Shown one piece after another: positions 1-64,000 of a stretch of DNA of 64,000 bases. Position numbers and translations under genes: made by a program. Location of the stretch: IMG/VR virus record IMGVR_UViG_3300006162_000011. One strand, 5' to 3'. The notes under the pieces are model-generated. The model did not search any database. It saw only the letters and a program-made list of their open reading frames with translations, and was not told the origin of the DNA. Positions within the stretch are counted from its first letter, which is position 1, and each line of letters starts with the position of its first letter. The stretch comes from a virus.

Positions 1-1
1 T

Positions 2-334
2 GTGAAACACAACGACCGTTACGTTGCCGATCCGAACCCGAATCCGGATCTCAAGGCGTATCCGACTCTTGTGGTCACCAAGTTCACGTCTAAGCATAAA
101 GCGCTCGACAAAGCTGCGGAGCTGGAATCGGCGGAATGGAGACGCCATCCGGATGGGTACGTGGATGCGTACGGGGCGGATTACGGCTATTATGTATCGG
201 TCGATCCCTATCCGCTCAAGCCCATCGTGGCCGTTCCCGTGCCCGACGCGATCATGTCGGGCGTCATGTCCTCGACACCCGGCATCGGCGCGAAACGCGG
301 CATATTCGGCACTAAGCGTGAGCGTCTCCCATGA
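2..334 (+). CDS. hypothetical protein, probably 5'-truncated by the window edge
   Basis: Frame is open from base 2. Its TGA (332-334) overlaps the next ATG (331) as ATGA, which suggests translational coupling. No motif recognised. Confidence 0.4.
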   Translation: MKHNDRYVADPNPNPDLKAYPTLVVTKFTSKHKALDKAAELESAEWRRHPDGYVDAYGADYGYYVSVDPYPLKPIVAVPVPDAIMSGVMSSTPGIGAKRGIFGTKRERLP

Positions 335-2049
335 GTGAGCGCAAACTCCATATTGCACCTGGATTGTCGTTGCCGCTGTCCGCCGTCACCGAGACCTTCG
401 CGGTGTTAGCCAAACGTGGCATGGGCAAGACCTATACTGCCGCTGTGATGGCCGAGGAGATGCTCAAGGTAGGAGCCCAGATTGTCGTCTGCGATCCTGT
501 CGGTGTCTGGTGGGGTCTGCGTTCAGGTTCCGACGGCAAGTCCCCCGGACTGCCGATCATTGTCATGGGCGGCGAACACGGTGACATCCCTTTGGACGAG
601 ACCACAGGGGCAATCGTGGCCGAATTTATCGTGGACACCGGATCGTCGGTAGTGCTGGATCTTGGATTACTCCGCAAGGGTGCCATGATCCGGTTCATGA
701 CGGACTTCGCCGAGAAGCTTTACCACGCAAAAGCCCCCGAGGCGAAGCGGTCACCACTTCACATGTTTCTGGACGAGGCCGACGCCTTCGCTCCGCAAAA
801 GCCACAACCCGACCAAGCCCGGTTACTCGGTGCCATGCAAGACCTCGTACGACGTGGCCGAGCCCGCGGTGTGGGTATCACCATGATTACTCAGCGGTCG
901 GCAGTGTTGAACAAGGACGTGTTGACACAGGCGGAAGTGCTGGTGCCGTTACGTACAATCAGCCCGCAAGACCGAAAGGCCATCGAAGAGTGGATCGACA
1001 TTCACGCCGACAAGTCCGAAGCGAATACGGTGCTTGATTCCCTGCCGTCGTTACCGAAAGGCACGGCGTGGTTCTGGAGTCCGGGATGGTTGGATATTTG
1101 CCAGAAGGTAAATGTACGGAAGAGGGAAACGTTTGACTCCAGCGCGACCCCGGAGTTTGGCAAGTCGTACAAGAACATCCAGCTCGCTCCCGTCGATCTG
1201 GATGCGCTGAAAACCAAAATGGCGGCTACGATCGAGAAAGCCAAGGCCGACGACCCGCGAGAACTGCGCGCCGAGATCGCACGTCTCAAACGCGAACTGT
1301 CAGCGGGTTTCGGCAAGCCGCGCGTCGAAGAGAAAATCAAGATTGTCGAGCGCCGGATCGAAGTCGTGCCCAAAGAAGTCAAGAAAGAATTCGACCGGTT
1401 GCAGGAGAAATTGCGGCTGGTGCAGGGGCACGTCGAGTTGTTGACACAAGCTATGGGGCGGTTACCGGACACCGCTGCGGAGCATCGTGCCAGCACGCCG
1501 ATTACCGTCAGCCACGTTACTCGATCCATCTACCCCCCATCGGTCATGAAGCATATCGCACCGAATTGTGATGGAGCGGGAAAACTCCGTGCCGGTGCCG
1601 AGCGCATGTTATCGGCTCTCGTACAGTGGTCGCCGGAAGGGATGGCTATCGGTCAAATGCGGTCTCACGCCGGGATGAAGAAGTCCGGCACGTTCACGAC
1701 ATACATGTCGGATTTACGCAAAGGCGTTTACATCGACGAGCGCGACGGCAAGGTATACGCGACCGAGGAAGGACTAAAGTATTTCGGTGGCAACGTACCA
1801 TCCGCGCCGACCACGACCGAAGAAGTGTTGTCCATATGGGAGCCGAAGCTCCGGGACGGCGCACGCCGTATCCTGCGTGTCCTCGTCGATGCCGGTGGCG
1901 ACCCCGTATCCATGGAAGACTTGACGGCAAAGGCGAACCTAGCAAAATCTGGGACGTTCACGACTTACCTTAGCGATTTGCGGACGGCGCGATTGATTAC
2001 CACAGAACGCGGGCAGGCGTCCGCCAATCGGGAAACGTTATTTTTGTAA
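331..2049 (+). CDS. P-loop NTPase, HerA/FtsK (DUF87)-like, with two C-terminal winged-helix-like repeats
   Basis: Walker A 'AKRGMGKTY', Walker B 'HMFLDEADAF' and 'ITMITQRSAVLNKDVL', as in HerA/VirB4/FtsK-type translocases. The C-terminus carries two repeats with 'KSGTFTTY(M/L)SDLR'. Confidence 0.7.
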   Translation: MSERKLHIAPGLSLPLSAVTETFAVLAKRGMGKTYTAAVMAEEMLKVGAQIVVCDPVGVWWGLRSGSDGKSPGLPIIVMGGEHGDIPLDETTGAIVAEFIVDTGSSVVLDLGLLRKGAMIRFMTDFAEKLYHAKAPEAKRSPLHMFLDEADAFAPQKPQPDQARLLGAMQDLVRRGRARGVGITMITQRSAVLNKDVLTQAEVLVPLRTISPQDRKAIEEWIDIHADKSEANTVLDSLPSLPKGTAWFWSPGWLDICQKVNVRKRETFDSSATPEFGKSYKNIQLAPVDLDALKTKMAATIEKAKADDPRELRAEIARLKRELSAGFGKPRVEEKIKIVERRIEVVPKEVKKEFDRLQEKLRLVQGHVELLTQAMGRLPDTAAEHRASTPITVSHVTRSIYPPSVMKHIAPNCDGAGKLRAGAERMLSALVQWSPEGMAIGQMRSHAGMKKSGTFTTYMSDLRKGVYIDERDGKVYATEEGLKYFGGNVPSAPTTTEEVLSIWEPKLRDGARRILRVLVDAGGDPVSMEDLTAKANLAKSGTFTTYLSDLRTARLITTERGQASANRETLFL

Positions 2050-2097
2050 ACGGATACTGATTTTTCTGGTTATCCACAGCCTGCTCGTGTTAGGAAT

Positions 2098-2105
2098 TGT
2101 ATACA
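2098..2105. promoter_or_regulatory. TGTATACA palindrome; its TATACA (2100-2105) is a -10-like hexamer 7 nt upstream of ATG 2113
   Basis: Sequence AATTGTATACAGATCACTATG. No Shine-Dalgarno before ATG 2113. Same 8-mer as five other sites in the window. Confidence 0.35.
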
Positions 2106-2112
2106 GATCACT

Positions 2113-2718
2113 ATGGCTTACTTTCTCCCCGACGGATATGTAGAGCGACTCGACGCTCCCCAGACCTACGACATCGGCGGCGACGACACCTGGCAGCGGG
2201 AAGTGTACGAGACGGCGTTGAAATTATCCGAAGCCCTCGACCTGACGACCGTGCTCGACTTTGGCTGCGGCTCCGGATTCAAGCTGATGAAGTATTTTGG
2301 GATAAACCCGAAGTACACTACGATTGGGGTGGATCTGGCTCCTGCTGTCGAGATACTGAAACGCCTTTACCCGAACGGCTGGTGGAGTACGGCTGAAAAC
2401 CTGAACTGCCTGCCACCAGGTCTACTAATCTGTTCCGACGTAATCGAGCACGTGAACGATCCCGGTCAACTGTGTTCCTTGTTCAAGTATATCGGGCCTC
2501 GGTGGCTAGTCATTAGCACACCCGACCGGGAGTTGATGGCGAGACACCCAAAGTGGACGAACCGCATGGGGCCGCCGGGGAACCAGTGCCACGTCCGTGA
2601 GTGGTCGTTCGGAGAGTTTCGTCAGTTCATGGATATCCATTTCGACGTGGTTCGGCATTTTCACTCAAACCTCGATCAGTGCACACAATGCTGCATCTGT
2701 AGACTAAAGACTCCATAA
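2113..2718 (+). CDS. class I SAM-dependent methyltransferase
   Basis: Motif I 'VLDFGCGSGFK' and post-motif 'LICSDVIEHVNDP', typical of the Methyltransf_11/23-type fold. Confidence 0.8.
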   Translation: MAYFLPDGYVERLDAPQTYDIGGDDTWQREVYETALKLSEALDLTTVLDFGCGSGFKLMKYFGINPKYTTIGVDLAPAVEILKRLYPNGWWSTAENLNCLPPGLLICSDVIEHVNDPGQLCSLFKYIGPRWLVISTPDRELMARHPKWTNRMGPPGNQCHVREWSFGEFRQFMDIHFDVVRHFHSNLDQCTQCCICRLKTP

Positions 2719-2732
2719 AGGCTGGCACGGTC

Positions 2733-4076
2733 ATGATAGCGTTCTGCACAACGGCAAAGGGGCGAACCGGGCACATCACGCAAACTCTGGCCCGCAATCT
2801 GGCCGACAACGCCACATACCCGGATTGCAAATTCATCGTACTCGGGTACGCGAACACCGGCCCGAATTGCGACAGCGACGGTCTGATCGATTACATCCGC
2901 GCCCATCACATGCCCGACATCGAGTCCGGCCGGCTGGTGTTTTACAGCTACCCGTGCGACGGGCCGTTTGAAATGGCCAAGGCCAAGAACATCGTTCACC
3001 GCTGCGGGCTGCGCGAAGGCGCCGACGTGCTCGTTAACCTAGACGCCGACAACTTCACGTTTCAGGGATTTGCGGAATCGGTATCGAATCACTTCAGCGA
3101 TCTCAAGAACCGCGACACATTCCTGGCCGCTAAAGTCATACCCGGCCAAGGCAGGCAATTCCGCGGCTGTTCTGGCCGTATCTGTGTCACGTCCGCGCAA
3201 TTCCTGAACGCTGGCGGTTACGACGAGCGGTACACAACATACGCGCCCGACGACAAGGACTTTAACCGAAGGTTGCAACGGCTCGGGTACGCGGCGGTCG
3301 AAATCGACCCGCGATATTTCCGGTGCGTGCCACACAATGACGCCGTGCGGTTCCGGGAGTACCCACACGTCAGAGAACTCGTGGACGATTACGAGAAGCA
3401 GTTAGCTGACGGCCCCGATGCCACGATTGTCAATTTTGGCAACGTCGGGTGCGGGACGGTGTACAGGAATTTTTCAGACAAACCAATAACACTTGGCCGG
3501 ATACCGACGCGGATATTCGGTATCGGGTTGCACAAGACGGCAACGAACTCGCTCACGTCGGCGCTAAGGATTTTGGGATTTGACGCCAGTCATTGGGAGT
3601 CGCCGCGCAAGGCCCGCAACATCTGGTTCGAGATGAAGGACGCGGGCCGGTCGCTGACGATCGAGCGCCATTACGCCACGAGCGATTTGCCGGTGTCGAT
3701 ACTGTACAGAGAACTGGACGCCGCGTATCCGGGATCGAAATTCGTGCTCACGGTACGGCCCGAGCAAGAGTGGTTGAACAGTGTCCGGAGTCATTGGGAC
3801 ACCGCTCACAATCCATGGCGGGCGTCGTGGGACACGGACTGTTTCACGAACCGTATCCATACCGAAGTGTATGGACGGAAATCGTTCGACGAGAAAGTGT
3901 TTCTGGAACGATACCGGAAACACAATGAAGACGTATACGATTACTTCCTCGGCAGACCCGGCGACCTGCTGTGCATGGATATGGGTCGTTTCGGAGATGG
4001 CTGGCCTGCGTTGTGTGGGTTTCTCGGCAAAATAGTACCGAACGTGCCGTATCCCCGCGAGTACGTTACACTTTGA
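2733..4076 (+). CDS. fusion protein: N-terminal GT-A (family 2-like) glycosyltransferase, C-terminal sulfotransferase-like domain
   Basis: N-terminal half has 'VLVNLDADNF' (DxD) and 'AGGYDERYTTYAPDDKDFNRRLQRLGY'. C-terminal half has 'GIGLHKTATNSLTSALRILGF' and 'YPGSKFVLTVRPEQEWLNSV', resembling the PAPS-binding loop and core of the Sulfotransfer_4-type family. Confidence 0.7.
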   Translation: MIAFCTTAKGRTGHITQTLARNLADNATYPDCKFIVLGYANTGPNCDSDGLIDYIRAHHMPDIESGRLVFYSYPCDGPFEMAKAKNIVHRCGLREGADVLVNLDADNFTFQGFAESVSNHFSDLKNRDTFLAAKVIPGQGRQFRGCSGRICVTSAQFLNAGGYDERYTTYAPDDKDFNRRLQRLGYAAVEIDPRYFRCVPHNDAVRFREYPHVRELVDDYEKQLADGPDATIVNFGNVGCGTVYRNFSDKPITLGRIPTRIFGIGLHKTATNSLTSALRILGFDASHWESPRKARNIWFEMKDAGRSLTIERHYATSDLPVSILYRELDAAYPGSKFVLTVRPEQEWLNSVRSHWDTAHNPWRASWDTDCFTNRIHTEVYGRKSFDEKVFLERYRKHNEDVYDYFLGRPGDLLCMDMGRFGDGWPALCGFLGKIVPNVPYPREYVTL

Positions 4077-4092
4077 AAGGTGTGTCACTGTC

Positions 4093-4455
4093 ATGAGCAA
4101 GAAGCACAAACAGCATCAACACAGGAGCGATACGATGAGTGAAGAGATGAACGAGACACAAGCACAGGATCAGCAGCAAGCTCAACAGGCTTCGAGCGAA
4201 GCCACAGCAGCAGTTCCCGAAATCCAATCCGAGGTGCCGGAAGCGGTAGCGCCAATCGAGACCGCATCCGAGCCCGAGCCCGAGCCCGCAACCGTTGTTG
4301 CGCCATCGATTATCGAACTCGCGACCGAAGCGCGCGCCGAGTATGACGCGTTGCCGGAAGCGGCCAGAGGTATGTTGCACGGCGCGATCAATGACATCGA
4401 GACCAGATTCGATGTCAAACTCCCGAGTCTACACACGCTCTTTGGCGTGAGGTAA
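4093..4455 (+). CDS. hypothetical acidic, low-complexity protein
   Basis: 120-aa ORF in the operon between the transferase genes and the packaging genes. Q/E/A-rich. Confidence 0.5.
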   Translation: MSKKHKQHQHRSDTMSEEMNETQAQDQQQAQQASSEATAAVPEIQSEVPEAVAPIETASEPEPEPATVVAPSIIELATEARAEYDALPEAARGMLHGAINDIETRFDVKLPSLHTLFGVR

Positions 4456-4465
4456 TCCAGATCAG

Positions 4466-5092
4466 ATGAGCACATTATCGATCATCGTTCTCAGTATCCT
4501 CGCCGCCATCTTCGGCGTCGTCCTGTTGACCGCCATCGGTGTGCTCATCTGGTTGCTGATCCGGCAGCACAAACTGGCGCTCGCTTCAGCTCAGTCGTTT
4601 CTCGATCTCCAGTCGGCACTGTCAAAATCCCTCACCGACCATGCGTCTACATTAACGTTGCTATCTGGCCAAATCAGCGCTACCCTAGAAGTCCACAGGT
4701 CTAAGTTCGATGAGCAAATCTCCCGCATCCGCGGTGACAAACTCGAAGCCGCAGCCCAAGCCTTCGTCGAAAGCCTCCCGCGGCAAGCGCAACTCGCCTC
4801 GCGTATCGAAAACGCGGCCATCGTCTTCGGTAACCTCGTCAAAGTCATTACCGAAGAACAAGGCATCTCGGGTTCGGCCATTCAGCGCGCCGAAGCCAGC
4901 GGTCTCGGCCCCGAGTCCTACGCCCCAGCCGGTCTCGGTGAACACTACGTCAGCCGATCTAAGACAGCCGCTGGAGACGCCGCCGACCGCGAGCGAGAAT
5001 CGTCCGATAACACCGCAGCCGACATCGACGGAACAGGAGCCGGAATCAGCAACGACGACGGAGTCTTCCGAGCCCCGAACGAGTTCCGGTGA
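4466..5092 (+). CDS. hypothetical membrane-anchored protein
   Basis: N-terminal hydrophobic helix 'LSIIVLSILAAIFGVVLLTAIGVLIWLLI', then a helical region. The 3' third overlaps the next ORF in another frame. Confidence 0.5.
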   Translation: MSTLSIIVLSILAAIFGVVLLTAIGVLIWLLIRQHKLALASAQSFLDLQSALSKSLTDHASTLTLLSGQISATLEVHRSKFDEQISRIRGDKLEAAAQAFVESLPRQAQLASRIENAAIVFGNLVKVITEEQGISGSAIQRAEASGLGPESYAPAGLGEHYVSRSKTAAGDAADRERESSDNTAADIDGTGAGISNDDGVFRAPNEFR

Positions 5093-5765
5093 TGACGGTG
5101 ACGATGCCAGTCACCAAACGTTATCACCACCCATAATCTCGGCCCTCGACCGTCTCGCCCCTCACCGCGCCCGCACCGCGTGGGCGTTGCAAAAAGCCGG
5201 TGTGGCGCCCGAGCGCATCGCGCAGCGTCTGCGTATCCCCGTTGAGCAAGTCCAGCAGGCCGTGGACGACATGGAAGCCGCGAGACTCCAGATATCGTCC
5301 GACATCATCGACATGGCCGTGAACGCCGAAGTACTGACCGCCATGTATGGCGCGGGCCGTCGAATCCAAACCGCCATGCAGGCGATGCGATGGACTGGTG
5401 ACCTAGACAGTGAGGGCCGCCGTATCATGGAGCCCGACCACGCTGTCGCGCTAGACGCGATTACCGTGGCTGGTGATCTGGTCGAGAAAGTCCGGCCCAA
5501 GAGTGGCGGCGGTGTGGCCGTAAACGTGGGAATCAACAACAACGGCAATAACGGGAACGGTGTTGGTACCGTCAAGACTTTCGAGCAGCGTGTCCGCGAG
5601 AAGCGCGGTGTACTGCCTGAGGGTGATGTTAAGTTCTTGTCGGATGGTAAAGGCGAGGAAATCGTGGACGGCGATTTGATTGACGATGAAGACGACGAAC
5701 TAGAAGACGACGAACTAGGCGACGGCACCAGCGATGCCGAAATCGAGGAAGCGGACAACCAATGA
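4710..5765 (+). CDS. terminase small subunit candidate (start uncertain)
   Basis: The C-terminal ~220 aa have an HTH-like 'ALQKAGVAPERIAQRLRIPVEQVQQAV', a helical core and an acidic tail. The stop overlaps the terL start (ATGA at 5762-5765). In this frame there is no ATG/GTG/TTG between GTG 4938 and TTG 5187. The N-terminal S/P/T/K-rich part overlaps the 4466-5092 ORF. Confidence 0.5.
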   Translation: MSKSPASAVTNSKPQPKPSSKASRGKRNSPRVSKTRPSSSVTSSKSLPKNKASRVRPFSAPKPAVSAPSPTPQPVSVNTTSADLRQPLETPPTASENRPITPQPTSTEQEPESATTTESSEPRTSSGDDGDDASHQTLSPPIISALDRLAPHRARTAWALQKAGVAPERIAQRLRIPVEQVQQAVDDMEAARLQISSDIIDMAVNAEVLTAMYGAGRRIQTAMQAMRWTGDLDSEGRRIMEPDHAVALDAITVAGDLVEKVRPKSGGGVAVNVGINNNGNNGNGVGTVKTFEQRVREKRGVLPEGDVKFLSDGKGEEIVDGDLIDDEDDELEDDELGDGTSDAEIEEADNQ

Positions 5766-8014
5766 GGGTACCGCGCAAAGACGATTCGCTGAACGACTAT
5801 CTCGAAGTCCTCGACGAGAAGTTCATCCTAGCCCAGTCTAAATCTAAAACCGATTTAGAGGCGCTGCCCCGAGCGCTCGAAATGCTGACCTCGGATGAGA
5901 ACGAGTTTATCGACAACGAGGTCGCTAAGTGCGTAACCAACCGCCGTTACTTCATGGAGCAGTATTACGTGATCCGAGACGAACGCGGTCGATTGCGTAC
6001 GCTGTTCCCATGGTGGGACCATCAAATTCTCGTCTACGAGGCCGTCGAGGAGGAATGGCGCAAGAAGGGGTGTTGTCGTTTAATCGTGCTCAAGCCCCGT
6101 CAGGCGGGATCGACAACGTGGAACGCCGCGCTCATCTTTCACGCTACCATCTTCGTTCCGAACACGTATTCCATCGTCATGGGGCAGGATGATCGCGTCT
6201 CGGATGAAATCTATCAGCGCATCATGGACGCCTATCACAACCTGCCGTGGTGGCTGCGCCCGGAGTTCTTGTCGAAACAGCAAGGCCGTCAAGTTATCTT
6301 CCAGCGCTCCGACGAGCTACAGCGCACTACCGACCCCGGTCTTGGCTCCACGCTTCACGTGTCCAACGCGCAAAAATCTACGGGTGTCGCCATCGGACGC
6401 ACCGTGCGTAACATTCTGGCGTCCGAAGTCAGCCGTTGGCCTGATGCTCAGATTTGGACCGCGGACATCAAACCCTCTCTCAACGCGCCTGACATGCTCG
6501 GCATTATCGAGTCCACGGCGTACGGTCGATCCGGTCTCTACTACAATATGTGGCGAGCGGCTGAAGCGGGTAAGTCCATCTGGCGTGCGCTGTTCATCCC
6601 CGTATACAAAGTACGCAAATACTCACTCCCCGTGTACAAGTCCGAGAACTTTGTGCTGACTTCCGACGAGCGCGCTCTGCGTCTCAACGTTAAGCGCAAA
6701 GAGAACTACACGATACCATTAGGGTTTTTCAAGTGGCGGCGGAACGAGATCGTCGAGACCATCAACGCCACCGGGTCGAGTGAATCCCATAAGGAGTCGT
6801 ACCCGATCACGCCGAAAGAGGCGTTTATCTCATCCGGGTTCTGCGCGTTCCCTCGCAAGAAGCTCGACGAGCAGGAGCAGCAAAACTGCATCGATCCCAT
6901 CGTCATCGGCGAGATCGAGTACACGGGTGCCGACACCCCTCCGGTACTGCGTCTGTCGCCTCCTACACCCGAGGACTTGATGGACAAGCCCAAATACAAC
7001 AAGCGCCTTTGGGTCTGGGAATACCCCGACGACAACGAGGCCGTCGAATACTATATCGGTGGCGACGTGTCCTCGGGTGATGGACAAGACTATTCCGACA
7101 TCACTGTATACAGGATTGGTTATGGCGTCGAACCAACCGTGCAAGTCGCCGAGTGGCACGGCCTGATTAACCCGTCGCACTTGGCTAAAGTGGTTGCCGC
7201 TCTCGGTTATTGGTATCACACGGCGGAAGTCGCTATCGAGTACCAGATGGCGGGTGTCACTACCGGCAACGAGCTATTCAACAACCTGGATTATCCGAAC
7301 GTGTACCGTTGGCGCCACATGGATAAAGTATCCAATCAGGCCACTTTGCATGTGCACTGGATGACGAACCAGCGCACCCGTGAGGACATGATAAACCGCA
7401 TGGGTGAGGCGTTGTGGGATGGCATGATTGTGATCCGCAATCTCCACACCATCGACGAAATGCGCGACTTCGGACGGTACGAGGGCGAAATCAAGGCCGC
7501 CGGAATGGACAACAACGACGATGCGGCAATCGCGAATTGTATTGCGCTGTGCGCGTTACACCAGTCCGGCAAACGCCAAGAGTGGGCGGCGAGCGCTGGT
7601 ATAGGCGAGGGGTCGAAGCACGCCCACTTGCTGCCGAAGACGCCACACTATTTCGCAATCTACAACCAGTTCGGACAGCAAATCCCGACCGACGAACCGC
7701 TCGCGAGCGAGGACGAGGGGCGGAAACTGATTGCGTTAATGGAAAAGAAACACAACGTCAAACTGTCCGACAAGTGGAAAGTGATTCCCATAGTTGTATC
7801 AAAAGCTAATACGTGTTACAGTTTGCTTTGGGATACTACTGGAGCGGAGCACGAGTTGGCTAAACTTCACGGGATGGAGGGTCGCGACATCATGCAATCC
7901 CCGGACGTGGTTGCCAACTACAAAAAGTTTATGCAGATTCGAGCCCGTGGAGGGGATGAACTGCCGGAGCCGGATGCAAACGCTTGGTCGGACACGTCGG
8001 GAGAAGATTACTAG
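5762..8014 (+). CDS. terL: terminase large subunit
   Basis: Walker A-like 'VLKPRQAGSTTW' and nuclease-domain acidic motifs 'YIGGDVSSGDGQDYSDITV' and 'GMDNNDDAAIANCIAL'. Sits upstream of the portal gene. Confidence 0.9.
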   Translation: MRVPRKDDSLNDYLEVLDEKFILAQSKSKTDLEALPRALEMLTSDENEFIDNEVAKCVTNRRYFMEQYYVIRDERGRLRTLFPWWDHQILVYEAVEEEWRKKGCCRLIVLKPRQAGSTTWNAALIFHATIFVPNTYSIVMGQDDRVSDEIYQRIMDAYHNLPWWLRPEFLSKQQGRQVIFQRSDELQRTTDPGLGSTLHVSNAQKSTGVAIGRTVRNILASEVSRWPDAQIWTADIKPSLNAPDMLGIIESTAYGRSGLYYNMWRAAEAGKSIWRALFIPVYKVRKYSLPVYKSENFVLTSDERALRLNVKRKENYTIPLGFFKWRRNEIVETINATGSSESHKESYPITPKEAFISSGFCAFPRKKLDEQEQQNCIDPIVIGEIEYTGADTPPVLRLSPPTPEDLMDKPKYNKRLWVWEYPDDNEAVEYYIGGDVSSGDGQDYSDITVYRIGYGVEPTVQVAEWHGLINPSHLAKVVAALGYWYHTAEVAIEYQMAGVTTGNELFNNLDYPNVYRWRHMDKVSNQATLHVHWMTNQRTREDMINRMGEALWDGMIVIRNLHTIDEMRDFGRYEGEIKAAGMDNNDDAAIANCIALCALHQSGKRQEWAASAGIGEGSKHAHLLPKTPHYFAIYNQFGQQIPTDEPLASEDEGRKLIALMEKKHNVKLSDKWKVIPIVVSKANTCYSLLWDTTGAEHELAKLHGMEGRDIMQSPDVVANYKKFMQIRARGGDELPEPDANAWSDTSGEDY

Positions 8015-8892
8015 TGCCACCACTTATCGACATTACTGGTAAGAGGTTCGGCAGGCTGAAAGTACTAGGCTTGGCAAGCCGGGATCACGGGTACGTTTTG
8101 TGGTTGTGCCGATGCCATTGCGGTAAAGAGTTAAAGGTGTCAACCTCATCATTGCGGACGGGGAACACAAGAAGCTGCGGATGCCTGTCCAGAGAAACAT
8201 CTTCCGAATTGTGTAAAAAGCGTGCTAAAGATATGCGTATAGGTTCCCGATTCGGCCATCTTGTGGTCATCGGTAAATCGCGTAAAAAATTGTACTCACA
8301 CGGGACTTGCTGGTTGTGTCGTTGCGATTGCGGTAAACGCATTGTGTGTTGGGGCACGCGATTGCGTAACGGCAACCACAAGCACTGTGGCTGTAAGACT
8401 TTTGGTAATCTGTCGAAGGCACGCAAGACCCATGGGCTGTCCTATTCACCCGTGTATCGTGTGTGGAAGGGTATGCTGAGTCGTTGCTATTACGCCAAAA
8501 GTGATAGCTATGCCGATTACGGCGGTCGGGGGATTACGGTTTGCCGGGAATGGAGGAATCATCCCGAGAAATTCGTTGCATGGTCTGAGTCCCACGGATA
8601 CCGTAAGGGTCTGTCTATTGACAGGATTGATAACGACGGCAACTATAGCCCAAGTAATTGCCGATGGATTACGAAGATTTGGCAAGGCAGAAACCAGAGA
8701 TCGAATCATGTGTTGACTTGGAAAGGTAAAAGTAAGACCATTGCGGAATGGGCTGATATCACTGGAATTAGATATCACACCATCAGCAAACGGGTTCTAA
8801 AATACAAGTGGAGTGTTGAAGATGCACTCACGGAGGAACCCAGTAGAAACGCTTGGAGACGCCCAGAAGGGCGCAAGAAGGGGCAGCAATAA
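8014..8892 (+). CDS. putative free-standing homing endonuclease-like protein (Cys-repeat plus HNH-like C-terminus)
   Basis: GTG 8014 overlaps the terL TAG. Two tandem 'G(K/S)RFG(R/H)L.V.G...WLCRC.CGK...(G)N...CGC' modules, then 'YGGRGITVCREW...GLSIDRIDNDGNYSPSNCRWIT'. Visibly more AT-rich than the flanks. Lies between terL and portal. Confidence 0.55.
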   Translation: MPPLIDITGKRFGRLKVLGLASRDHGYVLWLCRCHCGKELKVSTSSLRTGNTRSCGCLSRETSSELCKKRAKDMRIGSRFGHLVVIGKSRKKLYSHGTCWLCRCDCGKRIVCWGTRLRNGNHKHCGCKTFGNLSKARKTHGLSYSPVYRVWKGMLSRCYYAKSDSYADYGGRGITVCREWRNHPEKFVAWSESHGYRKGLSIDRIDNDGNYSPSNCRWITKIWQGRNQRSNHVLTWKGKSKTIAEWADITGIRYHTISKRVLKYKWSVEDALTEEPSRNAWRRPEGRKKGQQ

Positions 8893-8894
8893 AT

Positions 8895-9410
8895 ATGCCA
8901 TCGCTGACGCCAGAGCTTGACCAGAATCTTGCCTACGTTTTCTGCCCGCATTGTAGGCAGCAAGGTACGCCGAACACGCCGCTGACACGCGACGGCACGG
9001 GAGCGATCAAGTGTCAATTCGGGCACGGGCCGTTCGACGGCAACAGTCTGGTTGCGACTGGTGCAGAAATGGTGAAGTCGAGCACACTGTATACCGAGCA
9101 GCCCACGATCACGGACGTGAAATGGCCGATTTGGGTGAACCCGGAAATCAAGACCAAGCTGGAACGCAAATTCGCCGGACGCCACATGGTGACGATTGCG
9201 ACGTTTCTGGCCGCGTTGTCCGACGACTCCATTGTGTTAATTACCGGCGAACAGGCCATGGAGCTGAGAAAACTTGGCGTCAAGAACGGAGCCGAGATGC
9301 TGGCGGTAGTCAAGTCCGCGAAGGAAACCGAGTCTCAGCTTCAGGACGCCAACAAGACCATTGAGCGGTTCATGACCATGGTGCACGCCGCCGGGGTGCC
9401 GGGGGCGTAG
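8895..9410 (+). CDS. hypothetical zinc-ribbon protein
   Basis: ATG 8895 lies just after the previous TAA. 'CPHCRQQG...IKCQFGHG' metal-binding-like N-terminus. Confidence 0.55.
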   Translation: MPSLTPELDQNLAYVFCPHCRQQGTPNTPLTRDGTGAIKCQFGHGPFDGNSLVATGAEMVKSSTLYTEQPTITDVKWPIWVNPEIKTKLERKFAGRHMVTIATFLAALSDDSIVLITGEQAMELRKLGVKNGAEMLAVVKSAKETESQLQDANKTIERFMTMVHAAGVPGA

Positions 9411-9471
9411 CCGAGAACGTGTCACGTTATTGACCTTCCCCCGTTCTGTGCTATCTTTGTCCTGAGTCGCC

Positions 9472-11364
9472 ATGGCTACGAGTCTAACGCTCCCGGATAT
9501 TAGCAACGACCAGTCGCAACTACCCGAACCACCTCCTACCCCCGCTGGTCTGTCCGAAGCCCAAGCGCAAAGGTTGGAGAACGATATCCTCGCGTATACG
9601 GACAAGCTGTTCGAGTCCGCGACCCAAGACCGAGAATTCGAATCGTCCGTCAAGTCAACGTTCCGCGCCATCGACGCCTTGGACGGCCGCATGTGGGGGC
9701 CGAGCGCGAGACGTGGCCGCAACCGTCCCGTACTCCCCAAAACTGAGCGCCTCTTCTGGGACGGCGTCGGACTGCTGACGGATCTCGCTATCGACTTTCA
9801 AGTCCGGATGTGGAATCACCTCAACGACTACTCGGACTTCGAAAAACTCCTGAACTCGCTCATCACGCACTGGGTTCAGAAAAACGGTTACGAGGACAAC
9901 CAGTACGACGTGATCTTGTACGGCATCTTACACACTGGCCCCGCAAAGATACAATGGAAATCCAGCCTCAACGGCGGACTCGGCGACGTAGACATGGTGC
10001 CGATCGCACCGTGGCAATACGCGACAATCGGCAGCGGTGGCAAGACCCAAGACTCCGAGTGCATCATATATTTCCCTGTCGTCACCAAAGAATCTCTCAT
10101 CCGTACGTACGGTCAGACTGCGCGCCGCGTCCAGTGTGATTCGGACTTCTCGGGTGGCGCTTTGCAAGGTCAGTTCAGCCGTCCGTCTGGCATCAACTCG
10201 ACGCAATGGGCCGGGATGGCGCAAACCCTAAAGACCGCGCTGGGGATTAAGAAAAACATATCCTCGGACGACACGCCGTTTCCGATGGCGTTGAAGCGTG
10301 AATTCTGGTTGAACGACGATGGTGTCAATGACAGGAGTTACACGGTTACCGTCGGGCCGTCGGACGCCAAGGGGAACCCACGTGTGAATTGGGCGTACCG
10401 CGTTGAGCCTGGTGAGCGGCTATACCCGCGAGGTCGCGTCATCATCACCGCCGGCGGCTGCGTGCTCGAAGACCAGCCCAATCCATACTGGCACGCGATG
10501 AAACCGTTTCCCGTGTATCGTCCTCTGCGCGTGCCGTGGAAAATGTTAGGGCAGTCGAGTATACGCCCGTGGATGCAGATGAACAGCATCATCAACCGCG
10601 TCCTCGGCGGAATGCAGGATTATCTGGATGCCGTCATCGAACCGACACTCGTTGGGCCGAAAGGTGCCATGCCCGCCGCAGACTGGGATGCGCTGGACGC
10701 TGGTGCATCGGGCGGCAAAATCAAGTACAACAACAACGCGCCGAAACCGCCCGAGTTCATGAAGAAGGCCGAGTTCCCGATAGCAGCGGCACAACAGTTC
10801 ATCGACAAGGTTGACCGCGAGCTTGACATGAACAGCGGCTCGTCTGCAATCCAGCAAGCCATGAGCAAGAAGCAAGTCCCCGGATCGGACTCGCTCGACA
10901 CGATTCTCAATTCGCGCTCGCTGCCGATTCGTGTCAAGTCTCGTGCGCTGGCTTCGTTCGCGGAAGAGGGCGGTGCCATGGTGATCGCCGACATGTTGCA
11001 GTTTTATTCGGTTAGTCACAGAGTCAACATTCTGGGCGCAAAGGGATTTTCGAGTTCGGATTTCACCCCGATTTACGGAAGCGGTCTTCCATCTGGGATG
11101 AAACCGGAAGAGTACGTGCGCCAGTTTAGCGGTACTGTAAAAAGGGACACGATACTGGAATCACAGAAAGAGGCCAAGAAGCAAACAGCGTTGGTACTCG
11201 CGAAAATGGGGAAACTGTCCGACCGTAATCTGTTTAGGATTCTCGACGACTCGTTCGATTTTGAAAGCAACCGCCGCGATCTGCTTGCCGAGGCCAAGGA
11301 CAAGATTCTGGTGGCGGCGGCAGCGGCGGCAGTTCAGGGGAAAGGGCAGCACAAAAAAGGCTAG
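9472..11364 (+). CDS. portal protein (by size and position)
   Basis: 630-aa ORF following terL and preceding the scaffold/capsid genes. No motif-level proof. Confidence 0.7.
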   Translation: MATSLTLPDISNDQSQLPEPPPTPAGLSEAQAQRLENDILAYTDKLFESATQDREFESSVKSTFRAIDALDGRMWGPSARRGRNRPVLPKTERLFWDGVGLLTDLAIDFQVRMWNHLNDYSDFEKLLNSLITHWVQKNGYEDNQYDVILYGILHTGPAKIQWKSSLNGGLGDVDMVPIAPWQYATIGSGGKTQDSECIIYFPVVTKESLIRTYGQTARRVQCDSDFSGGALQGQFSRPSGINSTQWAGMAQTLKTALGIKKNISSDDTPFPMALKREFWLNDDGVNDRSYTVTVGPSDAKGNPRVNWAYRVEPGERLYPRGRVIITAGGCVLEDQPNPYWHAMKPFPVYRPLRVPWKMLGQSSIRPWMQMNSIINRVLGGMQDYLDAVIEPTLVGPKGAMPAADWDALDAGASGGKIKYNNNAPKPPEFMKKAEFPIAAAQQFIDKVDRELDMNSGSSAIQQAMSKKQVPGSDSLDTILNSRSLPIRVKSRALASFAEEGGAMVIADMLQFYSVSHRVNILGAKGFSSSDFTPIYGSGLPSGMKPEEYVRQFSGTVKRDTILESQKEAKKQTALVLAKMGKLSDRNLFRILDDSFDFESNRRDLLAEAKDKILVAAAAAAVQGKGQHKKG

Positions 11365-11858
11365 ACAACGTGCTTCCATGATTTACCGCTGCGGGCCATG
11401 CAGATCGCTGCCTGACTAACGCCGAATACGGCTGCGAGTTCTCTAATCTTTAAGCCCTTTAGACTCCGTATCTGTTTCACTTTTTCCTCATTTAGTTTGG
11501 ACATGGGCTGTCGTGACCCGTGCACGTTTCGACCGGCATCAATTGCATCCTGCATGTTCTGTTGGTGTGTGCCTATCGATAGGTGCTTCGGGTTTACGCA
11601 CGGCGGGTTGTGACAACTGTGACGAACTTCCAGTCCTTTCGGCACCTCACGGCCATTGAATAATTCCCAAGCCGCGATACTTGCGTGCTGCCTTCTGCCG
11701 TTCTTCGTCACTCTTCCGTATCCGGTTCCGTTTACGTAACCGGGGCCATCCTGATTAAACGTAAACGGTATACAATCGTCGGTCTGTGTCCTAATTAGTT
11801 CAACGAGAGTCTTGAGTGCATCTCCGGGAGCGTTTACTTTACGTGGGGTATCCCACAA
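11361..11858 (-). CDS. HNH homing endonuclease (HNH_3-type) with C-terminal HTH
   Basis: 'GYGRVTKNGRRQHASIAAWELF...VRHSCHNPPCVNPKHLSIGTHQQNMQD', then 'IRELAAVFGVSQAAICMARSG'. Its stop shares the CTAG at 11361-11364 with the portal stop. Confidence 0.85.
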   Translation of the reverse strand: MWDTPRKVNAPGDALKTLVELIRTQTDDCIPFTFNQDGPGYVNGTGYGRVTKNGRRQHASIAAWELFNGREVPKGLEVRHSCHNPPCVNPKHLSIGTHQQNMQDAIDAGRNVHGSRQPMSKLNEEKVKQIRSLKGLKIRELAAVFGVSQAAICMARSGKSWKHVV

Positions 11859-12067
11859 AGGGGTGGAGCATCCTTGACAGAACGCGGCCTCTTACTCATT
11901 CCCTTCTGTCTCCACACGTTTCCGCAACGTAGACAAGTTAGAATCGGGCGGGGGTCGATCTCTGGCTTACGCGATTCTATGTAGGCTTTACCATAGCAGG
12001 CGCGACACAGACCTCGACCCACTTTTCGCTCGTTGTGATTACACGGTTCGGGCCACTCGAAGCTCAT
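11834..12067 (-). CDS. hypothetical zinc-finger protein
   Basis: 'GLCRACYGKAY...LTCLRCGNVW'. ATGA overlap with the upstream small ORF and 25-nt overlap with the HNH gene. Confidence 0.5.
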   Translation of the reverse strand: MSFEWPEPCNHNERKVGRGLCRACYGKAYIESRKPEIDPRPILTCLRCGNVWRQKGMSKRPRSVKDAPPLCGIPHVK

Positions 12068-12219
12068 CGGTTCGCCTTCGGTAATGGTCGTACTCTCGGT
12101 TTATTCCAGTAGCGCGATTTACATTTCGGGCACTGCATCGGCTCGGTCTTGAGAACTCTTCTACACCACGTGTGCTGGCATCGATTACATTTCAACTCGT
12201 ACGGTATCGGCGTTTTCAT
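12064..12219 (-). CDS. 51-aa zinc-ribbon protein (below the ORF-track cutoff)
   Basis: Hand translation gives MKTPIPYELKCNRCQHTWCRRVLKTEPMQCPKCKSRYWNKPRVRPLPKANR. Has a CxxC...CxxC pattern. The stop overlaps the next ATG (ATGA at 12064-12067). Confidence 0.5.
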   Translation of the reverse strand: MKTPIPYELKCNRCQHTWCRRVLKTEPMQCPKCKSRYWNKPRVRPLPKANR

Positions 12220-12225
12220 GTGCCT

Positions 12226-12254
12226 ATTATATCACTATCATCGTCAATTGACGA
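12226..12254 (-). promoter_or_regulatory. promoter candidate with perfect TATAAT, plus 14-bp perfect palindrome TCGTCAATTGACGA
   Basis: On the minus strand, TATAAT (12231-12226) lies 6 nt before ATG 12219. The palindrome at 12241-12254 carries TTGACG on both strands, in the divergent intergenic gap. Confidence 0.4.
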
Positions 12255-12435
12255 TTTTTACCACTTCAGCACATAGCCATTTCCAGCGTTTCAATTTATC
12301 CCGCACGGTGTGCTATTACTCCTCTTGAGAGAAGACAGCACGACAGAACGACTTGCCGCGCTTAATCTTTCAGGGAGCGGAGAGATCACCCTCTGCCAAG
12401 GAACTAGAATCCTAAACTTGAAAGGAGACCTGCTC

Positions 12436-12495
12436 ATGGCCCGACGCAAAGGACGCGGCAAGAAACGTCATGGCGGCCGCAAGGGCAAGCGGTAG
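12436..12495 (+). CDS. 19-aa polybasic micro-ORF (MARRKGRGKKRHGGRKGKR)
   Basis: AAAGGAGA at 12421-12428 lies 7 nt upstream of ATG 12436. 13 of 19 residues are Arg/Lys/His. Confidence 0.3.
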   Translation: MARRKGRGKKRHGGRKGKR

Positions 12496-12599
12496 TATTC
12501 GCTTTCCTAAGTCACCCGCACGAAATTCCACGGGGGTGAGTGGCTGATCCCGCTCACCTCCACTGAATAAAACCAGATCAGATTTACAGGAGTCCTACT

Positions 12600-12815
12600 G
12601 TGGCGAAAAACAAAGAAGTCGCAACCGGCGGCAACAAAAAGTCCCGCGAGGAATCCTTCGGCGGATCGCCCGGTAACGTGGCGGTCGCGGGCGGCACGAT
12701 GCACAAGTTCGGTCACACCATTCACGATGGTGTGTGGCCTACGTCGCCTGTCTCCGTTGACCAGAAGACCGGCTACCCGAAGGGCTACCAGAACGAGAAG
12801 AAGACGAAGCTGTAG
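12600..12815 (+). CDS. hypothetical protein
   Basis: GTG 12600 is preceded by AGGAG (12588-12592). 71-aa basic protein. Confidence 0.45.
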   Translation: MAKNKEVATGGNKKSREESFGGSPGNVAVAGGTMHKFGHTIHDGVWPTSPVSVDQKTGYPKGYQNEKKTKL

Positions 12816-12829
12816 TCTGATCGCGCTCA

Positions 12830-13240
12830 ATGGCTGACAAGTCCAAATCCGGCGGCGGCCCTCCAGCACCGAGTTTCTACTCGGCGGCCGCGTCCATGGA
12901 TGGCGGCGGCAAGAAGCCTGACTCCGGTGCCGCTCCGAACACCGCTGGCGGCGCGCAAGGCGAGAAAGTCAAAAACATCCAAGTCCTGCTCGAAGTGTTC
13001 GGCAAGCTCGAAAAGGGCGAGGAAGATCCCGATTCCAAGGCCATGATTCAGTCGATGGCGGACACGGCCAAGAAGTATTTGGATAAACTCCAAGGCAATG
13101 ACAAGAAAGGTCCAGCGGGCGCGCCAGCAACAGGCGAGGCCGGATCGGGCGGTATGGGAACGGGCGCAGGCGCAGGCGGACCAGAAGCAGGCGCGGCACA
13201 ACCTCCAGCGGGTGTTGGCGCACCCGGTGGCATGGCGTAA
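12830..13240 (+). CDS. hypothetical G/A/P-rich protein (head-assembly module)
   Basis: 136-aa ORF with a helical core 'VKNIQVLLEVFGKLEKGEEDPDSKAMIQSMADTAKKYLDKL' flanked by low-complexity Gly/Ala/Pro tracts. Confidence 0.55.
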   Translation: MADKSKSGGGPPAPSFYSAAASMDGGGKKPDSGAAPNTAGGAQGEKVKNIQVLLEVFGKLEKGEEDPDSKAMIQSMADTAKKYLDKLQGNDKKGPAGAPATGEAGSGGMGTGAGAGGPEAGAAQPPAGVGAPGGMA

Positions 13241-13278
13241 TTGGCGTGACACACTAACGACGAGGAGACAACGATTAT

Positions 13279-14100
13279 ATGGCGAAGACGGCTTACGAAC
13301 AGCTACTCGATCTTCTGGGCGATGACCCAGATACACGCGCAAAGGTGCAGGCGAAGCTCGCGGCCAATCCGAAGCTGATCGCCGAGGACGCATTCACGAC
13401 TGAGTTGTTTGGTATTTACAAAGGCGTCGGAGACGGAACGACGACAGAGACAGTAGTGCCCCCGGCGGCCGCTGTTGCGGCTCCCGCAGTCCACGTTCCG
13501 ACGGTGCCGAACACGGTCACCACGACCGCTGCCCCGATTACGACAACCACATCTACCGACAGCGCTGCGATTCTGGCGGCCCTGAACTCTCTCAAGACAT
13601 CCGTGGACGACCGTATGAAAAACCTGGTCACCATGGACAAAGTCACCGAACTCGGTGCCGGTCTCGTGAACCAGGCTGCGGTTCAAGCACTCCGTCAAGC
13701 GGACGAAATCTACACGATTCGGGACACGCATCGTCAAGAATTCGGTGAGACCTTTGATCGCGCAGCGTTCGAGAAGTTCGTGACCGACGCGTCCGATCCG
13801 ACCACGAAGCGCAACAAGTATCCGACGCTGACCGACGCGTACAACGCGATGGTTGCCGAGAAGCGTATCGCGGCTAAAATCGCCAAGGGCGTCGAGGAAG
13901 GCACCAAGCAGAAATTGTCAGGTCTTATCGTGCCCGGCCAGACGACGACAGTGTCCCTGTCGCCCGCGCAACAGGTTCTGAAGAAAGCCGCAGCGCGTGA
14001 TGGTGACGGCGCAGGCAGCGCAAAGGAACGCGCCATGAATCAACTGGCGGCACTGGAGCGCGCGCGGGAAGCGGCTGGCGGATCGGCAACGGTGCAATAA
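13279..14100 (+). CDS. scaffolding protein candidate
   Basis: 273-aa, largely helical-looking protein between portal and capsid genes. GAGGAG Shine-Dalgarno. No protease gene seen nearby. Confidence 0.55.
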   Translation: MAKTAYEQLLDLLGDDPDTRAKVQAKLAANPKLIAEDAFTTELFGIYKGVGDGTTTETVVPPAAAVAAPAVHVPTVPNTVTTTAAPITTTTSTDSAAILAALNSLKTSVDDRMKNLVTMDKVTELGAGLVNQAAVQALRQADEIYTIRDTHRQEFGETFDRAAFEKFVTDASDPTTKRNKYPTLTDAYNAMVAEKRIAAKIAKGVEEGTKQKLSGLIVPGQTTTVSLSPAQQVLKKAAARDGDGAGSAKERAMNQLAALERAREAAGGSATVQ

Positions 14101-14101
14101 C

Positions 14102-14498
14102 ATGGCCCAGAACAAGATTCCGCAGGCTGAATTCGACGCAAAGATCGCGGTGGTCACCGAGATCGACTGGGCGCGTCTCGCCGCTTTTGTAGACGGTGAA
14201 GGTTCGGCAATTTGCGACAGCGGGTTCGACACTGTCGAAACAGTGCGGTGTCGTTAACCGCAAGAACGTGATGTCGTGGCGTCAGTTCGAGGAACGCGCT
14301 GCCGAAATCATCCGGCATATCATGCCGTACCTGATTATGAAACGCGAGCAAGCGGAAATTGCGCTCGCGTATAGAGAGTTACGCAAGACAGGATCAAAGG
14401 GGCGCAAGCTCACACAAGTCGATTTGGAGATGCGTGAGAGCTTTCGTGACAAGATGTGCTCGTTGAATTCTGGAGATTGGGATCGACAGGAGAAATAG
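14102..14498 (+). pseudogene. LAGLIDADG-type homing endonuclease-like gene, split over two frames
   Basis: Frame 1 (14102-14257) gives MAQNK...'LAAFVDGEGSAICDSG' and ends at TAA. Frame 2 (14196-14498) gives '...WRQFEERAAEIIRHIMPYLIMKREQAEIALAYREL'. Together they resemble one single-motif LAGLIDADG enzyme. Confidence 0.45.
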
Positions 14499-14500
14499 TC

Positions 14501-15478
14501 ATGGCCTTAACAATCAATGACGTGACTGCCGTCACGACACAATACATCAGCCCCGAATTTGTAGACAACTATTTCCGTGTCAGCCCCACCTTTGTCAAAG
14601 TGTGGAAGGGCGGCTCCATGACCAAGCCCTTCCCTGGCGGCACGCAGATTCAAGTCCCCTTCCAGTTTGCGCCGCTGAAAGCTGGCCCGTTCCCTCCGGG
14701 TGGTGTGTTTGACATCAGCTACATCCAGACACAAACTGCCATGACGTTTAACGTCAAGTTCTCGTACGCGAACGTCACCGTGCGCGGCACCGACTTCGTG
14801 CTGAACCGCGGGTACGCGGCGATCATGAATTATCTGGAACCCAAGATCGTCAACGCCGAGCAGGCGCTGGCTCAGTCTCTCGTCACTCAGTTCTTCGCCG
14901 ACGGTCAAGGCACAGTCACGCCTCTCATTGCTCTGGACGGTATCCTCGCCGGCTACGACGATGGCACCAACTACGCGTCGTACGGCGGCATCACGCGATC
15001 GGCTATCGGCGTCGGTGCCTCCACGGGCATCAACGGCTACTACTATTCGAATTCGGCAACCACCTGGCCGTTCTCGTTGCAGCAGCTCCAGACGGCATAC
15101 GGTCAGGCGACGTTCGGCCCCGATCAGCCGAACTTTATCGCCACCACGCAGTCCATCTATAACTCGTTCTGGGCGAAGATGCTGCCGATGCAGAGAACGA
15201 CCGCGCAAGACCCTGAGTTGCAGGGCGCCGGATTCACGAGTTTCAAGTTCAACGGGATGTCGGTTGTCGTCGATCAATACTGCCCGAGCGGCTACGTGTT
15301 CGGAATGAACACCGACTTCATCGACGCCTACGTGACCGAAGATCCGAAGTTCGCGTTCGGGTTCACGGGATTCAAAGAACACCCGAACTCGGTCGATATC
15401 GCGGGCCAGTCGCTTTTCGGTGGCAACGTGGTCGTTACCGCTCCCCGGCTCGGTTTCATCCTTGCGTCAGTCCAGTAA
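14501..15478 (+). CDS. major capsid protein candidate
   Basis: ATG 14501 is preceded by AGGAGA. 325-aa ORF downstream of the scaffold candidate. Followed by two small structural-looking ORFs and a terminator. Confidence 0.7.
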   Translation: MALTINDVTAVTTQYISPEFVDNYFRVSPTFVKVWKGGSMTKPFPGGTQIQVPFQFAPLKAGPFPPGGVFDISYIQTQTAMTFNVKFSYANVTVRGTDFVLNRGYAAIMNYLEPKIVNAEQALAQSLVTQFFADGQGTVTPLIALDGILAGYDDGTNYASYGGITRSAIGVGASTGINGYYYSNSATTWPFSLQQLQTAYGQATFGPDQPNFIATTQSIYNSFWAKMLPMQRTTAQDPELQGAGFTSFKFNGMSVVVDQYCPSGYVFGMNTDFIDAYVTEDPKFAFGFTGFKEHPNSVDIAGQSLFGGNVVVTAPRLGFILASVQ

Positions 15479-15533
15479 AACGGACTGGTTGGACGGGATT
15501 TGCAACAGATTTTCGCAGTAACGGAGACACACT

Positions 15534-16166
15534 ATGTTGGCAAATGAATTTCCGGTAATCGGCCCGAATGCCCTCGGCAACGTGTTTGGCGTAGTCGATA
15601 CTTACTCGACAGCAGCGGGATACAACGGGGCGCTTAACGGTGCGCTGAATCCGCTCGGTTCTCTGTGGACGATTCCGTCGCCGTCGCAAGGCGGCAACAC
15701 CACGCTGGCGACCGCCGCTGGCTACGGTTCTTGGATGACGGTCAAATACGTCAGGTATAACTCTACCGCCAACCCCGCCATGGTCGCCGGTCCCGCCCCC
15801 GTCTATTACACGGACGAGACTTTCACCGTGGTCTCCGGCGTGTTCTCGGAAGGCATTGTGGCGGCCACCGGTTCCGCGAACTCTATCGCCGGATGGCTGC
15901 TGCCGAACACAGGCACGGTCGCTGGCGTCGGACTGGGCACGGGCGTCACGGCAGCGCTGCTCAACGGCAACTATGTGTTCATCGCCGTCATGGGGTTTGT
16001 GCCGAAATGCTATCTCGCCGCCGGAGCGCAATCGAACTCGATCATGGGCGCTACCGGTAACTTCACGGTCGCTGTCACCACGGGCGTTAACCGTCCCGCA
16101 GGCATGATCTGGGGTGCGGTGTCGTCCAACATCGGCGACGTGCTGGCGACAGTGGGTCTGTACTAA
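15534..16166 (+). CDS. hypothetical virion protein (possible capsid accessory/decoration)
   Basis: 210-aa G/A/T/V-rich ORF directly after the capsid candidate. Confidence 0.6.
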   Translation: MLANEFPVIGPNALGNVFGVVDTYSTAAGYNGALNGALNPLGSLWTIPSPSQGGNTTLATAAGYGSWMTVKYVRYNSTANPAMVAGPAPVYYTDETFTVVSGVFSEGIVAATGSANSIAGWLLPNTGTVAGVGLGTGVTAALLNGNYVFIAVMGFVPKCYLAAGAQSNSIMGATGNFTVAVTTGVNRPAGMIWGAVSSNIGDVLATVGLY

Positions 16167-16207
16167 TAGTGGTGTCGGTAATCGGCCACCAGTAAGGAGA
16201 TTCGAAC

Positions 16208-16579
16208 ATGGCGCTACAAAATCCACTTCCCAGAGTACAAGAGAGTCACGTACTCTTGGGGCTCGGGCTCCAGCAACAGACGTTCCTGATCGCGCCGGGT
16301 GTGTCGGATTACGTCACTGGCGGCTATGTGATTTCATCGCAATCGTGCGGCCTCAAGAACATTCAGACCGCGTGGGTATCGGGCGCGAACGCCACCGCCA
16401 TTGCCACGTGGGGCGCGCAGCCACTGTTCGCGCTCGCGCAGCTTGCTACATCCGGTGCTGGATTCACGGGGTATTCGCAGTTGCTATTTTACGTGTACGT
16501 CCTGAACGGCGGCGCGCAGGCCGCGAGCGGCGCGAACCTGACAGGAGCGATCTGGGAATTGACAGTTCAGGGCTATTAG
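16208..16579 (+). CDS. hypothetical virion protein
   Basis: 123-aa ORF with an AGGAGA Shine-Dalgarno. Last gene before the terminator. Confidence 0.6.
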   Translation: MALQNPLPRVQESHVLLGLGLQQQTFLIAPGVSDYVTGGYVISSQSCGLKNIQTAWVSGANATAIATWGAQPLFALAQLATSGAGFTGYSQLLFYVYVLNGGAQAASGANLTGAIWELTVQGY

Positions 16580-16623
16580 TACTTTAGCCTGCAGACGTTG
16601 TACTCGTCGCCAACGCCACCAGG

Positions 16624-16651
16624 GAGGCTCGGAATATCGGGCCTCTTTGTT
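16624..16651 (+). terminator. rho-independent terminator candidate
   Basis: GAGGCTCG-GAATAT-CGGGCCTC forms an 8-bp stem with one G:U pair, followed by TTTGTT. Located after the capsid-module genes. Confidence 0.5.
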
Positions 16652-16719
16652 AAATATAAGATTTGCCTACGGGCTGGGCTAGGTGCCCGGCCCTTGTTGT
16701 TTTAGACTGGTTTCAGCGA

Positions 16720-17742
16720 ATGACTATCGTTAACCAAATCGTGCCCAACGGCCAGCAGCCATACGCCAACCAGATGAACTTTGGCCAGTTGCTGGGTCGC
16801 GTCAACGGCTACAATCCCGAGTGTAGCCCGAGTGTCGTTGCCAACCTTATCAACAATGTCGTGCGCCGTGTTTACGACCGCCGCTCCGGTCGCTGGTATG
16901 GGCTAATGACAAAAGGCCAGATCGTGACACCGGGATTTTACTCGACGGGCATTGTGTCGGTGATACTGGGATCGACTATGGTTACAGGCACTGGCACGTC
17001 ATTCACACCCGCCATGGTCGGCCAGCAGTTCCGCATGAACTACACGGCACCGATCTACAACATCGTCGCGTTCATCGACGCCACGCATCTTCAGCTTGAG
17101 CTGCCGTGGGGGAACCCGACGCAGTCTTCCAGCGGCTACTACATTACGTCTTATTACTATTCGTTCCCGAACGTGCGCGTGCTTTACTCGGTCAAAAATT
17201 TGCAGATGTATTTTCGCATGGCGACCGGTGTTCCGCAGAACTTGCTGGAGAATTGGGATCCGTCACGGTTGCTCATGATGTTTCCGTACGTGGTGGCGTC
17301 AATGCCCCCGGATGCGTCGGGTAATTTTCAAGTCGAGTTGTGGCCGGTACCGAACGTCCAGCAGGTCTACCCATATCTGGCGTACATACAGCCACCGAAC
17401 CTCGTTGACGATCTCGACAATCTCCCGGCGTTTATTAGGGGCGATATTATCGAACTCGGTGCCGTGGCTGAGGTTCTGCTATACAAGCCGAAAAACAATC
17501 CTGCGTACTCCGAGAGCATGGCGATGGAAATGTCAAAGCGTTTCTCGGGCATGTTCGAGGCCGAGTTGCAGCACGCGGCGGCCATCGACGAGGGGTTGTT
17601 CAGAAACGATATTCTGACGCGAGAAGAGTCAATGCCGTTTGTGAATCTGGACTACGGTACAGGCGCATATCTGGGCGTTGGTGGCGGCGGGTTCTTGGCG
17701 GCCATGAGCCCGGTGAGCGCGTACAACGATTGGGATTATTAG
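16720..17742 (+). CDS. hypothetical structural protein
   Basis: ATG 16720 ('MTIVNQIV...'), 340 aa. First gene after the terminator. Confidence 0.6.
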   Translation: MTIVNQIVPNGQQPYANQMNFGQLLGRVNGYNPECSPSVVANLINNVVRRVYDRRSGRWYGLMTKGQIVTPGFYSTGIVSVILGSTMVTGTGTSFTPAMVGQQFRMNYTAPIYNIVAFIDATHLQLELPWGNPTQSSSGYYITSYYYSFPNVRVLYSVKNLQMYFRMATGVPQNLLENWDPSRLLMMFPYVVASMPPDASGNFQVELWPVPNVQQVYPYLAYIQPPNLVDDLDNLPAFIRGDIIELGAVAEVLLYKPKNNPAYSESMAMEMSKRFSGMFEAELQHAAAIDEGLFRNDILTREESMPFVNLDYGTGAYLGVGGGGFLAAMSPVSAYNDWDY

Positions 17743-17752
17743 GAGGCGACGA

Positions 17753-18238
17753 GTGCCCTGTTACGACGAGCGGTGCAGAGATTGCGGCACAACGTTTGAA
17801 GCAATTGTTCTATCGTTTACGGCACCGCGGCCATGCCCCGAGTGCGGTTCCGACGACACCGAACAGCTTGTGTCGGTTCCGAATTTCCGGATGGCAGCGA
17901 GACGTTTTGAAATACAGCGTGGGCGTGCTCAGAACCCGTTTGAGAATTTGACACTCCAACATATTCGCGGCGAGGACGGCAAGCCGATCAAGGTGAACTC
18001 GGAACGCGAGTTGCGTGCAGCGGAAAATAAATACGGCTTCGTGCACGCCGCGTCATGGGGTCTGGAGAAGACGCCGCCACAACACGAGCCTTGGGCTGGC
18101 GACATCACACACGGTTACAAGAAGAAATTTCAGCGAGATCCCGCAGCGTACAAGACGCCGGAAGCGCGCAAAGGGGTCACGACGGGCGTAGCGAGAACTG
18201 CAAACGACACTCTGGCTAGCCGACCGAATCCCGTGTAA
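17753..18238 (+). CDS. FmdB-type zinc-ribbon protein
   Basis: GTG start after AGGAGG. N-terminus 'PCYDERCRDCGTTFE...CPECGSDDTEQL' matches the FmdB/CxxC-CxxC ribbon pattern. Confidence 0.6.
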   Translation: MPCYDERCRDCGTTFEAIVLSFTAPRPCPECGSDDTEQLVSVPNFRMAARRFEIQRGRAQNPFENLTLQHIRGEDGKPIKVNSERELRAAENKYGFVHAASWGLEKTPPQHEPWAGDITHGYKKKFQRDPAAYKTPEARKGVTTGVARTANDTLASRPNPV

Positions 18239-18261
18239 ATTTGGAACAGGAGTCACACAAT

Positions 18262-18648
18262 ATGGCGAAAATCAAATCGACGTTGACGGGCGGCGGGTCG
18301 AAGTCCGGTGGCGTCAACCACCAGAAGGCTTACGACCACATGCACAGATCGGAAACCTGTGTCGGCACCGTGCGCGCCGGAGAATCCGTGCACGCGCAAA
18401 CCAACTGTGTTCCGCTGTCCGCGTACGTCGAGTCGGGGTCGCTGCGCGAGTCGTCCCGGTACGACTGGAAAACCGGCAAGTTTGTCAAAGAGAAAATGGA
18501 TGTGATGTCCAACGCCCGCGACAACATGAATTACCTGAAAGTCCGCCCGGTTACCGACGCGCGCCAATGCAAAGCCGCGTCCGACGACAGGAACGGGTAC
18601 GCGAGTTGTCCGTCGCCGGTAATGGGCGGAAGAGGACGGAGGTACTAA
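18262..18648 (+). CDS. hypothetical protein
   Basis: ATG 18262 after AGGAG. 128 aa. Confidence 0.55.
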   Translation: MAKIKSTLTGGGSKSGGVNHQKAYDHMHRSETCVGTVRAGESVHAQTNCVPLSAYVESGSLRESSRYDWKTGKFVKEKMDVMSNARDNMNYLKVRPVTDARQCKAASDDRNGYASCPSPVMGGRGRRY

Positions 18649-19272
18649 ATGGCTTTCCGCGTGTCGCCTTTGCTCAAAGTCGCATCGTCCACGCAACCGC
18701 AACCCGCGTTCGGTTCGTGGGTCACCGCTGTGTCACCCGCCACGGGATTCGCGCAGCCCGCAGGAGCGCCGTTGGTGTTGACACTCGGCACTGCCGCCGC
18801 AGCCGGCAACGACGCCTCGCAAATGTTTTCCGCTGGCGAGCCTGCGTGGCTTGTTGATCCCAACGGCACTTACGGTGAGGAAGTCCGGATCGCGGCCGTT
18901 CTGAACAACACCGTCACCCTCGGGCCTAAAACGAACGTTCTCGCCAACGGCCTCCAGAACCAGTTCACCGAGTACTCGCACGCGGTCGGCGCAATCGGTA
19001 CTGGTTCCTACCTCATCCCGAAACAGATGCTGAACAACATGCTGATCGTGTACGAGGACGGCAGCGCTGGGCCCTGGCTATATATCGGGAAGTCACCGCT
19101 GTTCACGACGGGGTTTATGCGGATATTCAAACTCCCGAACGTGTCGTCCGGCACGTTCCCGACGTACTACAATGCAGCGATGTTCAGCGCTGGCAACCCG
19201 TTTGACATTTCAGAAATTTTCATCCGTGGCACCGCAAACGACGAATGGACAACGAGTCTTAACATCGACTAA
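18649..19272 (+). CDS. hypothetical structural protein
   Basis: 207-aa ORF abutting the previous stop and upstream of the giant fibre gene. Confidence 0.6.
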   Translation: MAFRVSPLLKVASSTQPQPAFGSWVTAVSPATGFAQPAGAPLVLTLGTAAAAGNDASQMFSAGEPAWLVDPNGTYGEEVRIAAVLNNTVTLGPKTNVLANGLQNQFTEYSHAVGAIGTGSYLIPKQMLNNMLIVYEDGSAGPWLYIGKSPLFTTGFMRIFKLPNVSSGTFPTYYNAAMFSAGNPFDISEIFIRGTANDEWTTSLNID

Positions 19273-19289
19273 GGCAAGGCAGGACAACC

Positions 19290-22200
19290 ATGAGACTCAA
19301 CAAACTCGGGATCGGGATTGTAGCACTAATGCTGTCGCTAGCAGCCACAGCCTATCCACAGCAAGGTGGAGGTGGCGGCGGTGGCGGTGGCGGCACTACC
19401 ATCCCCGGGCCCACCGGCACCGGTCAGTGCTTCGTGTCCACGGCGTCCGGCACCGGCAACTGGACGTGGGGCTCGTGCTCGGGTACGACCAGTTTGGGAT
19501 TCAACACCGTTACCACCGGCACCAACACCACGGCGGTCATGACGGTCGGCAGCGGCGGCACCTTGAACTCGGCGTCGGGCGCTGTCATCGATTTCTCGGC
19601 GACGACATTTTCGCTGTTCAAGTTACCCGTACTCGGCGGCGGTGTGACCACTGCCAATGGCAACATCGGGTACGACTCGACGACCAAAAACTGGCACGTA
19701 TGGGCGAATGCCGTTGACAACTATCTGATTCTGAGCCCGGCATCCGGCACGTTTACTAACAACGACTGCGCTAAATTCAGTGTGGCTACCGGTGTGGTCA
19801 CGTTGCTCGATACAGGCGCCACGTGCGGAGGCGGCATAAGTCTAGGCACCGCAGCCCAGATACCCGTGATGAACAGTGGAGCGACCGCTTACGCTCCGGT
19901 CACGATGTCTCAAGACTGTACGATGACAGCGGCAGGGGTCATCACCTGTACGAAAACCAACAACACCGCGTTCGGTACGTTCGCCACACAGAATTACGCA
20001 ACACCTCCGGCTATCGGCGGTACGACGCCAGCGGCCGGCACGTTTAATGCGCTAACCGATACCGCCATGTCGGGTGGTCCGTTCTGCGTGCACGAGACCT
20101 CTGGTGTACTGAGTGCTACCAGTGCAGATTGCGGCTCCGGCGGCAGCACGTCACCCGGAGGCTCCAACACACAGCTTCAATGGAACAACAGTTCGGCATT
20201 CGGTGGCATCTCCGGATGGACGACGAACGGCACCACAAACCTGACGGCGGCGACAACGTCGGTGCTCGACTTGCATTCGATGTCATCGACCAGCGGATTG
20301 CTTCTTCCCGGAGCGCTTGCTACCGGAATTGTCGGTGTCACGACATCGACAGGCGCGGTCAACATCTATAACGCGTCCGCCCAGATTCCGGCGAACTTCG
20401 TGCCGTTTGCGTCACCGGGCGCGATTGGCGGTACAACAGCGGCCGCTGGAACGTTTACGAGTTTGACGGATACGGGGATGTCGGGAGGCCCACTCTGCGT
20501 CCACGAAATTTCTGGTGTGCTGAGCGCCGCGGGCGCGGACTGTGGGTCGGGCGGTGGTAACACGACTTCGACATCTCTGACGACGAATAAGGTTCCCAAA
20601 GCGAACGGCGCGAACTCGATTATCGACTCCAGTATTACGGACAACGGTTCTACGCTGGCCACGTCCGATACGTCGTTCATAATAGGCTCGCCGGGGGCTA
20701 TTACGGCAGGAACGGGAGCGTTGCTGATTGCCCAAGAAGGAACCGAGCCGTCTTCGGTGGCAAGCGGCTACAGCGGATTCGTCATGGATTCGACGCAGCA
20801 CTGTCCGGTGATTTGGAACAATGGAGTGCAGGGTGGATGCGCTGGGAGCACGGCGTATCCCGGTTACGGAGTGGCGGTTTCAAATGGATTGTCGTGGTTG
20901 ACGAGTTTGACTGTATTTGGAACAGATCTGGGGATGGTGACGGCCACAAATCCATCCGGAGCAGCGGTGAATACTCCGTTTGTAGTGGACGGCAACGGCG
21001 GCATGTCTCCAGCGGCTAGCGGGGCACTCGGTACAAACGCATTTAGCAATACAGCGTTTCTCCCCCTATCTGGAGGTACGCTTACTGGGGCGCTCTCAGG
21101 AACTACCGTAACCATGAGCGGGGCTATCACAGACACTAGCGACGGCACTCATGCTGGTTCAATGCAGCTGGCCGGAAATACCGCACTTCCCACTGGTGCC
21201 AATGCCCCAGCGACTACCGGAATTTTCTCCATTTTTGGTTTTAATTCCACTTCGTCTACGTCCTACGGATGGCAACCGAATGCAACGGCACCTAGCGGAA
21301 CGCAGTTTGTTACCGCCGGGACACCCTCTGGGAGTCCGGCAGTGTCTGCTGTGAATTATGTATCAAGCGTGGGGTCGGGAAGCGTCGTGCTCGCCTCGTC
21401 GGCTTCGACTACTGTAAACGGTCAGAGTTGCAGTCTCGGATCGTCTTGTACGATTTCACTGTCGGCGGTAAATCCACAAACGGCTACATATCAAGTTTTG
21501 GCATCCGACTTTTCTTCCTACAAAACAATTACCGTGGCGTCAGGTACGTTTACAATCACGCTGATTGCTTCAGGCTCTCAACCCGCGAATGGTCAGTACA
21601 TCAACGTCATCAATTACGGCAGTGGCGTGGTGACCATTGCCCGCTCTGGCCAGAACATCAATGGAGCAACGACTAGCATCACCTTGAACGCTGGATCGGC
21701 AGCAGCTCCGACGAGTGCTTATATAGAATCGGATGGGTCTAATTACTTTGCGACCGTTGATGAAGGCACTGTAGGGACGGTAACGAGTGTTGCTCAGACT
21801 GTTCCGACTGGTTTCGCAATCGGTGGCTCTCCCATTACCAATTCTGGCACTCTCGCCATTACCACAACGGGCCTATCAACGAACGTGTTACAAAAGGCTG
21901 TTTCTGGGGGTATCGGCAACAGCACGATTACGGACAATGGAACCACGGTGTCAACAACGGAACCATTGGTCAGCACGACCTATAATACTTGCCCAGATTC
22001 CTCTGGTTCCGGGACAGCCCAAGTTTGCAATACCACGCCGACATTTTCGGTTGTTACTGGGAGTTGTATAACATACACGACCACGACGGCAAACACGGGT
22101 ACGGGTTTGACGCTGAACGTGAATTCCTTGGGCGCAAAGTCAGTAGCAAAGTGGCAGGGGTCAACGACACTGGCTGCAAACGATGTACTCGCCAACAAAC

Positions 22201-23366
22201 AAGTGAAAGCCTGCTACGACGGAACAAATTGGGAACTTGCCACCATCGGCAATGCACCAACAGGCGGATCGTCAGCATGGTCGTCGCTCACGGCCCCAAC
22301 TGGGGCGTTGTCTATTACGATGCCAGCAGGCGACACGACGGCGATGACATGGGCTACGCAAGCGGCTCCGGCATCGTCAGATTGGTTGTGGACAGCTGGC
22401 GCTGATAGCGGAACTTCGACCGTTCCGGCGTTTAGTTTTGTAGATACAACGGGAAATACGAAGACTGGTGCACTGCTCAACGTCAACACGGTAGGATCGT
22501 CAACGGCGCTCCCAGTGCAGTTCACCGCTCAAGGGACGGCGAACGGCGTGTCGATGAGCACGGCGGGATTGCTGGCACCGATAGGAAGCGGCGGCATCAA
22601 GGCATCGGCCTTCACTACTCAGACGCAAAACACAGTGTTCGGCGCGTTTGGTTCGACAACACCATCGTTTACCGCTGTGGCCAGTTGTAGTGGGTCGAAC
22701 AACGGCATTATCTATACGACCAATACGGGCTTTGGGTGTGGTTCGAATTTTGTGCAACTCGGAGCTACAAATCTGGGTACGTCAACAATGACGCTGAACA
22801 TGGCCGCCTCGACGACAGCCAGCGCGTTCAAGGTTCCCGTACAAGCAGGCGCTACTACGACCGTAGCTGGCGCGATTTCCGCCGATTCCACGAACCTCGA
22901 ATATCATGGAGATGTTAACAGTCAGGATGCGGTGTTTGTTTCTGCCCCATCCGGCAGCGGAACCGGACTGATCGACTCCACCGGGCTGACGGCAGCTGTC
23001 ACGGCAGCCAACCTTTATTTGCCTGCATCGACGCAACGCATCAGGGTGTGTGGCTATCTCAAAGTAACGACGGCAGCAACCACATCTTCGATTCTTGGTG
23101 GCACGACTGGCATTGTTCTGACTTACACGGACGGTACGGATTCCGTAGCGCAAACGGTGACCATGCCTATGGCCAGCCAGGCGGGTAACACCATCACGAT
23201 TGGCACCGGCAATACCGGCAACGCGACGACCACGGTGTCCAGCGGCTGCACCGGGTTGCTGTATGCGAAGTCGGCCGGACAGGTGCAATATGCGATTGGC
23301 TATACAAGTTTGGGTGCAACTCCGATGGCTTATGAGGCACACTTAACGACAGAGGTTGTGCACTAA
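19290..23366 (+). CDS. giant fibre-like protein (1358 aa) with signal-peptide-like N-terminus
   Basis: N-terminus 'MRLNKLGIGIVALMLSLAATAYPQQ', then a Gly10 run. G/T/S/A/N-rich beta-type composition throughout, with internal repeated modules. Confidence 0.8.
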   Translation: MRLNKLGIGIVALMLSLAATAYPQQGGGGGGGGGGTTIPGPTGTGQCFVSTASGTGNWTWGSCSGTTSLGFNTVTTGTNTTAVMTVGSGGTLNSASGAVIDFSATTFSLFKLPVLGGGVTTANGNIGYDSTTKNWHVWANAVDNYLILSPASGTFTNNDCAKFSVATGVVTLLDTGATCGGGISLGTAAQIPVMNSGATAYAPVTMSQDCTMTAAGVITCTKTNNTAFGTFATQNYATPPAIGGTTPAAGTFNALTDTAMSGGPFCVHETSGVLSATSADCGSGGSTSPGGSNTQLQWNNSSAFGGISGWTTNGTTNLTAATTSVLDLHSMSSTSGLLLPGALATGIVGVTTSTGAVNIYNASAQIPANFVPFASPGAIGGTTAAAGTFTSLTDTGMSGGPLCVHEISGVLSAAGADCGSGGGNTTSTSLTTNKVPKANGANSIIDSSITDNGSTLATSDTSFIIGSPGAITAGTGALLIAQEGTEPSSVASGYSGFVMDSTQHCPVIWNNGVQGGCAGSTAYPGYGVAVSNGLSWLTSLTVFGTDLGMVTATNPSGAAVNTPFVVDGNGGMSPAASGALGTNAFSNTAFLPLSGGTLTGALSGTTVTMSGAITDTSDGTHAGSMQLAGNTALPTGANAPATTGIFSIFGFNSTSSTSYGWQPNATAPSGTQFVTAGTPSGSPAVSAVNYVSSVGSGSVVLASSASTTVNGQSCSLGSSCTISLSAVNPQTATYQVLASDFSSYKTITVASGTFTITLIASGSQPANGQYINVINYGSGVVTIARSGQNINGATTSITLNAGSAAAPTSAYIESDGSNYFATVDEGTVGTVTSVAQTVPTGFAIGGSPITNSGTLAITTTGLSTNVLQKAVSGGIGNSTITDNGTTVSTTEPLVSTTYNTCPDSSGSGTAQVCNTTPTFSVVTGSCITYTTTTANTGTGLTLNVNSLGAKSVAKWQGSTTLAANDVLANKQVKACYDGTNWELATIGNAPTGGSSAWSSLTAPTGALSITMPAGDTTAMTWATQAAPASSDWLWTAGADSGTSTVPAFSFVDTTGNTKTGALLNVNTVGSSTALPVQFTAQGTANGVSMSTAGLLAPIGSGGIKASAFTTQTQNTVFGAFGSTTPSFTAVASCSGSNNGIIYTTNTGFGCGSNFVQLGATNLGTSTMTLNMAASTTASAFKVPVQAGATTTVAGAISADSTNLEYHGDVNSQDAVFVSAPSGSGTGLIDSTGLTAAVTAANLYLPASTQRIRVCGYLKVTTAATTSSILGGTTGIVLTYTDGTDSVAQTVTMPMASQAGNTITIGTGNTGNATTTVSSGCTGLLYAKSAGQVQYAIGYTSLGATPMAYEAHLTTEVVH
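20004..20555 (+). repeat. two diverged ~47-aa modules inside the fibre gene
   Basis: 'PPAIGGTTPAAGTFNALTDTAMSGGPFCVHETSGVLSATSADCGSGG' (20004-20144) versus 'SPGAIGGTTAAAGTFTSLTDTGMSGGPLCVHEISGVLSAAGADCGSGG' (20412-20555). They differ mainly at synonymous sites. Confidence 0.7.
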
Positions 23367-23367
23367 T

Positions 23368-24873
23368 ATGAAGCGGTTCTTACTTCTCTTTACGTTGGCG
23401 CTATTTTCACTCTCGGCATGGGCTCAAATTGCCTACGTCGGCGGTGGCACGCAGACTGCGAACTGTACAGGCGGCACATTGGGCACGCAAATCTGCGTTT
23501 TGACGGCTTCACCCCCTAACGGGGATTTTATTTTGTTGTTTGTAAAAGAGGCCAACCCGCCCCAGACGCCTTGGTGTACGGACAGTAATTTTCGCACTTT
23601 GACTCCAGGAAATTCCCAAATCACGCTGAACGGGGATTCCCTCGAAGTTTTCGGCATGATTGTAACGGGAAGCCCTACATCGTTCACCTGCAATGGAATG
23701 GGAAGTGGAGTGAACTCGATGGCTGGCGTGTGGTATTCGGGGGCATTGTCATTAAACATGTTGATGGCTGGCGGTTCCGGCTTGGGCGCTACCTGCACTG
23801 GCGGTGGATGCGCTTCGCTGACTCCGACTCTTGACGATGCAAATGATTATGCGGTGTGTGCTTTCGGAGACTCCTCTACGACCTTTACCACTCCATATAC
23901 AGGTACTCTTCGACAAGCGGTGACCGTCAATCCCACACTCGCCATTGTAGATGGCACTTCAAGCTCTACCGGCCCAATTACGGTTGCGGCTTCCATGACA
24001 AGTTCGACCGCATGGAAAGGCGTTTGCGCGGAACTGAGAACGGTTTCTTCTTCCTCGACATACATATTACTTCAGTACAATCCAGTGATTCCAAATACGT
24101 ACACGGGTCATCCGGCAAATTGTTCTGAATCGGCGGTTAGCTGTACCTGGCCAATCGCCCCGACACAAGCGGGAACTCTGCTCGTTTTGTCTTTTGTGGA
24201 TCATGCCGACTCTTTTTCGGGGGGCGAGCCGCAGAGAACCATTGTCAGTGTAGCCGATTGCGCTAGTTTAACGTCCGGAATATGTGCCTCCTCCATCGAC
24301 ACATTTGTACTGGGCAGTTCTTTGTGTCCCGGAGCGACATGTCCAGAGGCGTATGTCATCGACAGCGCCAGTGGATCGCAAAGTGTAGACGCTGCCTTTG
24401 TTCTTTCCGGTGCTGGGGGAGCTAATTGGATAACGGCTGTACGGAGTGGTGTTGCCTCCAATCCTCCGGCTGAACCCGGCCGCTATGCGCTTGCTGAAGT
24501 ATTGCCCGCGTCTGGATCGTTTGCGCTTGATAATGTCGGAACGGCTACAGTGTTCACCAAAAACACGACTTTCAATATGACCGGGGTCACTACGTGCTGT
24601 ACCAATGAAGTAATCTTTCAGGGATTTGCTGGCGCTCAGCAGCCGATGCTGATTACCGCACCTTACTACTACGGTCAATCAACACAGGGGCACATGGGGT
24701 TCTGGGGAGCTCTCGGTGTATCGAGTCCGACAACCCCGACAATTACAGCCTATGGCCTTCAGTATGGAGCGGCGGGAAATGCTTTGGCTTTCAAGAACAC
24801 GTCAAGCGGGCCTTCTGTATCCGCCATGACTGCCGGAACGAAGTTGACGCCGGGAACTCGGGTGACTCCGTGA
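23368..24873 (+). CDS. secreted-type hypothetical protein (fibre partner)
   Basis: ATG 23368 lies 1 nt after the fibre stop. 'MKRFLLLFTLALFSLSAWA-QIA' is signal-peptide-like. Contains 'NGDFILLFV' and 'AGTLLVLSFV' modules shared with the 33792 protein. Confidence 0.7.
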   Translation: MKRFLLLFTLALFSLSAWAQIAYVGGGTQTANCTGGTLGTQICVLTASPPNGDFILLFVKEANPPQTPWCTDSNFRTLTPGNSQITLNGDSLEVFGMIVTGSPTSFTCNGMGSGVNSMAGVWYSGALSLNMLMAGGSGLGATCTGGGCASLTPTLDDANDYAVCAFGDSSTTFTTPYTGTLRQAVTVNPTLAIVDGTSSSTGPITVAASMTSSTAWKGVCAELRTVSSSSTYILLQYNPVIPNTYTGHPANCSESAVSCTWPIAPTQAGTLLVLSFVDHADSFSGGEPQRTIVSVADCASLTSGICASSIDTFVLGSSLCPGATCPEAYVIDSASGSQSVDAAFVLSGAGGANWITAVRSGVASNPPAEPGRYALAEVLPASGSFALDNVGTATVFTKNTTFNMTGVTTCCTNEVIFQGFAGAQQPMLITAPYYYGQSTQGHMGFWGALGVSSPTTPTITAYGLQYGAAGNALAFKNTSSGPSVSAMTAGTKLTPGTRVTP

Positions 24874-25022
24874 TGACTTCCCGTGAGCACTTAGAGCTGG
24901 AATACCAACTGGCTCAAGCCAAGACGAAGCGTGACCGTGCGTTAGAGAAATCGGAGAAGTACGCGCAGATCGTGAAGAATTTCAAGGAGCGACTCAATGA
25001 GTACAGTGACGATTCCACTTGA
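24873..25022 (+). CDS. 49-aa coiled-coil-like micro-protein (below the ORF-track cutoff)
   Basis: ATG shares its A with the preceding TGA. Sequence MTSREHLELEYQLAQAKTKRDRALEKSEKYAQIVKNFKERLNEYSDDST. Confidence 0.3.
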   Translation: MTSREHLELEYQLAQAKTKRDRALEKSEKYAQIVKNFKERLNEYSDDST

Positions 25023-25260
25023 TCCGGGATGGTACATCACTTACAAGTCCGGCAACGGTCGTGCGCTCGCGTGGCCTTCGCGTTTCGCTACGGAGACGCA
25101 GGCGCAATCGAAGTTGGATGAACTTGGCTTGAACGAAACGATGCACGTTATTGAGGTTACGCAATATGAAGCGACTGCTGATGCTGCTTGCGCTGTGCTC
25201 GATTCCGGCATGGGCAACGCATACCTGCACGACGTGCTACATCTCTGCGGCGGGAAGTGA
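24997..25260 (+). CDS. hypothetical protein
   Basis: AAGGAG lies 7 nt upstream of ATG 24997. The 3' end overlaps the next gene by ~95 nt, so its extent is uncertain. Confidence 0.4.
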   Translation: MSTVTIPLDPGWYITYKSGNGRALAWPSRFATETQAQSKLDELGLNETMHVIEVTQYEATADAACAVLDSGMGNAYLHDVLHLCGGK

Positions 25261-28200
25261 TAGTTACGACGGTACCAGCAAGACGCACACGAGCGGTTCA
25301 GTCGGCCCGTGGGCGCACGCACCGGGTATGCCGAACGCGACCGGAAATGCTGCGTCTCAGGTGCCGGTTGTTGGCGACTCCTACATCTTTCACGGCGGAG
25401 ACTCATGGCATTATGGCAATGGCGCTCTGGCAACCTCGACTGGCGGAACGTGGGCATGGTCGTGGGGCGGTTCTGGCGGAATCTATCTCGGCGTCGATCA
25501 GACTTGGTTCAGCGGCGGATCGTGGGCGCGCCCGATCCTTACAGGCGACAATGCGACCTCGACGAGTTTCGTCACGTCCTGCACCTACGACGAATCATCG
25601 CTGGGATCGTTTCTGCGATTGAATTCGGGATCAAACTACGTCACGATTGACAACTTCGAGTTCGTTGGCGTGTGCTGGCTTACGGGCGGCGGCCCGGAAT
25701 ACATCTACTCGGCGTCTTCCGCGAACACGCACAACACGGTTCAGAACAATTATTTTCACGGCTGGACGGTCGATGACGCGACGGCGCAAGACAACCTTTA
25801 CGGCTATTACGGCTCTGGGTCTCGTCTTGCCAGCTTCAACACAATTCAGAATAACGTATTTGACGGTTCGGATTCATCGTCGGCGGGCGCGTCTTCCTCG
25901 CACTGCCACTTTGCTGGATACACGGCTTATCCCTGCTACTCGGGTGGCGGGGTCTACCAAGAAGCCTACGACATCCACGGTAACGTCTTCCGTCATCTTT
26001 CAAACATGGGCGTGACGACCAATACGGCCACAATGCACGACAACTGGTTTACTGACCTTCAGACGACGTTCCAAGCCAGCGGCCAGCACGCGAACTGCAT
26101 GAACGTGGAAACCAACATCGCGGGCGGCTCGATGTCGGTCTATAACAACAAGGTCACAAACATCGCTTCGACGCAGTGCTTCTACCTGACGGTCGGCAAT
26201 GGCGGGACGCTCTACTTCTTCAATAACGTGCTCTGGGGCAACATGAATCCGCCCACGGGCGCGTCACCGAATAACTGCATCATTCTCGGCATAGCGGACA
26301 GCGGCGGCTCCGGTACGGCGAATATCGTCAACAACACGGTCAGCCAAGCTGGCGGCTCGGGTGGCGGCTGCAAAGTCCAGCTCTCGAACGACAATAGCCC
26401 GTACTTCCGCTGGAATGGCGTAGTCAACTTTCAGAACAACGACCTGATTGGACTCTCGTCTCCGATCTCGAATTTCTACTACCTGAATCCCGGCAGTAAT
26501 CCACCGTGCAACATCTCCTGTACAGAAAATGATCTTGGCAATGAACTCTTCCGCACCGAAGCGGCGGCAAATGCTCAAAACTATCTCAGCACGAACGACT
26601 ACTCTCCGGGGAACGGTGGCGGGACATACTCGACTGCCGGTGCGGGCGCGAATCTCAATCCGTCGTGCGGGATATTTGGAACGGCATTGTGCTCAGGAAC
26701 TTCTGACAGCGTGACTGAACAGTCCGGCAGCGGCGGTAAGATCGCAAGTTATCCAGCGATTACCGTCAACGCACGCCCTACGGCGTGGGACACAGGAGCT
26801 TATCAATACATAGCTTCCAGCGGCGGAATGCGAATGAGCGGTAACATGGTACTCAAGGGGAGTTGGTCGCTCACGACCAATACTGGCAGCAGTTCGCTTG
26901 TCTACAGTGCGCGCACGGATAACTGTGCCGTAGGAACTGAATCGGGATGTGGAAGCACGGCAGATGCTTCGGCGATGCTATTCGATTTGTCGCCTGCGTC
27001 TCTGACTTATAACCACTATTTGCCATTTCAGACACTTGCCGTCACCAGTTCGTCTTACTGCCCATCGACCGCATCGGGAACGTTCAACACGACAGCAACT
27101 GACCCTGATTTTCATTCCTACCTAATCATGGTCACCGATCCCTGCACGTATAATCTCAATAACACGATGAATTTGCAGGAGCCGACCGACACAAACTATT
27201 TCAATCTGGACTCCTCGTTTATCGAGGTTCTGAGCAACGGCGGTGGCCCGTACTTTCTTTATCTCAATACCGCGCTTGCTCATTCCGGCAATTGCAGTCC
27301 GACAAATCCTTGTCTGTCCGCAAGCAACATCGGGGGGGGCGTAAGTACGTCTTACACTTTGTCCGGCATTGTCGGCAACGGCACGACGGCGACGGCGACA
27401 TGCGCCACGAACTGCGGCGCCTTGCCAGTCGGATACTACGTGACGATTACAGGGAACTCGCAACAGAATTTCGACCGTATATTTACGGTGACTGGCGTGA
27501 CTGGAGGCCCGGTTACGAGTTTCACGTTCGCCAGCACGACGAATGCAACGGGCACAGGTGGGAGCGCGAATTACTCTTTTGGATGTAACGTCAATTGCAC
27601 GAACACACAGGGCGGGCCGAATACGACTTTCTCACGGGTTTCTGGCGAGCCGAATGTCATTTACGAAGTTCAGAATGGCGTCACTGTATACAAACTTACG
27701 GTGTGTCGCAATGGATTCTCTGACGCTGTGTGCTCCTCGACGGCGACTGACACCTTTACTCGCGCTATTTGGGCGAATTTTGCCGACTCAGTGAATGGAG
27801 TTTTGCCGACCGATTACAATTCGACTTGGGGTGGAACCTTCGGCGTGGCAGCGGACGGCTCGACCACAGTAACGAGCGCGGGCGGTGGGAGCTATCAAAC
27901 GATCAACCAGCAGCCGGGAGTCGCAGGGTGCCCGTCTTGCGCGATAAGCAGTACAGACGTGTTCATTCTGCCCGTCAACAACAACACGCAGAACATGGGC
28001 TATCAGGCATCGACAGGAACGATCAGCGGGACGGAGCCAAACTGGCATAGTCTTTGCCCAAATGTGACGAATACGTGCACGGATGGTAGTGTGACGTGGA
28101 CGAACATTGGAAAGCTAACTGGACAAGGGCCGGGATTCGATGAACTGCACTTCGGTTCTCCGATAGCCAATACGGCACGAGGATACAGCCGCCTGAACAC

Positions 28201-30004
28201 ACGCACAGCCAAGATTACTCGCGGAGCAACCGAATACACGCCGGTTGCGAGTGGTGGCGGCGGACCAGGAGTCAATGATTATTCTGGCGTGGCTTATTCT
28301 GACGATGGTCTGATGTGCGAGCAGTACGGCTTTGCGCCCGCTGTGACGGGCACGGTCTCAACGAACGCGACAACCGCAGTGACGTGGGTCAGCGGAGCGC
28401 AGTTCGATACTCTCAATCTTTGGGTAGGCCGGACAATTACAATCAACTCTGTAGCTTATCTGGTAGCAACGGAGAACTCGGCAACATCGTTGACTCTGAA
28501 GAGTGCGGCGGCAGGGACAGGAACCTTCTCCTATTCAATCAGCCCTCCCCCAGCGAGCGGCGTTTGTTCAACAAACATTCCGTTCACCGAATATTTCACC
28601 ATCCACGATGGATCAAACGTTCTCGACAGTCAGTTCTCGGAAATCACCGAAACTGGCGGCGGATCAAACGGCCCTGGCCCGCTCATCGGCGGTCAAACTT
28701 ACTCACCTCCTGGAGCCGTCGCAGCCTGTCTGCCAACGAACGTTAGCTACTATGGGCCGTATTCGGCTAGTTGGGGAACGTATCCAAATCATGCTGGCGT
28801 CTTTGATCCTACTCATCCTGCGAATATGTACGTGTGTCAGAATGTCTCTGGATGCTCAAGTGCTCCTCCGACTGGCTGGCTGGATCAAACCGTTACAGGT
28901 GGTCCGATCATGTGCTACAACTCGGTCTGGAACGTGGACAGTGGGCGTCTTAATGCCTGCTACATCCGTAATCCCATCGGCAACATCAATGCCGGACACT
29001 GCCCAGGCCACGAGATTCACGCCGTCTACAACTACGGCGACTCGAATGCCGTGAAGCACATCTACAATCAGCGCACGATTGATGGTTATACAAATCCGTG
29101 GCCGATTGTGCAGTTGGTCAACGTATCTCCGCAAGGCGATCAGCATGGAAGCGGACAAAACGATAGCCTGACGAACCCCGCGCCGATGCTGGGAATTGCC
29201 AACACGGATGTACCGACACAGACTTACGCGCTGGCCGACGCCCACGCACTGGGGACAGCGGCAGGATACACAGAATATGTCGGAGCGCAGACTTCCGGTT
29301 CCGGCATCTTCTATCGCTTCAACCATAACTTCTCGTCCGGTATCGAGAATGATTTTGCTGCCCAAAACAACCTCAGTCTAAGTTCTCAAGACGGTAAGTG
29401 GGCGATGGTTCCAACGGACATGATGGGGACGCGGGGATCGCGTTCGACGGGAACATGGCAAAACAATCACCACTATGTTTTAGGCACGTCACTCCAGCCG
29501 CTTAATCCGACGAACAACTCCGGCGCCTACGACTTTGTGGTGATGATCGATGGCACCAGTAATGCAAGTGCAGCCTCAGAGCCCAATTGGAATACCTGCA
29601 CGCCAACCTGCACGGACGGTACAGTTACGTGGGAGCGCGCGGCCGGCTCCTGCAACACTTACAAATCCTCGTCTGTCTGGAATGGCACGGTCTATACGGG
29701 AGTGCAGCGGTTCGCACCCGCGCTCTCGTCCTTCGTCGGAGCAACGGTAAATCTCGGTGACACGGTGATGCCGGTCGGCGCGAATGATCTGTTCTTGGCG
29801 TGCGGGAGCTTCACGACAGGCACTCTAAGTTGCAACGGCGGGACACCCGGAACTCCAAGCGGTGCGGCTCCTGCTTGGCAGACGGTCTGTCCGAATTATG
29901 GCAACCTTTGCACTTACGCCAGTGGCGGCCCGACGTTTGTAAATATTGGGCAATCGGACTGCCGAGCGGATATTATGTTGGTAGATCTGCTGAGCGCACA
30001 TTGA
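25166..30004 (+). CDS. giant right-handed beta-helix protein (tailspike/polysaccharide depolymerase-like), with signal-peptide-like N-terminus
   Basis: 'MKRLLMLLALCSIPAWA-THT'. Periodic beta-helix rungs 'NNYFHGW', 'NNVFDGS', 'GNVFRHL', 'DNWFTDL', 'NNKVTNI', 'NNVLWGN', 'VNNTVSQ'. 1612 aa. Confidence 0.8.
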   Translation: MKRLLMLLALCSIPAWATHTCTTCYISAAGSDSYDGTSKTHTSGSVGPWAHAPGMPNATGNAASQVPVVGDSYIFHGGDSWHYGNGALATSTGGTWAWSWGGSGGIYLGVDQTWFSGGSWARPILTGDNATSTSFVTSCTYDESSLGSFLRLNSGSNYVTIDNFEFVGVCWLTGGGPEYIYSASSANTHNTVQNNYFHGWTVDDATAQDNLYGYYGSGSRLASFNTIQNNVFDGSDSSSAGASSSHCHFAGYTAYPCYSGGGVYQEAYDIHGNVFRHLSNMGVTTNTATMHDNWFTDLQTTFQASGQHANCMNVETNIAGGSMSVYNNKVTNIASTQCFYLTVGNGGTLYFFNNVLWGNMNPPTGASPNNCIILGIADSGGSGTANIVNNTVSQAGGSGGGCKVQLSNDNSPYFRWNGVVNFQNNDLIGLSSPISNFYYLNPGSNPPCNISCTENDLGNELFRTEAAANAQNYLSTNDYSPGNGGGTYSTAGAGANLNPSCGIFGTALCSGTSDSVTEQSGSGGKIASYPAITVNARPTAWDTGAYQYIASSGGMRMSGNMVLKGSWSLTTNTGSSSLVYSARTDNCAVGTESGCGSTADASAMLFDLSPASLTYNHYLPFQTLAVTSSSYCPSTASGTFNTTATDPDFHSYLIMVTDPCTYNLNNTMNLQEPTDTNYFNLDSSFIEVLSNGGGPYFLYLNTALAHSGNCSPTNPCLSASNIGGGVSTSYTLSGIVGNGTTATATCATNCGALPVGYYVTITGNSQQNFDRIFTVTGVTGGPVTSFTFASTTNATGTGGSANYSFGCNVNCTNTQGGPNTTFSRVSGEPNVIYEVQNGVTVYKLTVCRNGFSDAVCSSTATDTFTRAIWANFADSVNGVLPTDYNSTWGGTFGVAADGSTTVTSAGGGSYQTINQQPGVAGCPSCAISSTDVFILPVNNNTQNMGYQASTGTISGTEPNWHSLCPNVTNTCTDGSVTWTNIGKLTGQGPGFDELHFGSPIANTARGYSRLNTRTAKITRGATEYTPVASGGGGPGVNDYSGVAYSDDGLMCEQYGFAPAVTGTVSTNATTAVTWVSGAQFDTLNLWVGRTITINSVAYLVATENSATSLTLKSAAAGTGTFSYSISPPPASGVCSTNIPFTEYFTIHDGSNVLDSQFSEITETGGGSNGPGPLIGGQTYSPPGAVAACLPTNVSYYGPYSASWGTYPNHAGVFDPTHPANMYVCQNVSGCSSAPPTGWLDQTVTGGPIMCYNSVWNVDSGRLNACYIRNPIGNINAGHCPGHEIHAVYNYGDSNAVKHIYNQRTIDGYTNPWPIVQLVNVSPQGDQHGSGQNDSLTNPAPMLGIANTDVPTQTYALADAHALGTAAGYTEYVGAQTSGSGIFYRFNHNFSSGIENDFAAQNNLSLSSQDGKWAMVPTDMMGTRGSRSTGTWQNNHHYVLGTSLQPLNPTNNSGAYDFVVMIDGTSNASAASEPNWNTCTPTCTDGTVTWERAAGSCNTYKSSSVWNGTVYTGVQRFAPALSSFVGATVNLGDTVMPVGANDLFLACGSFTTGTLSCNGGTPGTPSGAAPAWQTVCPNYGNLCTYASGGPTFVNIGQSDCRADIMLVDLLSAH

Positions 30005-30031
30005 TTTTTGATCTGGCCGAGGTAGGAGAAG

Positions 30032-30214
30032 ATGAATCATGGAACGGTGGATACACTTCTTGGAGTGGGATCAATCGCGGCTATCCTTATTAGCACTTTT
30101 GGGGTCTACATTCTTACTCGTCGTGATAGTAGGCTGGATTCATTGGAGACGACAGACAAAAATCACGAGAGCCGAATTTCGTTCCTTGAAGGCCGGTCGC
30201 AGAGACGGAGGTAG
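30032..30214 (+). CDS. small single-TM protein (holin-like candidate)
   Basis: AGGAG Shine-Dalgarno. TM helix 'LLGVGSIAAILISTFGVYIL' and a charged C-terminus. Confidence 0.5.
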   Translation: MNHGTVDTLLGVGSIAAILISTFGVYILTRRDSRLDSLETTDKNHESRISFLEGRSQRRR

Positions 30215-30215
30215 C

Positions 30216-30578
30216 GTGTTTTCCCCAAGTTTATGGATTATAGCGCCGTGCGTGATACTGACGCTGGTCATCTCCGCGTCTATTCCGGTTGAACACGCGG
30301 CGGTGCAAAACAACGTCCACACGATGGGAAGATTATATTTGCCGCACGTCGTTGAAGAACTGGACAATTTCACGTTTTACATGGAGCCTCCGGGTGATCC
30401 CGATCATAGAGTAAAAGACCGTTTCTGTGATAAATCAGGTCAGAAGCCGCTATTTGACGAAGGGCAAACGCTGAAGTGGATGAAGTATCGAGTAGACGTA
30501 CAAAATAACTGTCTCGAACTGTTGGGCGCGGATTGCGAGCGCACGGATGGAGATAGCGGGCCATGTACAAGGAGATGA
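30216..30578 (+). CDS. membrane-anchored hypothetical protein
   Basis: GTG 30216 lies 5 nt after GGAGG and 2 nt after the previous TAG. N-terminal helix 'LWIIAPCVILTLVISA'. Confidence 0.5.
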   Translation: MFSPSLWIIAPCVILTLVISASIPVEHAAVQNNVHTMGRLYLPHVVEELDNFTFYMEPPGDPDHRVKDRFCDKSGQKPLFDEGQTLKWMKYRVDVQNNCLELLGADCERTDGDSGPCTRR

Positions 30579-30583
30579 AAATC

Positions 30584-30775
30584 ATGCCACAAGATCACGA
30601 AGGAAAACCGATTACCACAGGCACGGAACTATACCTGCCTGTCAAAGTCGTAGCCATCGAAGCTGACGGCTCATTGAATTGCGTTACCGGATATTCCGGG
30701 AACCCAGTTAATGGGGTTGTTGGCTCTGACACGCATCACGGACAGCCTCCATCATGGCCAGCAATGCCAGCGTAG
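30584..30775 (+). CDS. hypothetical small protein
   Basis: ATG 30584 lies 8 nt after AGGAG. 63 aa. Confidence 0.4.
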   Translation: MPQDHEGKPITTGTELYLPVKVVAIEADGSLNCVTGYSGNPVNGVVGSDTHHGQPPSWPAMPA

Positions 30776-30804
30776 ACGGCGACTTTTTAATTAGGAGCCT
30801 ATCA

Positions 30805-31035
30805 ATGAACGTGTGGGGGCCAGTAATTATCTCAATCGCGTGCGGCGTCGTCGCACACATGATGGTTGCTGCTTATTTTTATGGGAGGCTAATCCGTACC
30901 GTGGAAATCAATACAAAGCGGATCGACCATCTTGAAGTCAAGGTAGATCAACACGACAAGTTCATTGCCGGTTTAACGGCGGTGGGGTGCCCCCATCCCG
31001 ACTGTGTGTTTCACTACAAACCTACGGAGGATTGA
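30805..31035 (+). CDS. small single-TM protein (holin/antiholin-like candidate)
   Basis: AGGAG Shine-Dalgarno. 'VWGPVIISIACGVVAHMMVAAYFY', then a charged helix 'RIDHLEVKVDQHDKF'. Confidence 0.55.
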   Translation: MNVWGPVIISIACGVVAHMMVAAYFYGRLIRTVEINTKRIDHLEVKVDQHDKFIAGLTAVGCPHPDCVFHYKPTED

Positions 31036-31037
31036 TT

Positions 31038-31268
31038 ATGTGGACTAAAATCGTAGCATGGTGGAATGGATTGAATCATGTTGTGCAGGCTGTGTTGATT
31101 CTGTTCGCAGGCACGGTCGTTGACAGCGTTTATAAGCAGTTGACCGTTCCCAATGCCTGCATGACGTGGGCGTGCTGGGGACAGGATATTTCCGGGGGGC
31201 TACATGCCGGGATCTCGGCGGTGATTGCGCTCTATATCCAAAGTAGCCGGGGGCAAGCGAAGCCGTGA
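31038..31268 (+). CDS. small two-TM protein (holin candidate)
   Basis: GGAGG Shine-Dalgarno. 'VVQAVLILFAGTVV' and 'LHAGISAVIALYI'. Immediately upstream of the endolysin. Confidence 0.55.
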   Translation: MWTKIVAWWNGLNHVVQAVLILFAGTVVDSVYKQLTVPNACMTWACWGQDISGGLHAGISAVIALYIQSSRGQAKP

Positions 31269-31777
31269 TGGACGCCATCAGTCAAACTCGATTGGCTCTG
31301 ATCAATCCCCGTTTTTCGGACACAATTGAGCACCTTGCCGAACTGCTCGAAGCCGAAGGAATAGTGATCCGGGTAACGCAGGGATTACGAAGTTGGCAGC
31401 AACAAGCCGTGCTGTACGCTCAAGGCAGAACGCAGCCGGGAAATATCGTTACCAACGCCCCCCCGGGCCACAGTTGGCACCAATTTGGACTGGCAGTAGA
31501 CGTGGCTCCATTCGACGCTCAGGGTAGCCCAGATTGGAATTCCAACGATGCCCAATGGAAGCGTATTATTGGATTAGGAGAGAGTCTGGGGTTAGTTTCT
31601 GGCAGCACGTTCATTCACTGCCCAGACAACCCCCACTTTCAGATGACTGGCATTTTCCCAGAATCGCCGAACGATGAAGTACGGCAAATCTTTCTCGGAG
31701 CGGGCATGTCAGAGGTTTGGAAAGAAGCTGGCCTCTTTGATACTGACTCCGATTCACCCGAAACACTTTCAACTTAG
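31265..31777 (+). CDS. endolysin, peptidase M15 (VanY / L-Ala-D-Glu peptidase-like)
   Basis: 'RVTQGLRSWQQQ', 'PPGHSWHQFGLAVDV' (SxHxxGxAxD) and 'CPDNPHFQM' zinc-ligand pattern. The start could be GTG 31265 or ATG 31268. Confidence 0.85.
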   Translation: MMDAISQTRLALINPRFSDTIEHLAELLEAEGIVIRVTQGLRSWQQQAVLYAQGRTQPGNIVTNAPPGHSWHQFGLAVDVAPFDAQGSPDWNSNDAQWKRIIGLGESLGLVSGSTFIHCPDNPHFQMTGIFPESPNDEVRQIFLGAGMSEVWKEAGLFDTDSDSPETLST

Positions 31778-31789
31778 AGAGGAAACAAC

Positions 31790-32326
31790 ATGAGAAAATC
31801 ACTACTCGCAACCGTTTTGACTTGTGCTGTCCTGCTGCTGACCGCCTGCGCTATTCAATGGGCAACGATTATTGCCACCGCCGAAGCCATCTCGCAACTC
31901 GTCGTCGTCGCCGATCCTTCCGCCGCCAAAGTCGCCAAGATTTCCCAAATGGCCGTGACCGGTCTTCAGGTCATTGAGCAAACCTACAACGCGTACGAAT
32001 CCGACAAGACTGGAACCGGCAAGCTCGCCGCGTTTGAGGCTGCTGTGCTGGCATTCCAGCAAAACCTACCCGCTGAGTTGGCCGCCGCGCAGATATCGAA
32101 CCCGACCACAAAGGCCGCCGTCACCGCTGCCGTTAACATCGTGCTTGATTGGGTAGACGCATTAGCGGGACAGGTTCCGCAGTTATCCAAAAAGACGGCC
32201 GCCAACCGATCGCGCAGGGGCACCGGTGAGATACCGTCGAAACCGTTAATGAAGTCTCAAATCGTGGCCCGCTGGAAAACGGAAGTGTGCCGCGGCGATT
32301 CCACGTGTGCGGCGCTGGTACACTAA
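31790..32326 (+). CDS. lipoprotein (possible spanin-type lysis accessory)
   Basis: 'MRKSLLATVLTCAVLLLTA-C' lipobox. Alanine-rich helical body. Directly after the endolysin. Confidence 0.65.
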   Translation: MRKSLLATVLTCAVLLLTACAIQWATIIATAEAISQLVVVADPSAAKVAKISQMAVTGLQVIEQTYNAYESDKTGTGKLAAFEAAVLAFQQNLPAELAAAQISNPTTKAAVTAAVNIVLDWVDALAGQVPQLSKKTAANRSRRGTGEIPSKPLMKSQIVARWKTEVCRGDSTCAALVH

Positions 32327-32327
32327 C

Positions 32328-32540
32328 GTGAAACAAACCGTTATATCAATCGCTCTACTGCTGTCCACGGTGCTCGCCAACGCGGGCACCTTGGACAGTA
32401 AATCGCTGTATATCGGCATCGGCATCGGTGCCGGATCGTTCGTGACGCGGAACTACGTCGCGCTGCCTGTGACTCGCGCAACCAAAAAAGCTGCCAAGAA
32501 AACCGCGCACACGGTTAAGAAGCTGATTGCGCCAAAGTGA
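32328..32540 (+). CDS. small secreted or membrane protein
   Basis: GTG 32328 lies 1 nt after the previous TAA. 'VISIALLLSTVLANA' signal-like, with a basic C-terminus. Confidence 0.45.
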   Translation: MKQTVISIALLLSTVLANAGTLDSKSLYIGIGIGAGSFVTRNYVALPVTRATKKAAKKTAHTVKKLIAPK

Positions 32541-32544
32541 TTCT

Positions 32545-33786
32545 ATGAACAGTAAACTCGGTCTGGTATTCGTACTGGTTTTGGCGATCACGCTACCCTG
32601 TCACGCCCAAGTCATCGACACCACGGCGAATCTTGGGGTCGCGAACGTGTTCACCCAGACGAACCAGTTTATTCTTGGCGTCGAGTTTGGCCCCGTCCTG
32701 TTTTCACAGCTCCCGTCCGAGATCGACGGAATCCAGATTTATTGCGCGGACTGTCACCAGACGAATCCGTGCTCGGCGGGCGGAACCGGCGCCATGGCTG
32801 CGGGTATCGATGGCGTGTGGTCGTGTACGAATGGTGGCACAGCGACTCCGGTGTACACGCTTCAGGTTGCAGGCACACCATTGACGGCGGGAGACACGGT
32901 CAACTTTAACGCCAGTCTGCCGTCGGCACCGACAAACGGTTACAACGTCACGTTTGCTGCGTCGAAATCGGGATCGACCGACAGCGTCAGTGCGGCGATA
33001 ATCGGCGACGGCAACTCGGCGCACTGCTTTATCGGCACCGGAGCTTTTGCGACGTGTCCCGCGACGGGCGTAACCAGCATTAGCGCCGGTACAGGAATCA
33101 CGCTGACTCCGAATCCGATTGTTGGCACAGGCAGTGTGGCGATCACGAATACCGCAGTCACTCCCGGTAGCTACACAAGTGCCAATATCACCGTCAATCA
33201 GCAGGGCCAGATCACATCGGCAGCTAACGGAGGCTACACTCTACAGGTTGCTGGCGTATCGCTTACAGCAAACGACACGATAAATTTCAACAATACGCTG
33301 CCGACAGCACCGTCGAATGGTCTGAACGTAGTCTTCGCTACGTCTCGATCAGGCACCACGGACAGTGTGAGCGCGGCAGTCGTCGGCGACGGCAACTCAG
33401 CGCATTATCTGAACGGCACGGGTACATATACCACGCCTCCTGGAAGCTACGTGCCGTGTGGGGGACTGGGCTTAGGCGACGGTGTAAACGCAATCGCGGC
33501 GGCGACCTACCCGCAGTACGGGTGCACAAATAGATCAGGGGTTACGCGCACTATTACGGGCGTGTTCTGCTACACCGACAATGCGGGTACGTCAACACTG
33601 ACCGTGACCAACAACGCGGGTTCGACAATCAGCGGGCCGATTACGTGTAACAACACGAAGTCCGGCGGTGGGGCATCGGGGTCGCTGTCGATCACGACGA
33701 TGGTGAATAACGACGCTCTCAACTTCTCGTTTGTGTCGGATGGTGCGACAAAAACAACGACATGGTTGGTAACGTTAACCCAATAA
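32545..33786 (+). CDS. tail fibre-like protein with signal-peptide-like N-terminus
   Basis: 'MNSKLGLVFVLVLAITLPCHA-QV'. 'TPGSYTSANITVNQQGQITSAANG' resembles the common phage fibre repeat. Contains an internal duplication. Confidence 0.75.
   Translation: MNSKLGLVFVLVLAITLPCHAQVIDTTANLGVANVFTQTNQFILGVEFGPVLFSQLPSEIDGIQIYCADCHQTNPCSAGGTGAMAAGIDGVWSCTNGGTATPVYTLQVAGTPLTAGDTVNFNASLPSAPTNGYNVTFAASKSGSTDSVSAAIIGDGNSAHCFIGTGAFATCPATGVTSISAGTGITLTPNPIVGTGSVAITNTAVTPGSYTSANITVNQQGQITSAANGGYTLQVAGVSLTANDTINFNNTLPTAPSNGLNVVFATSRSGTTDSVSAAVVGDGNSAHYLNGTGTYTTPPGSYVPCGGLGLGDGVNAIAAATYPQYGCTNRSGVTRTITGVFCYTDNAGTSTLTVTNNAGSTISGPITCNNTKSGGGASGSLSITTMVNNDALNFSFVSDGATKTTTWLVTLTQ
32854..33405 (+). repeat. internal duplication within the fibre gene (57-aa cores, 381-nt period)
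   Basis: 'YTLQVAGTPLTAGDTVNFNASLPSAPTNGYNVTFAASKSGSTDSVSAAIIGDGNSAH' (32854-33024) versus 'YTLQVAGVSLTANDTINFNNTLPTAPSNGLNVVFATSRSGTTDSVSAAVVGDGNSAH' (33235-33405). Confidence 0.75.
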
Positions 33787-33791
33787 AATAA

Positions 33792-34595
33792 ATGAAGCGA
33801 CTAACTGCAATCTCGATACTATGCCTCTTGTGTTTACCGCTTTATGCAGTTCAGTCCCTTGTTCAGTCCAACGAGGGAGGTTCGGCGGCCTTCTCGGGGT
33901 CGTTTAGCGGATCGGGCTATTCGCTGGCTTCTAGTTCGGTCGGATTCACATCCCCAACCACGGGAGGAGATTTTCTTCTGCTTGTCTATTCTGTCAATTT
34001 TACTTATGGGACTCCTCAGTCAGTCGCGTGTACCGCGACGGTCTCCACCAGTGGATTTTCTTGGAGTTCTATATTTGGCTCTGCATGGTCGGATAGTATC
34101 GGTCATTGCGGGCGGGCGGGAATAGTATTCATTAACAACGCATCTTCTATGAATGTGCCGACGACCGTAACCGCACTTCTCGGAAACAGTGGTGGCTCGG
34201 TCACGGCGGCAAACGTGGAGTTCCAACTCTACGAATTCAGCGGAATAAACTCTACAACCTACGATGCGTTTAGCGGAATTACCTACGATTCCGCTACTCC
34301 GGCAATCCCAGCTCCCCCAGTCAGTCTAACGACGACTGCGACCGACTTGGTATTTACCGTTTATGGTGGGCTGATTGGGCAGTCCAATATCGCTGCGGGT
34401 TCCGGTTACACTCTGGGAATAAATTCCACGGTTGCCAATCCGGCGCAGTTTCAGTACAGCCTCAACGTCGCTCCAGGCTCTTACGCTGCGTCATTCGGTG
34501 GGGCGTCTACCTACTGGAACTGCATTGCGATGGCCTTTAAGGGTAGTGGAGGAACGCCAACTCCCGTCCCCCGTCATCGAGGATTCGTGAACTGA
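33792..34595 (+). CDS. secreted-type hypothetical protein (fibre partner, related to the 23368 protein)
   Basis: 'MKRLTAISILCLLCLPLYA-VQ'. 'TGGDFLLLVYSV' module. Sits directly after a fibre gene, as 23368 does. Confidence 0.65.
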   Translation: MKRLTAISILCLLCLPLYAVQSLVQSNEGGSAAFSGSFSGSGYSLASSSVGFTSPTTGGDFLLLVYSVNFTYGTPQSVACTATVSTSGFSWSSIFGSAWSDSIGHCGRAGIVFINNASSMNVPTTVTALLGNSGGSVTAANVEFQLYEFSGINSTTYDAFSGITYDSATPAIPAPPVSLTTTATDLVFTVYGGLIGQSNIAAGSGYTLGINSTVANPAQFQYSLNVAPGSYAASFGGASTYWNCIAMAFKGSGGTPTPVPRHRGFVN

Positions 34596-34596
34596 C

Positions 34597-35679
34597 ATGC
34601 CTCTGCCGCCCATTGTCTACATTACCGATTCCAGCAGCCAGCAGTGGCAAATTGCCTGCACGAATGCCGCGGTGCTCCGGTCCGTCCCGATCTCGGGCGG
34701 TCAGCCCGTCGTGCCCCACGTGTACGTCAACAGCGTTACCGACGGTCTGTCGTACGAAATCTCAATCGTCGGGAACCCGCCGCCGGTAGGGCGCTCGTGG
34801 GGAGATTTTCTCGTCACCAGTGTTCCACAGGGGCAATACCCGACGCAGATACTGATTAACGCTCCCAACGGCACCGTGTACGCGTTGCAGGTTGCCACCG
34901 TCGGGCCACCGATTATCGGATCGACGACACAAGGAATCCTGCAAACGGCGCTGCCGGTGTCGGGGTATAACTGCAACACGCCGATATCGGCGCTAGCTGG
35001 GAATGTGCTCGCGAGGTTGGAAGAGAATTACGCAAGCGGGATTGATGCCGGGCCGGTGTTCTGGAATACCCAGTTCGAAATCAACGCTGGGATTGTAGAG
35101 GCGTTGAACGAGACTATTCTGCTTGTCGGCAGACCGACACAAACCGTAAACGTGCAGTTCAATCTGGTTCCGAACACCCCGTGGCAGCAAATCCCGAAAG
35201 GCGTTCTGCTTTTGACTGACATCTGGGGAGGACAGAGCAGGCTCCGCAAAGTCTCCCTCTGGGACATGGATTACTCTCAGAGCAGTTGGGGCAGTGATTG
35301 GGAAAACGACGTAAGCGACAGCGGCCCCCAGCGATGGTTTCCTTTGGGCTTCGGAGCGTTCGGTATTCATCCGGCACCGTCCACACCGCAAATAGTTTTA
35401 CTCGACGGCATCGCGTATCCGACCATCAGTACGTACCCGTATGACGGAAGCCAAATCATGCCGTTCGAGAATCACTGGTTCGAAATGTTCGAGATGTACT
35501 GCGCCGTATACAGCCGCTTGAAAGAGGGCTCCCAAGAGTTCCAAGAGTCCATGCCCATGCTACAGAACTTCTACAAGCTCGCGGAGCGTATGACGCAGAT
35601 TCAAGATAGGCGAGACCCAATCGTGTTCAGTCAGAGCTTCGGCGGAACAGTGGGAGTTAACGCTCTCAAGAAGCGTTAG
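34597..35679 (+). CDS. hypothetical structural protein
   Basis: 360-aa ORF starting 1 nt after the previous stop. The 3' end overlaps the convergent HNH-AP2 gene by 14 nt. Confidence 0.65.
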   Translation: MPLPPIVYITDSSSQQWQIACTNAAVLRSVPISGGQPVVPHVYVNSVTDGLSYEISIVGNPPPVGRSWGDFLVTSVPQGQYPTQILINAPNGTVYALQVATVGPPIIGSTTQGILQTALPVSGYNCNTPISALAGNVLARLEENYASGIDAGPVFWNTQFEINAGIVEALNETILLVGRPTQTVNVQFNLVPNTPWQQIPKGVLLLTDIWGGQSRLRKVSLWDMDYSQSSWGSDWENDVSDSGPQRWFPLGFGAFGIHPAPSTPQIVLLDGIAYPTISTYPYDGSQIMPFENHWFEMFEMYCAVYSRLKEGSQEFQESMPMLQNFYKLAERMTQIQDRRDPIVFSQSFGGTVGVNALKKR

Positions 35680-36364
35680 GAAAATTTAAGCAAGCGAACT
35701 CCCCGAAATACCGGAGTGCAGCTCTATCGTATGCCCTTGCGGCTTCCGGTGCTGTCTTGAATGTTCCTAGAAAACGCCGTTTACGCTCGAAATTGATAAC
35801 TGCTCTCCATCTCTTTCGTTCTTTTCTCCAGATCACTCCCTTGTAACCGCTAGTGTTATTGCGGGCTAATCCTTGGTTTGATGCGTTCTGTTGGTCACTG
35901 CACGGACGAAGATTGTCTTCTAGGTTATCGAGTGTGTTTCTGTTTTTGTGGTCACACTCTACACACGTAGGGAGGCCAAGAATGACATGGTGCATTCGCG
36001 CCATTACGGGTTTACCGTCCAACCACGCCTGTGTGCTGGCGTAATACACCTGCTTCCCGGTTTTCTTTTGCGCGTTCCAACTCCACTCCAGTAATCGTTT
36101 ATAGTTTCTAGCGTCTACAAATGTGTACTGGCCTCTTGTGAGAGCTATTCTTCTGGCAGAACGACCACGAATTTCATAGAACTTGTCATCGATAGGAGGA
36201 CGACGTGCATTGCATCGACACTGTCTACACATTTCAGCGCGTTTGCCATACTTGGGGCCACCACACACAGCACACTTAAATGTCAGGCATTTGGGTGATC
36301 TTGCTTCCCGATTCGGGGGTGTATACTGCAAGTGCGGCTTCGCAGCCGGTTCGCTCCGGTGCAT
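35666..36364 (-). CDS. HNH-AP2 homing endonuclease
   Basis: N-terminal Zn ribbon 'CAVCGG...CRQCR'. HNH 'MHHVILGL...CDHKNRNTLDNLEDNLRPCSDQQN'. AP2 'SGYKGVIWRKERKRWRAVINFERKRRFLGTFKTAPEAARAYDRAALRYFGEFACLNFP'. Confidence 0.85.
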   Translation of the reverse strand: MHRSEPAAKPHLQYTPPNREARSPKCLTFKCAVCGGPKYGKRAEMCRQCRCNARRPPIDDKFYEIRGRSARRIALTRGQYTFVDARNYKRLLEWSWNAQKKTGKQVYYASTQAWLDGKPVMARMHHVILGLPTCVECDHKNRNTLDNLEDNLRPCSDQQNASNQGLARNNTSGYKGVIWRKERKRWRAVINFERKRRFLGTFKTAPEAARAYDRAALRYFGEFACLNFPNAS

Positions 36365-36387
36365 AGTCCTGACCTCAGATTAGGATT

Positions 36388-36417
36388 GTGCGGCAGGCCG
36401 CACTAGATTATTATACT
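36388..36417. promoter_or_regulatory. inverted repeat plus overlapping divergent -10 elements
   Basis: GTGCGGC-AG-GCCGCAC at 36388-36403. TATACT (+, 36412-36417) lies 6 nt before ATG 36424. TATAAT is present on the minus strand (36415-36410). Confidence 0.35.
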
Positions 36418-36423
36418 CTTGTC

Positions 36424-36681
36424 ATGGCGTCTACAAACCAACCGCTCACGATGGCCGACATCAATCGGATCACGATGCTGAAATTCTGTAACGATCCCGA
36501 CACTCTGGCTTCTGTCATGCTGGCGTCGGCAGCGGCAGACACGGAAAACGATACCGACGGTGACTGCTGCAAAGAGTTGCTTGAGTTTTGCGTCGCCGAG
36601 GGTATTGATCCGATGCCCGCTATCCGAAAAGCCCTAGAGCCGTCCCCGATCGAGAAAGCATTCCGAAGGAGAACCCGCTAA
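36424..36681 (+). CDS. hypothetical protein
   Basis: ATG 36424 has no Shine-Dalgarno and a -10-like hexamer just upstream. 85 aa. Confidence 0.45.
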   Translation: MASTNQPLTMADINRITMLKFCNDPDTLASVMLASAAADTENDTDGDCCKELLEFCVAEGIDPMPAIRKALEPSPIEKAFRRRTR

Positions 36682-37211
36682 TGCAGATCAATGACAACTC
36701 CATGGACATCAAACGCTACAAAGGGCCGATTTCACCCTGTCCTCTCTGTTCCCGTCAATCTCCCGACGCCGCGCTGGACGCTCTGACTTCCGGTCGAGCC
36801 TGCCGTCTGTGCTTCGGCAAGCAGTTCATTTCTCACTGTCTAAACTGCCAAGGCACCGGGCAATACTCGGGCCGCACGGTCTGGGACGGTGGGCGGTCAG
36901 AACACAAGTCCACGTGCACGCCGTGCGGCGGTGCTGGTGTGTACCCAGCGCAGAAGCCCAAAGACTGGGACGATGCCAAATGGGCTGAGCAGATGGCTGA
37001 ACGTGACGCCGTGCTATGTCAGTGCACGCATCCGTTTGGGAAACACTCGAATCCGCAGCGCGATCCAAGCGACTCCACGTTGACAGATTGGGTCGCGGGC
37101 CGGTGCACAGCCAAAATCGGCAAGGACATCCCGTGTCCATGTCAGGAGCATGTTGCGGCTTTACCAGATACAAGCACAATCCAGACCGCGACACTAAGCG
37201 AGGCACAATAG
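36681..37211 (+). CDS. Cys-rich protein with DnaJ-type CxxCxGxG zinc fingers
   Basis: 'CLNCQGTGQ' and 'CTPCGGAGV', plus additional CxxC pairs. The start overlaps the previous stop (TAATG). Confidence 0.6.
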   Translation: MQINDNSMDIKRYKGPISPCPLCSRQSPDAALDALTSGRACRLCFGKQFISHCLNCQGTGQYSGRTVWDGGRSEHKSTCTPCGGAGVYPAQKPKDWDDAKWAEQMAERDAVLCQCTHPFGKHSNPQRDPSDSTLTDWVAGRCTAKIGKDIPCPCQEHVAALPDTSTIQTATLSEAQ

Positions 37212-37214
37212 ATT

Positions 37215-37448
37215 ATGCCGGACACCACCCCCAGACTGGGTCTTACATTGCCCTTGGAGGGCAGCGTCAACTGGTCGGGGGCGGTCAATGGCAATTTTCA
37301 GATACTCGACGCGTCCGCCGGTGTTCCTTCGGTATTCAACCGCACTGGCGCCATCTCGGCTCAAACCGGCGACTATTCCTTTTCCCAAATATCCGGGACA
37401 TTGACGTTGTCACAACTTCCATCTCCAATTGACATGGGGACATTCTAA
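37215..37448 (+). CDS. small tail-fibre-type protein
   Basis: 'TPRLGLTLPLEGSVNWSGAVNGNFQILD' fibre N-terminal pattern. Ends '...ISGTLTLSQLPSPIDMGTF'. Confidence 0.55.
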   Translation: MPDTTPRLGLTLPLEGSVNWSGAVNGNFQILDASAGVPSVFNRTGAISAQTGDYSFSQISGTLTLSQLPSPIDMGTF

Positions 37449-37449
37449 T

Positions 37450-38109
37450 ATGGCTATCAACGTTAAATTTGCAGTCTATCGCGGAACTCTGGCGAACCTT
37501 TCAGCCTTGGCCTCGACCGGTCAAGCCGGGGTCATTGCATGGACTACGGACACACACGAATTCTACGTAGACTCCGGTTCTGGAACGGGAATCGGAGCTG
37601 GCAACGCATGGCAGCGTGTAGCAAACGATGTAGTCGATGTCAACGCGCAGGTGGGAACCACCTACACGGTCTTAAACACGGATCGCGGAAAGCTGGTTAC
37701 ATTTAATAATGCCGCTGCGGTTGCGGTTACACTGCCACAAGCGACCACAATCGGCGGAAATTTTCCATCCGGTTGGTATGTCGAATTTGAGAACCGCGGT
37801 GCCGGTACGGTCACCATTACCCCCACGACATCGCTGATCAACGGAGGCGCGAGTCTGACTCTCGCCACGAACAACAGTGTCAAAGTCATCTCCGACGGTA
37901 CGAACTACTTTGCGCTGCTTGGTAAAACCGCAATCAACGCCACCGGCGCGGTATCACACCAGTTCGCCACGTCGAACAACGCGGACGGGAGTTTGAACTT
38001 GGCGCAACCGGCTTTCGCCGATATCTCCGGCAGTTTAGCCCAGACGCAACTCCCTGCCACAATTGGGGCAGGATCGGCACTGACGGTATTCGATTGCGGG
38101 ACATTCTAA
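37450..38109 (+). CDS. tail fibre protein with Mtd_N/HylP-like N-terminal motif
   Basis: 'INVKFAVYRGTLANLSAL...GVIAWTTDTHEFYVDSG'. Ends '...ISGSLAQTQLP...CGTF'. Confidence 0.65.
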   Translation: MAINVKFAVYRGTLANLSALASTGQAGVIAWTTDTHEFYVDSGSGTGIGAGNAWQRVANDVVDVNAQVGTTYTVLNTDRGKLVTFNNAAAVAVTLPQATTIGGNFPSGWYVEFENRGAGTVTITPTTSLINGGASLTLATNNSVKVISDGTNYFALLGKTAINATGAVSHQFATSNNADGSLNLAQPAFADISGSLAQTQLPATIGAGSALTVFDCGTF

Positions 38110-38110
38110 A

Positions 38111-38434
38111 ATGGCTCGCAACGTAACACTTCAGCCTTTGCGTGGTATACAAGCGAATTTATGGTCGGCGATGCCGCTTGCGCTCGGTGAAATGTACTTT
38201 GCGATCGACACAGGGAACCTGTTTTTCGGTACACCGGATGTGGGACTGGGATATATTCAATTGGGGGACACGAGAGCCGTGAATGAGACACTCCTGCAAA
38301 TCCTAAGCGAATTACGCTCTATGCGGTTGGCATTGACGAAACTGGCGTGCGAAGGTGGTCAAGCCAGCCCCGCCGATTTCGATCCGCGGTACATACAGAC
38401 AGACGCAGAAGTAGCCGACGCACAACAGGTTTAA
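38111..38434 (+). CDS. small tail fibre-type protein with the same N-terminal motif
   Basis: 'RNVTLQPLRGIQANLWSAMPLALGEMYFAIDTGNLFFG'. Confidence 0.6.
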   Translation: MARNVTLQPLRGIQANLWSAMPLALGEMYFAIDTGNLFFGTPDVGLGYIQLGDTRAVNETLLQILSELRSMRLALTKLACEGGQASPADFDPRYIQTDAEVADAQQV

Positions 38435-38443
38435 GGAGTCACT

Positions 38444-39094
38444 ATGCTTCTTCAAGGCAACCAAGGGCAGACCGGCAAACAGGTAGGGCAGAACCTGACG
38501 GCTGGATTCGGCGAGTATTCCGATGTACTCGTCACTGAATTACAGCCCCGGTATTACGAGAATATCTACCGCGGCAACGCCTATTTCCTAAGCGCGGCCT
38601 CGGCCAACCCAACCGCTTACTCGGGGGCGGCGGCGGGCACGCCGTTGCTGGCCTTGTACAACCCGTTAAACAGCGGGAAGAACCTGTGGGTGATCGCCAC
38701 CTACCTAGCGCAGCAGACAACGGGAACGGCGGCTGCGGCAGAAGACTTCTCATGGTACGGTGGCCAAGTTGCGGTCTTGGGAACCGGCACAGTGACCACA
38801 CCGTACAACCTACTCACGTTACAGCAATCAGGCAGCGCCGTTAAGGGGTTTGTTAACACGGCTCTGACGAGCCAGACGTTTATCGGTGCCGCCGCCGCGC
38901 TTATTAACCCGATACTGAGTATCGGAGCGATTCCGACAACGACGGCCACCCTACAGACATGGACTCCGGCCATGATCGAGGAGGCCGGCCTGATCTGCTG
39001 TGTTCCGGGAAACCTGATTGCCATCGGAGCGGCGGCGTCTCTCACTGCTGCCAAGATCGACGCAAGCGTAAAATGGATCGAGTTATCTGTGTAG
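38444..39094 (+). CDS. hypothetical structural protein (possible distal fibre/receptor-binding component)
   Basis: Strong AAGGAG Shine-Dalgarno. 216 aa with beta-rich composition. Within the fibre gene run. Confidence 0.6.
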   Translation: MLLQGNQGQTGKQVGQNLTAGFGEYSDVLVTELQPRYYENIYRGNAYFLSAASANPTAYSGAAAGTPLLALYNPLNSGKNLWVIATYLAQQTTGTAAAAEDFSWYGGQVAVLGTGTVTTPYNLLTLQQSGSAVKGFVNTALTSQTFIGAAAALINPILSIGAIPTTTATLQTWTPAMIEEAGLICCVPGNLIAIGAAASLTAAKIDASVKWIELSV

Positions 39095-39100
39095 AGACAC

Positions 39101-39406
39101 ATGACTGGATACGGATATGGGCTATCCCCGTATGGAACCGCCTACTATGGCGACCCTGCGTCTTATAGCCTGTCGAAAAAATTTCTGTTCATACAGCCAT
39201 CCCTTGCCGCGTCGATTGTGGGCACACCCGGTATACGTGTGACGGTGTTTTCTGTTCAATCGGGACTGGTTGCGTCGGACATAGGAGCGTCGGACTCGCT
39301 AACGGGGGCGGTGGTGGACTCAGGCATTCCATCGGCACTGACCCTGATATCGTGTCAATGGCAGGATTTGGATCAGGACGACTCGGATGATCAGGATACA
39401 GACTAG
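39101..39406 (+). CDS. hypothetical protein with acidic tail
   Basis: 101-aa ORF. C-terminus 'DLDQDDSDDQDTD'. Confidence 0.5.
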   Translation: MTGYGYGLSPYGTAYYGDPASYSLSKKFLFIQPSLAASIVGTPGIRVTVFSVQSGLVASDIGASDSLTGAVVDSGIPSALTLISCQWQDLDQDDSDDQDTD

Positions 39407-39415
39407 GCTCCTACA

Positions 39416-39760
39416 ATGCAGAACATCACGTTCTATCAAAAAAACAGTGGATTCATTCAAATCGTCGGCCTCGTCGATAACAGCTTAAACCCTCCACAGT
39501 ATGTGAACAACGCCCTGAATGCCAGAGCCACCCTTGTCGATATCGGTGGCACTCCGGTTTCCGGCTTCATCGGGGTGGCCGGTGTCTATGTCAACGGGTC
39601 AAAAGGCACCTACAACTTTCCGGTCTCGAATACATTTGCACCCCCTGCGGGGGCGGGTTATGTTCTAATTGTGGATGTGGTGGCCCCTTCGACGGCAGCG
39701 GCCCACTGGGAGATACCGGCAGTCGTAGCCGTGAGAGGTACATCGGCGGGATCGAGCTAG
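39416..39760 (+). CDS. hypothetical protein
   Basis: 114-aa beta-rich ORF in the structural operon. Confidence 0.55.
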   Translation: MQNITFYQKNSGFIQIVGLVDNSLNPPQYVNNALNARATLVDIGGTPVSGFIGVAGVYVNGSKGTYNFPVSNTFAPPAGAGYVLIVDVVAPSTAAAHWEIPAVVAVRGTSAGSS

Positions 39761-39785
39761 ACGAACTAGGAGGATAGGAGGATCG

Positions 39786-40922
39786 GTGGCCTTACCGGGT
39801 TCCGGATTTCGCAATTGTTTATCGGTAATGCTTGAAATGTCGTTCCACCTGATGGAACCTTACATGGCCAGCACCCTCGTGTCTCCGGTTGTGGCAAGCG
39901 GCTCATCCACAGTCATTGTCGGATCTCTCGGATACCCGATAAATGCGTTATACAGTGGTGCCCAGATCGTAATCGGCTCCGGGGTCAATCAGGAAATCGT
40001 GCAGGTATCGGATGTCGATGTGCCGTCGAATTCGTTTACGGCGACATTCGCGTATACGCATCCGGTCGGCACCATCGTGCAAGGCGCTACGTTCCCGACA
40101 CAGGCCGCGTCCGGTGATTATTTCTTCAGCCAGCGGGAGATTGCAGGGTATCTGGCGAGAGCGCAGCACGAGTTCATGGCCGAAGTGCCTTGCGTGTATG
40201 GGCTCAACACGCAGACTGTCCAGATCGGTCAGGTATACCAACCCCTAATTTGTAGCGCCATTCAAATGGAGCGTGTCGCGTCCTCAAGTCAATACGTCGC
40301 GCTGACGAGTCTAACGCGAGCCGCGAACGTGGTCACCTCCGTCACGCAATCCCCGCACGGTCTCGTTCCCGGACAGAAGTTCTCGGTATACAATCCGAAC
40401 GACCCATCGTTTACGGGAGCGTTCAAGGTGTTGGCGGTTGTCAATGCCACATCGTTTACGTATAAACAGGTCGCGGCCAACTTGACCACGAGCGGCGGCG
40501 CGATTGTGTTATGGTTGCGGCTGCTCGAAACCTCAAGCGAGGAATTATCAATTCAGAATCCGTTCTGGCGAGATCAAAACATCACCCGATTACGGGCTTG
40601 GGGCGAGGACCGATCAGGAAACTATAGATGGCTTGTAGACGGAAAACCTGCCAGCAGCTTCCCGTGTGGAATATTAGTATCGCAGCGCGATACCGACAGT
40701 TTAGAGCTGACGGATTATTTCCTAGTTCCAGACCCGATCCTGCACGCAGTTAAATACAAGGCATTAGCATACTGTTGGGGCAAAAATGGGGAAGCGAGAG
40801 ACCCACTCAGGCAGAAATATTGCGATATGAGGTTTAATCGCCTTGTTCTCGCTACTCGACGGTGGATGGACGGAACAGGAATGAATACGGGATCACCTGA
40901 AAGCCGGATGACCGGTCAATGA
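39786..40922 (+). CDS. hypothetical structural protein
   Basis: GTG 39786 lies 5 nt after GGAGG. Contains a ~54-aa module (40308-40469) shared with the 45356 protein. The 3' end overlaps the convergent HNH-AP2 gene by 7 nt. Confidence 0.65.
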   Translation: MALPGSGFRNCLSVMLEMSFHLMEPYMASTLVSPVVASGSSTVIVGSLGYPINALYSGAQIVIGSGVNQEIVQVSDVDVPSNSFTATFAYTHPVGTIVQGATFPTQAASGDYFFSQREIAGYLARAQHEFMAEVPCVYGLNTQTVQIGQVYQPLICSAIQMERVASSSQYVALTSLTRAANVVTSVTQSPHGLVPGQKFSVYNPNDPSFTGAFKVLAVVNATSFTYKQVAANLTTSGGAIVLWLRLLETSSEELSIQNPFWRDQNITRLRAWGEDRSGNYRWLVDGKPASSFPCGILVSQRDTDSLELTDYFLVPDPILHAVKYKALAYCWGKNGEARDPLRQKYCDMRFNRLVLATRRWMDGTGMNTGSPESRMTGQ

Positions 40923-41611
40923 TAGTTAAAGTTCAATACCGCAAACTCCCCTTGATACTCGATTGCCGCTTCATCTCTCGCTTCCGCCGCTGCGTGTGCT
41001 GTATGAAAGTTACCGGCCAGTATTCTTCTACCATTGACGGTCACACGTGCTTGCCATCTTCTAGTTCTGCTGTTCCAGTTGACGCCGATATACCCGGATG
41101 TATTCACTTTTCTCACACCCACATTGGTGCGGTTTTGGCCCGGAGTAGCTTCTCTGAGATTAGAGCGCCGATTATCGATACCGCATCCGTTAATATGGTC
41201 GGGGCAGTATCCACGTCTTATAGGACGCCCGAGTTTTCTTTCGAGTACTACTTGATGCATCTGTACCAAACGCTGCTTTTTAACCCCAACATATTCATTC
41301 CTGAGTGCGTAATATTTATTCTCGTTTTTGAACGCAAACCAGTTCCAATTCATTATAAATTCGTAATCGGCATCCTCTACAATCGTGTACAACTCTCGGG
41401 TGAGCACCACGAGATGACACTCAATTCCGTTGATGAGGAACGATCCCTGGATGGCAGGCTTCTTTTCGCTTTTATAGCAGTTCAGGCACTGTTTAGATTT
41501 CTTGGTCATCAGCACACCACATTTCGGACACGGAATATAAGTGCTAGGCCATTTCTTCTTTTCTTCGGTAGAATACTTCCGTGGCTGGGCAGCCAGCTTT
41601 CTCTGGTGCAT
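40916..41611 (-). CDS. HNH-AP2 homing endonuclease (paralogue of 35666-36364)
   Basis: Zn ribbon 'CPKCGV...CLNCY'. HNH 'MHQVVLER...CPDHINGCGIDNRRSNLREATPGQN'. AP2 'SGYIGVNWNSRTRRWQARVTVNGRRILAGNFHTAHAAAEARDEAAIEYQGEFAVLNF'. Clearly more AT-rich than the flanks. Confidence 0.85.
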   Translation of the reverse strand: MHQRKLAAQPRKYSTEEKKKWPSTYIPCPKCGVLMTKKSKQCLNCYKSEKKPAIQGSFLINGIECHLVVLTRELYTIVEDADYEFIMNWNWFAFKNENKYYALRNEYVGVKKQRLVQMHQVVLERKLGRPIRRGYCPDHINGCGIDNRRSNLREATPGQNRTNVGVRKVNTSGYIGVNWNSRTRRWQARVTVNGRRILAGNFHTAHAAAEARDEAAIEYQGEFAVLNFNYH

Positions 41612-41663
41612 TTCTCACCTCCACGTGAGACGTGCGGCTTAGCCACACTGGAATCATTTTAGC

Positions 41664-44600
41664 ATGGCAGATACGAAATATTCCTCGATAAGCTGGGCGT
41701 TTGACAGTCGCGGCATCATGGCTCGCCCAGCCACCGACCATCCTCCGAACGAGCATTTCTACCAGTCGATGACGGGTGTCTTAGAGCGGGGGGAATCCGC
41801 TCTGAGCACGAGATATGGTAGCACGATTATCAGCCGAGACCCCGACGGTACAGTCAACGGCCAGAATTACCCACTCCCCTCGCAACCCGTCACTCTCGGC
41901 CGCATGAAGTCCATCGGCGGTGCCAGCTATCGGTACGCCGGGCTCATTGACGGTTCTCTCTGGCGTCGTGCTGGCACCACGCAAGGGCCGTACGCGGAAA
42001 TCGCTACCGGGTTGTCAGGCCAACCGTTCACGACCTTGGTGACCAACACACAAGGGTCGTCGCAGCCGTTCTTGTTCTGTTTTGACAAATCCAAACTCAT
42101 CAAGGACAACGGCACGGGATCGCCTACTCGTATCGGCATTTTCGCGCCCACGCAACCCGTAATCGCCACCCAGTACGCGCCGCAAATCCAGATCATCGAC
42201 GGATTCGGTACCGTATCGGGTTACACGGCGTCAGCCATGACACCGATCAGCGCCTCGACGGCGTTCACCGTTGCGGGTACTGGGGGCACGTCAATCCTAT
42301 CCGGCGACCACGAGCAATACACGGACGCGACGGGATCGTATACAGGCCCGCCGGACGGCATGATCGCCAAGTCCGTAAACCTATCCGACGGTATATACCG
42401 GTTAAAGTTTGCCACGTTTCCTGTAAACAACACCTATAACATCGTGTCGCTGAACAGCGCGTACGACGCGACGGACTCGTTCACGTTTACTGCCGCCGAA
42501 TGGTCGATTGGGGCGGCGACAACCGGCTACATCGGGAAAACAGTCGCGCTGAACCTCGTCAATTATCAAGGTGACGACTTGATTGTGGTCGCGTTACAGG
42601 TGTCGAATCCACAAAACATTCAGGAGATCCGTGTCGAGTTCGACGTAAACGGGTCTGGGTATGGCGCGAGCTACTATTACAAGTCGATTATCCCAGTCAG
42701 CTATCAGGGAAATTTGAGCGCACCGCAGACGAACGATCCCACGTCAGCCATGGTGCAGGCCGTGTTCGATACCGCGATTGGGGTCACGGACTGGAGTCAA
42801 CAAATCGGGCAACCGATTACCGAATACCCTACGGTGCCGACGGGATTGCAAGGCACGCAGCCGTCGCAACTCGGTTCCGGTCAGGGATCGTGGTCAGTCA
42901 TCTATTTACCGAAAGGTCAATTCCAGTCCGCGGGTAACGCCGGGCAGTCCGGTGCCGACTGGTCGAAGATCACGGGGTGGCGAGTTCAGGTCACGACGAA
43001 CTCGAATGGGTCCAGCAACGTCAGTTTCAACGGGCTGTATATTCAGGGAAGCCCGACGGCAACTGGTGTCGGCACCAACGCTGGTGCCAGCAGCTATGGC
43101 GGTGTGGGGTACGATTTCAGGACGACATACTGGGACGCGAATACCTTAACCGAGTCGAACGGCTCTCCCGAAAACCACTTCTCGGTGACACCATCGAACC
43201 CCGGCGGCGAATCCACGATAATCGTGCTGCGGCAGGCCATTGACCTAGCTCTCCAGTACACGCCAGACCCTCAAGCTACCCACGTCCGGATATACGCGCG
43301 CGGCGGCGTGTTCGGCAACAACTGGTATTACGCGGATCAGGTTCCGAACATCACGGGAACGGGGACGTTCCATTACCGCTACATACTGCCGGACTCGGCT
43401 CTTGAGCAGGGCAACATTCTGTCACTCACGAACGACGTGCCAGTGACGGCCCCGCTGCCGAACCCGATTGCAACCACGATTACGGGAGCGTTAGCGCCGC
43501 TGCCGGTCAATACCAACACGCCGACACTGTTAACGATTGCCGTCGCGCAGGCATCGGCGACGTTCATCCCGAACCAGATTGTGGTATTGGGTAATCCCCA
43601 GAACCAAGAGCAAGTCTACGTAGTCGCCGGCGGCACAGGGTCGTTCACGGCTTACGTTCAACTCCCACACACTATCGGTGAGCCTGTCAACGTGTTCGCG
43701 GCGCCAGGTCAAACCGTGTTCTTGGCGGCGATTGCTTATGGTCAAGTCTGGATGGCGGGGGACGACAACAATCCAAACTCCCTGTACTACACACCAAAAG
43801 ATCAGCCTCAGTACTGCCCGCCGCAGAATCGGTTACCGATCGGAAGCCCCACGGACCCGATTACGGCCGTCATCAATCACCGCGGCATATTGTTTGTCAG
43901 AACACGATCAACCTACTATCAGATCGCTCCGGGCAGTCCGCCGACGTACCAGACGACGGGCAGCAAACACGGATCGCCAGCCAATTTCGACTGGTGTTTA
44001 TCGGAACGGGAAGTGTGGTATGCCGGTTGGGATGGCCTACGCACGTTTGTCGGTGCCGATGGTGAATACAAATCCCTGATCATCGAGTGGTTGTTTCGAA
44101 ACAATCATCAGGCCGTCGTGCCCTTGGTGGACTTGACTCAACTGAACTCAGTCGTCGGGGCGTTCAAGAATAACACAGTCACGTTCTCATACGTCGGGCA
44201 GGACGGCAACCGGCACCGGCTGATGTATAGCGCGACGTACAAACGCTGGCGGAACGACGACGTGCAAGCGTCGGCCATGCTTGTCGAGGAAGACACCAAT
44301 CAGTTCGTATACGCGGTGCCGTATCCGGGACAACCGGGCGGGTACGCGATTGTCTACGAAGACATTACCAAGGACTACGACGACGGCGGCTGGGTGAATG
44401 GCGCTCTGGTGCAGACGCCGATTGCCATGAACCTGCAAATGCCTTACATGGATTTAGGCGTTCTTAATAACCAGAAACAGTGGAACGCCCTCACGATCGA
44501 CGCCAACCCGAACGGTCAAACCATCGGCGTGAACCTGCTATTCGACGATAACAACGGTTCGGTAGCGCCCATCAATCTAGGCACGTTCACGGGCGCGATT

Positions 44601-45101
44601 CGCGCCAAGTACCAGTTCATTATCAATGGCGGCGGGGGTCAGCAAGCGTACCGGATCAGCCCCGTCATCGGCGCATCCGTGACATCGGCTCCCATTATCT
44701 ATCAGGCCGACATATCGGCGGCGGTGTTGGCGGATCAACGCAACAGCTATGATTCCTACTGGCAGACATTGGGCTCCAACGAGTCCAAGCTCATTAAACA
44801 AGCCTATATCGACTACACCACGACGGACGGGAACTCGATCGCCGTGCAACTGTTCGCCGATGGTGGAACGGCGCCGTACTACACGTTTACGCTAGCGCCA
44901 AACACAGCCCGCGCTGAAGTCCCCGTGCGCGTACGCTTCCCCGCGTTGAAGTTACGGCTGTTCCGCATCGTCATGACTAGCTCGGTGGCGCTGGGGCAGT
45001 TCCAGATATGGTCGCCGATTTCGCTCGACAGAAAATTTGTCATCGCAAGCGGTTCAAAAGGCTATCAGAGAGTCCCACTGTCGGAAGGGTTGACGCCTTG
45101 A
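41664..45101 (+). CDS. large tail structural protein (1145 aa; nozzle/tail-tubular-B-like by size and position)
   Basis: Long ORF after the fibre/adaptor genes and before the ejection-protein genes. No motif-level identification. Confidence 0.8.
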   Translation: MADTKYSSISWAFDSRGIMARPATDHPPNEHFYQSMTGVLERGESALSTRYGSTIISRDPDGTVNGQNYPLPSQPVTLGRMKSIGGASYRYAGLIDGSLWRRAGTTQGPYAEIATGLSGQPFTTLVTNTQGSSQPFLFCFDKSKLIKDNGTGSPTRIGIFAPTQPVIATQYAPQIQIIDGFGTVSGYTASAMTPISASTAFTVAGTGGTSILSGDHEQYTDATGSYTGPPDGMIAKSVNLSDGIYRLKFATFPVNNTYNIVSLNSAYDATDSFTFTAAEWSIGAATTGYIGKTVALNLVNYQGDDLIVVALQVSNPQNIQEIRVEFDVNGSGYGASYYYKSIIPVSYQGNLSAPQTNDPTSAMVQAVFDTAIGVTDWSQQIGQPITEYPTVPTGLQGTQPSQLGSGQGSWSVIYLPKGQFQSAGNAGQSGADWSKITGWRVQVTTNSNGSSNVSFNGLYIQGSPTATGVGTNAGASSYGGVGYDFRTTYWDANTLTESNGSPENHFSVTPSNPGGESTIIVLRQAIDLALQYTPDPQATHVRIYARGGVFGNNWYYADQVPNITGTGTFHYRYILPDSALEQGNILSLTNDVPVTAPLPNPIATTITGALAPLPVNTNTPTLLTIAVAQASATFIPNQIVVLGNPQNQEQVYVVAGGTGSFTAYVQLPHTIGEPVNVFAAPGQTVFLAAIAYGQVWMAGDDNNPNSLYYTPKDQPQYCPPQNRLPIGSPTDPITAVINHRGILFVRTRSTYYQIAPGSPPTYQTTGSKHGSPANFDWCLSEREVWYAGWDGLRTFVGADGEYKSLIIEWLFRNNHQAVVPLVDLTQLNSVVGAFKNNTVTFSYVGQDGNRHRLMYSATYKRWRNDDVQASAMLVEEDTNQFVYAVPYPGQPGGYAIVYEDITKDYDDGGWVNGALVQTPIAMNLQMPYMDLGVLNNQKQWNALTIDANPNGQTIGVNLLFDDNNGSVAPINLGTFTGAIRAKYQFIINGGGGQQAYRISPVIGASVTSAPIIYQADISAAVLADQRNSYDSYWQTLGSNESKLIKQAYIDYTTTDGNSIAVQLFADGGTAPYYTFTLAPNTARAEVPVRVRFPALKLRLFRIVMTSSVALGQFQIWSPISLDRKFVIASGSKGYQRVPLSEGLTP

Positions 45102-45352
45102 GCGCGAGCGCGGCACAGTCGCAGATTACGCCGGCCCGCCCGACACGACTGCATCAACACCAGTACCAGTGCATCGGCATCTCGGGTGACAACTCGCGCA
45201 AATGCCGCCGTCCCGGCGTGTGGTTAATCGGCGGTGTCGGTATCATGTGCAACAATTGCTACGACCGGTATTTGAGCGCGAACTGGCGGGTGACGAGACT
45301 GGAAGACATCGTCAGGTTGAGCGAGGACGAACGCGATTTCTGGAACGGTTAA
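45098..45352 (+). CDS. hypothetical Cys-containing small protein (start uncertain)
   Basis: TTG 45098 overlaps the preceding TGA (TTGA). 'YQCIGISGDNSRKCRRPGVWLIGGVGIMCNNCYDRY'. Confidence 0.4.
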   Translation: MSASAAQSQITPARPTRLHQHQYQCIGISGDNSRKCRRPGVWLIGGVGIMCNNCYDRYLSANWRVTRLEDIVRLSEDERDFWNG

Positions 45353-45355
45353 TCT

Positions 45356-46330
45356 ATGGGCGCTAACTCTACCGTCACTCCCGTCCCGAACGTCATTCTC
45401 AAGAAGTCCGATCTTGAGGACGAGTCACTGTCGTTGCTGAACCAGATTCTATCCAGCTATCAGCAGCAACTGGATGTACTTCGCGGCGTCAACGGGCCAA
45501 TTTCTTTATCGAATCATTTGGATTTGGCCGGGCACAAAATCATCAACGTCGGTGCCGCCGAGTCCCCCAACGATGTCGTCACGCAGGCGTTCGCGTCGTC
45601 CAATTACGGTCCGCAGGCACTGGCGGCAGCATTCAATGCTTTAGGAAAACAGACACTGCAAACGTACCGGCAGTTGTCGAATCCAGACCAGCGGGAACGC
45701 ACATCATCGTTCTTGAACGATATCGCGAACACAAGTCCCACGTCGAATACGTCTACAATCTCGTATGGTTCCGTCAGCGGCGGCACCATTCCCGTTACCG
45801 TCAGCGCCGGGTTCTTTCAGCGTGTAGACGGCACGGCGACACCATACGCGTCTCGCACAGACACGCTGGCGTTACCAACGTCGATTGCAATTTCCAGCCT
45901 GACGCGTTCCGGCAATATCGTGACCGCCGTAACCACAACGCCGGACGGGTTGTCCGTAAACGAGGGTTTCAGTGTGTCCGGTGCACCCGATCCATCGTTC
46001 GACGGCGCGTTCTCGGTATTGACGGTATCGTCCCCAGACACGTTCACGTATTTCCAAGGCGGCCCGAATGCGGGGCCGACGGCACCCGGAGGCAGCATTA
46101 GCGTAGGCGGGGTCTATTACTACACGATATCGGCGGGACAGAGTTTTCTGGGACTGGTGTCCGGTGTCGGTGCCGACACATGGTCGGAGAGAGTCGGCGG
46201 TAGTCACGATGGAACGACGATTATTGCCGTCGTGGTGCTGAATAGCGGTGGCATCGACGTTCTGAATTCAGCAGCAGGCGCGACTTCACCTCAGAACGGG
46301 GTGGCAACCGCTGTAATCCGGAGATTGTAG
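45356..46330 (+). CDS. tail fibre/spike-type protein
   Basis: 'LDLAGHKIINVGAAESPNDVVTQAFA' is a common fibre N-terminal pattern. Shares the 45896-46057 module with the 39786 protein. Confidence 0.65.
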   Translation: MGANSTVTPVPNVILKKSDLEDESLSLLNQILSSYQQQLDVLRGVNGPISLSNHLDLAGHKIINVGAAESPNDVVTQAFASSNYGPQALAAAFNALGKQTLQTYRQLSNPDQRERTSSFLNDIANTSPTSNTSTISYGSVSGGTIPVTVSAGFFQRVDGTATPYASRTDTLALPTSIAISSLTRSGNIVTAVTTTPDGLSVNEGFSVSGAPDPSFDGAFSVLTVSSPDTFTYFQGGPNAGPTAPGGSISVGGVYYYTISAGQSFLGLVSGVGADTWSERVGGSHDGTTIIAVVVLNSGGIDVLNSAAGATSPQNGVATAVIRRL

Positions 46331-46332
46331 AC

Positions 46333-46620
46333 ATGCCGAAATACCAGCTTCACGTGATCTCGACAGGACTGAACCCGATTACCGGGCACCACAGCGTCAA
46401 CTGTCGCGTAGTCGAAACCCGCGACGACGGAACTGAGCTTGAGGGCGTACCAGAGACCCACGGCATCGAGGCCACGGCACTGGAGTCCAGTTTCGGTGGC
46501 GACATCCAGAAATGGCTGGACAGTGTGAGCGCAAAAATGCTGGCTCGGCACAAACGCCGGATGCTGGCGAAAGATGAAATCATCGGCTGGCATGGACTAC
46601 GGTTCGACATTCCAGAATAG
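46333..46620 (+). CDS. hypothetical protein
   Basis: 95-aa ORF tightly following the previous gene. Confidence 0.55.
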   Translation: MPKYQLHVISTGLNPITGHHSVNCRVVETRDDGTELEGVPETHGIEATALESSFGGDIQKWLDSVSAKMLARHKRRMLAKDEIIGWHGLRFDIPE

Positions 46621-46621
46621 C

Positions 46622-46665
46622 CGTATACATTTCTCTTGACATCGGCGCGTCTCGCGTATACATTT
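46622..46665 (+). promoter_or_regulatory. sigma70-like promoter flanked by two CGTATACATTT repeats
   Basis: CGTATACATTT at 46622-46632 and 46655-46665. TTGACA at 46636-46641, then 17 nt, then TACATT at 46659-46664. ATG 46673 follows after 8 nt with no Shine-Dalgarno. Confidence 0.5.
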
Positions 46666-46672
46666 GCAGTCG

Positions 46673-46885
46673 ATGACTACCGTGAAATCAAAATCCAAAC
46701 CAAAGCCCAACAAGCTGAACTCCGTGATCTCGATGCGGGTGTCCGACAAGACGCGGAAGGCGATTCTCAAGCGCGGCAAGGAACTCGGATACCGGAAACC
46801 GTCTGAGATTCTCGATCAAGCACTCGATCACTGGATGCAGTGCGATCGAGTTGGCAAGAAGACCGCTACTGGAGGTGCCAATTGA
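46673..46885 (+). CDS. ribbon-helix-helix (CopG/Arc-like) DNA-binding protein
   Basis: 'SVISMRVSDKTRKAILKRGKELGYRKPSEILDQALDHW' fits a beta-strand plus two-helix RHH pattern. First gene after the promoter. Confidence 0.6.
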   Translation: MTTVKSKSKPKPNKLNSVISMRVSDKTRKAILKRGKELGYRKPSEILDQALDHWMQCDRVGKKTATGGAN

Positions 46886-47256
46886 GCGACGACACCAATA
46901 CTACGATTGACGAGATCATCCCCGAGCCCAGCGCGCCTGCACCGAAAGACTCGATTACCGAAACTATCACTGTCCAGTTCTCTGCCGACATCCCACGGTC
47001 TCGGCACGCCAAAATCCTGCGTCAAGTCACCAACATACTGCACGCGTTACTGGCGAATTCAATGCGGTACGCGGCCATCGGCGACGGCAATAACGCCGGC
47101 GCGGGGTTCCAGATTCACCAGCAGACGTACACGGCGGCGGCAAATCTGGACGCGGCGGCGACGGCCTTGGAGCAGTCCATGAAACAGGTGTTGACGGGCG
47201 GGATGCCGCCAGCGCCGGGGCAGGGCGGACACGGCGGCCTGATAGGGCGAGCGTAG
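46882..47256 (+). CDS. hypothetical protein
   Basis: TTG 46882 lies 6 nt after GGAGG and overlaps the RHH stop (TTGA). 124 aa. Confidence 0.5.
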   Translation: MSDDTNTTIDEIIPEPSAPAPKDSITETITVQFSADIPRSRHAKILRQVTNILHALLANSMRYAAIGDGNNAGAGFQIHQQTYTAAANLDAAATALEQSMKQVLTGGMPPAPGQGGHGGLIGRA

Positions 47257-47265
47257 GAGAGACCA

Positions 47266-47520
47266 ATGTCTGACGCTAGTGTTCTCGACTCCATTATCGT
47301 GATTTGCGCGGAACAGGGCAATAAGCCAGCGACCGCCGATTCCAACATCGTAGACGATCTTGGGCTGGATTCGCTTGACCTGTCGTCGGTCGCGATGTCG
47401 ATCGAAATCCAGTATCCAGCCGTGGGCGATATCGACTACGATCCCGCCACCATGCAGACGTGTCGCGATCTGGCCAACGTCGTCGAGGCCCGACTGAAAG
47501 CCAAGTCTGTCAATGCTTGA
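47266..47520 (+). CDS. acyl carrier protein-like (phosphopantetheine-binding)
   Basis: 'IVDDLGLDSLDLSSVAMSIE' matches the ACP DSL attachment-site helix II pattern. 84 aa, acidic. AGGAGA Shine-Dalgarno. Confidence 0.75.
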   Translation: MSDASVLDSIIVICAEQGNKPATADSNIVDDLGLDSLDLSSVAMSIEIQYPAVGDIDYDPATMQTCRDLANVVEARLKAKSVNA

Positions 47521-48250
47521 CGCTAATTCCCATATTGACGTGTTCTCGACGTTCGCGCCCGACTACCGTTTCGGGAACTGCTTCGTGCGCGTATACGACC
47601 ATACCGACACCGCTACTTTCGGGCAGCATTTCATTTACGACGAATTGTACCAAGCGTGTCTGGCGTCGGCCCCGTCGCGGCCTTACGGTACGCTGTCTGA
47701 GTTATGCTGTGGCATGGCCGACCTCTCGGCGGACGCGGTGTGTTCCTATCTGCATTCGCGGTCGCCGTTACTCCTGTTCTGTGTTGACAAAGATAGCCCC
47801 AATGACCTTCCCCATAACCCCACCGCCCAAGAAGGCGAATCCGAGTCCGACGACTCAGGATCGTTCGACGTAATCGGGTTCGCCTTCCCCTCCATTGTGG
47901 CGGGTCCACCTGTCGGTAAGTTCGATCCAGATCCCGGTCGGACGGCTTTGATCGGGTACACGATATTCAAGCCAGCTTACCGCACACCGGAAGCGGTCGT
48001 GTGCACCATGCTCATGGGCGTATACTTTTTTCACAAATTCAACCTGCTCACCTTGCAAGGCCAGTCGTATCCGTGGAACCGGCTCACGCGGAAGTTTCTA
48101 GCGCAATTCGGCACGCGCACGCTAGCTGAACCCATCCCGGCGTTCCTGTTTGACGGCACCAAAATGGTGGACAGTTACCATAGTGTGCTGGAGCGGTCGG
48201 TGTTTGCCCGGTACGTTGAGAAAGTGCTCACGGACTGCGTCAGCCTGTAA
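47513..48250 (+). CDS. hypothetical protein, GNAT/acyltransferase-like C-terminal half (tentative)
   Basis: The start overlaps the ACP gene by 8 nt. 'ALIGYTIFKPAYRTPEAVVCTMLMGVYFFHKFNLLTLQGQSYPWNRLTRKFLAQFGTRTL' resembles the GNAT-fold core. No canonical RxxGxG motif seen. Confidence 0.55.
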   Translation: MLDANSHIDVFSTFAPDYRFGNCFVRVYDHTDTATFGQHFIYDELYQACLASAPSRPYGTLSELCCGMADLSADAVCSYLHSRSPLLLFCVDKDSPNDLPHNPTAQEGESESDDSGSFDVIGFAFPSIVAGPPVGKFDPDPGRTALIGYTIFKPAYRTPEAVVCTMLMGVYFFHKFNLLTLQGQSYPWNRLTRKFLAQFGTRTLAEPIPAFLFDGTKMVDSYHSVLERSVFARYVEKVLTDCVSL

Positions 48251-48319
48251 CGAGACTGGACTGGGTAACCGTTTTACCACATTGACAGATTAGGCTACAA
48301 TAGCTGCGAGGAAACTCTC

Positions 48320-48916
48320 GTGGGCATCATGAACAAGGGCAGCAGTACCACTGCCCCGTCGCCACAGGTCACGTCCGGCATGACCGCCGACCAGAACGCG
48401 TTGGCGGCTCTCGTCAATCAACAGACACAGCAATCCGATCAACTGTTCTCGCTGACGGAGCCCGGTCTCGTCACCGCCGAGAACTACTACCAGACACTGG
48501 CCTCGGGTGACCCCGGTGCCATCATGCGCGCGATAGCGCCGCAGGCCCAGCAAACGTCACAGGCTGCGGCGGGGGCCAAGAAGAACATTATGGACAACGC
48601 ACCCGCCGGTGGCGAGAAAAATCTCGCTCTCGAACAAGTTGACGTAAACCGCGGGGCGCAGATTGCAGGGTCTGCAAGTGGTGCTGTCCAGGCCGCTCCG
48701 GCATCGTTAGGTAAAATCGCCGGTCAAGGTATTGGGGAATCCCAAACAGCAACCGGGTTAGCGTCTGGCGCTCTCGGGCAGTCCCTGAGCGGATGGTCGT
48801 CTCTGGGCGGTATGCAGCTCCAAGAGCAGCAAATCCAAGCGCAGGAAAAGGGACAGCAACTCGGCGCGGCCAGCTCGGCAGCCAGTGACGCGGCCATGAT
48901 GCTGATGTTCGCGTAA
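48320..48916 (+). CDS. internal virion/ejection-like protein (small)
   Basis: 198-aa Q/A/G-rich protein with a hydrophobic C-terminus. First of three consecutive such genes. Confidence 0.6.
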   Translation: MGIMNKGSSTTAPSPQVTSGMTADQNALAALVNQQTQQSDQLFSLTEPGLVTAENYYQTLASGDPGAIMRAIAPQAQQTSQAAAGAKKNIMDNAPAGGEKNLALEQVDVNRGAQIAGSASGAVQAAPASLGKIAGQGIGESQTATGLASGALGQSLSGWSSLGGMQLQEQQIQAQEKGQQLGAASSAASDAAMMLMFA

Positions 48917-48937
48917 GACGTAAAGAAGGATCACATA

Positions 48938-50713
48938 ATGCCTACCAACCAACAACCACAGCCGTGGAGCGAGCAAGCCCCAGTAGGGGCACCCGTATTC
49001 GATCCCACGAAGCCCTACGAGGCTCCGGAATCGTCATCGGTACCGCCGCCGATTACATCGCCTCCGGCTAACCCGCTCGCCAACGCCCCCGACAAACCTG
49101 CACCCTCAATGTGGGGCAATAACGGCGCTGCCAAGGCCGCTAGCGCCGCCTATATTGGCGATTCCGTCCTCAAGGGCATCATGAAAGGGCGACAGGCCAA
49201 GCAAGAGCAGGACACGTACAAACTCAACCGACTCATGCAGGGGTTGCAGTATGCCGCCCAGACCTCCGGGGACGCTTACGTCAGCCTGATCAAGAACGGT
49301 GCCGATCCAAAGTCCCCGGAAGCGCAGGCGGCGTTGGCTGGTGCAGATGCGGCGCGACAGCAGATGCTGACGATGTACAGCAATTACGTCGAAGGACAAG
49401 ATAAGGGTAAAAAGGGCAAGAAAAGTGGGAATGCTAAAGGGGGTGATCAAGCGGGAGCAAATGGCGGTCAACCCAGTCAGCAGGAAATAGCGGTCATGCT
49501 TACGTCTCCCGACCCGAAAGAAAAAGTAAAAGGAATATTCCTGATGACGAGCCATGCGACCCCGTGGTACCGGATTGCCGGACGGTATTACGCGTCACCG
49601 GAATACAAGCGGGCGAAACAGAACGCGGCGGGCGAGCAGCAGTTAGCTGGAATCACGACAGCGTCCAAACTAGACGTAGCCACTCTGGAAAAAGCCGAGC
49701 GGGAAGGCACAATCAACGCCGACGACAAGAAGAAACTCGACGCCTATCGTAATCAGGCAACCGCCGGAGAAGAGGGAAAAGAGAGTGCTCAGGTTCGCGG
49801 GATGCGGTCAGGACTCAAGGCTGCCGGGCTCGACGACGATACGATCAAAAAGGTCATCACCAGTCACTACGGTGGTGCGGGAATGCGCGGCACGTCCGTG
49901 CAGCAGAAATACGCTGACGCCGTCCAAGACGCAGTTGACAACGGTCGAGATCCGGCCACGGACCCGGCTGCACAACAACTTGCCAAAGCCATTGCCGCCG
50001 AGCATCCGCCGGCAGAGCGAGCGGCTACACTGAAACTCCCCGACGGCAAGCAGGCAGCGGGCAAAGTGTCCCATGAAGGTGATTTACTGCTGGCAGATGG
50101 CAGCAAGGCACCGGCGGGAACGATGCTGTACCAGCAGCCGAACTACGCGTCCGTAATCGGTCAGGTACAGGAAACCAAGACGCAAACAGTCATCGATGAT
50201 CGCGGCATTCCCACGATTATGCGCTGGAACCCGATCACGAGGAATTACGATATACCCGTGGGCTCAAGCGCGTCAGGCGCGTACGGTCACGAGGAAGTGC
50301 AAGCCGGAGCCGTGTCCCGCGCCGGCGGCGATTTGATTAAAGACATACAGGCCAACCGTGAGCAACTGGGGACATTGGCGGCTTGGGTCAAGAAGCACGG
50401 CATCAACACACCAATCGGCGACCCTAAGCTGGCTGGATTACAGTCGGAACTAAAGACGTTTGCGGCCCTACAGCCCGCCATGCACGGATTCCGGTCAAGG
50501 AGCGCTCAAGAAGCGTTCGAGAACATTATTGGGGACTTGCAGAAGAACCCGGATGCCACGATTGCATCGATTCAGGGCATCATGAAGACCGCCGGAGCGA
50601 TCAATCCGAACCTGGGGAAAGGGGGCGCGGGCGATACAGGGGGCGACAGCGCTAAGCGTAAACGGAATCCGTCCAAGCCCGCCGACCCCAACGATCCTCT
50701 CGGTATACGGTAG
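48938..50713 (+). CDS. internal virion/ejection-like protein
   Basis: 591-aa protein, largely helical and low-complexity (A/K/Q/G-rich). Confidence 0.7.
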   Translation: MPTNQQPQPWSEQAPVGAPVFDPTKPYEAPESSSVPPPITSPPANPLANAPDKPAPSMWGNNGAAKAASAAYIGDSVLKGIMKGRQAKQEQDTYKLNRLMQGLQYAAQTSGDAYVSLIKNGADPKSPEAQAALAGADAARQQMLTMYSNYVEGQDKGKKGKKSGNAKGGDQAGANGGQPSQQEIAVMLTSPDPKEKVKGIFLMTSHATPWYRIAGRYYASPEYKRAKQNAAGEQQLAGITTASKLDVATLEKAEREGTINADDKKKLDAYRNQATAGEEGKESAQVRGMRSGLKAAGLDDDTIKKVITSHYGGAGMRGTSVQQKYADAVQDAVDNGRDPATDPAAQQLAKAIAAEHPPAERAATLKLPDGKQAAGKVSHEGDLLLADGSKAPAGTMLYQQPNYASVIGQVQETKTQTVIDDRGIPTIMRWNPITRNYDIPVGSSASGAYGHEEVQAGAVSRAGGDLIKDIQANREQLGTLAAWVKKHGINTPIGDPKLAGLQSELKTFAALQPAMHGFRSRSAQEAFENIIGDLQKNPDATIASIQGIMKTAGAINPNLGKGGAGDTGGDSAKRKRNPSKPADPNDPLGIR

Positions 50714-50715
50714 CT

Positions 50716-52830
50716 ATGTCGTCCACGGCGCTCAATCCGTTAGTCGATAAGATTCGTAACGCCCACCCCGGCGTGTACGACGACATGGACGACGCCACGC
50801 TGACCAAGAAGGTTCTCGCCAAGTACCCGCAGTATTCCGACTTGGCAGTCCCCGATCCGAAATCTGCGCCGAAGCCTGCCGTCCCCAAAGAGCTTGCTCC
50901 TCCGTCGTTCTCGGAACGCGTCGGTGAGCGTATACGACAGACCGCTTCCATGATCCCGAACGCCATCGAGGGGCACACTGCGTCGTACCAGAGCGGTCTG
51001 ACGACACCAAAAGCCAAGGCCGAAGCCCAGAAAGAACTAGACGAGGCCACTGCGGGCAGACGGCACATGACGGGCGCGGACGCGGAACCGATTTTGGGGT
51101 CCAAGACGCTAGGGAAAGCCGTAGGCGCTGTCACTATCGGCCCTCGAATAGTAATCGATCAGGCCAAACAGTATGCCCACGACCCTGCGGCGCTGGTGGG
51201 CGACGTTGTGCTGCTGTTCCCGGAACTGGCTGAAATGCGCGCCCCCGGAAACAAGACGTTCAAGCCGGGCGAGTCCCCGGCACCTAAAGCCACAACTCCC
51301 GATCCGGCGTACACAAAAGCTCTCGACAAGGCCAACGAGGGCTTTTCGGCCGACGCCAAGGTGTATAACGACAAAATCACCAAGTCGTTCGACGAAGCCA
51401 AACGCGAGCACACCGAGAACGTGGCCAAATACGAACAGGAGGCCAAGACCCACGCCGAGAAATCCAGTGAAGCCCGTGCCAAGTGGATCAAGGAATGGAG
51501 CGATTACCGGAAAGCCGAAGTCGAGTCCCGTGACGCTGCCCAGCGCGCGCAGACATTGGCAAAGGGAGTCAAGGACACGGTCAAATCCGTATACGACAAC
51601 CTCAAGCAGACTTACGAAACCGGACGCAAGGCTCTTAACGGGCGCTGGAGTGTCTGGAACAAGGACGTAGCTGGGATATCCCGCGACCCCAAGGGGGTGT
51701 TCGATGCCATTGAGGAAGCCAAGGCCAAGCAGTTGCGCGGCGCTCCCGGTAGCCTGCCGGAGTTCAATAATCTGCTTCATGAGCTAGGCGTGCAGGAGTT
51801 CGAGACAGCGCCAGATGGCACCAAGCAGGCCGTACCGGGGCAGAGTCCGATTCCGATTGAGACTTTGCGAGCACACTACTCTGCGGTTGCGCGTCGGATC
51901 ATCAAAGGCGGCTTACCGGGCAACATGTATCACGCCCTTGAAGACGTGCGCGCCGCTCTCGATAAGCAGATCGTTGACGGCATCAAAGACCGGATGGCTA
52001 ACCAGCACCCGTTGTATACGGCATCCGGCGGCGCGCCGATCCGCGATCTGGTGTCCGAGTACGAGGCGCTCAAAGCCGACGAAGGACAATTCCTGACCGA
52101 CTGGGAAGGGAAGATCAAAGTTGGCAAACACCGTGTCAAGAGCCCGCTATCGATGGCGTTCGAGCAGCTCGACCCCAATTATCTGGAGCCGAAAATTCTG
52201 GGAGTCGGCAACGAATACATCGCCAAGCAGTTGGAAAAGTACAAGCAGTACGGTGCTGACTCGACGTTGTTGTCGAAAGCCACTCAGCTAGAGAGTGAAG
52301 CGAAAGCCGCAGCCAAGGTCAAGGTAAAGACACCGAAGGAGCCGTCGGCAGAACCACCCAAGGAAGGGGTGGCACCGGCTAAACCGGAATTGCCTCATAA
52401 GGCCGTGCCTGAATCGCCGGAGTTGAAATCCGTTGAGCGACCGGAAGCCGCAGCGCGCAAACTCGGAATGATGTCGAAGGCGGCAGCCAAAATTGTGGGT
52501 AAACTGGGTGGGGCCTTAGCAGGCAGCGTCGTAGGTCACCCGATGGTAGGATGGGCAGCGGGCGGCGAGCTAGCGCCCGAGATACTGAGCCGCATTATGG
52601 AAGCCAAAGGAAAATCGGCTGCCGGGGCAGTCACCCCCGCTGAGATGAACGCATTACCGACAGTCGAAAAGACCGGTATTCAGAACGGAATCGCACGAAG
52701 ATTGGTAGAGGCCGCCGAGAAAGGTGAGCCGCTACCGCCACTGGAGAAATTCAGGTCGGTGCTGACCGATGAGCAGATGCGGCAAGTGATGCAGGCGGCA
52801 ATGAAAGGCGGGACAGGTTCCGTACAGTGA
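50716..52830 (+). CDS. internal virion/ejection-like protein (largest)
   Basis: 704 aa. N-terminus 'LVDKIRNAHPGVYDDMDDATLTKKVLAKYPQYSDL', then long K/E/A-rich helices. C-terminal hydrophobic segment 'AAKIVGKLGGALAGSVVGHPMVGWAAGG'. Confidence 0.75.
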   Translation: MSSTALNPLVDKIRNAHPGVYDDMDDATLTKKVLAKYPQYSDLAVPDPKSAPKPAVPKELAPPSFSERVGERIRQTASMIPNAIEGHTASYQSGLTTPKAKAEAQKELDEATAGRRHMTGADAEPILGSKTLGKAVGAVTIGPRIVIDQAKQYAHDPAALVGDVVLLFPELAEMRAPGNKTFKPGESPAPKATTPDPAYTKALDKANEGFSADAKVYNDKITKSFDEAKREHTENVAKYEQEAKTHAEKSSEARAKWIKEWSDYRKAEVESRDAAQRAQTLAKGVKDTVKSVYDNLKQTYETGRKALNGRWSVWNKDVAGISRDPKGVFDAIEEAKAKQLRGAPGSLPEFNNLLHELGVQEFETAPDGTKQAVPGQSPIPIETLRAHYSAVARRIIKGGLPGNMYHALEDVRAALDKQIVDGIKDRMANQHPLYTASGGAPIRDLVSEYEALKADEGQFLTDWEGKIKVGKHRVKSPLSMAFEQLDPNYLEPKILGVGNEYIAKQLEKYKQYGADSTLLSKATQLESEAKAAAKVKVKTPKEPSAEPPKEGVAPAKPELPHKAVPESPELKSVERPEAAARKLGMMSKAAAKIVGKLGGALAGSVVGHPMVGWAAGGELAPEILSRIMEAKGKSAAGAVTPAEMNALPTVEKTGIQNGIARRLVEAAEKGEPLPPLEKFRSVLTDEQMRQVMQAAMKGGTGSVQ

Positions 52831-52952
52831 GAATGGCCGATCTAGGACGCGTATTTCGGTCAGTCGCCAGACGAGCATTCCGGGTGTGAGTCTCGCGTAG
52901 TCTGGGTTCATGCTCATCCCAGCCAAAGATAACAAAAGAGCAGCTTACTCTT

Positions 52953-53213
52953 ATGTTCCTTCAGATTGGCGACACCTACTTCAACGTTGACCACATTGCG
53001 TGCATCCGCTCAGTCAGCGGCGGTGATCAGTGTGTGATATTCACGCCCGGCCAGTCTTCGGTCGCGGATGGGTTTCTGATCGACTTGCCAATTGAAGAGG
53101 TTTTCGAGATGGTGCAGCAGGCCCGTCTATTGGAACTGGCCCAGATGATGGACGATGAGGATGAGCCTGGCGAGTCCGATCCGACTCCCCCTGATCGCGA
53201 TCAAACAAGTTAG
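52953..53213 (+). CDS. hypothetical protein
   Basis: 86-aa ORF with an acidic tail. Overlaps the convergent 53041-53691 ORF by 173 nt, so one of the two extents is doubtful. Confidence 0.4.
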   Translation: MFLQIGDTYFNVDHIACIRSVSGGDQCVIFTPGQSSVADGFLIDLPIEEVFEMVQQARLLELAQMMDDEDEPGESDPTPPDRDQTS

Positions 53214-53691
53214 CGCCGCACATGCTGGCGATTTTCGCTTTATAGCTCCGATTCAGTTGCGCGATTCTCGCCGCCGCCACGTCCCCGACACGAGCGCTGG
53301 TTATTGCTCGCACCAGTTCCTCTGCGTCCCGATATCTGAGCGCTAATCTCAACGCCTGCTCGACGCGCTGCGGGTACGGGAGTTTCGCGATCCTCATGAT
53401 CTCGATTTCCAGATTCACACTGAATTCTGGAATCTGATGATGGTCAATCCCCAGTAACCATAGCGCGACACTGATGCGATCGACGATCCGCGGCGGTATC
53501 CGCGACGGCGGGTTGCTCTTGACAATACGGTAATCGAATTGGCCGCGTACAGTGCACAGGTATCCGGCATCGACGAGGGCGCGGATACGATCAATGGGGA
53601 TTTTGAGCGCATGAGCCAAGTCTATAGGCTTGACGGTGGTTTTACGCTTGATGGTCGCCACGGGAATAGTATACGATTTTGGGCATGGCAC
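53041..53691 (-). CDS. hypothetical HTH protein (extent uncertain)
   Basis: 'KPIDLAHALKIPIDRIRALVDAGYL' is MerR/excisionase-like HTH. GTG start. The C-terminal ~55 aa look non-protein-like and overlap the + ORF. Confidence 0.45.
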   Translation of the reverse strand: MPCPKSYTIPVATIKRKTTVKPIDLAHALKIPIDRIRALVDAGYLCTVRGQFDYRIVKSNPPSRIPPRIVDRISVALWLLGIDHHQIPEFSVNLEIEIMRIAKLPYPQRVEQALRLALRYRDAEELVRAITSARVGDVAAARIAQLNRSYKAKIASMCGANLFDRDQGESDRTRQAHPHRPSSGPVPIDGPAAPSRKPLQLASRSETHPRPKTGRA

Positions 53692-53906
53692 AGGAAATCA
53701 TATCGCATCCGCCGAGCACGAATGTGGCTAGTGTGATGTACGACAAGGATAGTCAGCAGTTGACGGTTGAGTTTCTTAAAGGCGGCGTCATAGAATTCTA
53801 TGAAGTCGATGAGACTGCCGCACATGGCTTCGAGAACGCGCTATCGGCGACAAAATACTTGAACGCGTATATCGAGAACGTGTTCCCGCAACAGCGGATC
53901 ATTTAA
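53685..53906 (+). CDS. KTSC-domain protein
   Basis: 'STNVASVMYDKDSQQLTVEFLKGGVIEFYEVDETAAHGFENALSATKYLNAYI' matches the KTSC pattern. Confidence 0.6.
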   Translation: MAQEIISHPPSTNVASVMYDKDSQQLTVEFLKGGVIEFYEVDETAAHGFENALSATKYLNAYIENVFPQQRII

Positions 53907-54645
53907 CCACCGCCAAATCCTCTTGCCAGTGCACCGGAATCAGGGATTTCAGAAACGGCCTACCCTCGTCCCCTGTAAACACAGGGCACTCATCGGCCAT
54001 CCGCCAAGCAGGGTAAGGCTGCGCCGACTTGTCATAGTACGCGAATCCGCCGCGCTTGAATCTTGCCGGATGATCGTTCCAGTTATCGCCCTTGTCGTGG
54101 ATCATGTCCTGAAGTTCGGAACAGTTCTTCCCGTGCATCTGCTTCGGCGAATAGTAGTGCTGCGCTAACATCAGAATCGAATTTCTCGTGGCGTCCTGTT
54201 GTCGCCAGATGAAGTAGTTCTCGACTTCGACATGATCCGGTATCGTGAACACTCTGGCGTCGAACATCGCTAATCCACGCTCACCGCCCATCGACACCGT
54301 GAAATACGCCGTCGCCATTGCCGCTGCCACGCTCGACATCTTCTGGATGTTGCCGTCAAACCACGCTTCTGTATTAGGTTTGGCGAAGTCGGTCAACAGG
54401 AAGCTGATTTCGTCGGATTGTACATAAGCGATCTCGGCCCCCATCAGCTCTTTGAGCATCGACATAGCGGTGTTGTCCATTGCCTGCATGAAACCTTTGT
54501 CGTACGGGCGTGCCATGCCGCGACAGTAGGAGTGAAACGCCTTGCCGTCTACGCGTAAAATTGTATACGTTCGTCGGGGCAGGAAGATACGTGTCCTGTC
54601 CTCGTATTGAGATTTCATTCTTTCGCCGATTGCGTCGTTTGCCAT
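53899..54645 (-). CDS. Thg1-like protein (tRNA-His guanylyltransferase family, 3'-5' nucleotidyltransferase)
   Basis: 'TILRVDGKAFHSY', 'IAYVQSDEISFLL', 'WFDGNIQKMSSVAAAMATAYF' and 'FDARVFTIPDHVEVENYFIWRQQDATRNS' align with conserved Thg1 blocks (RxDGxxF, QSDE, WRQxD). Confidence 0.85.
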   Translation of the reverse strand: MANDAIGERMKSQYEDRTRIFLPRRTYTILRVDGKAFHSYCRGMARPYDKGFMQAMDNTAMSMLKELMGAEIAYVQSDEISFLLTDFAKPNTEAWFDGNIQKMSSVAAAMATAYFTVSMGGERGLAMFDARVFTIPDHVEVENYFIWRQQDATRNSILMLAQHYYSPKQMHGKNCSELQDMIHDKGDNWNDHPARFKRGGFAYYDKSAQPYPAWRMADECPVFTGDEGRPFLKSLIPVHWQEDLAVVK

Positions 54646-54651
54646 GACACG

Positions 54652-54680
54652 GTTTTAAGGCTTTGTATACAGATTGTCAA
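54652..54680 (-). promoter_or_regulatory. sigma70-like promoter for the Thg1-like gene, with TGTATACA in the spacer
   Basis: Minus strand reads TTTTCTTGACA, with the -35 at 54680-54675. A 17-nt spacer contains TGTATACA (54664-54671). TAAAAC at 54657-54652 is followed by 6 nt and then ATG 54645. No Shine-Dalgarno. Confidence 0.45.
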
Positions 54681-54727
54681 GAAAATTGTGGTTGGTTCGG
54701 ATAGCGTTATTGAGCTACACTCTACTC

Positions 54728-55000
54728 ATGCGTGCCCGACGAGTCCGTTTCACGAAACCCGCCGTCCGCGAGACCCAATCCCGTGCGGTTAAGACTCGTG
54801 ACGGTGTATCCCAATATCGACACAACGAAGCAGGCAGATACGCAAAATGGGAAGCCCTCGGCGAGCAGCGTAGACGGCAAGAATCCAAGTGCGCGCGATG
54901 CGGGAACTGGCTGGAGTTCGAAGACTCGGTATTCGAGTCAAAGGAGTTCAAAGATGGGGTCGAGAACAAGGTGGTACACCGTAAGAAATGTCCTGAGTAG
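54728..55000 (+). CDS. small basic zinc-finger/HNH-like protein
   Basis: ATG 54728. 'KCARCGNWLEFEDSVFESKEF...VVHRKKCP'. The 3' end overlaps the next gene by 47 nt. Confidence 0.4.
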   Translation: MRARRVRFTKPAVRETQSRAVKTRDGVSQYRHNEAGRYAKWEALGEQRRRQESKCARCGNWLEFEDSVFESKEFKDGVENKVVHRKKCPE

Positions 55001-56228
55001 ACTAGCTCTGGTGTCGTTACTGACTGCCGCGTGTTTCGGACAGGGCGGTAACCTGATCCGTCAAGTCGTGAGTGGCACGGTCGCAAACGGCGGATCAGGA
55101 CAAGTCATTCCCAACGCCATCGTCCGCGTCTGCACATCGACCGCGATCGGTACTCCGTGCAGTCCGCTAATCTCGAACGTCTACGCCGACCCCGGATTGA
55201 CATCGCCTCTAGGGAACCCCTTTGACGCTGACTCAAACGGTTTCTATTCCGTGTTCCTGCCTACGGGAAGTTTTCTGGTACAGGAGTCCACTCCGATTGG
55301 AGCCGGATTTGTATACAGCGAGAGCTTCTTAGTGTTCGTCAACGGCACGGGCACCGTCAGTATCGTCAACCTCTCACTTCCGGGTTCCGTGTTCGCCGTC
55401 ACCGGCTCTGGTTGCACCGGCGTCTGTAACCTATCAGCGTCGTTCGTTGCCCAGAATGCGAATACCGTATTCGGGAATTGCCTGAACTCGATCGCCTTTC
55501 CATCGTTCTGCTCGCTCACCGCCAACATGATTCCGAGCACGTTGAACTCCACCACGATCAACGGTCTCACCGTCAACGGCAACGAGACCGTATCGGGAAC
55601 TCTCGGGGTCACTGGGGCATCCTCATTCACTGGCAACGTCACCCTGAGCGGCACACTCGCTGCCGCTGGCAGTATCACCAGCAGCGCCACGCTATTCGGG
55701 CTCGAAGCCACAATCGGTGTTGGCGGAATCGCGACCACGGGATTTCTGACTGCGTCTCAGTCAATCACGTCCTCGACATCGCTGGTCGCGGGCACGTTCG
55801 TTAATGCGGCAACCGGTTATCAGATCGGCGGCAGTTACGGCACCAGTGGATACTGTTTACAGTCCACGGGGACGGGTACGGCGTTCAGGCCCGGTTGCTC
55901 GATTGGTGGCACCCCCTCTGTCGTGGCTGGGGCGGCACTCGGCAGCGGATCGGCGTCCCTAGTGTCCGGCAGCACAGACAAGATAGGCGCTGTCAACGCC
56001 ACGGCGGCGTCGGGCACAACGTCGTCGATATTCGCGCTCACGTTCAGTACGCCGTTTTCGACATTCGCGTCCTGCACGTTCGCGCCTGCTGGTGGCAGCG
56101 CTGCATCCGCTGACAATTCACTGTCGATTTACATGCCGGTTAGCGCGTCCGGGTTCTCGCTGGTACTAGGCACCGGGGCTCTCATCAACACAAGCTACCA
56201 ATGGTCGTATCTATGCAACGGGTATTGA
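54954..56228 (+). CDS. secreted fibre-like protein with CarboxypepD_reg-like N-terminal domain
   Basis: AAGGAG lies 7 nt before ATG 54954. Signal-like 'LSRLALVSLLTAACFGQ'. 'VSGTVANGGSGQVIPNAIVRV...DSNGFYSVFLPTGSFLV'. Then 'TINGLTVNGNETVSGTLGVTGASSFTGNVTLSGTLAAAGSITS' fibre-type repeats. Confidence 0.7.
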   Translation: MGSRTRWYTVRNVLSRLALVSLLTAACFGQGGNLIRQVVSGTVANGGSGQVIPNAIVRVCTSTAIGTPCSPLISNVYADPGLTSPLGNPFDADSNGFYSVFLPTGSFLVQESTPIGAGFVYSESFLVFVNGTGTVSIVNLSLPGSVFAVTGSGCTGVCNLSASFVAQNANTVFGNCLNSIAFPSFCSLTANMIPSTLNSTTINGLTVNGNETVSGTLGVTGASSFTGNVTLSGTLAAAGSITSSATLFGLEATIGVGGIATTGFLTASQSITSSTSLVAGTFVNAATGYQIGGSYGTSGYCLQSTGTGTAFRPGCSIGGTPSVVAGAALGSGSASLVSGSTDKIGAVNATAASGTTSSIFALTFSTPFSTFASCTFAPAGGSAASADNSLSIYMPVSASGFSLVLGTGALINTSYQWSYLCNGY

Positions 56229-56620
56229 TAGCGTTTATGCTGTACGCTGCAACCGTGCTCGCGCAAGACGGAACCAGTTCACCGTTCTCAAAACGCTACG
56301 TGATCGCGCAGCTCGCATTAGAGGGTACGGACGCGTTTTTCACGCAGCAGTCCGTGTGCCGATACGGTTGGGCACATTGCGCGCACCCGAATCTGACGCC
56401 CGAGTTAGATCCGCTGGCTCGTCCGTTTGTGCAGTCCGGATCGAAAGCGGAGTTAGCGGGATTCTTTGCTGTAGACGCTGGAGTCAAAATCGGCGTGTCG
56501 TATTGGCTACACAGGACTGGACACCGGAAACTGGAGCGGTGGGTACAGACCTTGGGAATAGTGGGATCGGCGGCAGGTGCAGCTAGTCAGATAAAAGTGT
56601 TTGCTACCGACGCGAGGTAA
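56213..56620 (+). CDS. secreted or membrane hypothetical protein
   Basis: 'MQRVLIAFMLYAATVLA-QD' is signal-like. Later hydrophobic segments. Confidence 0.5.
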   Translation: MQRVLIAFMLYAATVLAQDGTSSPFSKRYVIAQLALEGTDAFFTQQSVCRYGWAHCAHPNLTPELDPLARPFVQSGSKAELAGFFAVDAGVKIGVSYWLHRTGHRKLERWVQTLGIVGSAAGAASQIKVFATDAR

Positions 56621-56623
56621 TCC

Positions 56624-56824
56624 ATGAACAGCGAAGCACGTGTATCCCGCAAGATCAGCAAGTTGCGATCCGAGAATGTACCAGAACGGCAGGCCGTGGC
56701 CATGAGTCTAAGCATGGCACGCAAAAACCGGATTACGAAATCGGGCGGGTATAAGCGGGTGGCGAAAAAATCCCGTGGCAAGCGTGGTCGTCGGCGGTAT
56801 ACTAGGGCGAGAAAAGGCAGGTAG
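56624..56824 (+). CDS. small highly basic protein
   Basis: 'ISKLRSENVPERQAVAMSLSMARK', then the tail 'KKSRGKRGRRRYTRARKGR'. Confidence 0.5.
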   Translation: MNSEARVSRKISKLRSENVPERQAVAMSLSMARKNRITKSGGYKRVAKKSRGKRGRRRYTRARKGR

Positions 56825-56832
56825 ACACAGAT

Positions 56833-57351
56833 ATGTCCAAATGGAAGCCTGTAGCGCCTCCGGTGAAGCCGGAAACCACCCAAGAAAGCCAAAACGCGGC
56901 CATAGCCCAGAATGGCGTTTCCGAGCCCGTTAGCGAGGCTGAATTCGCTGGGCCTGCCGAGGTTAAACCGGACTCTACTGGCCCCGTACAGCCCGCCGCT
57001 GCCTCGGCACCACCCGCTGTAGCCGACAATCCCAATCCGGCACTAAATCTGGCTAGCGTGCTCGCTTCTCTGACCCCAGATCAGCTCCAGAAGATCCGCG
57101 GTATGGCCGTGGCCGAGGGCGTGACAGCACCGCAGTCATCCGGCAAACGTGCCGACGGGTCGATGGTAGTCAGCGTCGAGCTGGACACTCCTACCGTCGA
57201 ACAGCTTGAGCTATGGGCCGAGGCCGACGGATGCAGTCTGGTTGAGGAAGCGCAGAAGCGGATCGCCGAGGCATTGAATTCATACCTGTACGGCGATTGG
57301 AGCGTCGTCGAGCAGCCTGCGCCTGCCGCCACCAATACCACAGGAGCCTGA
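56833..57351 (+). CDS. hypothetical acidic protein
   Basis: 172-aa ORF with a P/A-rich N-terminal half and a structured C-terminal half. Confidence 0.55.
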   Translation: MSKWKPVAPPVKPETTQESQNAAIAQNGVSEPVSEAEFAGPAEVKPDSTGPVQPAAASAPPAVADNPNPALNLASVLASLTPDQLQKIRGMAVAEGVTAPQSSGKRADGSMVVSVELDTPTVEQLELWAEADGCSLVEEAQKRIAEALNSYLYGDWSVVEQPAPAATNTTGA

Positions 57352-57353
57352 CC

Positions 57354-57731
57354 ATGTTCGAGTACCTGAACCCCCGAAACGGCCCCGTCATCGACGGCAT
57401 GGAGCACTTGGAGGTGACTTATGCAAAAAATCAACCCGAGTACATACCACTTCGTACGCTACGGAACAACGCCGACATCGACCCGTACGTGCCCGTAGTC
57501 AGCCGATGGACGCTTACGCCCGAACAGCGTAAATTAGTTGCCGATGGCGCCGATATATTTCTCGAACTGTCTACATTCGGTGGGCCGCTGAGTCCGATTC
57601 GCATGGGCATCGGCGATGGCAAAATCGAGTGTCCAGCGGACAGAGTGTTCAGTCTGGTTATTCCGTTGCCTGATGTGGCCAGTTCTCAAGACGACGAGTT
57701 TGCCAAAAACGTGCACATTAAGCTGGACTAG
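57354..57731 (+). CDS. hypothetical protein
   Basis: ATG 57354 lies 7 nt after AGGAG and 2 nt after the previous TGA. 125 aa. Confidence 0.55.
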   Translation: MFEYLNPRNGPVIDGMEHLEVTYAKNQPEYIPLRTLRNNADIDPYVPVVSRWTLTPEQRKLVADGADIFLELSTFGGPLSPIRMGIGDGKIECPADRVFSLVIPLPDVASSQDDEFAKNVHIKLD

Positions 57732-57740
57732 GGGACGATC

Positions 57741-58076
57741 ATGCCGTCGTCTTTTGTCGTCGGATCGCTGTACCAGCCTCGGTGGAACGGAATTGCGTGG
57801 AGTCAGCCAGGCGGCGTCGGCACCCAAGTATTTCCCACACAGAACGTCGGAAACTTCCAAGCGTATCCAGTGAGTGGCCAAATGTGGGCCGAGACTGGCT
57901 TGTGGACTAGCCCGTGTCTACACTGGTTCGATTCGTTCCTGATACAGCGCGATTTCGACGAGGGAACACAAATGTCGGTTGCGATCCAGATGTGCCCCAT
58001 TTGCAGCCTGATTATCCGCATTTATGAGCCCTATGATTTGATTTATCAGGTGCCGCAGTTCGCAATCTCGGTCTAG
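57741..58076 (+). CDS. hypothetical protein
   Basis: 111-aa ORF. The last + strand gene before the - strand block. Confidence 0.5.
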   Translation: MPSSFVVGSLYQPRWNGIAWSQPGGVGTQVFPTQNVGNFQAYPVSGQMWAETGLWTSPCLHWFDSFLIQRDFDEGTQMSVAIQMCPICSLIIRIYEPYDLIYQVPQFAISV

Positions 58077-58579
58077 CCACCACTATCCGTCTTCATCAAT
58101 TCTTCGCACATCAGGAACACTTTCGCGAGGCTGACTCCTAGTCCCGCCGCTATTCGTTCCAGACTAACACACGTGGCTGACGCAGCTCCGTTCTCGATTC
58201 TGGACACGTACGTCCGAGGGACACCAATCTCTACCGCAAGACGTTTCTGTGACCACCCGTGACGGAGCCGCAGCCAGCACAGCACAACGGGCAGCGCAAC
58301 ATTCAACGGTAACGGTTTCGGTTTATGACCGGTTTGGTGGGCTTCGGGGGCGCTAATGACGACCGCAGCGTTGACCGCAGCCGTCTCTGGTGGCCTCTCT
58401 GCCAGCGCGCCGTGACACCGACGGCATGAACCGCTCACGGTCATGAACTGGACAAGATCGCAATGCGGGCAGCTCAGGGTCTGTCGTTGGGGGGCGGCGA
58501 CAACGTGCGTAGCTGGAAATGGCGATAGTGATGGCAGGACAGACCCTGTAGACTGCTGTTGTGCAGTAGCGTCCTGCAT
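58073..58579 (-). CDS. XRE-family HTH regulator with N-terminal zinc ribbon
   Basis: 'CPHCDLVQF...CRRCHG', then 'LRLRHGWSQKRLAVEIGVPRTYVSRIENG' (HTH_3). Confidence 0.75.
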   Translation of the reverse strand: MQDATAQQQSTGSVLPSLSPFPATHVVAAPQRQTLSCPHCDLVQFMTVSGSCRRCHGALAERPPETAAVNAAVVISAPEAHQTGHKPKPLPLNVALPVVLCWLRLRHGWSQKRLAVEIGVPRTYVSRIENGAASATCVSLERIAAGLGVSLAKVFLMCEELMKTDSGG

Positions 58580-58581
58580 AT

Positions 58582-58619
58582 TGACGTTAATGATACGTCA
58601 GGATGGCAGCGCAAATCAA
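58582..58619 (-). promoter_or_regulatory. promoter/operator candidate for the XRE gene
   Basis: Minus strand has TTGATT (58619-58614), an 18-nt spacer and TATCAT (58595-58590), 10 nt before ATG 58579. Inverted repeat TGACGT-N7-ACGTCA at 58582-58600. Confidence 0.4.
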
Positions 58620-58640
58620 TCGCGGGTTACCGATCACCGA

Positions 58641-58871
58641 TTACCTGACCACGCCTTGACCATAATTCGGGCATGACAGCTTCCGTTGGTCGCCGGATTC
58701 GAATGGGACATACCGCATCCGGTTGATGTCGTATTTGCGGCGGGCGCCACAGGACAGGCAGGTGCGATAGGTGAGACGATGGCCGTCGATGATCAGGGTA
58801 ATCGGGAACGAGCATTCGGGATGGGAGCAGCCGAACACAGAATCGAGTAAGCGTTGAACTATGGTAATCAT
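58641..58871 (-). CDS. hypothetical zinc-ribbon protein
   Basis: 'GCSHPEC...CLSCGARR...CPNYG'. 76 aa. Confidence 0.5.
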   Translation of the reverse strand: MITIVQRLLDSVFGCSHPECSFPITLIIDGHRLTYRTCLSCGARRKYDINRMRYVPFESGDQRKLSCPNYGQGVVR

Positions 58872-58873
58872 GT

Positions 58874-58954
58874 CTATGCCTCTGCATCCATGAGCAAGAT
58901 ACCGATTTCAAATCCCAAAATAACCGAAATCGCAATCGCGCTGACATATTTCAT
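58874..58954 (-). CDS. 26-aa hydrophobic micro-ORF (MKYVSAIAISVILGFEIGILLMDAEA)
   Basis: GGAGA lies 6 nt upstream of ATG 58954. The stop lies 2 nt before the next gene's ATG. Below the ORF-track cutoff. Confidence 0.3.
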   Translation of the reverse strand: MKYVSAIAISVILGFEIGILLMDAEA

Positions 58955-58981
58955 GGTTGTCTCCTTCCGTCATTCCTTCAC

Positions 58982-59179
58982 CTACGAGTACTTCGCCAGC
59001 GCAGCGTCAATTCGGCATCGAGTGCAATGTCTGGGGTCGTGTTCAGTTACGCCGCCTTCGCCGGTGTGAGTATGCGGAGCGTGTTGCCAGTGTTCGTTCG
59101 CGAGCACCAGCGCCTCTCTCAACTCTCGCGTGGCCTCTGTCAATCGCTTGTTCTCGAAGATAGATTCGGCAAGAGCCAT
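58982..59179 (-). CDS. hypothetical protein
   Basis: GGAGG Shine-Dalgarno upstream of ATG 59179. 65 aa. Confidence 0.5.
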   Translation of the reverse strand: MALAESIFENKRLTEATRELREALVLANEHWQHAPHTHTGEGGVTEHDPRHCTRCRIDAALAKYS

Positions 59180-59203
59180 ACATCCTCCTTCTGCAAATCA
59201 TCG

Positions 59204-59431
59204 CTACTCAGATGAGCAGTTCGCCGCTAGGATTACATAGCACTCTTTGCAGTGTCCGCGATGCCATTCGTCCTCGTGATCTCCGTTTGACTGCATCTTG
59301 AGCGTTTTTCCGCATCGAACGCAGTTATCAGCATAGTAGTTCGCTGCACCATCATTGGGCCACAATTTTCCGCACTCTTCGATAAACTTGCCCAATCTGG
59401 TGCCTTTGTTAACAAATTCAGGATGGCTCAC
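59204..59431 (-). CDS. hypothetical Cys/His-rich protein
   Basis: 'CVRCGK...HRGHCKECY'. GTG start. Confidence 0.5.
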   Translation of the reverse strand: MSHPEFVNKGTRLGKFIEECGKLWPNDGAANYYADNCVRCGKTLKMQSNGDHEDEWHRGHCKECYVILAANCSSE

Positions 59432-59433
59432 TT

Positions 59434-59775
59434 CTACTCTCCCTTCGTCTCGGACAGCGCAGTCTCGGCCAAGTCATGAGCAATTATCATTTGCTCTTTG
59501 ATTCTCGGCGATAGTTCCCACGTTGTGCCGTGTAGAATCCCAGCAATAACAACAAAACATTCCTGTAGAGCAGTTTTGAGTTGAATATTCTCTGCCTTCG
59601 CGGCGCGGAGTTGCTCCTCCAATAAATCCACTTCCTGTTCGGCGGCAATGCGGTATTGATCGCACTCGCGGAGTTGCTCGATTACCGAGTACGTTTCGTG
59701 CTGAAGAAAGTCAAGATGATTGGATCGCTGGCAGTTTGGGCAGTGCCGGTAATAGCGAGTCGTTTTCCAATTCAC
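59434..59775 (-). CDS. hypothetical coiled-coil protein with zinc knuckle
   Basis: GTG 59775 lies 5 nt after GAGGAGG and overlaps the upstream stop (GTGA). 'RHCPNCQRS', then heptad-like 'EQEVDLLEEQLRAAKAENIQLKTALQE'. Confidence 0.5.
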   Translation of the reverse strand: MNWKTTRYYRHCPNCQRSNHLDFLQHETYSVIEQLRECDQYRIAAEQEVDLLEEQLRAAKAENIQLKTALQECFVVIAGILHGTTWELSPRIKEQMIIAHDLAETALSETKGE

Positions 59776-59954
59776 GGCTTCCTCCTCGCTTTTCGTGATT
59801 TGCGACGCTTCAGATACCGAAGGATGCTCTCTACGGCATTGGCACAAGCCTCCGTTACTCTCTCTTCTGACACCGACCAGCCATTGAAATAACTCACCTC
59901 GCGGCGGATCAGTTTCGTCATGTGTTTCTTGTCAGGTTCGCGTTTCGCGGCCAT
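59772..59954 (-). CDS. hypothetical basic protein
   Basis: 60-aa ORF translationally coupled to the next gene. Confidence 0.45.
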   Translation of the reverse strand: MAAKREPDKKHMTKLIRREVSYFNGWSVSEERVTEACANAVESILRYLKRRKSRKARRKP

Positions 59955-59961
59955 TGGGGAA

Positions 59962-60156
59962 TCACCTCTTTACCGGCATAAAAGCCAGCACCGTCATTGC
60001 AGATAGCCACTCCTTGACTTCGGCATCGTTCAAGAGCGTTTCCATTGCGGCCACGTCTACTTGTTCACGTTTCGGCGAGATGAGTTCTTCCGCGTGAACG
60101 GCAATCGAGCCGAGTTTCACAAGCAAAGATAAGCCAGGCTTTAGTATGTCAGCCAT
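59962..60156 (-). CDS. hypothetical protein
   Basis: GGAGG Shine-Dalgarno. 64 aa. Confidence 0.5.
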   Translation of the reverse strand: MADILKPGLSLLVKLGSIAVHAEELISPKREQVDVAAMETLLNDAEVKEWLSAMTVLAFMPVKR

Positions 60157-60280
60157 TGACGATTCCTCCTGTCCAATCCGGTCTATTGTGAATTTCTTTC
60201 ATGAATCCCGGCGCGATCAAGGTATTACACAAGTCACACCAATATTCTTCGTAGTCGTAGCCTAACTCCGCGTACCGGGA

Positions 60281-60448
60281 TCAATCGATATCATCGGTGC
60301 AAATCTCAACTTCGTTGTTGTCGTAGAGGAATCCCGTGACGGGCATTAACTTCTCAACACCGCCGTCGTATGCCTTGACAATTGAATCAGGCGATAATCC
60401 GTGGGCCACTAGATTCTGCAAATGTGCGATAAGGCTTTCGACCGTCAT
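60281..60448 (-). CDS. 55-aa hypothetical protein; the frame stays open past its TGA for 43 more codons to 60149
   Basis: GGAGAAG Shine-Dalgarno. Sequence MTVESLIAHLQNLVAHGLSPDSIVKAYDGGVEKLMPVTGFLYDNNEVEICTDDID, then TGA, then SRYAELGYDYEEYWCDLCNTLIAPGFMKEIHNRPDWTGGIVNG. The second TGA overlaps the next gene's ATG. Confidence 0.4.
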   Translation of the reverse strand: MTVESLIAHLQNLVAHGLSPDSIVKAYDGGVEKLMPVTGFLYDNNEVEICTDDID

Positions 60449-60449
60449 C

Positions 60450-61091
60450 CTACTTCTCCTTCCCGCCCCGCGCTCCCAACAAGAACTGTTCGCCGATGTA
60501 TCGGGAATAAGCTGGGGGTATGGCTTGAGCGAGTTCCGGCGTCTTCATCCACTCGATCCCCACTGCTTTAGGCCATTCCCGTTTCCCGGTCTCGTGTCCG
60601 TAGCAACGGTAGTATGTTCCCCCGTCGCGTTGATTTCTAATTCCTTTCCCGCCGTGCTTTGGATGTATCGGGGATTTGGCAGGAAATGAGCACTCAAAGA
60701 AACGATGACGTAAAGTTTTCAGGCCGAACATCGTCCCACACAGCATAATTGGCATAGCGAGTGGTGCGCCGGCGACATTTTCTATCACGTAGTTCGCACC
60801 AGAAGTTATCAGCATGTGCCGGACATCCGCCACTAAGTCTGGGTGATTGCTGCGGGGCGTTAAGCCGTGATTTAACATCTGCGTGTAGTGCTGGCATGGC
60901 GGCGATGCCCACACGAGATCGTATTTACGCAACCCTTTGACAGAAAATTCCATAGCACCGCCCTGCACGAACGTAAACGGATACCTCGACTACGGTTTGA
61001 TGTCCACGCCAACAATTTCGGCATCTGGGAACGCTTGGTGCAGACCCATTGCCGCGCCGCCTGCCCCACAAAATAGATCAAGGATTCGCAT
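60450..61091 (-). pseudogene. DNA (cytosine-5)-methyltransferase with one in-frame TAG (codon 34, 60990-60992)
   Basis: ATG 61091 gives 'MRILDLFCGAGGAAMG' (motif I) ...'VGVDIKP', then TAG, then 'SRYPFTFVQGG...LVWASPPCQ' (motif IV), 'YVIENV' (motif VI) and 'AQAIPPAYSRYIG' (motif X), all in one frame. Confidence 0.7.
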
Positions 61092-61097
61092 AGTCAT

Positions 61098-61394
61098 TTA
61101 CTGTTGGCCCCGCGCTCGCGCCAGAGCAGCCCTCACAGTCGGTATGTGACACCAGTTAGCGTGCCATTCCTCCTGAGTAGTGCTATGGCAGGTGCAGCCT
61201 CTTGCCAGAGTTTTGGTACACGCTGCGTACAGGTCTGGAGCCGCCGCGATCAGGTGAGCGTTGGCCTTGGGGTTGTGAGTTTCAGTGCCGCGTTCCAAGC
61301 ATTCGACGATGGCGATTCCGCAATCTTCTGAAATCGTCAGGCTGTCAGACATGACGTGCCACGGCCCCGGTGTGAACTTCTCCTCCGCCATCAC
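61098..61394 (-). CDS. hypothetical phage protein
   Basis: 'FTPGPWHV...ANAHLIAAAPDLYAAC' is a pattern I recall from small phage proteins of unknown function. Confidence 0.6.
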   Translation of the reverse strand: MMAEEKFTPGPWHVMSDSLTISEDCGIAIVECLERGTETHNPKANAHLIAAAPDLYAACTKTLARGCTCHSTTQEEWHANWCHIPTVRAALARARGQQ

Positions 61395-61408
61395 TTCACC
61401 CCTACCGC

Positions 61409-61855
61409 TTATCTTTCTTTCTTCGGCTTCCCGATCAGCACGAAACTGCTCTCCTCGCCAATCTCGTAACTCGCCGCGATCGTGTCCGGCTTCACGCCAT
61501 TCGCCATCAGTTTCTCGGCGCTTAATTTCCTCGACCCCGATCGCGTCACGTACTGCACGGGGTAGTTCTCGTACATGACTTCAGTCTTGTCGGCAAGCAG
61601 GAGTCCTCCCGCCAGGTGCGTCTGAATGTCCTTGCGAATGCGTTCCCGATACTCGATTTCGGATTTCAGCTTCAGGCTCAACTCGACCATCTCGCCGAAG
61701 TTGAGACGCTTCTTGCCGTCTTTGAGATCGACTTCTTCGCGGAATTTCTTGGGGGAGAGTTCCGCTACCGATTCCCAGTCGGGGGCGGGAGCGGCGGCCG
61801 CTAACTCGGCAGCTAATTGTGTGCGTTGTGATTTGGTTAAACTGTTCGTGCTCAT
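61409..61855 (-). CDS. hypothetical protein
   Basis: 148-aa ORF. The stop is close to the next gene and the start overlaps the upstream gene by 4 nt. Confidence 0.6.
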   Translation of the reverse strand: MSTNSLTKSQRTQLAAELAAAAPAPDWESVAELSPKKFREEVDLKDGKKRLNFGEMVELSLKLKSEIEYRERIRKDIQTHLAGGLLLADKTEVMYENYPVQYVTRSGSRKLSAEKLMANGVKPDTIAASYEIGEESSFVLIGKPKKER

Positions 61856-62124
61856 CGTCGATTCTCCTTTAAGGTCACGATTCTAAGATTACTGGGGTCG
61901 TTGTTACACGGGTCGCCGTCGATATGATCGACGAACCGATTTCTCCGCGGATTCGTTGTCGGTTTCGTGGTCAACTCGATTAGGTCTTTGCAGACCAAAA
62001 TTATTTCGCACGCTCGGCGCTCGGGAGTCTGGCGTAGACAGTCGTTTTTGATGAACGGGTACTGACCCGCCAGATAGAAAGAAACTCGACCGAGCAACTC
62101 TTGCGGATCAATCCGTGTGGTCAT
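61852..62124 (-). CDS. small HNH-motif protein
   Basis: ATG 62124 after GAGGAG. C-terminus 'FVDHIDGDPCNNDPSNLRIVTLKEN'. Confidence 0.5.
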   Translation of the reverse strand: MTTRIDPQELLGRVSFYLAGQYPFIKNDCLRQTPERRACEIILVCKDLIELTTKPTTNPRRNRFVDHIDGDPCNNDPSNLRIVTLKENRR

Positions 62125-62459
62125 CACACTAACTCCTCTTCCCGGCTCACCACATCTCCAGCCGGATACATTCTGACTCTGCCATCCACGTAAGCCTCCA
62201 TCACCAGCGTCATCCCCGGCTCCCAACCCGCGGTCTCGATAATCTCACGCGGCACCCCCACGATCAACGACTGCCACCAGCCGTCCTTGACGGGTTTCCC
62301 TTTCCAGATTTTGCGTGCCCGGTACGCGTACCGCAACACGGACTGGCGCATGAGAATCGGACGATCTGGGGTACCACCATCAACCACGTCAGGCGGGAGC
62401 ACGGCTTTCGCTGGACGGCGTAATATTGGCCTCGTGATGTTCTTGCGCCGGTTCGCCAT
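62124..62459 (-). CDS. hypothetical protein, AbrB/SpoVT-like C-terminus (tentative)
   Basis: 'VPREIIETAGWEPGMTLVMEAYVDGRVRMYP'. 111 aa. Confidence 0.5.
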   Translation of the reverse strand: MANRRKNITRPILRRPAKAVLPPDVVDGGTPDRPILMRQSVLRYAYRARKIWKGKPVKDGWWQSLIVGVPREIIETAGWEPGMTLVMEAYVDGRVRMYPAGDVVSREEELV

Positions 62460-62704
62460 TACGACACCGCTCCCGTCTCAACGGTCTCGCTCTCGGCCAT
62501 CCAGCACAGGATTCTCAACATGGTGCCAAAATCGGGCTCGTGGCCCATTTCGATTCGCAGTAGCGTTGAGTACGACACGCCGATACGGGCGCCGGCGTCC
62601 CGTAACGACAAATCCTTGATCATGCGCCACGATTTGAGCACTCGGCCCAAGTTTGTCGTTCGCTGCTGTTGTTTCGTGCTTGCCGCTCTGGTCATAATGT
62701 GCAC
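62459..62704 (-). CDS. XRE-family HTH regulator (start GTG 62704 or ATG 62695)
   Basis: 'LGRVLKSWRMIKDLSLRDAGARIGVSYSTLLRIEMG'. The longer ORF-track form (to 62905) overlaps the upstream gene and was trimmed. Confidence 0.6.
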   Translation of the reverse strand: MHIMTRAASTKQQQRTTNLGRVLKSWRMIKDLSLRDAGARIGVSYSTLLRIEMGHEPDFGTMLRILCWMAESETVETGAVS

Positions 62705-62711
62705 CAAGGGG

Positions 62712-62755
62712 ATAGTAGCGCGAGGGGAATCGTCTGTCAAGAGAAATTTGTATAC
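62712..62755 (-). promoter_or_regulatory. sigma70-like promoter with upstream GTATAC palindrome
   Basis: Minus strand reads GTATACAAATTTCTCTTGACA, with the -35 at 62740-62735. A 17-nt spacer precedes TACTAT (62717-62712), 7 nt before GTG 62704. The 12-mer TTTCTCTTGACA is identical to the 46630-46641 promoter. Confidence 0.5.
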
Positions 62756-62769
62756 AGGATTGAGGACAG

Positions 62770-63414
62770 CTAAAACACTTTGATTTGATCCGGTTCCAGA
62801 TCCAGACCCCACTGATCGCCGTCCATGAACAGGTTCATCTGTGGTTTGTACACGATAGCGTTTATCCGCTTCCACGTGAACCACGTGACGGCCTGTAGTT
62901 GACACGGCACAATCCCCAACTCACCGGCCACTTCGCGGTATCCGTCGGCGATTTTGTGGTAATCGAACTTGGCTCTGACAGCCTGTTTCATCGTCATACG
63001 GCGACCGACCCAGACGCAGTAGGCATGACCGTCAATCGTGACCGGATAATGGTTCGACGGGTCCATGATGTTCTGGTAAAAGTTCCTCGTCTTTAACCCT
63101 TTCGTAAACGACAGGAAATCGTCACCCGATATACACCGTCGTGCTCTCGCCCGACACGCGCCATACCCGGCACCCTTGCCGCCTTCCAACATGTCTTTGA
63201 CAGCACGCAAATTCGTCATGTAAGCGTTATTCGGACTCAGTGCACAGAACATGCCAACGACAGACGATAGGGGTAACCCGTACACGTTGGCGAGCCGATT
63301 TAGCGTGGACCGGTACCGCGGAAACGCCGTCATACCCTCGTCACGGTCTACGCGATCGGCTTGATGCCAGACACGCCGGATATTGTCGAGATTACGGTCG
63401 CGAGTCGCGCTCAT
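62770..63414 (-). CDS. hypothetical protein
   Basis: ATG 63414 overlaps the upstream HNH stop (ATGA). 214 aa. 'ALSPNNAYMTNL...KTRNFYQNI...VTIDGHAYCVW...LQAVTWFTWK'. Confidence 0.6.
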   Translation of the reverse strand: MSATRDRNLDNIRRVWHQADRVDRDEGMTAFPRYRSTLNRLANVYGLPLSSVVGMFCALSPNNAYMTNLRAVKDMLEGGKGAGYGACRARARRCISGDDFLSFTKGLKTRNFYQNIMDPSNHYPVTIDGHAYCVWVGRRMTMKQAVRAKFDYHKIADGYREVAGELGIVPCQLQAVTWFTWKRINAIVYKPQMNLFMDGDQWGLDLEPDQIKVF

Positions 63415-63770
63415 ATCCGGCCTTGTCCTCGCCACCCAGTCCAGCCGCGTAGCATCCACAGCGTTTCCGAATGTCTACGGTCATGGCATACGTCGCAGCG
63501 CACAACACATTTTGCCAATTCCTGTTCTCGACGCTCTCGACACCAGTGCCAGATGTGGCGGTGATCTACCTTTTGGTTCGGATCAATGTGGTCGATTTCG
63601 AGAAAACTCCGTGCGCCACAGTCCATACAGGACTTATCGGCGAGATAATCTTGGCGGCGCGACCGTCTGGCGTCTCGATGCCATCGGCGTACGTAATCGG
63701 CACGGTCTGGTCGTTTCCACTCGGGTACGGGTATAGCCAATGACGCCGGGTTAAACGATACGTCGGCCAT
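63411..63770 (-). CDS. HNH endonuclease (classical HNH)
   Basis: 'CMDCGARSFLEIDHIDPNQKVDHRHIWHW...CVVRCDVCHDRRH'. The ATG shares its A with the upstream polymerase TAA. Confidence 0.8.
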   Translation of the reverse strand: MADVSFNPASLAIPVPEWKRPDRADYVRRWHRDARRSRRQDYLADKSCMDCGARSFLEIDHIDPNQKVDHRHIWHWCRERREQELAKCVVRCDVCHDRRHSETLWMLRGWTGWRGQGRI

Positions 63771-64000
63771 TAGTGGGCCTCGCCCCAAGACGGTCCAAAA
63801 CCACTCTCGGCCTCAATCGGCACAATCAGCTTCGTCGTCGATGTCAGCGCCCACGTCACCGTGGCGTCTACAGCGTCCCTAGTGTCTTTATCGTCTGGCA
63901 ATTGGTGCAAGACTTCATCATGCACGGGCAAGAGAGGCTCGACACCCCGCACGTGTTTCAATACGTCCCACATCGCCATCATCGCGCGCTTCAGGATCGT
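63770..64000 (-). CDS. family A DNA polymerase, C-terminal end (5' part lies beyond the window)
   Basis: '...LLPVHDEVLHQLP' resembles Pol I motif C (VHDE). The frame is open to the window edge. Confidence 0.65.
   Translation of the reverse strand, partial: TILKRAMMAMWDVLKHVRGVEPLLPVHDEVLHQLPDDKDTRDAVDATVTWALTSTTKLIVPIEAESGFGPSWGEAH

Follow-up and report, generated by a model that had tools for sequence, protein, structure and literature searches.

How the internal proteins of short-tailed phages enter and cross the host envelope has been explained only in part. In both T7 and P22, a small gene lies directly 5' of the genes for a small, a medium, and a large ejection protein: gp13 of T7 ('internal virion protein A', PF11090) precedes products of 196, 747, and 1318 aa, and gp14 of P22 (PF11039, DUF2824) precedes products of 229, 471, and 609 aa. 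The two proteins (138 and 151 aa, respectively) have small GNAT-like folds and are needed for infectious particles, and for decades this need has gone without a biochemical explanation; we know of no chemistry performed by either of them.

Several GNAT-fold enzymes from other settings acylate amines. RimJ and RimL (Acetyltransf_3, PF13302) act on the N-terminal alpha-amines of proteins. The TAATs HlyC, CyaC, and ApxC (PF02794), as well as CdiC, have GNAT-like folds and use acyl-ACP to N-acylate lysine, often in a Gly-Lys context; their acceptor is the membrane-inserting product of an adjacent gene, the modified site is internal, and the acyl carrier protein (ACP) is that of the host. A small dedicated carrier is encoded beside a GNAT-fold N-acyltransferase in the pairs MbtK with MbtL and FeeM with FeeL, which belong to bacterial siderophore or N-acyl-amino-acid pathways that include an acyl-AMP ligase. 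Among animal viruses, picornavirus VP4 and reovirus mu1 are internal capsid proteins that are released at entry and engage membranes, their N-terminal Met-Gly being acylated by the GNAT-fold NMT, which comes from the host, has a double GNAT fold, and takes myristoyl-CoA as its donor. Lipidation of CdiA is the subject of a description in PMC8510554.

The locus described here lies in a 64-kb window (the whole stretch of DNA that was analyzed) of a 94.9-kb contig from an uncultured soil or peat phage and is best explained as the head of the phage's putative ejection-protein cassette. A promoter is followed by four coupled genes, encoding a ribbon-helix-helix (RHH) protein, a small protein of no assigned function, an ACP, and a 245-aa protein, and the genes for proteins of 198, 591, and 704 aa come next on the same strand (Table 1). 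This four-gene layout had been given in a preliminary description of the DNA, and all of the positions in it agreed with ours on recheck.

Table 1. Features of the locus, with positions in the 64-kb window
Feature	Position	Strand	Basis or remark
Direct repeat 1, CGTATACATTT	46622..46632	+	Exact 11-mer, second copy 33 bp away; palindrome GTATAC inside
Sigma70-type promoter, TTGACA-N17-TACATT	46636..46664	+	Score 10/12; architecture recurs in relatives
Direct repeat 2, CGTATACATTT	46655..46665	+	Overlaps the -10 hexamer
Ribbon-helix-helix (CopG/Arc-like) DNA-binding protein, 70 aa	46673..46885	+	phrog_7906 and profile match
Conserved small protein, function not assigned, 124 aa	46882..47256	+	Homologues in relatives
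Acyl carrier protein (ACP), 84 aa, DDLGLDSLDLSSVAM	47266..47520	+	Predicted phosphopantetheine attachment at Ser36, codon 47371-47373
Divergent GNAT-fold (RimJ/RimL-like) putative N-acyltransferase, 245 aa	47513..48250	+	Model and Foldseek
First putative ejection protein, 198 aa	48320..48916	+	Position analogous to T7 gp14 / P22 gp7; proposed acyl acceptor
N-terminal Met-Gly-...-Lys-Gly motif of the 198-aa protein	48320-48343	+	Conserved in loci and database
Second putative ejection protein, 591 aa	48938..50713	+	Position and size only
Third putative ejection protein, 704 aa	50716..52830	+	Position and size only

The promoter had been called sigma70-like, and it retains that description: its hexamers (TTGACA at 46636-46641 and TACATT at 46659-46664) are separated by a 17-nt spacer, and its score makes it the top promoter-like site across 44-54 kb. 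Five divergent relatives (L001, L003, L004, L005, and L029) also have a promoter of the same type 5' of their RHH gene, a recurrence that exceeds chance. The 11-mer CGTATACATTT has exactly two exact copies, at 46622-46632 and 46655-46665; with one mismatch allowed, it has five matches in the window versus 0.64 expected, a number reached in none of 100 shuffles. In L004, GTATAC repeats likewise lie within the equivalent promoter. We infer that repeat 1, with its GTATAC palindrome, is a putative operator for the RHH protein.

The first gene product had been taken for an RHH protein, and a profile built from six positional homologues supports this, matching CopG/RHH 6xrw at E=9e-4 and also NikR and RHH antitoxins. 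The protein itself matches the Arc-like phrog_7906 at E=0.027. It is probably the regulator of the promoter at 46636..46664. The second gene has a TTG start at 46882 that overlaps the RHH stop codon as TTGA, and this start is supported because the homologues begin with M-[SA]-D-[DE] there. Its 124-aa product consists of a strand and helices followed by a Pro/Gly-rich tail with a terminal GRA, and the C-terminus of the homologues is always ...GRA or basic. Pfam and PHROG searches with this protein gave no match; homologues are nevertheless present in every relative whose upstream region is covered, including the relatives without an ACP.

The 84-aa product of the third gene had been noted for a phosphopantetheine-attachment signature, and its homologues sustain that claim. 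All 11 members of the family match PF00550 (best, 1.8e-13), and the family profile matches solved ACPs in the PDB at E=4e-16. On its own, the window protein reaches 19.8 bits against PF00550, slightly below the gathering cut-off of 20.8, and matches phrog_5934 at 5e-5. Asp35 and the attachment residue Ser36 are invariant among the 11 positional homologues, at identities down to 28%, while ~30 database clusters keep the DSL motif and nearly all of the top 33 show D-S-[LM]. By sequence, then, the 84-aa protein is a genuine ACP, evidently real and under selection, and the invariance of Asp-Ser over such deep divergence argues that it serves as a carrier. No phosphopantetheinyl transferase (PPTase), acyl-ACP synthetase, or adenylating enzyme was found among the 75 other open reading frames of the 64-kb window, nor was a PPTase or acyl-loading enzyme found in the precomputed Pfam annotation of the 10 kb upstream of it; together, these two stretches cover all but ~21 kb of the contig.

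The C-terminal half of the 245-aa protein had been said to look GNAT-like. The fold stands, but the restriction to one half does not, since the whole protein models as a GNAT. The AF2 model (pLDDT, 85; pTM, 0.84) gave 348 Foldseek matches in the PDB at E<=1e-3, and GNATs such as RimJ and RimL reached E values of about 1e-7, in agreement with the GNAT fold (a mixed beta-sheet with a splayed beta4/beta5 pair, together with alpha3 and alpha4). Of these 348, the best 50 are essentially all GNAT-type acyl- or acetyltransferases aligned over the full length, the top structural matches being 3igr, 6c30, and 6c37 (RimJ/RimL type); the acyltransferase domain of NcdE, which is related to the carrier-dependent enzymes named above, is also among the matches. 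The GNAT fold rules out that the protein is itself a PPTase. As for sequence profiles, the window protein has no Pfam match, 3 of 20 homologues match PF13302 (best, 0.0017), one homologue matches the RimJ model NF008072 at 3e-6, and more distant relatives recovered with the family profile exceed the PF13302 gathering score. Judged by these profiles, the affinity of the family is probably with RimJ/RimL-type Acetyltransf_3 (PF13302).

The conservation of the cofactor site is uneven. In GNAT motif B (N-x-x-(S/T)...(F/L)-x-x-x-G-F), which aligns with the same region of RimJ, N189 is kept in 26 of 27 sequences, F199 in 25, and G200 in all 27, and beside the motif-B Asn and FG a C-terminal Arg is conserved across the family. 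Motif A (Q/R-x-x-G-x-G/A), which forms the CoA pyrophosphate loop, is absent family-wide, with no Gly-x-Gly/Ala at the aligned position: RimJ has RTGGGIAT there, whereas the 245-aa family has (Y/W)(R/G)(T/K)PE (e.g., RTPE) or WGT(E/Q)(D/E)Q. This is where the protein departs from RimJ and RimL, its best structural matches; its donor is presumably acyl-ACP and not acetyl-CoA. Such a cofactor site would suit a donor with a pantetheine arm and no ADP moiety rather than CoA, and the loss of motif A is equally compatible with a non-catalytic protein. The GNAT gene is translationally coupled to the ACP gene, the two overlapping by 8 nt in the window and in L006, L009, and L010, and by 4-8 nt across a set that also includes L008 and L022. 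The GNAT is the sole acyltransferase-fold protein detected in the window and the only plausible candidate for a partner of the ACP.

In its position, the GNAT corresponds to T7 gp13 and P22 gp14, each of which precedes a small/medium/large trio as the GNAT precedes the 198-, 591-, and 704-aa proteins, the identity of the window trio being positional only. A Foldseek search against BFVD returned phage GNATs, among them three entries named 'internal virion protein A' (E, 3e-4 to 2e-3) and one DUF2824 family protein, for which E was 3.3e-5 and the target TM-score 0.70; generic GNATs scored equally well or better. Sequence homology to the two phage proteins was rejected: the family showed no profile match to PF11090 or PF11039, and the hhalign E values of 0.77 (T7 gp13) and 0.076 (P22 gp14) are not significant. 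The 245-aa protein is also larger than either of them and nearer to cellular RimJ-type GNATs, and the window phage, unlike T7 and P22 in the stretches inspected, has an ACP gene. The suggestion of an HlyC/CyaC-type enzyme had to be dropped, as PF02794 gave no match at E<=10 with any of 20 family members. A likeness to the TAATs is suggested by the adjacent ACP gene and by the conserved N-terminal Gly-Lys of the 198-aa protein, the proposed acceptor here being again the product of an adjacent gene; the differences are that the window phage has its own ACP and that the site proposed on the 198-aa protein is N-terminal.

The three genes directly downstream had been termed ejection- or internal-virion-like. 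The genes are there, and their sizes and order fit the size table of podovirus ejection trios in PMC8954989; the label itself has no basis beyond these two features and the helical composition, as searches matched no known family or structure. None of the three proteins matched a Pfam family (PF24072 and PF25688 included) or a PDB sequence, the sole PHROG match was a weak one of the 704-aa protein to a tail family (E=0.076), and the model of the 198-aa protein gave nothing under E=1 in Foldseek, T7 8e4g_a ranking third at E=2.1. The 198-aa gene has a GTG start with a GAGGAA ribosome-binding site 6 nt ahead of it, and its product is modeled as three long helices, the first 14 residues being predicted to be disordered. 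Of 120 representatives in the database, 92 have an N-terminus of the pattern (M)G(G)nK[GS], and most of the exceptions resemble mis-called starts; only 5 of the 86 open reading frames of the window start with MG. The motif could instead serve packaging or proteolytic processing, P22 gp7, which loses its first 20 residues, offering a comparison.

The ACP, the GNAT, and their neighbors were found together in relatives when their co-occurrence was checked. The four genes had been pictured as wedged into a virion module, a view that does not hold for the GNAT, a constant component of the ejection cassette in the slot of T7 gp13 / P22 gp14: it lies upstream of the 198-aa gene in all 17 loci retrieved via the 198-aa protein, and all GNAT-retrieved loci that reach far enough have the 198-aa protein after the GNAT. 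About half of the cassettes have no ACP; the GNAT therefore does not strictly depend on one supplied by the phage. On the GNAT tree, the ACP is kept throughout one whole major clade and absent from another, with two nested losses (L001 and L011); a remnant of the ACP was sought in L001 and none was detected, a 70-aa open reading frame standing in its place. The interval 5' of the GNAT is a hot spot whose cargo varies, with genes for a membrane protein, a PAPS reductase, a DUF1643 protein, and others; the ACP, too, could be such independent cargo. The GNAT family comprises 129 clusters in 1.8 billion representatives, none of them with an ACP-GNAT fusion; two N-terminally extended members carry a different domain of no assigned kind, not an ACP. 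No isolated phage or genome with the cassette was found: neither DNA nor protein gave a match in 50,697 phage records, and GTDB genomes gave none either. The cassette defines a small family that is so far confined to uncultured soil and peat phages.

The coupling of a GNAT in the gp13/gp14 slot to a dedicated ACP speaks for acyl transfer, and the arrangement suggests that the phage fatty-acylates the protein that opens the host envelope. The reading we favor, tentatively, is ACP-dependent N-acylation of the 198-aa ejection protein, with the acceptor chosen by adjacency and by the conserved Met-Gly-Lys N-terminus, which lends the reading indirect support; each chemical step in it is a proposal built on gene identities and folds, synteny, conservation, and the N-terminal motif. 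The host-type promoter would transcribe the genes for the RHH protein, the small protein, the ACP, and the GNAT, followed by those for the three putative ejection proteins, probably under autoregulation by the RHH protein acting through the GTATAC-containing repeats. A host PPTase would convert the ACP to its holo form, and host fatty-acid synthesis would load a fatty acyl chain onto it. The RimJ-like GNAT would then pass the acyl group from the phosphopantetheine arm of the ACP to an amine of an ejection protein, the likeliest acceptor being, in the 198-aa protein, the alpha-amine of Gly2 after removal of Met or the nearby conserved Lys. The product would carry a lipid anchor aiding insertion of the 198-aa protein into the host envelope at infection, a logic akin to that of the N-myristoylated penetration proteins of non-enveloped animal viruses or of HlyC-activated RTX toxins. 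NMT acts as a host enzyme with a double fold and a CoA donor, whereas here a virus-encoded single GNAT and ACP are proposed. The pairs MbtK/MbtL and FeeM/FeeL differ in their pathway context, the window genes lying in a virion cassette with no ligase found in the window.

The GNAT could also be a non-catalytic assembly chaperone or scaffold for the ejection proteins, the usual description of T7 gp13 and P22 gp14, with the ACP either being unrelated cargo or having a structural or other role. We regard this as rather unlikely, although it would account for the family-wide loss of the canonical acetyl-CoA pyrophosphate loop, for the retention of the GNAT without an ACP in about half of the cassettes, for the varying cargo 5' of it, and for the lack of ACP-GNAT fusions among the 129 clusters, and it accords with the Pfam name of T7 gp13 ('probable scaffold protein') and the annotation of P22 gp14 ('head morphogenesis'). 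Against it stand the invariant Asp-Ser attachment site, which argues for use of the ACP as a carrier, the translational coupling of the ACP to its sole candidate partner in the window, and the conservation of the motif-B Asn, the FG, and further residues near the canonical active-site cleft across 27 sequences. If both proteins are active, their target might be something other than the 198-aa protein: another virion protein, a component of the host envelope, a host protein modified after ejection of the enzyme, or, as with FeeM/FeeL, a small molecule of the N-acyl amino acid kind. The evidence from the ACP and the GNAT is the same for this as for the favored reading, there are established ACP-dependent GNAT-fold enzymes whose products are small molecules or lipids (FeeM/FeeL, LuxI, OlsB, and MbtK), the NcdE domain mentioned above is among the structural matches, and our choice of substrate is based on adjacency and the conserved motif only. 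Another target is nonetheless unlikely in view of the universal linkage of the GNAT to the 198-aa gene (17 of 17 loci), the conserved Gly/Lys N-terminus of its product, the lack of other biosynthetic genes in the window, and the standing of these genes as cassette core rather than sporadic additions.

The presence of an RHH protein and a GNAT-fold protein in one operon had also brought to mind an RHH antitoxin with a GNAT toxin of the TacAT/AtaRT/KacAT type, carried here by a phage. We reject a toxin-antitoxin or defense function, or at least consider it extremely improbable, on account of the gene order, the lack of a cofactor loop, and a PADLOC search that gave no match: between the RHH gene and the GNAT gene stand two others in the window and as many as five in the relatives, several GNAT-bearing relatives have no RHH protein, the 245-aa protein has neither the acetyl-CoA loop nor a toxin-type Pfam match, and the genes are fixed in the core of a virion cassette throughout a phage lineage.

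Our literature searches on a phage ACP with a GNAT, on acylation involving gp13 or gp14, and on DUF2824 found nothing relevant; papers on marine podoviruses mention a GNAT gene, which is interpreted there as a host-metabolism gene. A broader proposal is that tailed phages themselves attach lipid to their ejection proteins: a virus GNAT, fed here by a virus ACP, would N-acylate the first ejection protein at its Gly/Lys N-terminus for insertion into the envelope; by extension, T7 gp13 and P22 gp14 would be cryptic acyltransferases and not scaffolds. We put this forward as a doubtful generalization. Were N-acylation to prove false, the cassette would still represent a small protein family of 129 clusters. 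The hypothesis puts forward a definite substrate, namely the N-terminal Met-Gly-Lys of the first ejection protein, and if it is true, the locus would encode the first phage-encoded system for the lipidation of a virion protein, a parallel to the N-myristoylated penetration proteins of animal viruses.

Re-reading of the window sequence bore out all the open reading frames, overlaps, and motifs of the preliminary description (coordinates are collected in the table). The 84-aa protein, proposed there to be an acyl carrier protein (ACP), is, as judged from its sequence, a genuine one. By itself it scored one bit below the PF00550 cut-off; all eleven of its positional homologues (28 to 67% identity) matched PF00550, and the family profile recovered solved ACPs at 4e-16. 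The attachment site, Asp35-Ser36, is invariant among the ACP and these eleven homologues. Neither outcome that the preliminary description had set as refuting (lack of a profile match, or variation at the Ser) was thus obtained. A database search with the ACP returned about 30 phage-clade clusters and then merged into FAS-type AcpP and mitochondrial ACPs, and the DSL site was retained in the clusters.

The 245-aa protein encoded next to it had no match in Pfam, PHROG, or PADLOC. Its structural model (19 homologues in the alignment; pLDDT of 85) resembles GNATs along the entire length, RimJ/RimL-type enzymes being the best match. One of its homologues matched RimJ NF008072 at 3e-6 and three matched PF13302, while an exhaustive search with the family profile found only 129 clusters among 1.84 billion representatives, with the more distant clusters exceeding the PF13302 gathering score. 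The HlyC/CyaC affinity suggested earlier was not recovered, as the family gave no HlyC signal. In some relatives, an unknown domain of ~150 to 190 aa with the pattern ...EESRxTIDAQ...YFFDP...LLGH...VVVQA.D.DGV.LQD... is fused to the GNAT, C-terminally in some and N-terminally in others; this domain is not an ACP.

Features of the cassette, of related loci (L numbers), and of the remainder of the window
Feature	Location	Remark
SU10-type adaptor	34597-35676	
11-mer repeat CGTATACATTT	46622 and 46655	exact copies
Promoter TTGACA-17-TACATT	46636-46664	score 10/12, top site within 44-54 kb
RHH gene	46673-46885	70 aa
124-aa gene	46882-47256	alignment A5
ACP gene	47266-47520	84 aa
GNAT gene	47513-48250	245 aa
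Promoter-like TTTACC-17-TACAAT	48273-48301	score 9/12
198-aa gene	48320-48916	
HerA-like helicase	331-2049	
Methyltransf_23 methyltransferase	2113-2718	
Sulfotransfer_4 sulfotransferase	2733-4076	
Multi-pass membrane protein	L006:9-401, L009:688-1119, L004:5078-5569, L025:1582-2007	examples; others exist
Domain fused to GNAT	L023:3675-4949, L028:2890-4104	proteins P0277, P0284
GIY-YIG endonuclease	L041:6199-6999	between GNAT and 198-aa gene
DUF1643 and PAPS-reductase genes	L041 (also 4215-5491)	immediately 5' of GNAT
ACG or ATT at start position of 198-aa homologue	L012:556-600	proteins P0065, P0082, P0083

Related loci were then gathered in two independent ways, through the GNAT and through the 198-aa protein. 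In all 17 loci obtained via the latter, a GNAT homologue lies 5' of the 198-aa gene. Searched against viral models with Foldseek, the GNAT model matched the "internal virion protein A" found in T7-like phages and also a DUF2824 protein; T7 gp13 (PF11090) and P22 gp14 (PF11039, DUF2824) are encoded directly 5' of their ejection trios, and sequence homology of the GNAT to either was not demonstrable. Because it occupies the same slot as gp13 and gp14 and is constantly linked to the 198-aa gene, the GNAT is not wedged into the virion module, as had been thought.

The three genes 3' of the GNAT encode proteins of 198, 591, and 704 aa, matching in size and order the small, medium, and large ejection proteins of podoviruses (PMC8954989). 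None of the three matched a known family (Pfam, PHROG) or a PDB sequence, and Foldseek with the 198-aa model was likewise negative. In that model a disordered stretch of 14 N-terminal residues is followed by three long helices. The N-terminus is strongly conserved as MGK[GS], MGGKG, or variants with Gly2 and a Lys-Gly within 3 to 14 residues, in the loci as well as among the database representatives (92 of 120). Those without the motif mostly have apparently mis-called starts; in the window, only 5 of 86 open reading frames begin with MG. Methionine aminopeptidase removes Met before Gly, so the alpha-amine of Gly2 would be exposed. For RimJ-type enzymes the acceptors of acylation are N-terminal amines; for TAATs they are Lys residues within Gly-Lys contexts. 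In some relatives the codon at the start position of the conserved N-terminus is ACG or ATT instead of ATG, GTG, or TTG (reading ...T-G-K-G or I-G-K-G), which points to rare initiation from non-canonical codons at this position. The GNAT stop is separated from the 198-aa gene by 69 nt that contain a second promoter-like site, and the ejection genes may therefore have an additional promoter of their own.

At the other end of the cassette, allowing at most one mismatch, CGTATACATTT has 5 matches in the window (0.64 expected), more than in any shuffle. Five divergent relatives have a TTGACA-N17-TACATT-like promoter ahead of the corresponding RHH gene, and the promoter is therefore real on comparative evidence; in the L004 locus it is again accompanied by GTATAC repeats. 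The 124-aa protein had no family match (Pfam, PHROG) and is kept in relatives, including distant ones, wherever the upstream region is covered; its tail is always Pro/Gly-rich, ending exactly in G-R-A in closer relatives and in basic residues in distant ones. The interval 5' of the GNAT holds variable cargo across relatives, and the cassette is an insertion hot spot. Usually, a gene for a multi-pass membrane protein of ~115 to 165 aa follows that for the 124-aa homologue and precedes the ACP or GNAT gene; it is missing from the window and from L022. In one relative, L041, a GIY-YIG endonuclease gene is inserted 3' of the GNAT, which is itself preceded by the DUF1643 and PAPS-reductase genes listed in the table.

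The lineage is known from metagenomes alone, chiefly of peat and soil, and matched no isolated phage or GTDB genome; the SU10-type adaptor is consistent with a short-tailed phage. A homologous 102.7-kb phage contig (protein P0057; same phage as L019/L024) was deposited at NCBI within a MAG named Candidatus Acidoferrales bacterium, a weak hint at Acidobacteriota as hosts that agrees with the peat/soil origin of most contigs. Window position 331 corresponds to position 62896 (reversed) of the 94,874-bp contig k141_4339416 (L037), and 64000 falls past the end of this contig; the window therefore derives either from another assembly of this phage, permuted differently, or from a circular genome. 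Helicase, methyltransferase, and sulfotransferase genes stand in a row at 331-4076, and in L043 a sulfotransferase lies near a KTSC-domain gene. One window product matches Thg1 (tRNA-His guanylyltransferase; E=2.8e-26), despite which ARAGORN predicted no tRNA gene anywhere in the 64 kb; others match VanY/Peptidase_M15, an AP2 domain, DUF7178, and two HNH endonucleases.

It is quite possible, if short of probable, that the GNAT acts in an ACP-dependent manner and acylates an ejection protein, with the N-terminus of the 198-aa one as the likeliest site. PPTase and acyl chains would then come from the host, since no genes for either were found in 74 kb (the window plus 10 kb upstream). Across 27 GNAT sequences, the CoA pyrophosphate loop Q/RxxGxG/A is missing, and the motif-B Asn, FG, and C-terminal Arg are conserved in almost all to all. 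The ACP is restricted to about half of the loci: one major clade of the GNAT tree is uniformly ACP-positive save two nested losses, and the other is ACP-negative, L029 excepted. That the GNAT is a non-catalytic chaperone to which the ACP is unrelated appears rather unlikely, and an active acylation system with a target other than the 198-aa protein unlikelier still. The 70-aa protein by itself gave a weak Arc-like PHROG match and nothing more; a profile from its six positional homologues reached CopG/RHH structures (E=9e-4), then NikR and RHH antitoxins. A toxin-antitoxin pair, also raised earlier, is very improbable.

Thus, the preliminary description holds as an observation, and its interpretation as an acylation system is supported in part. 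No phage ACP-GNAT pair and no acylation of ejection proteins is described in the literature searched; marine podovirus papers mention a GNAT gene, interpreted there as a host-metabolism gene. Enzymologically, the pair might tentatively be placed with the ACP-dependent GNAT acyltransferases, as a variant. ACP-dependent acylation of an ejection protein is potentially far-reaching for phage entry, and the function of T7 gp13 and P22 gp14 becomes directly testable.
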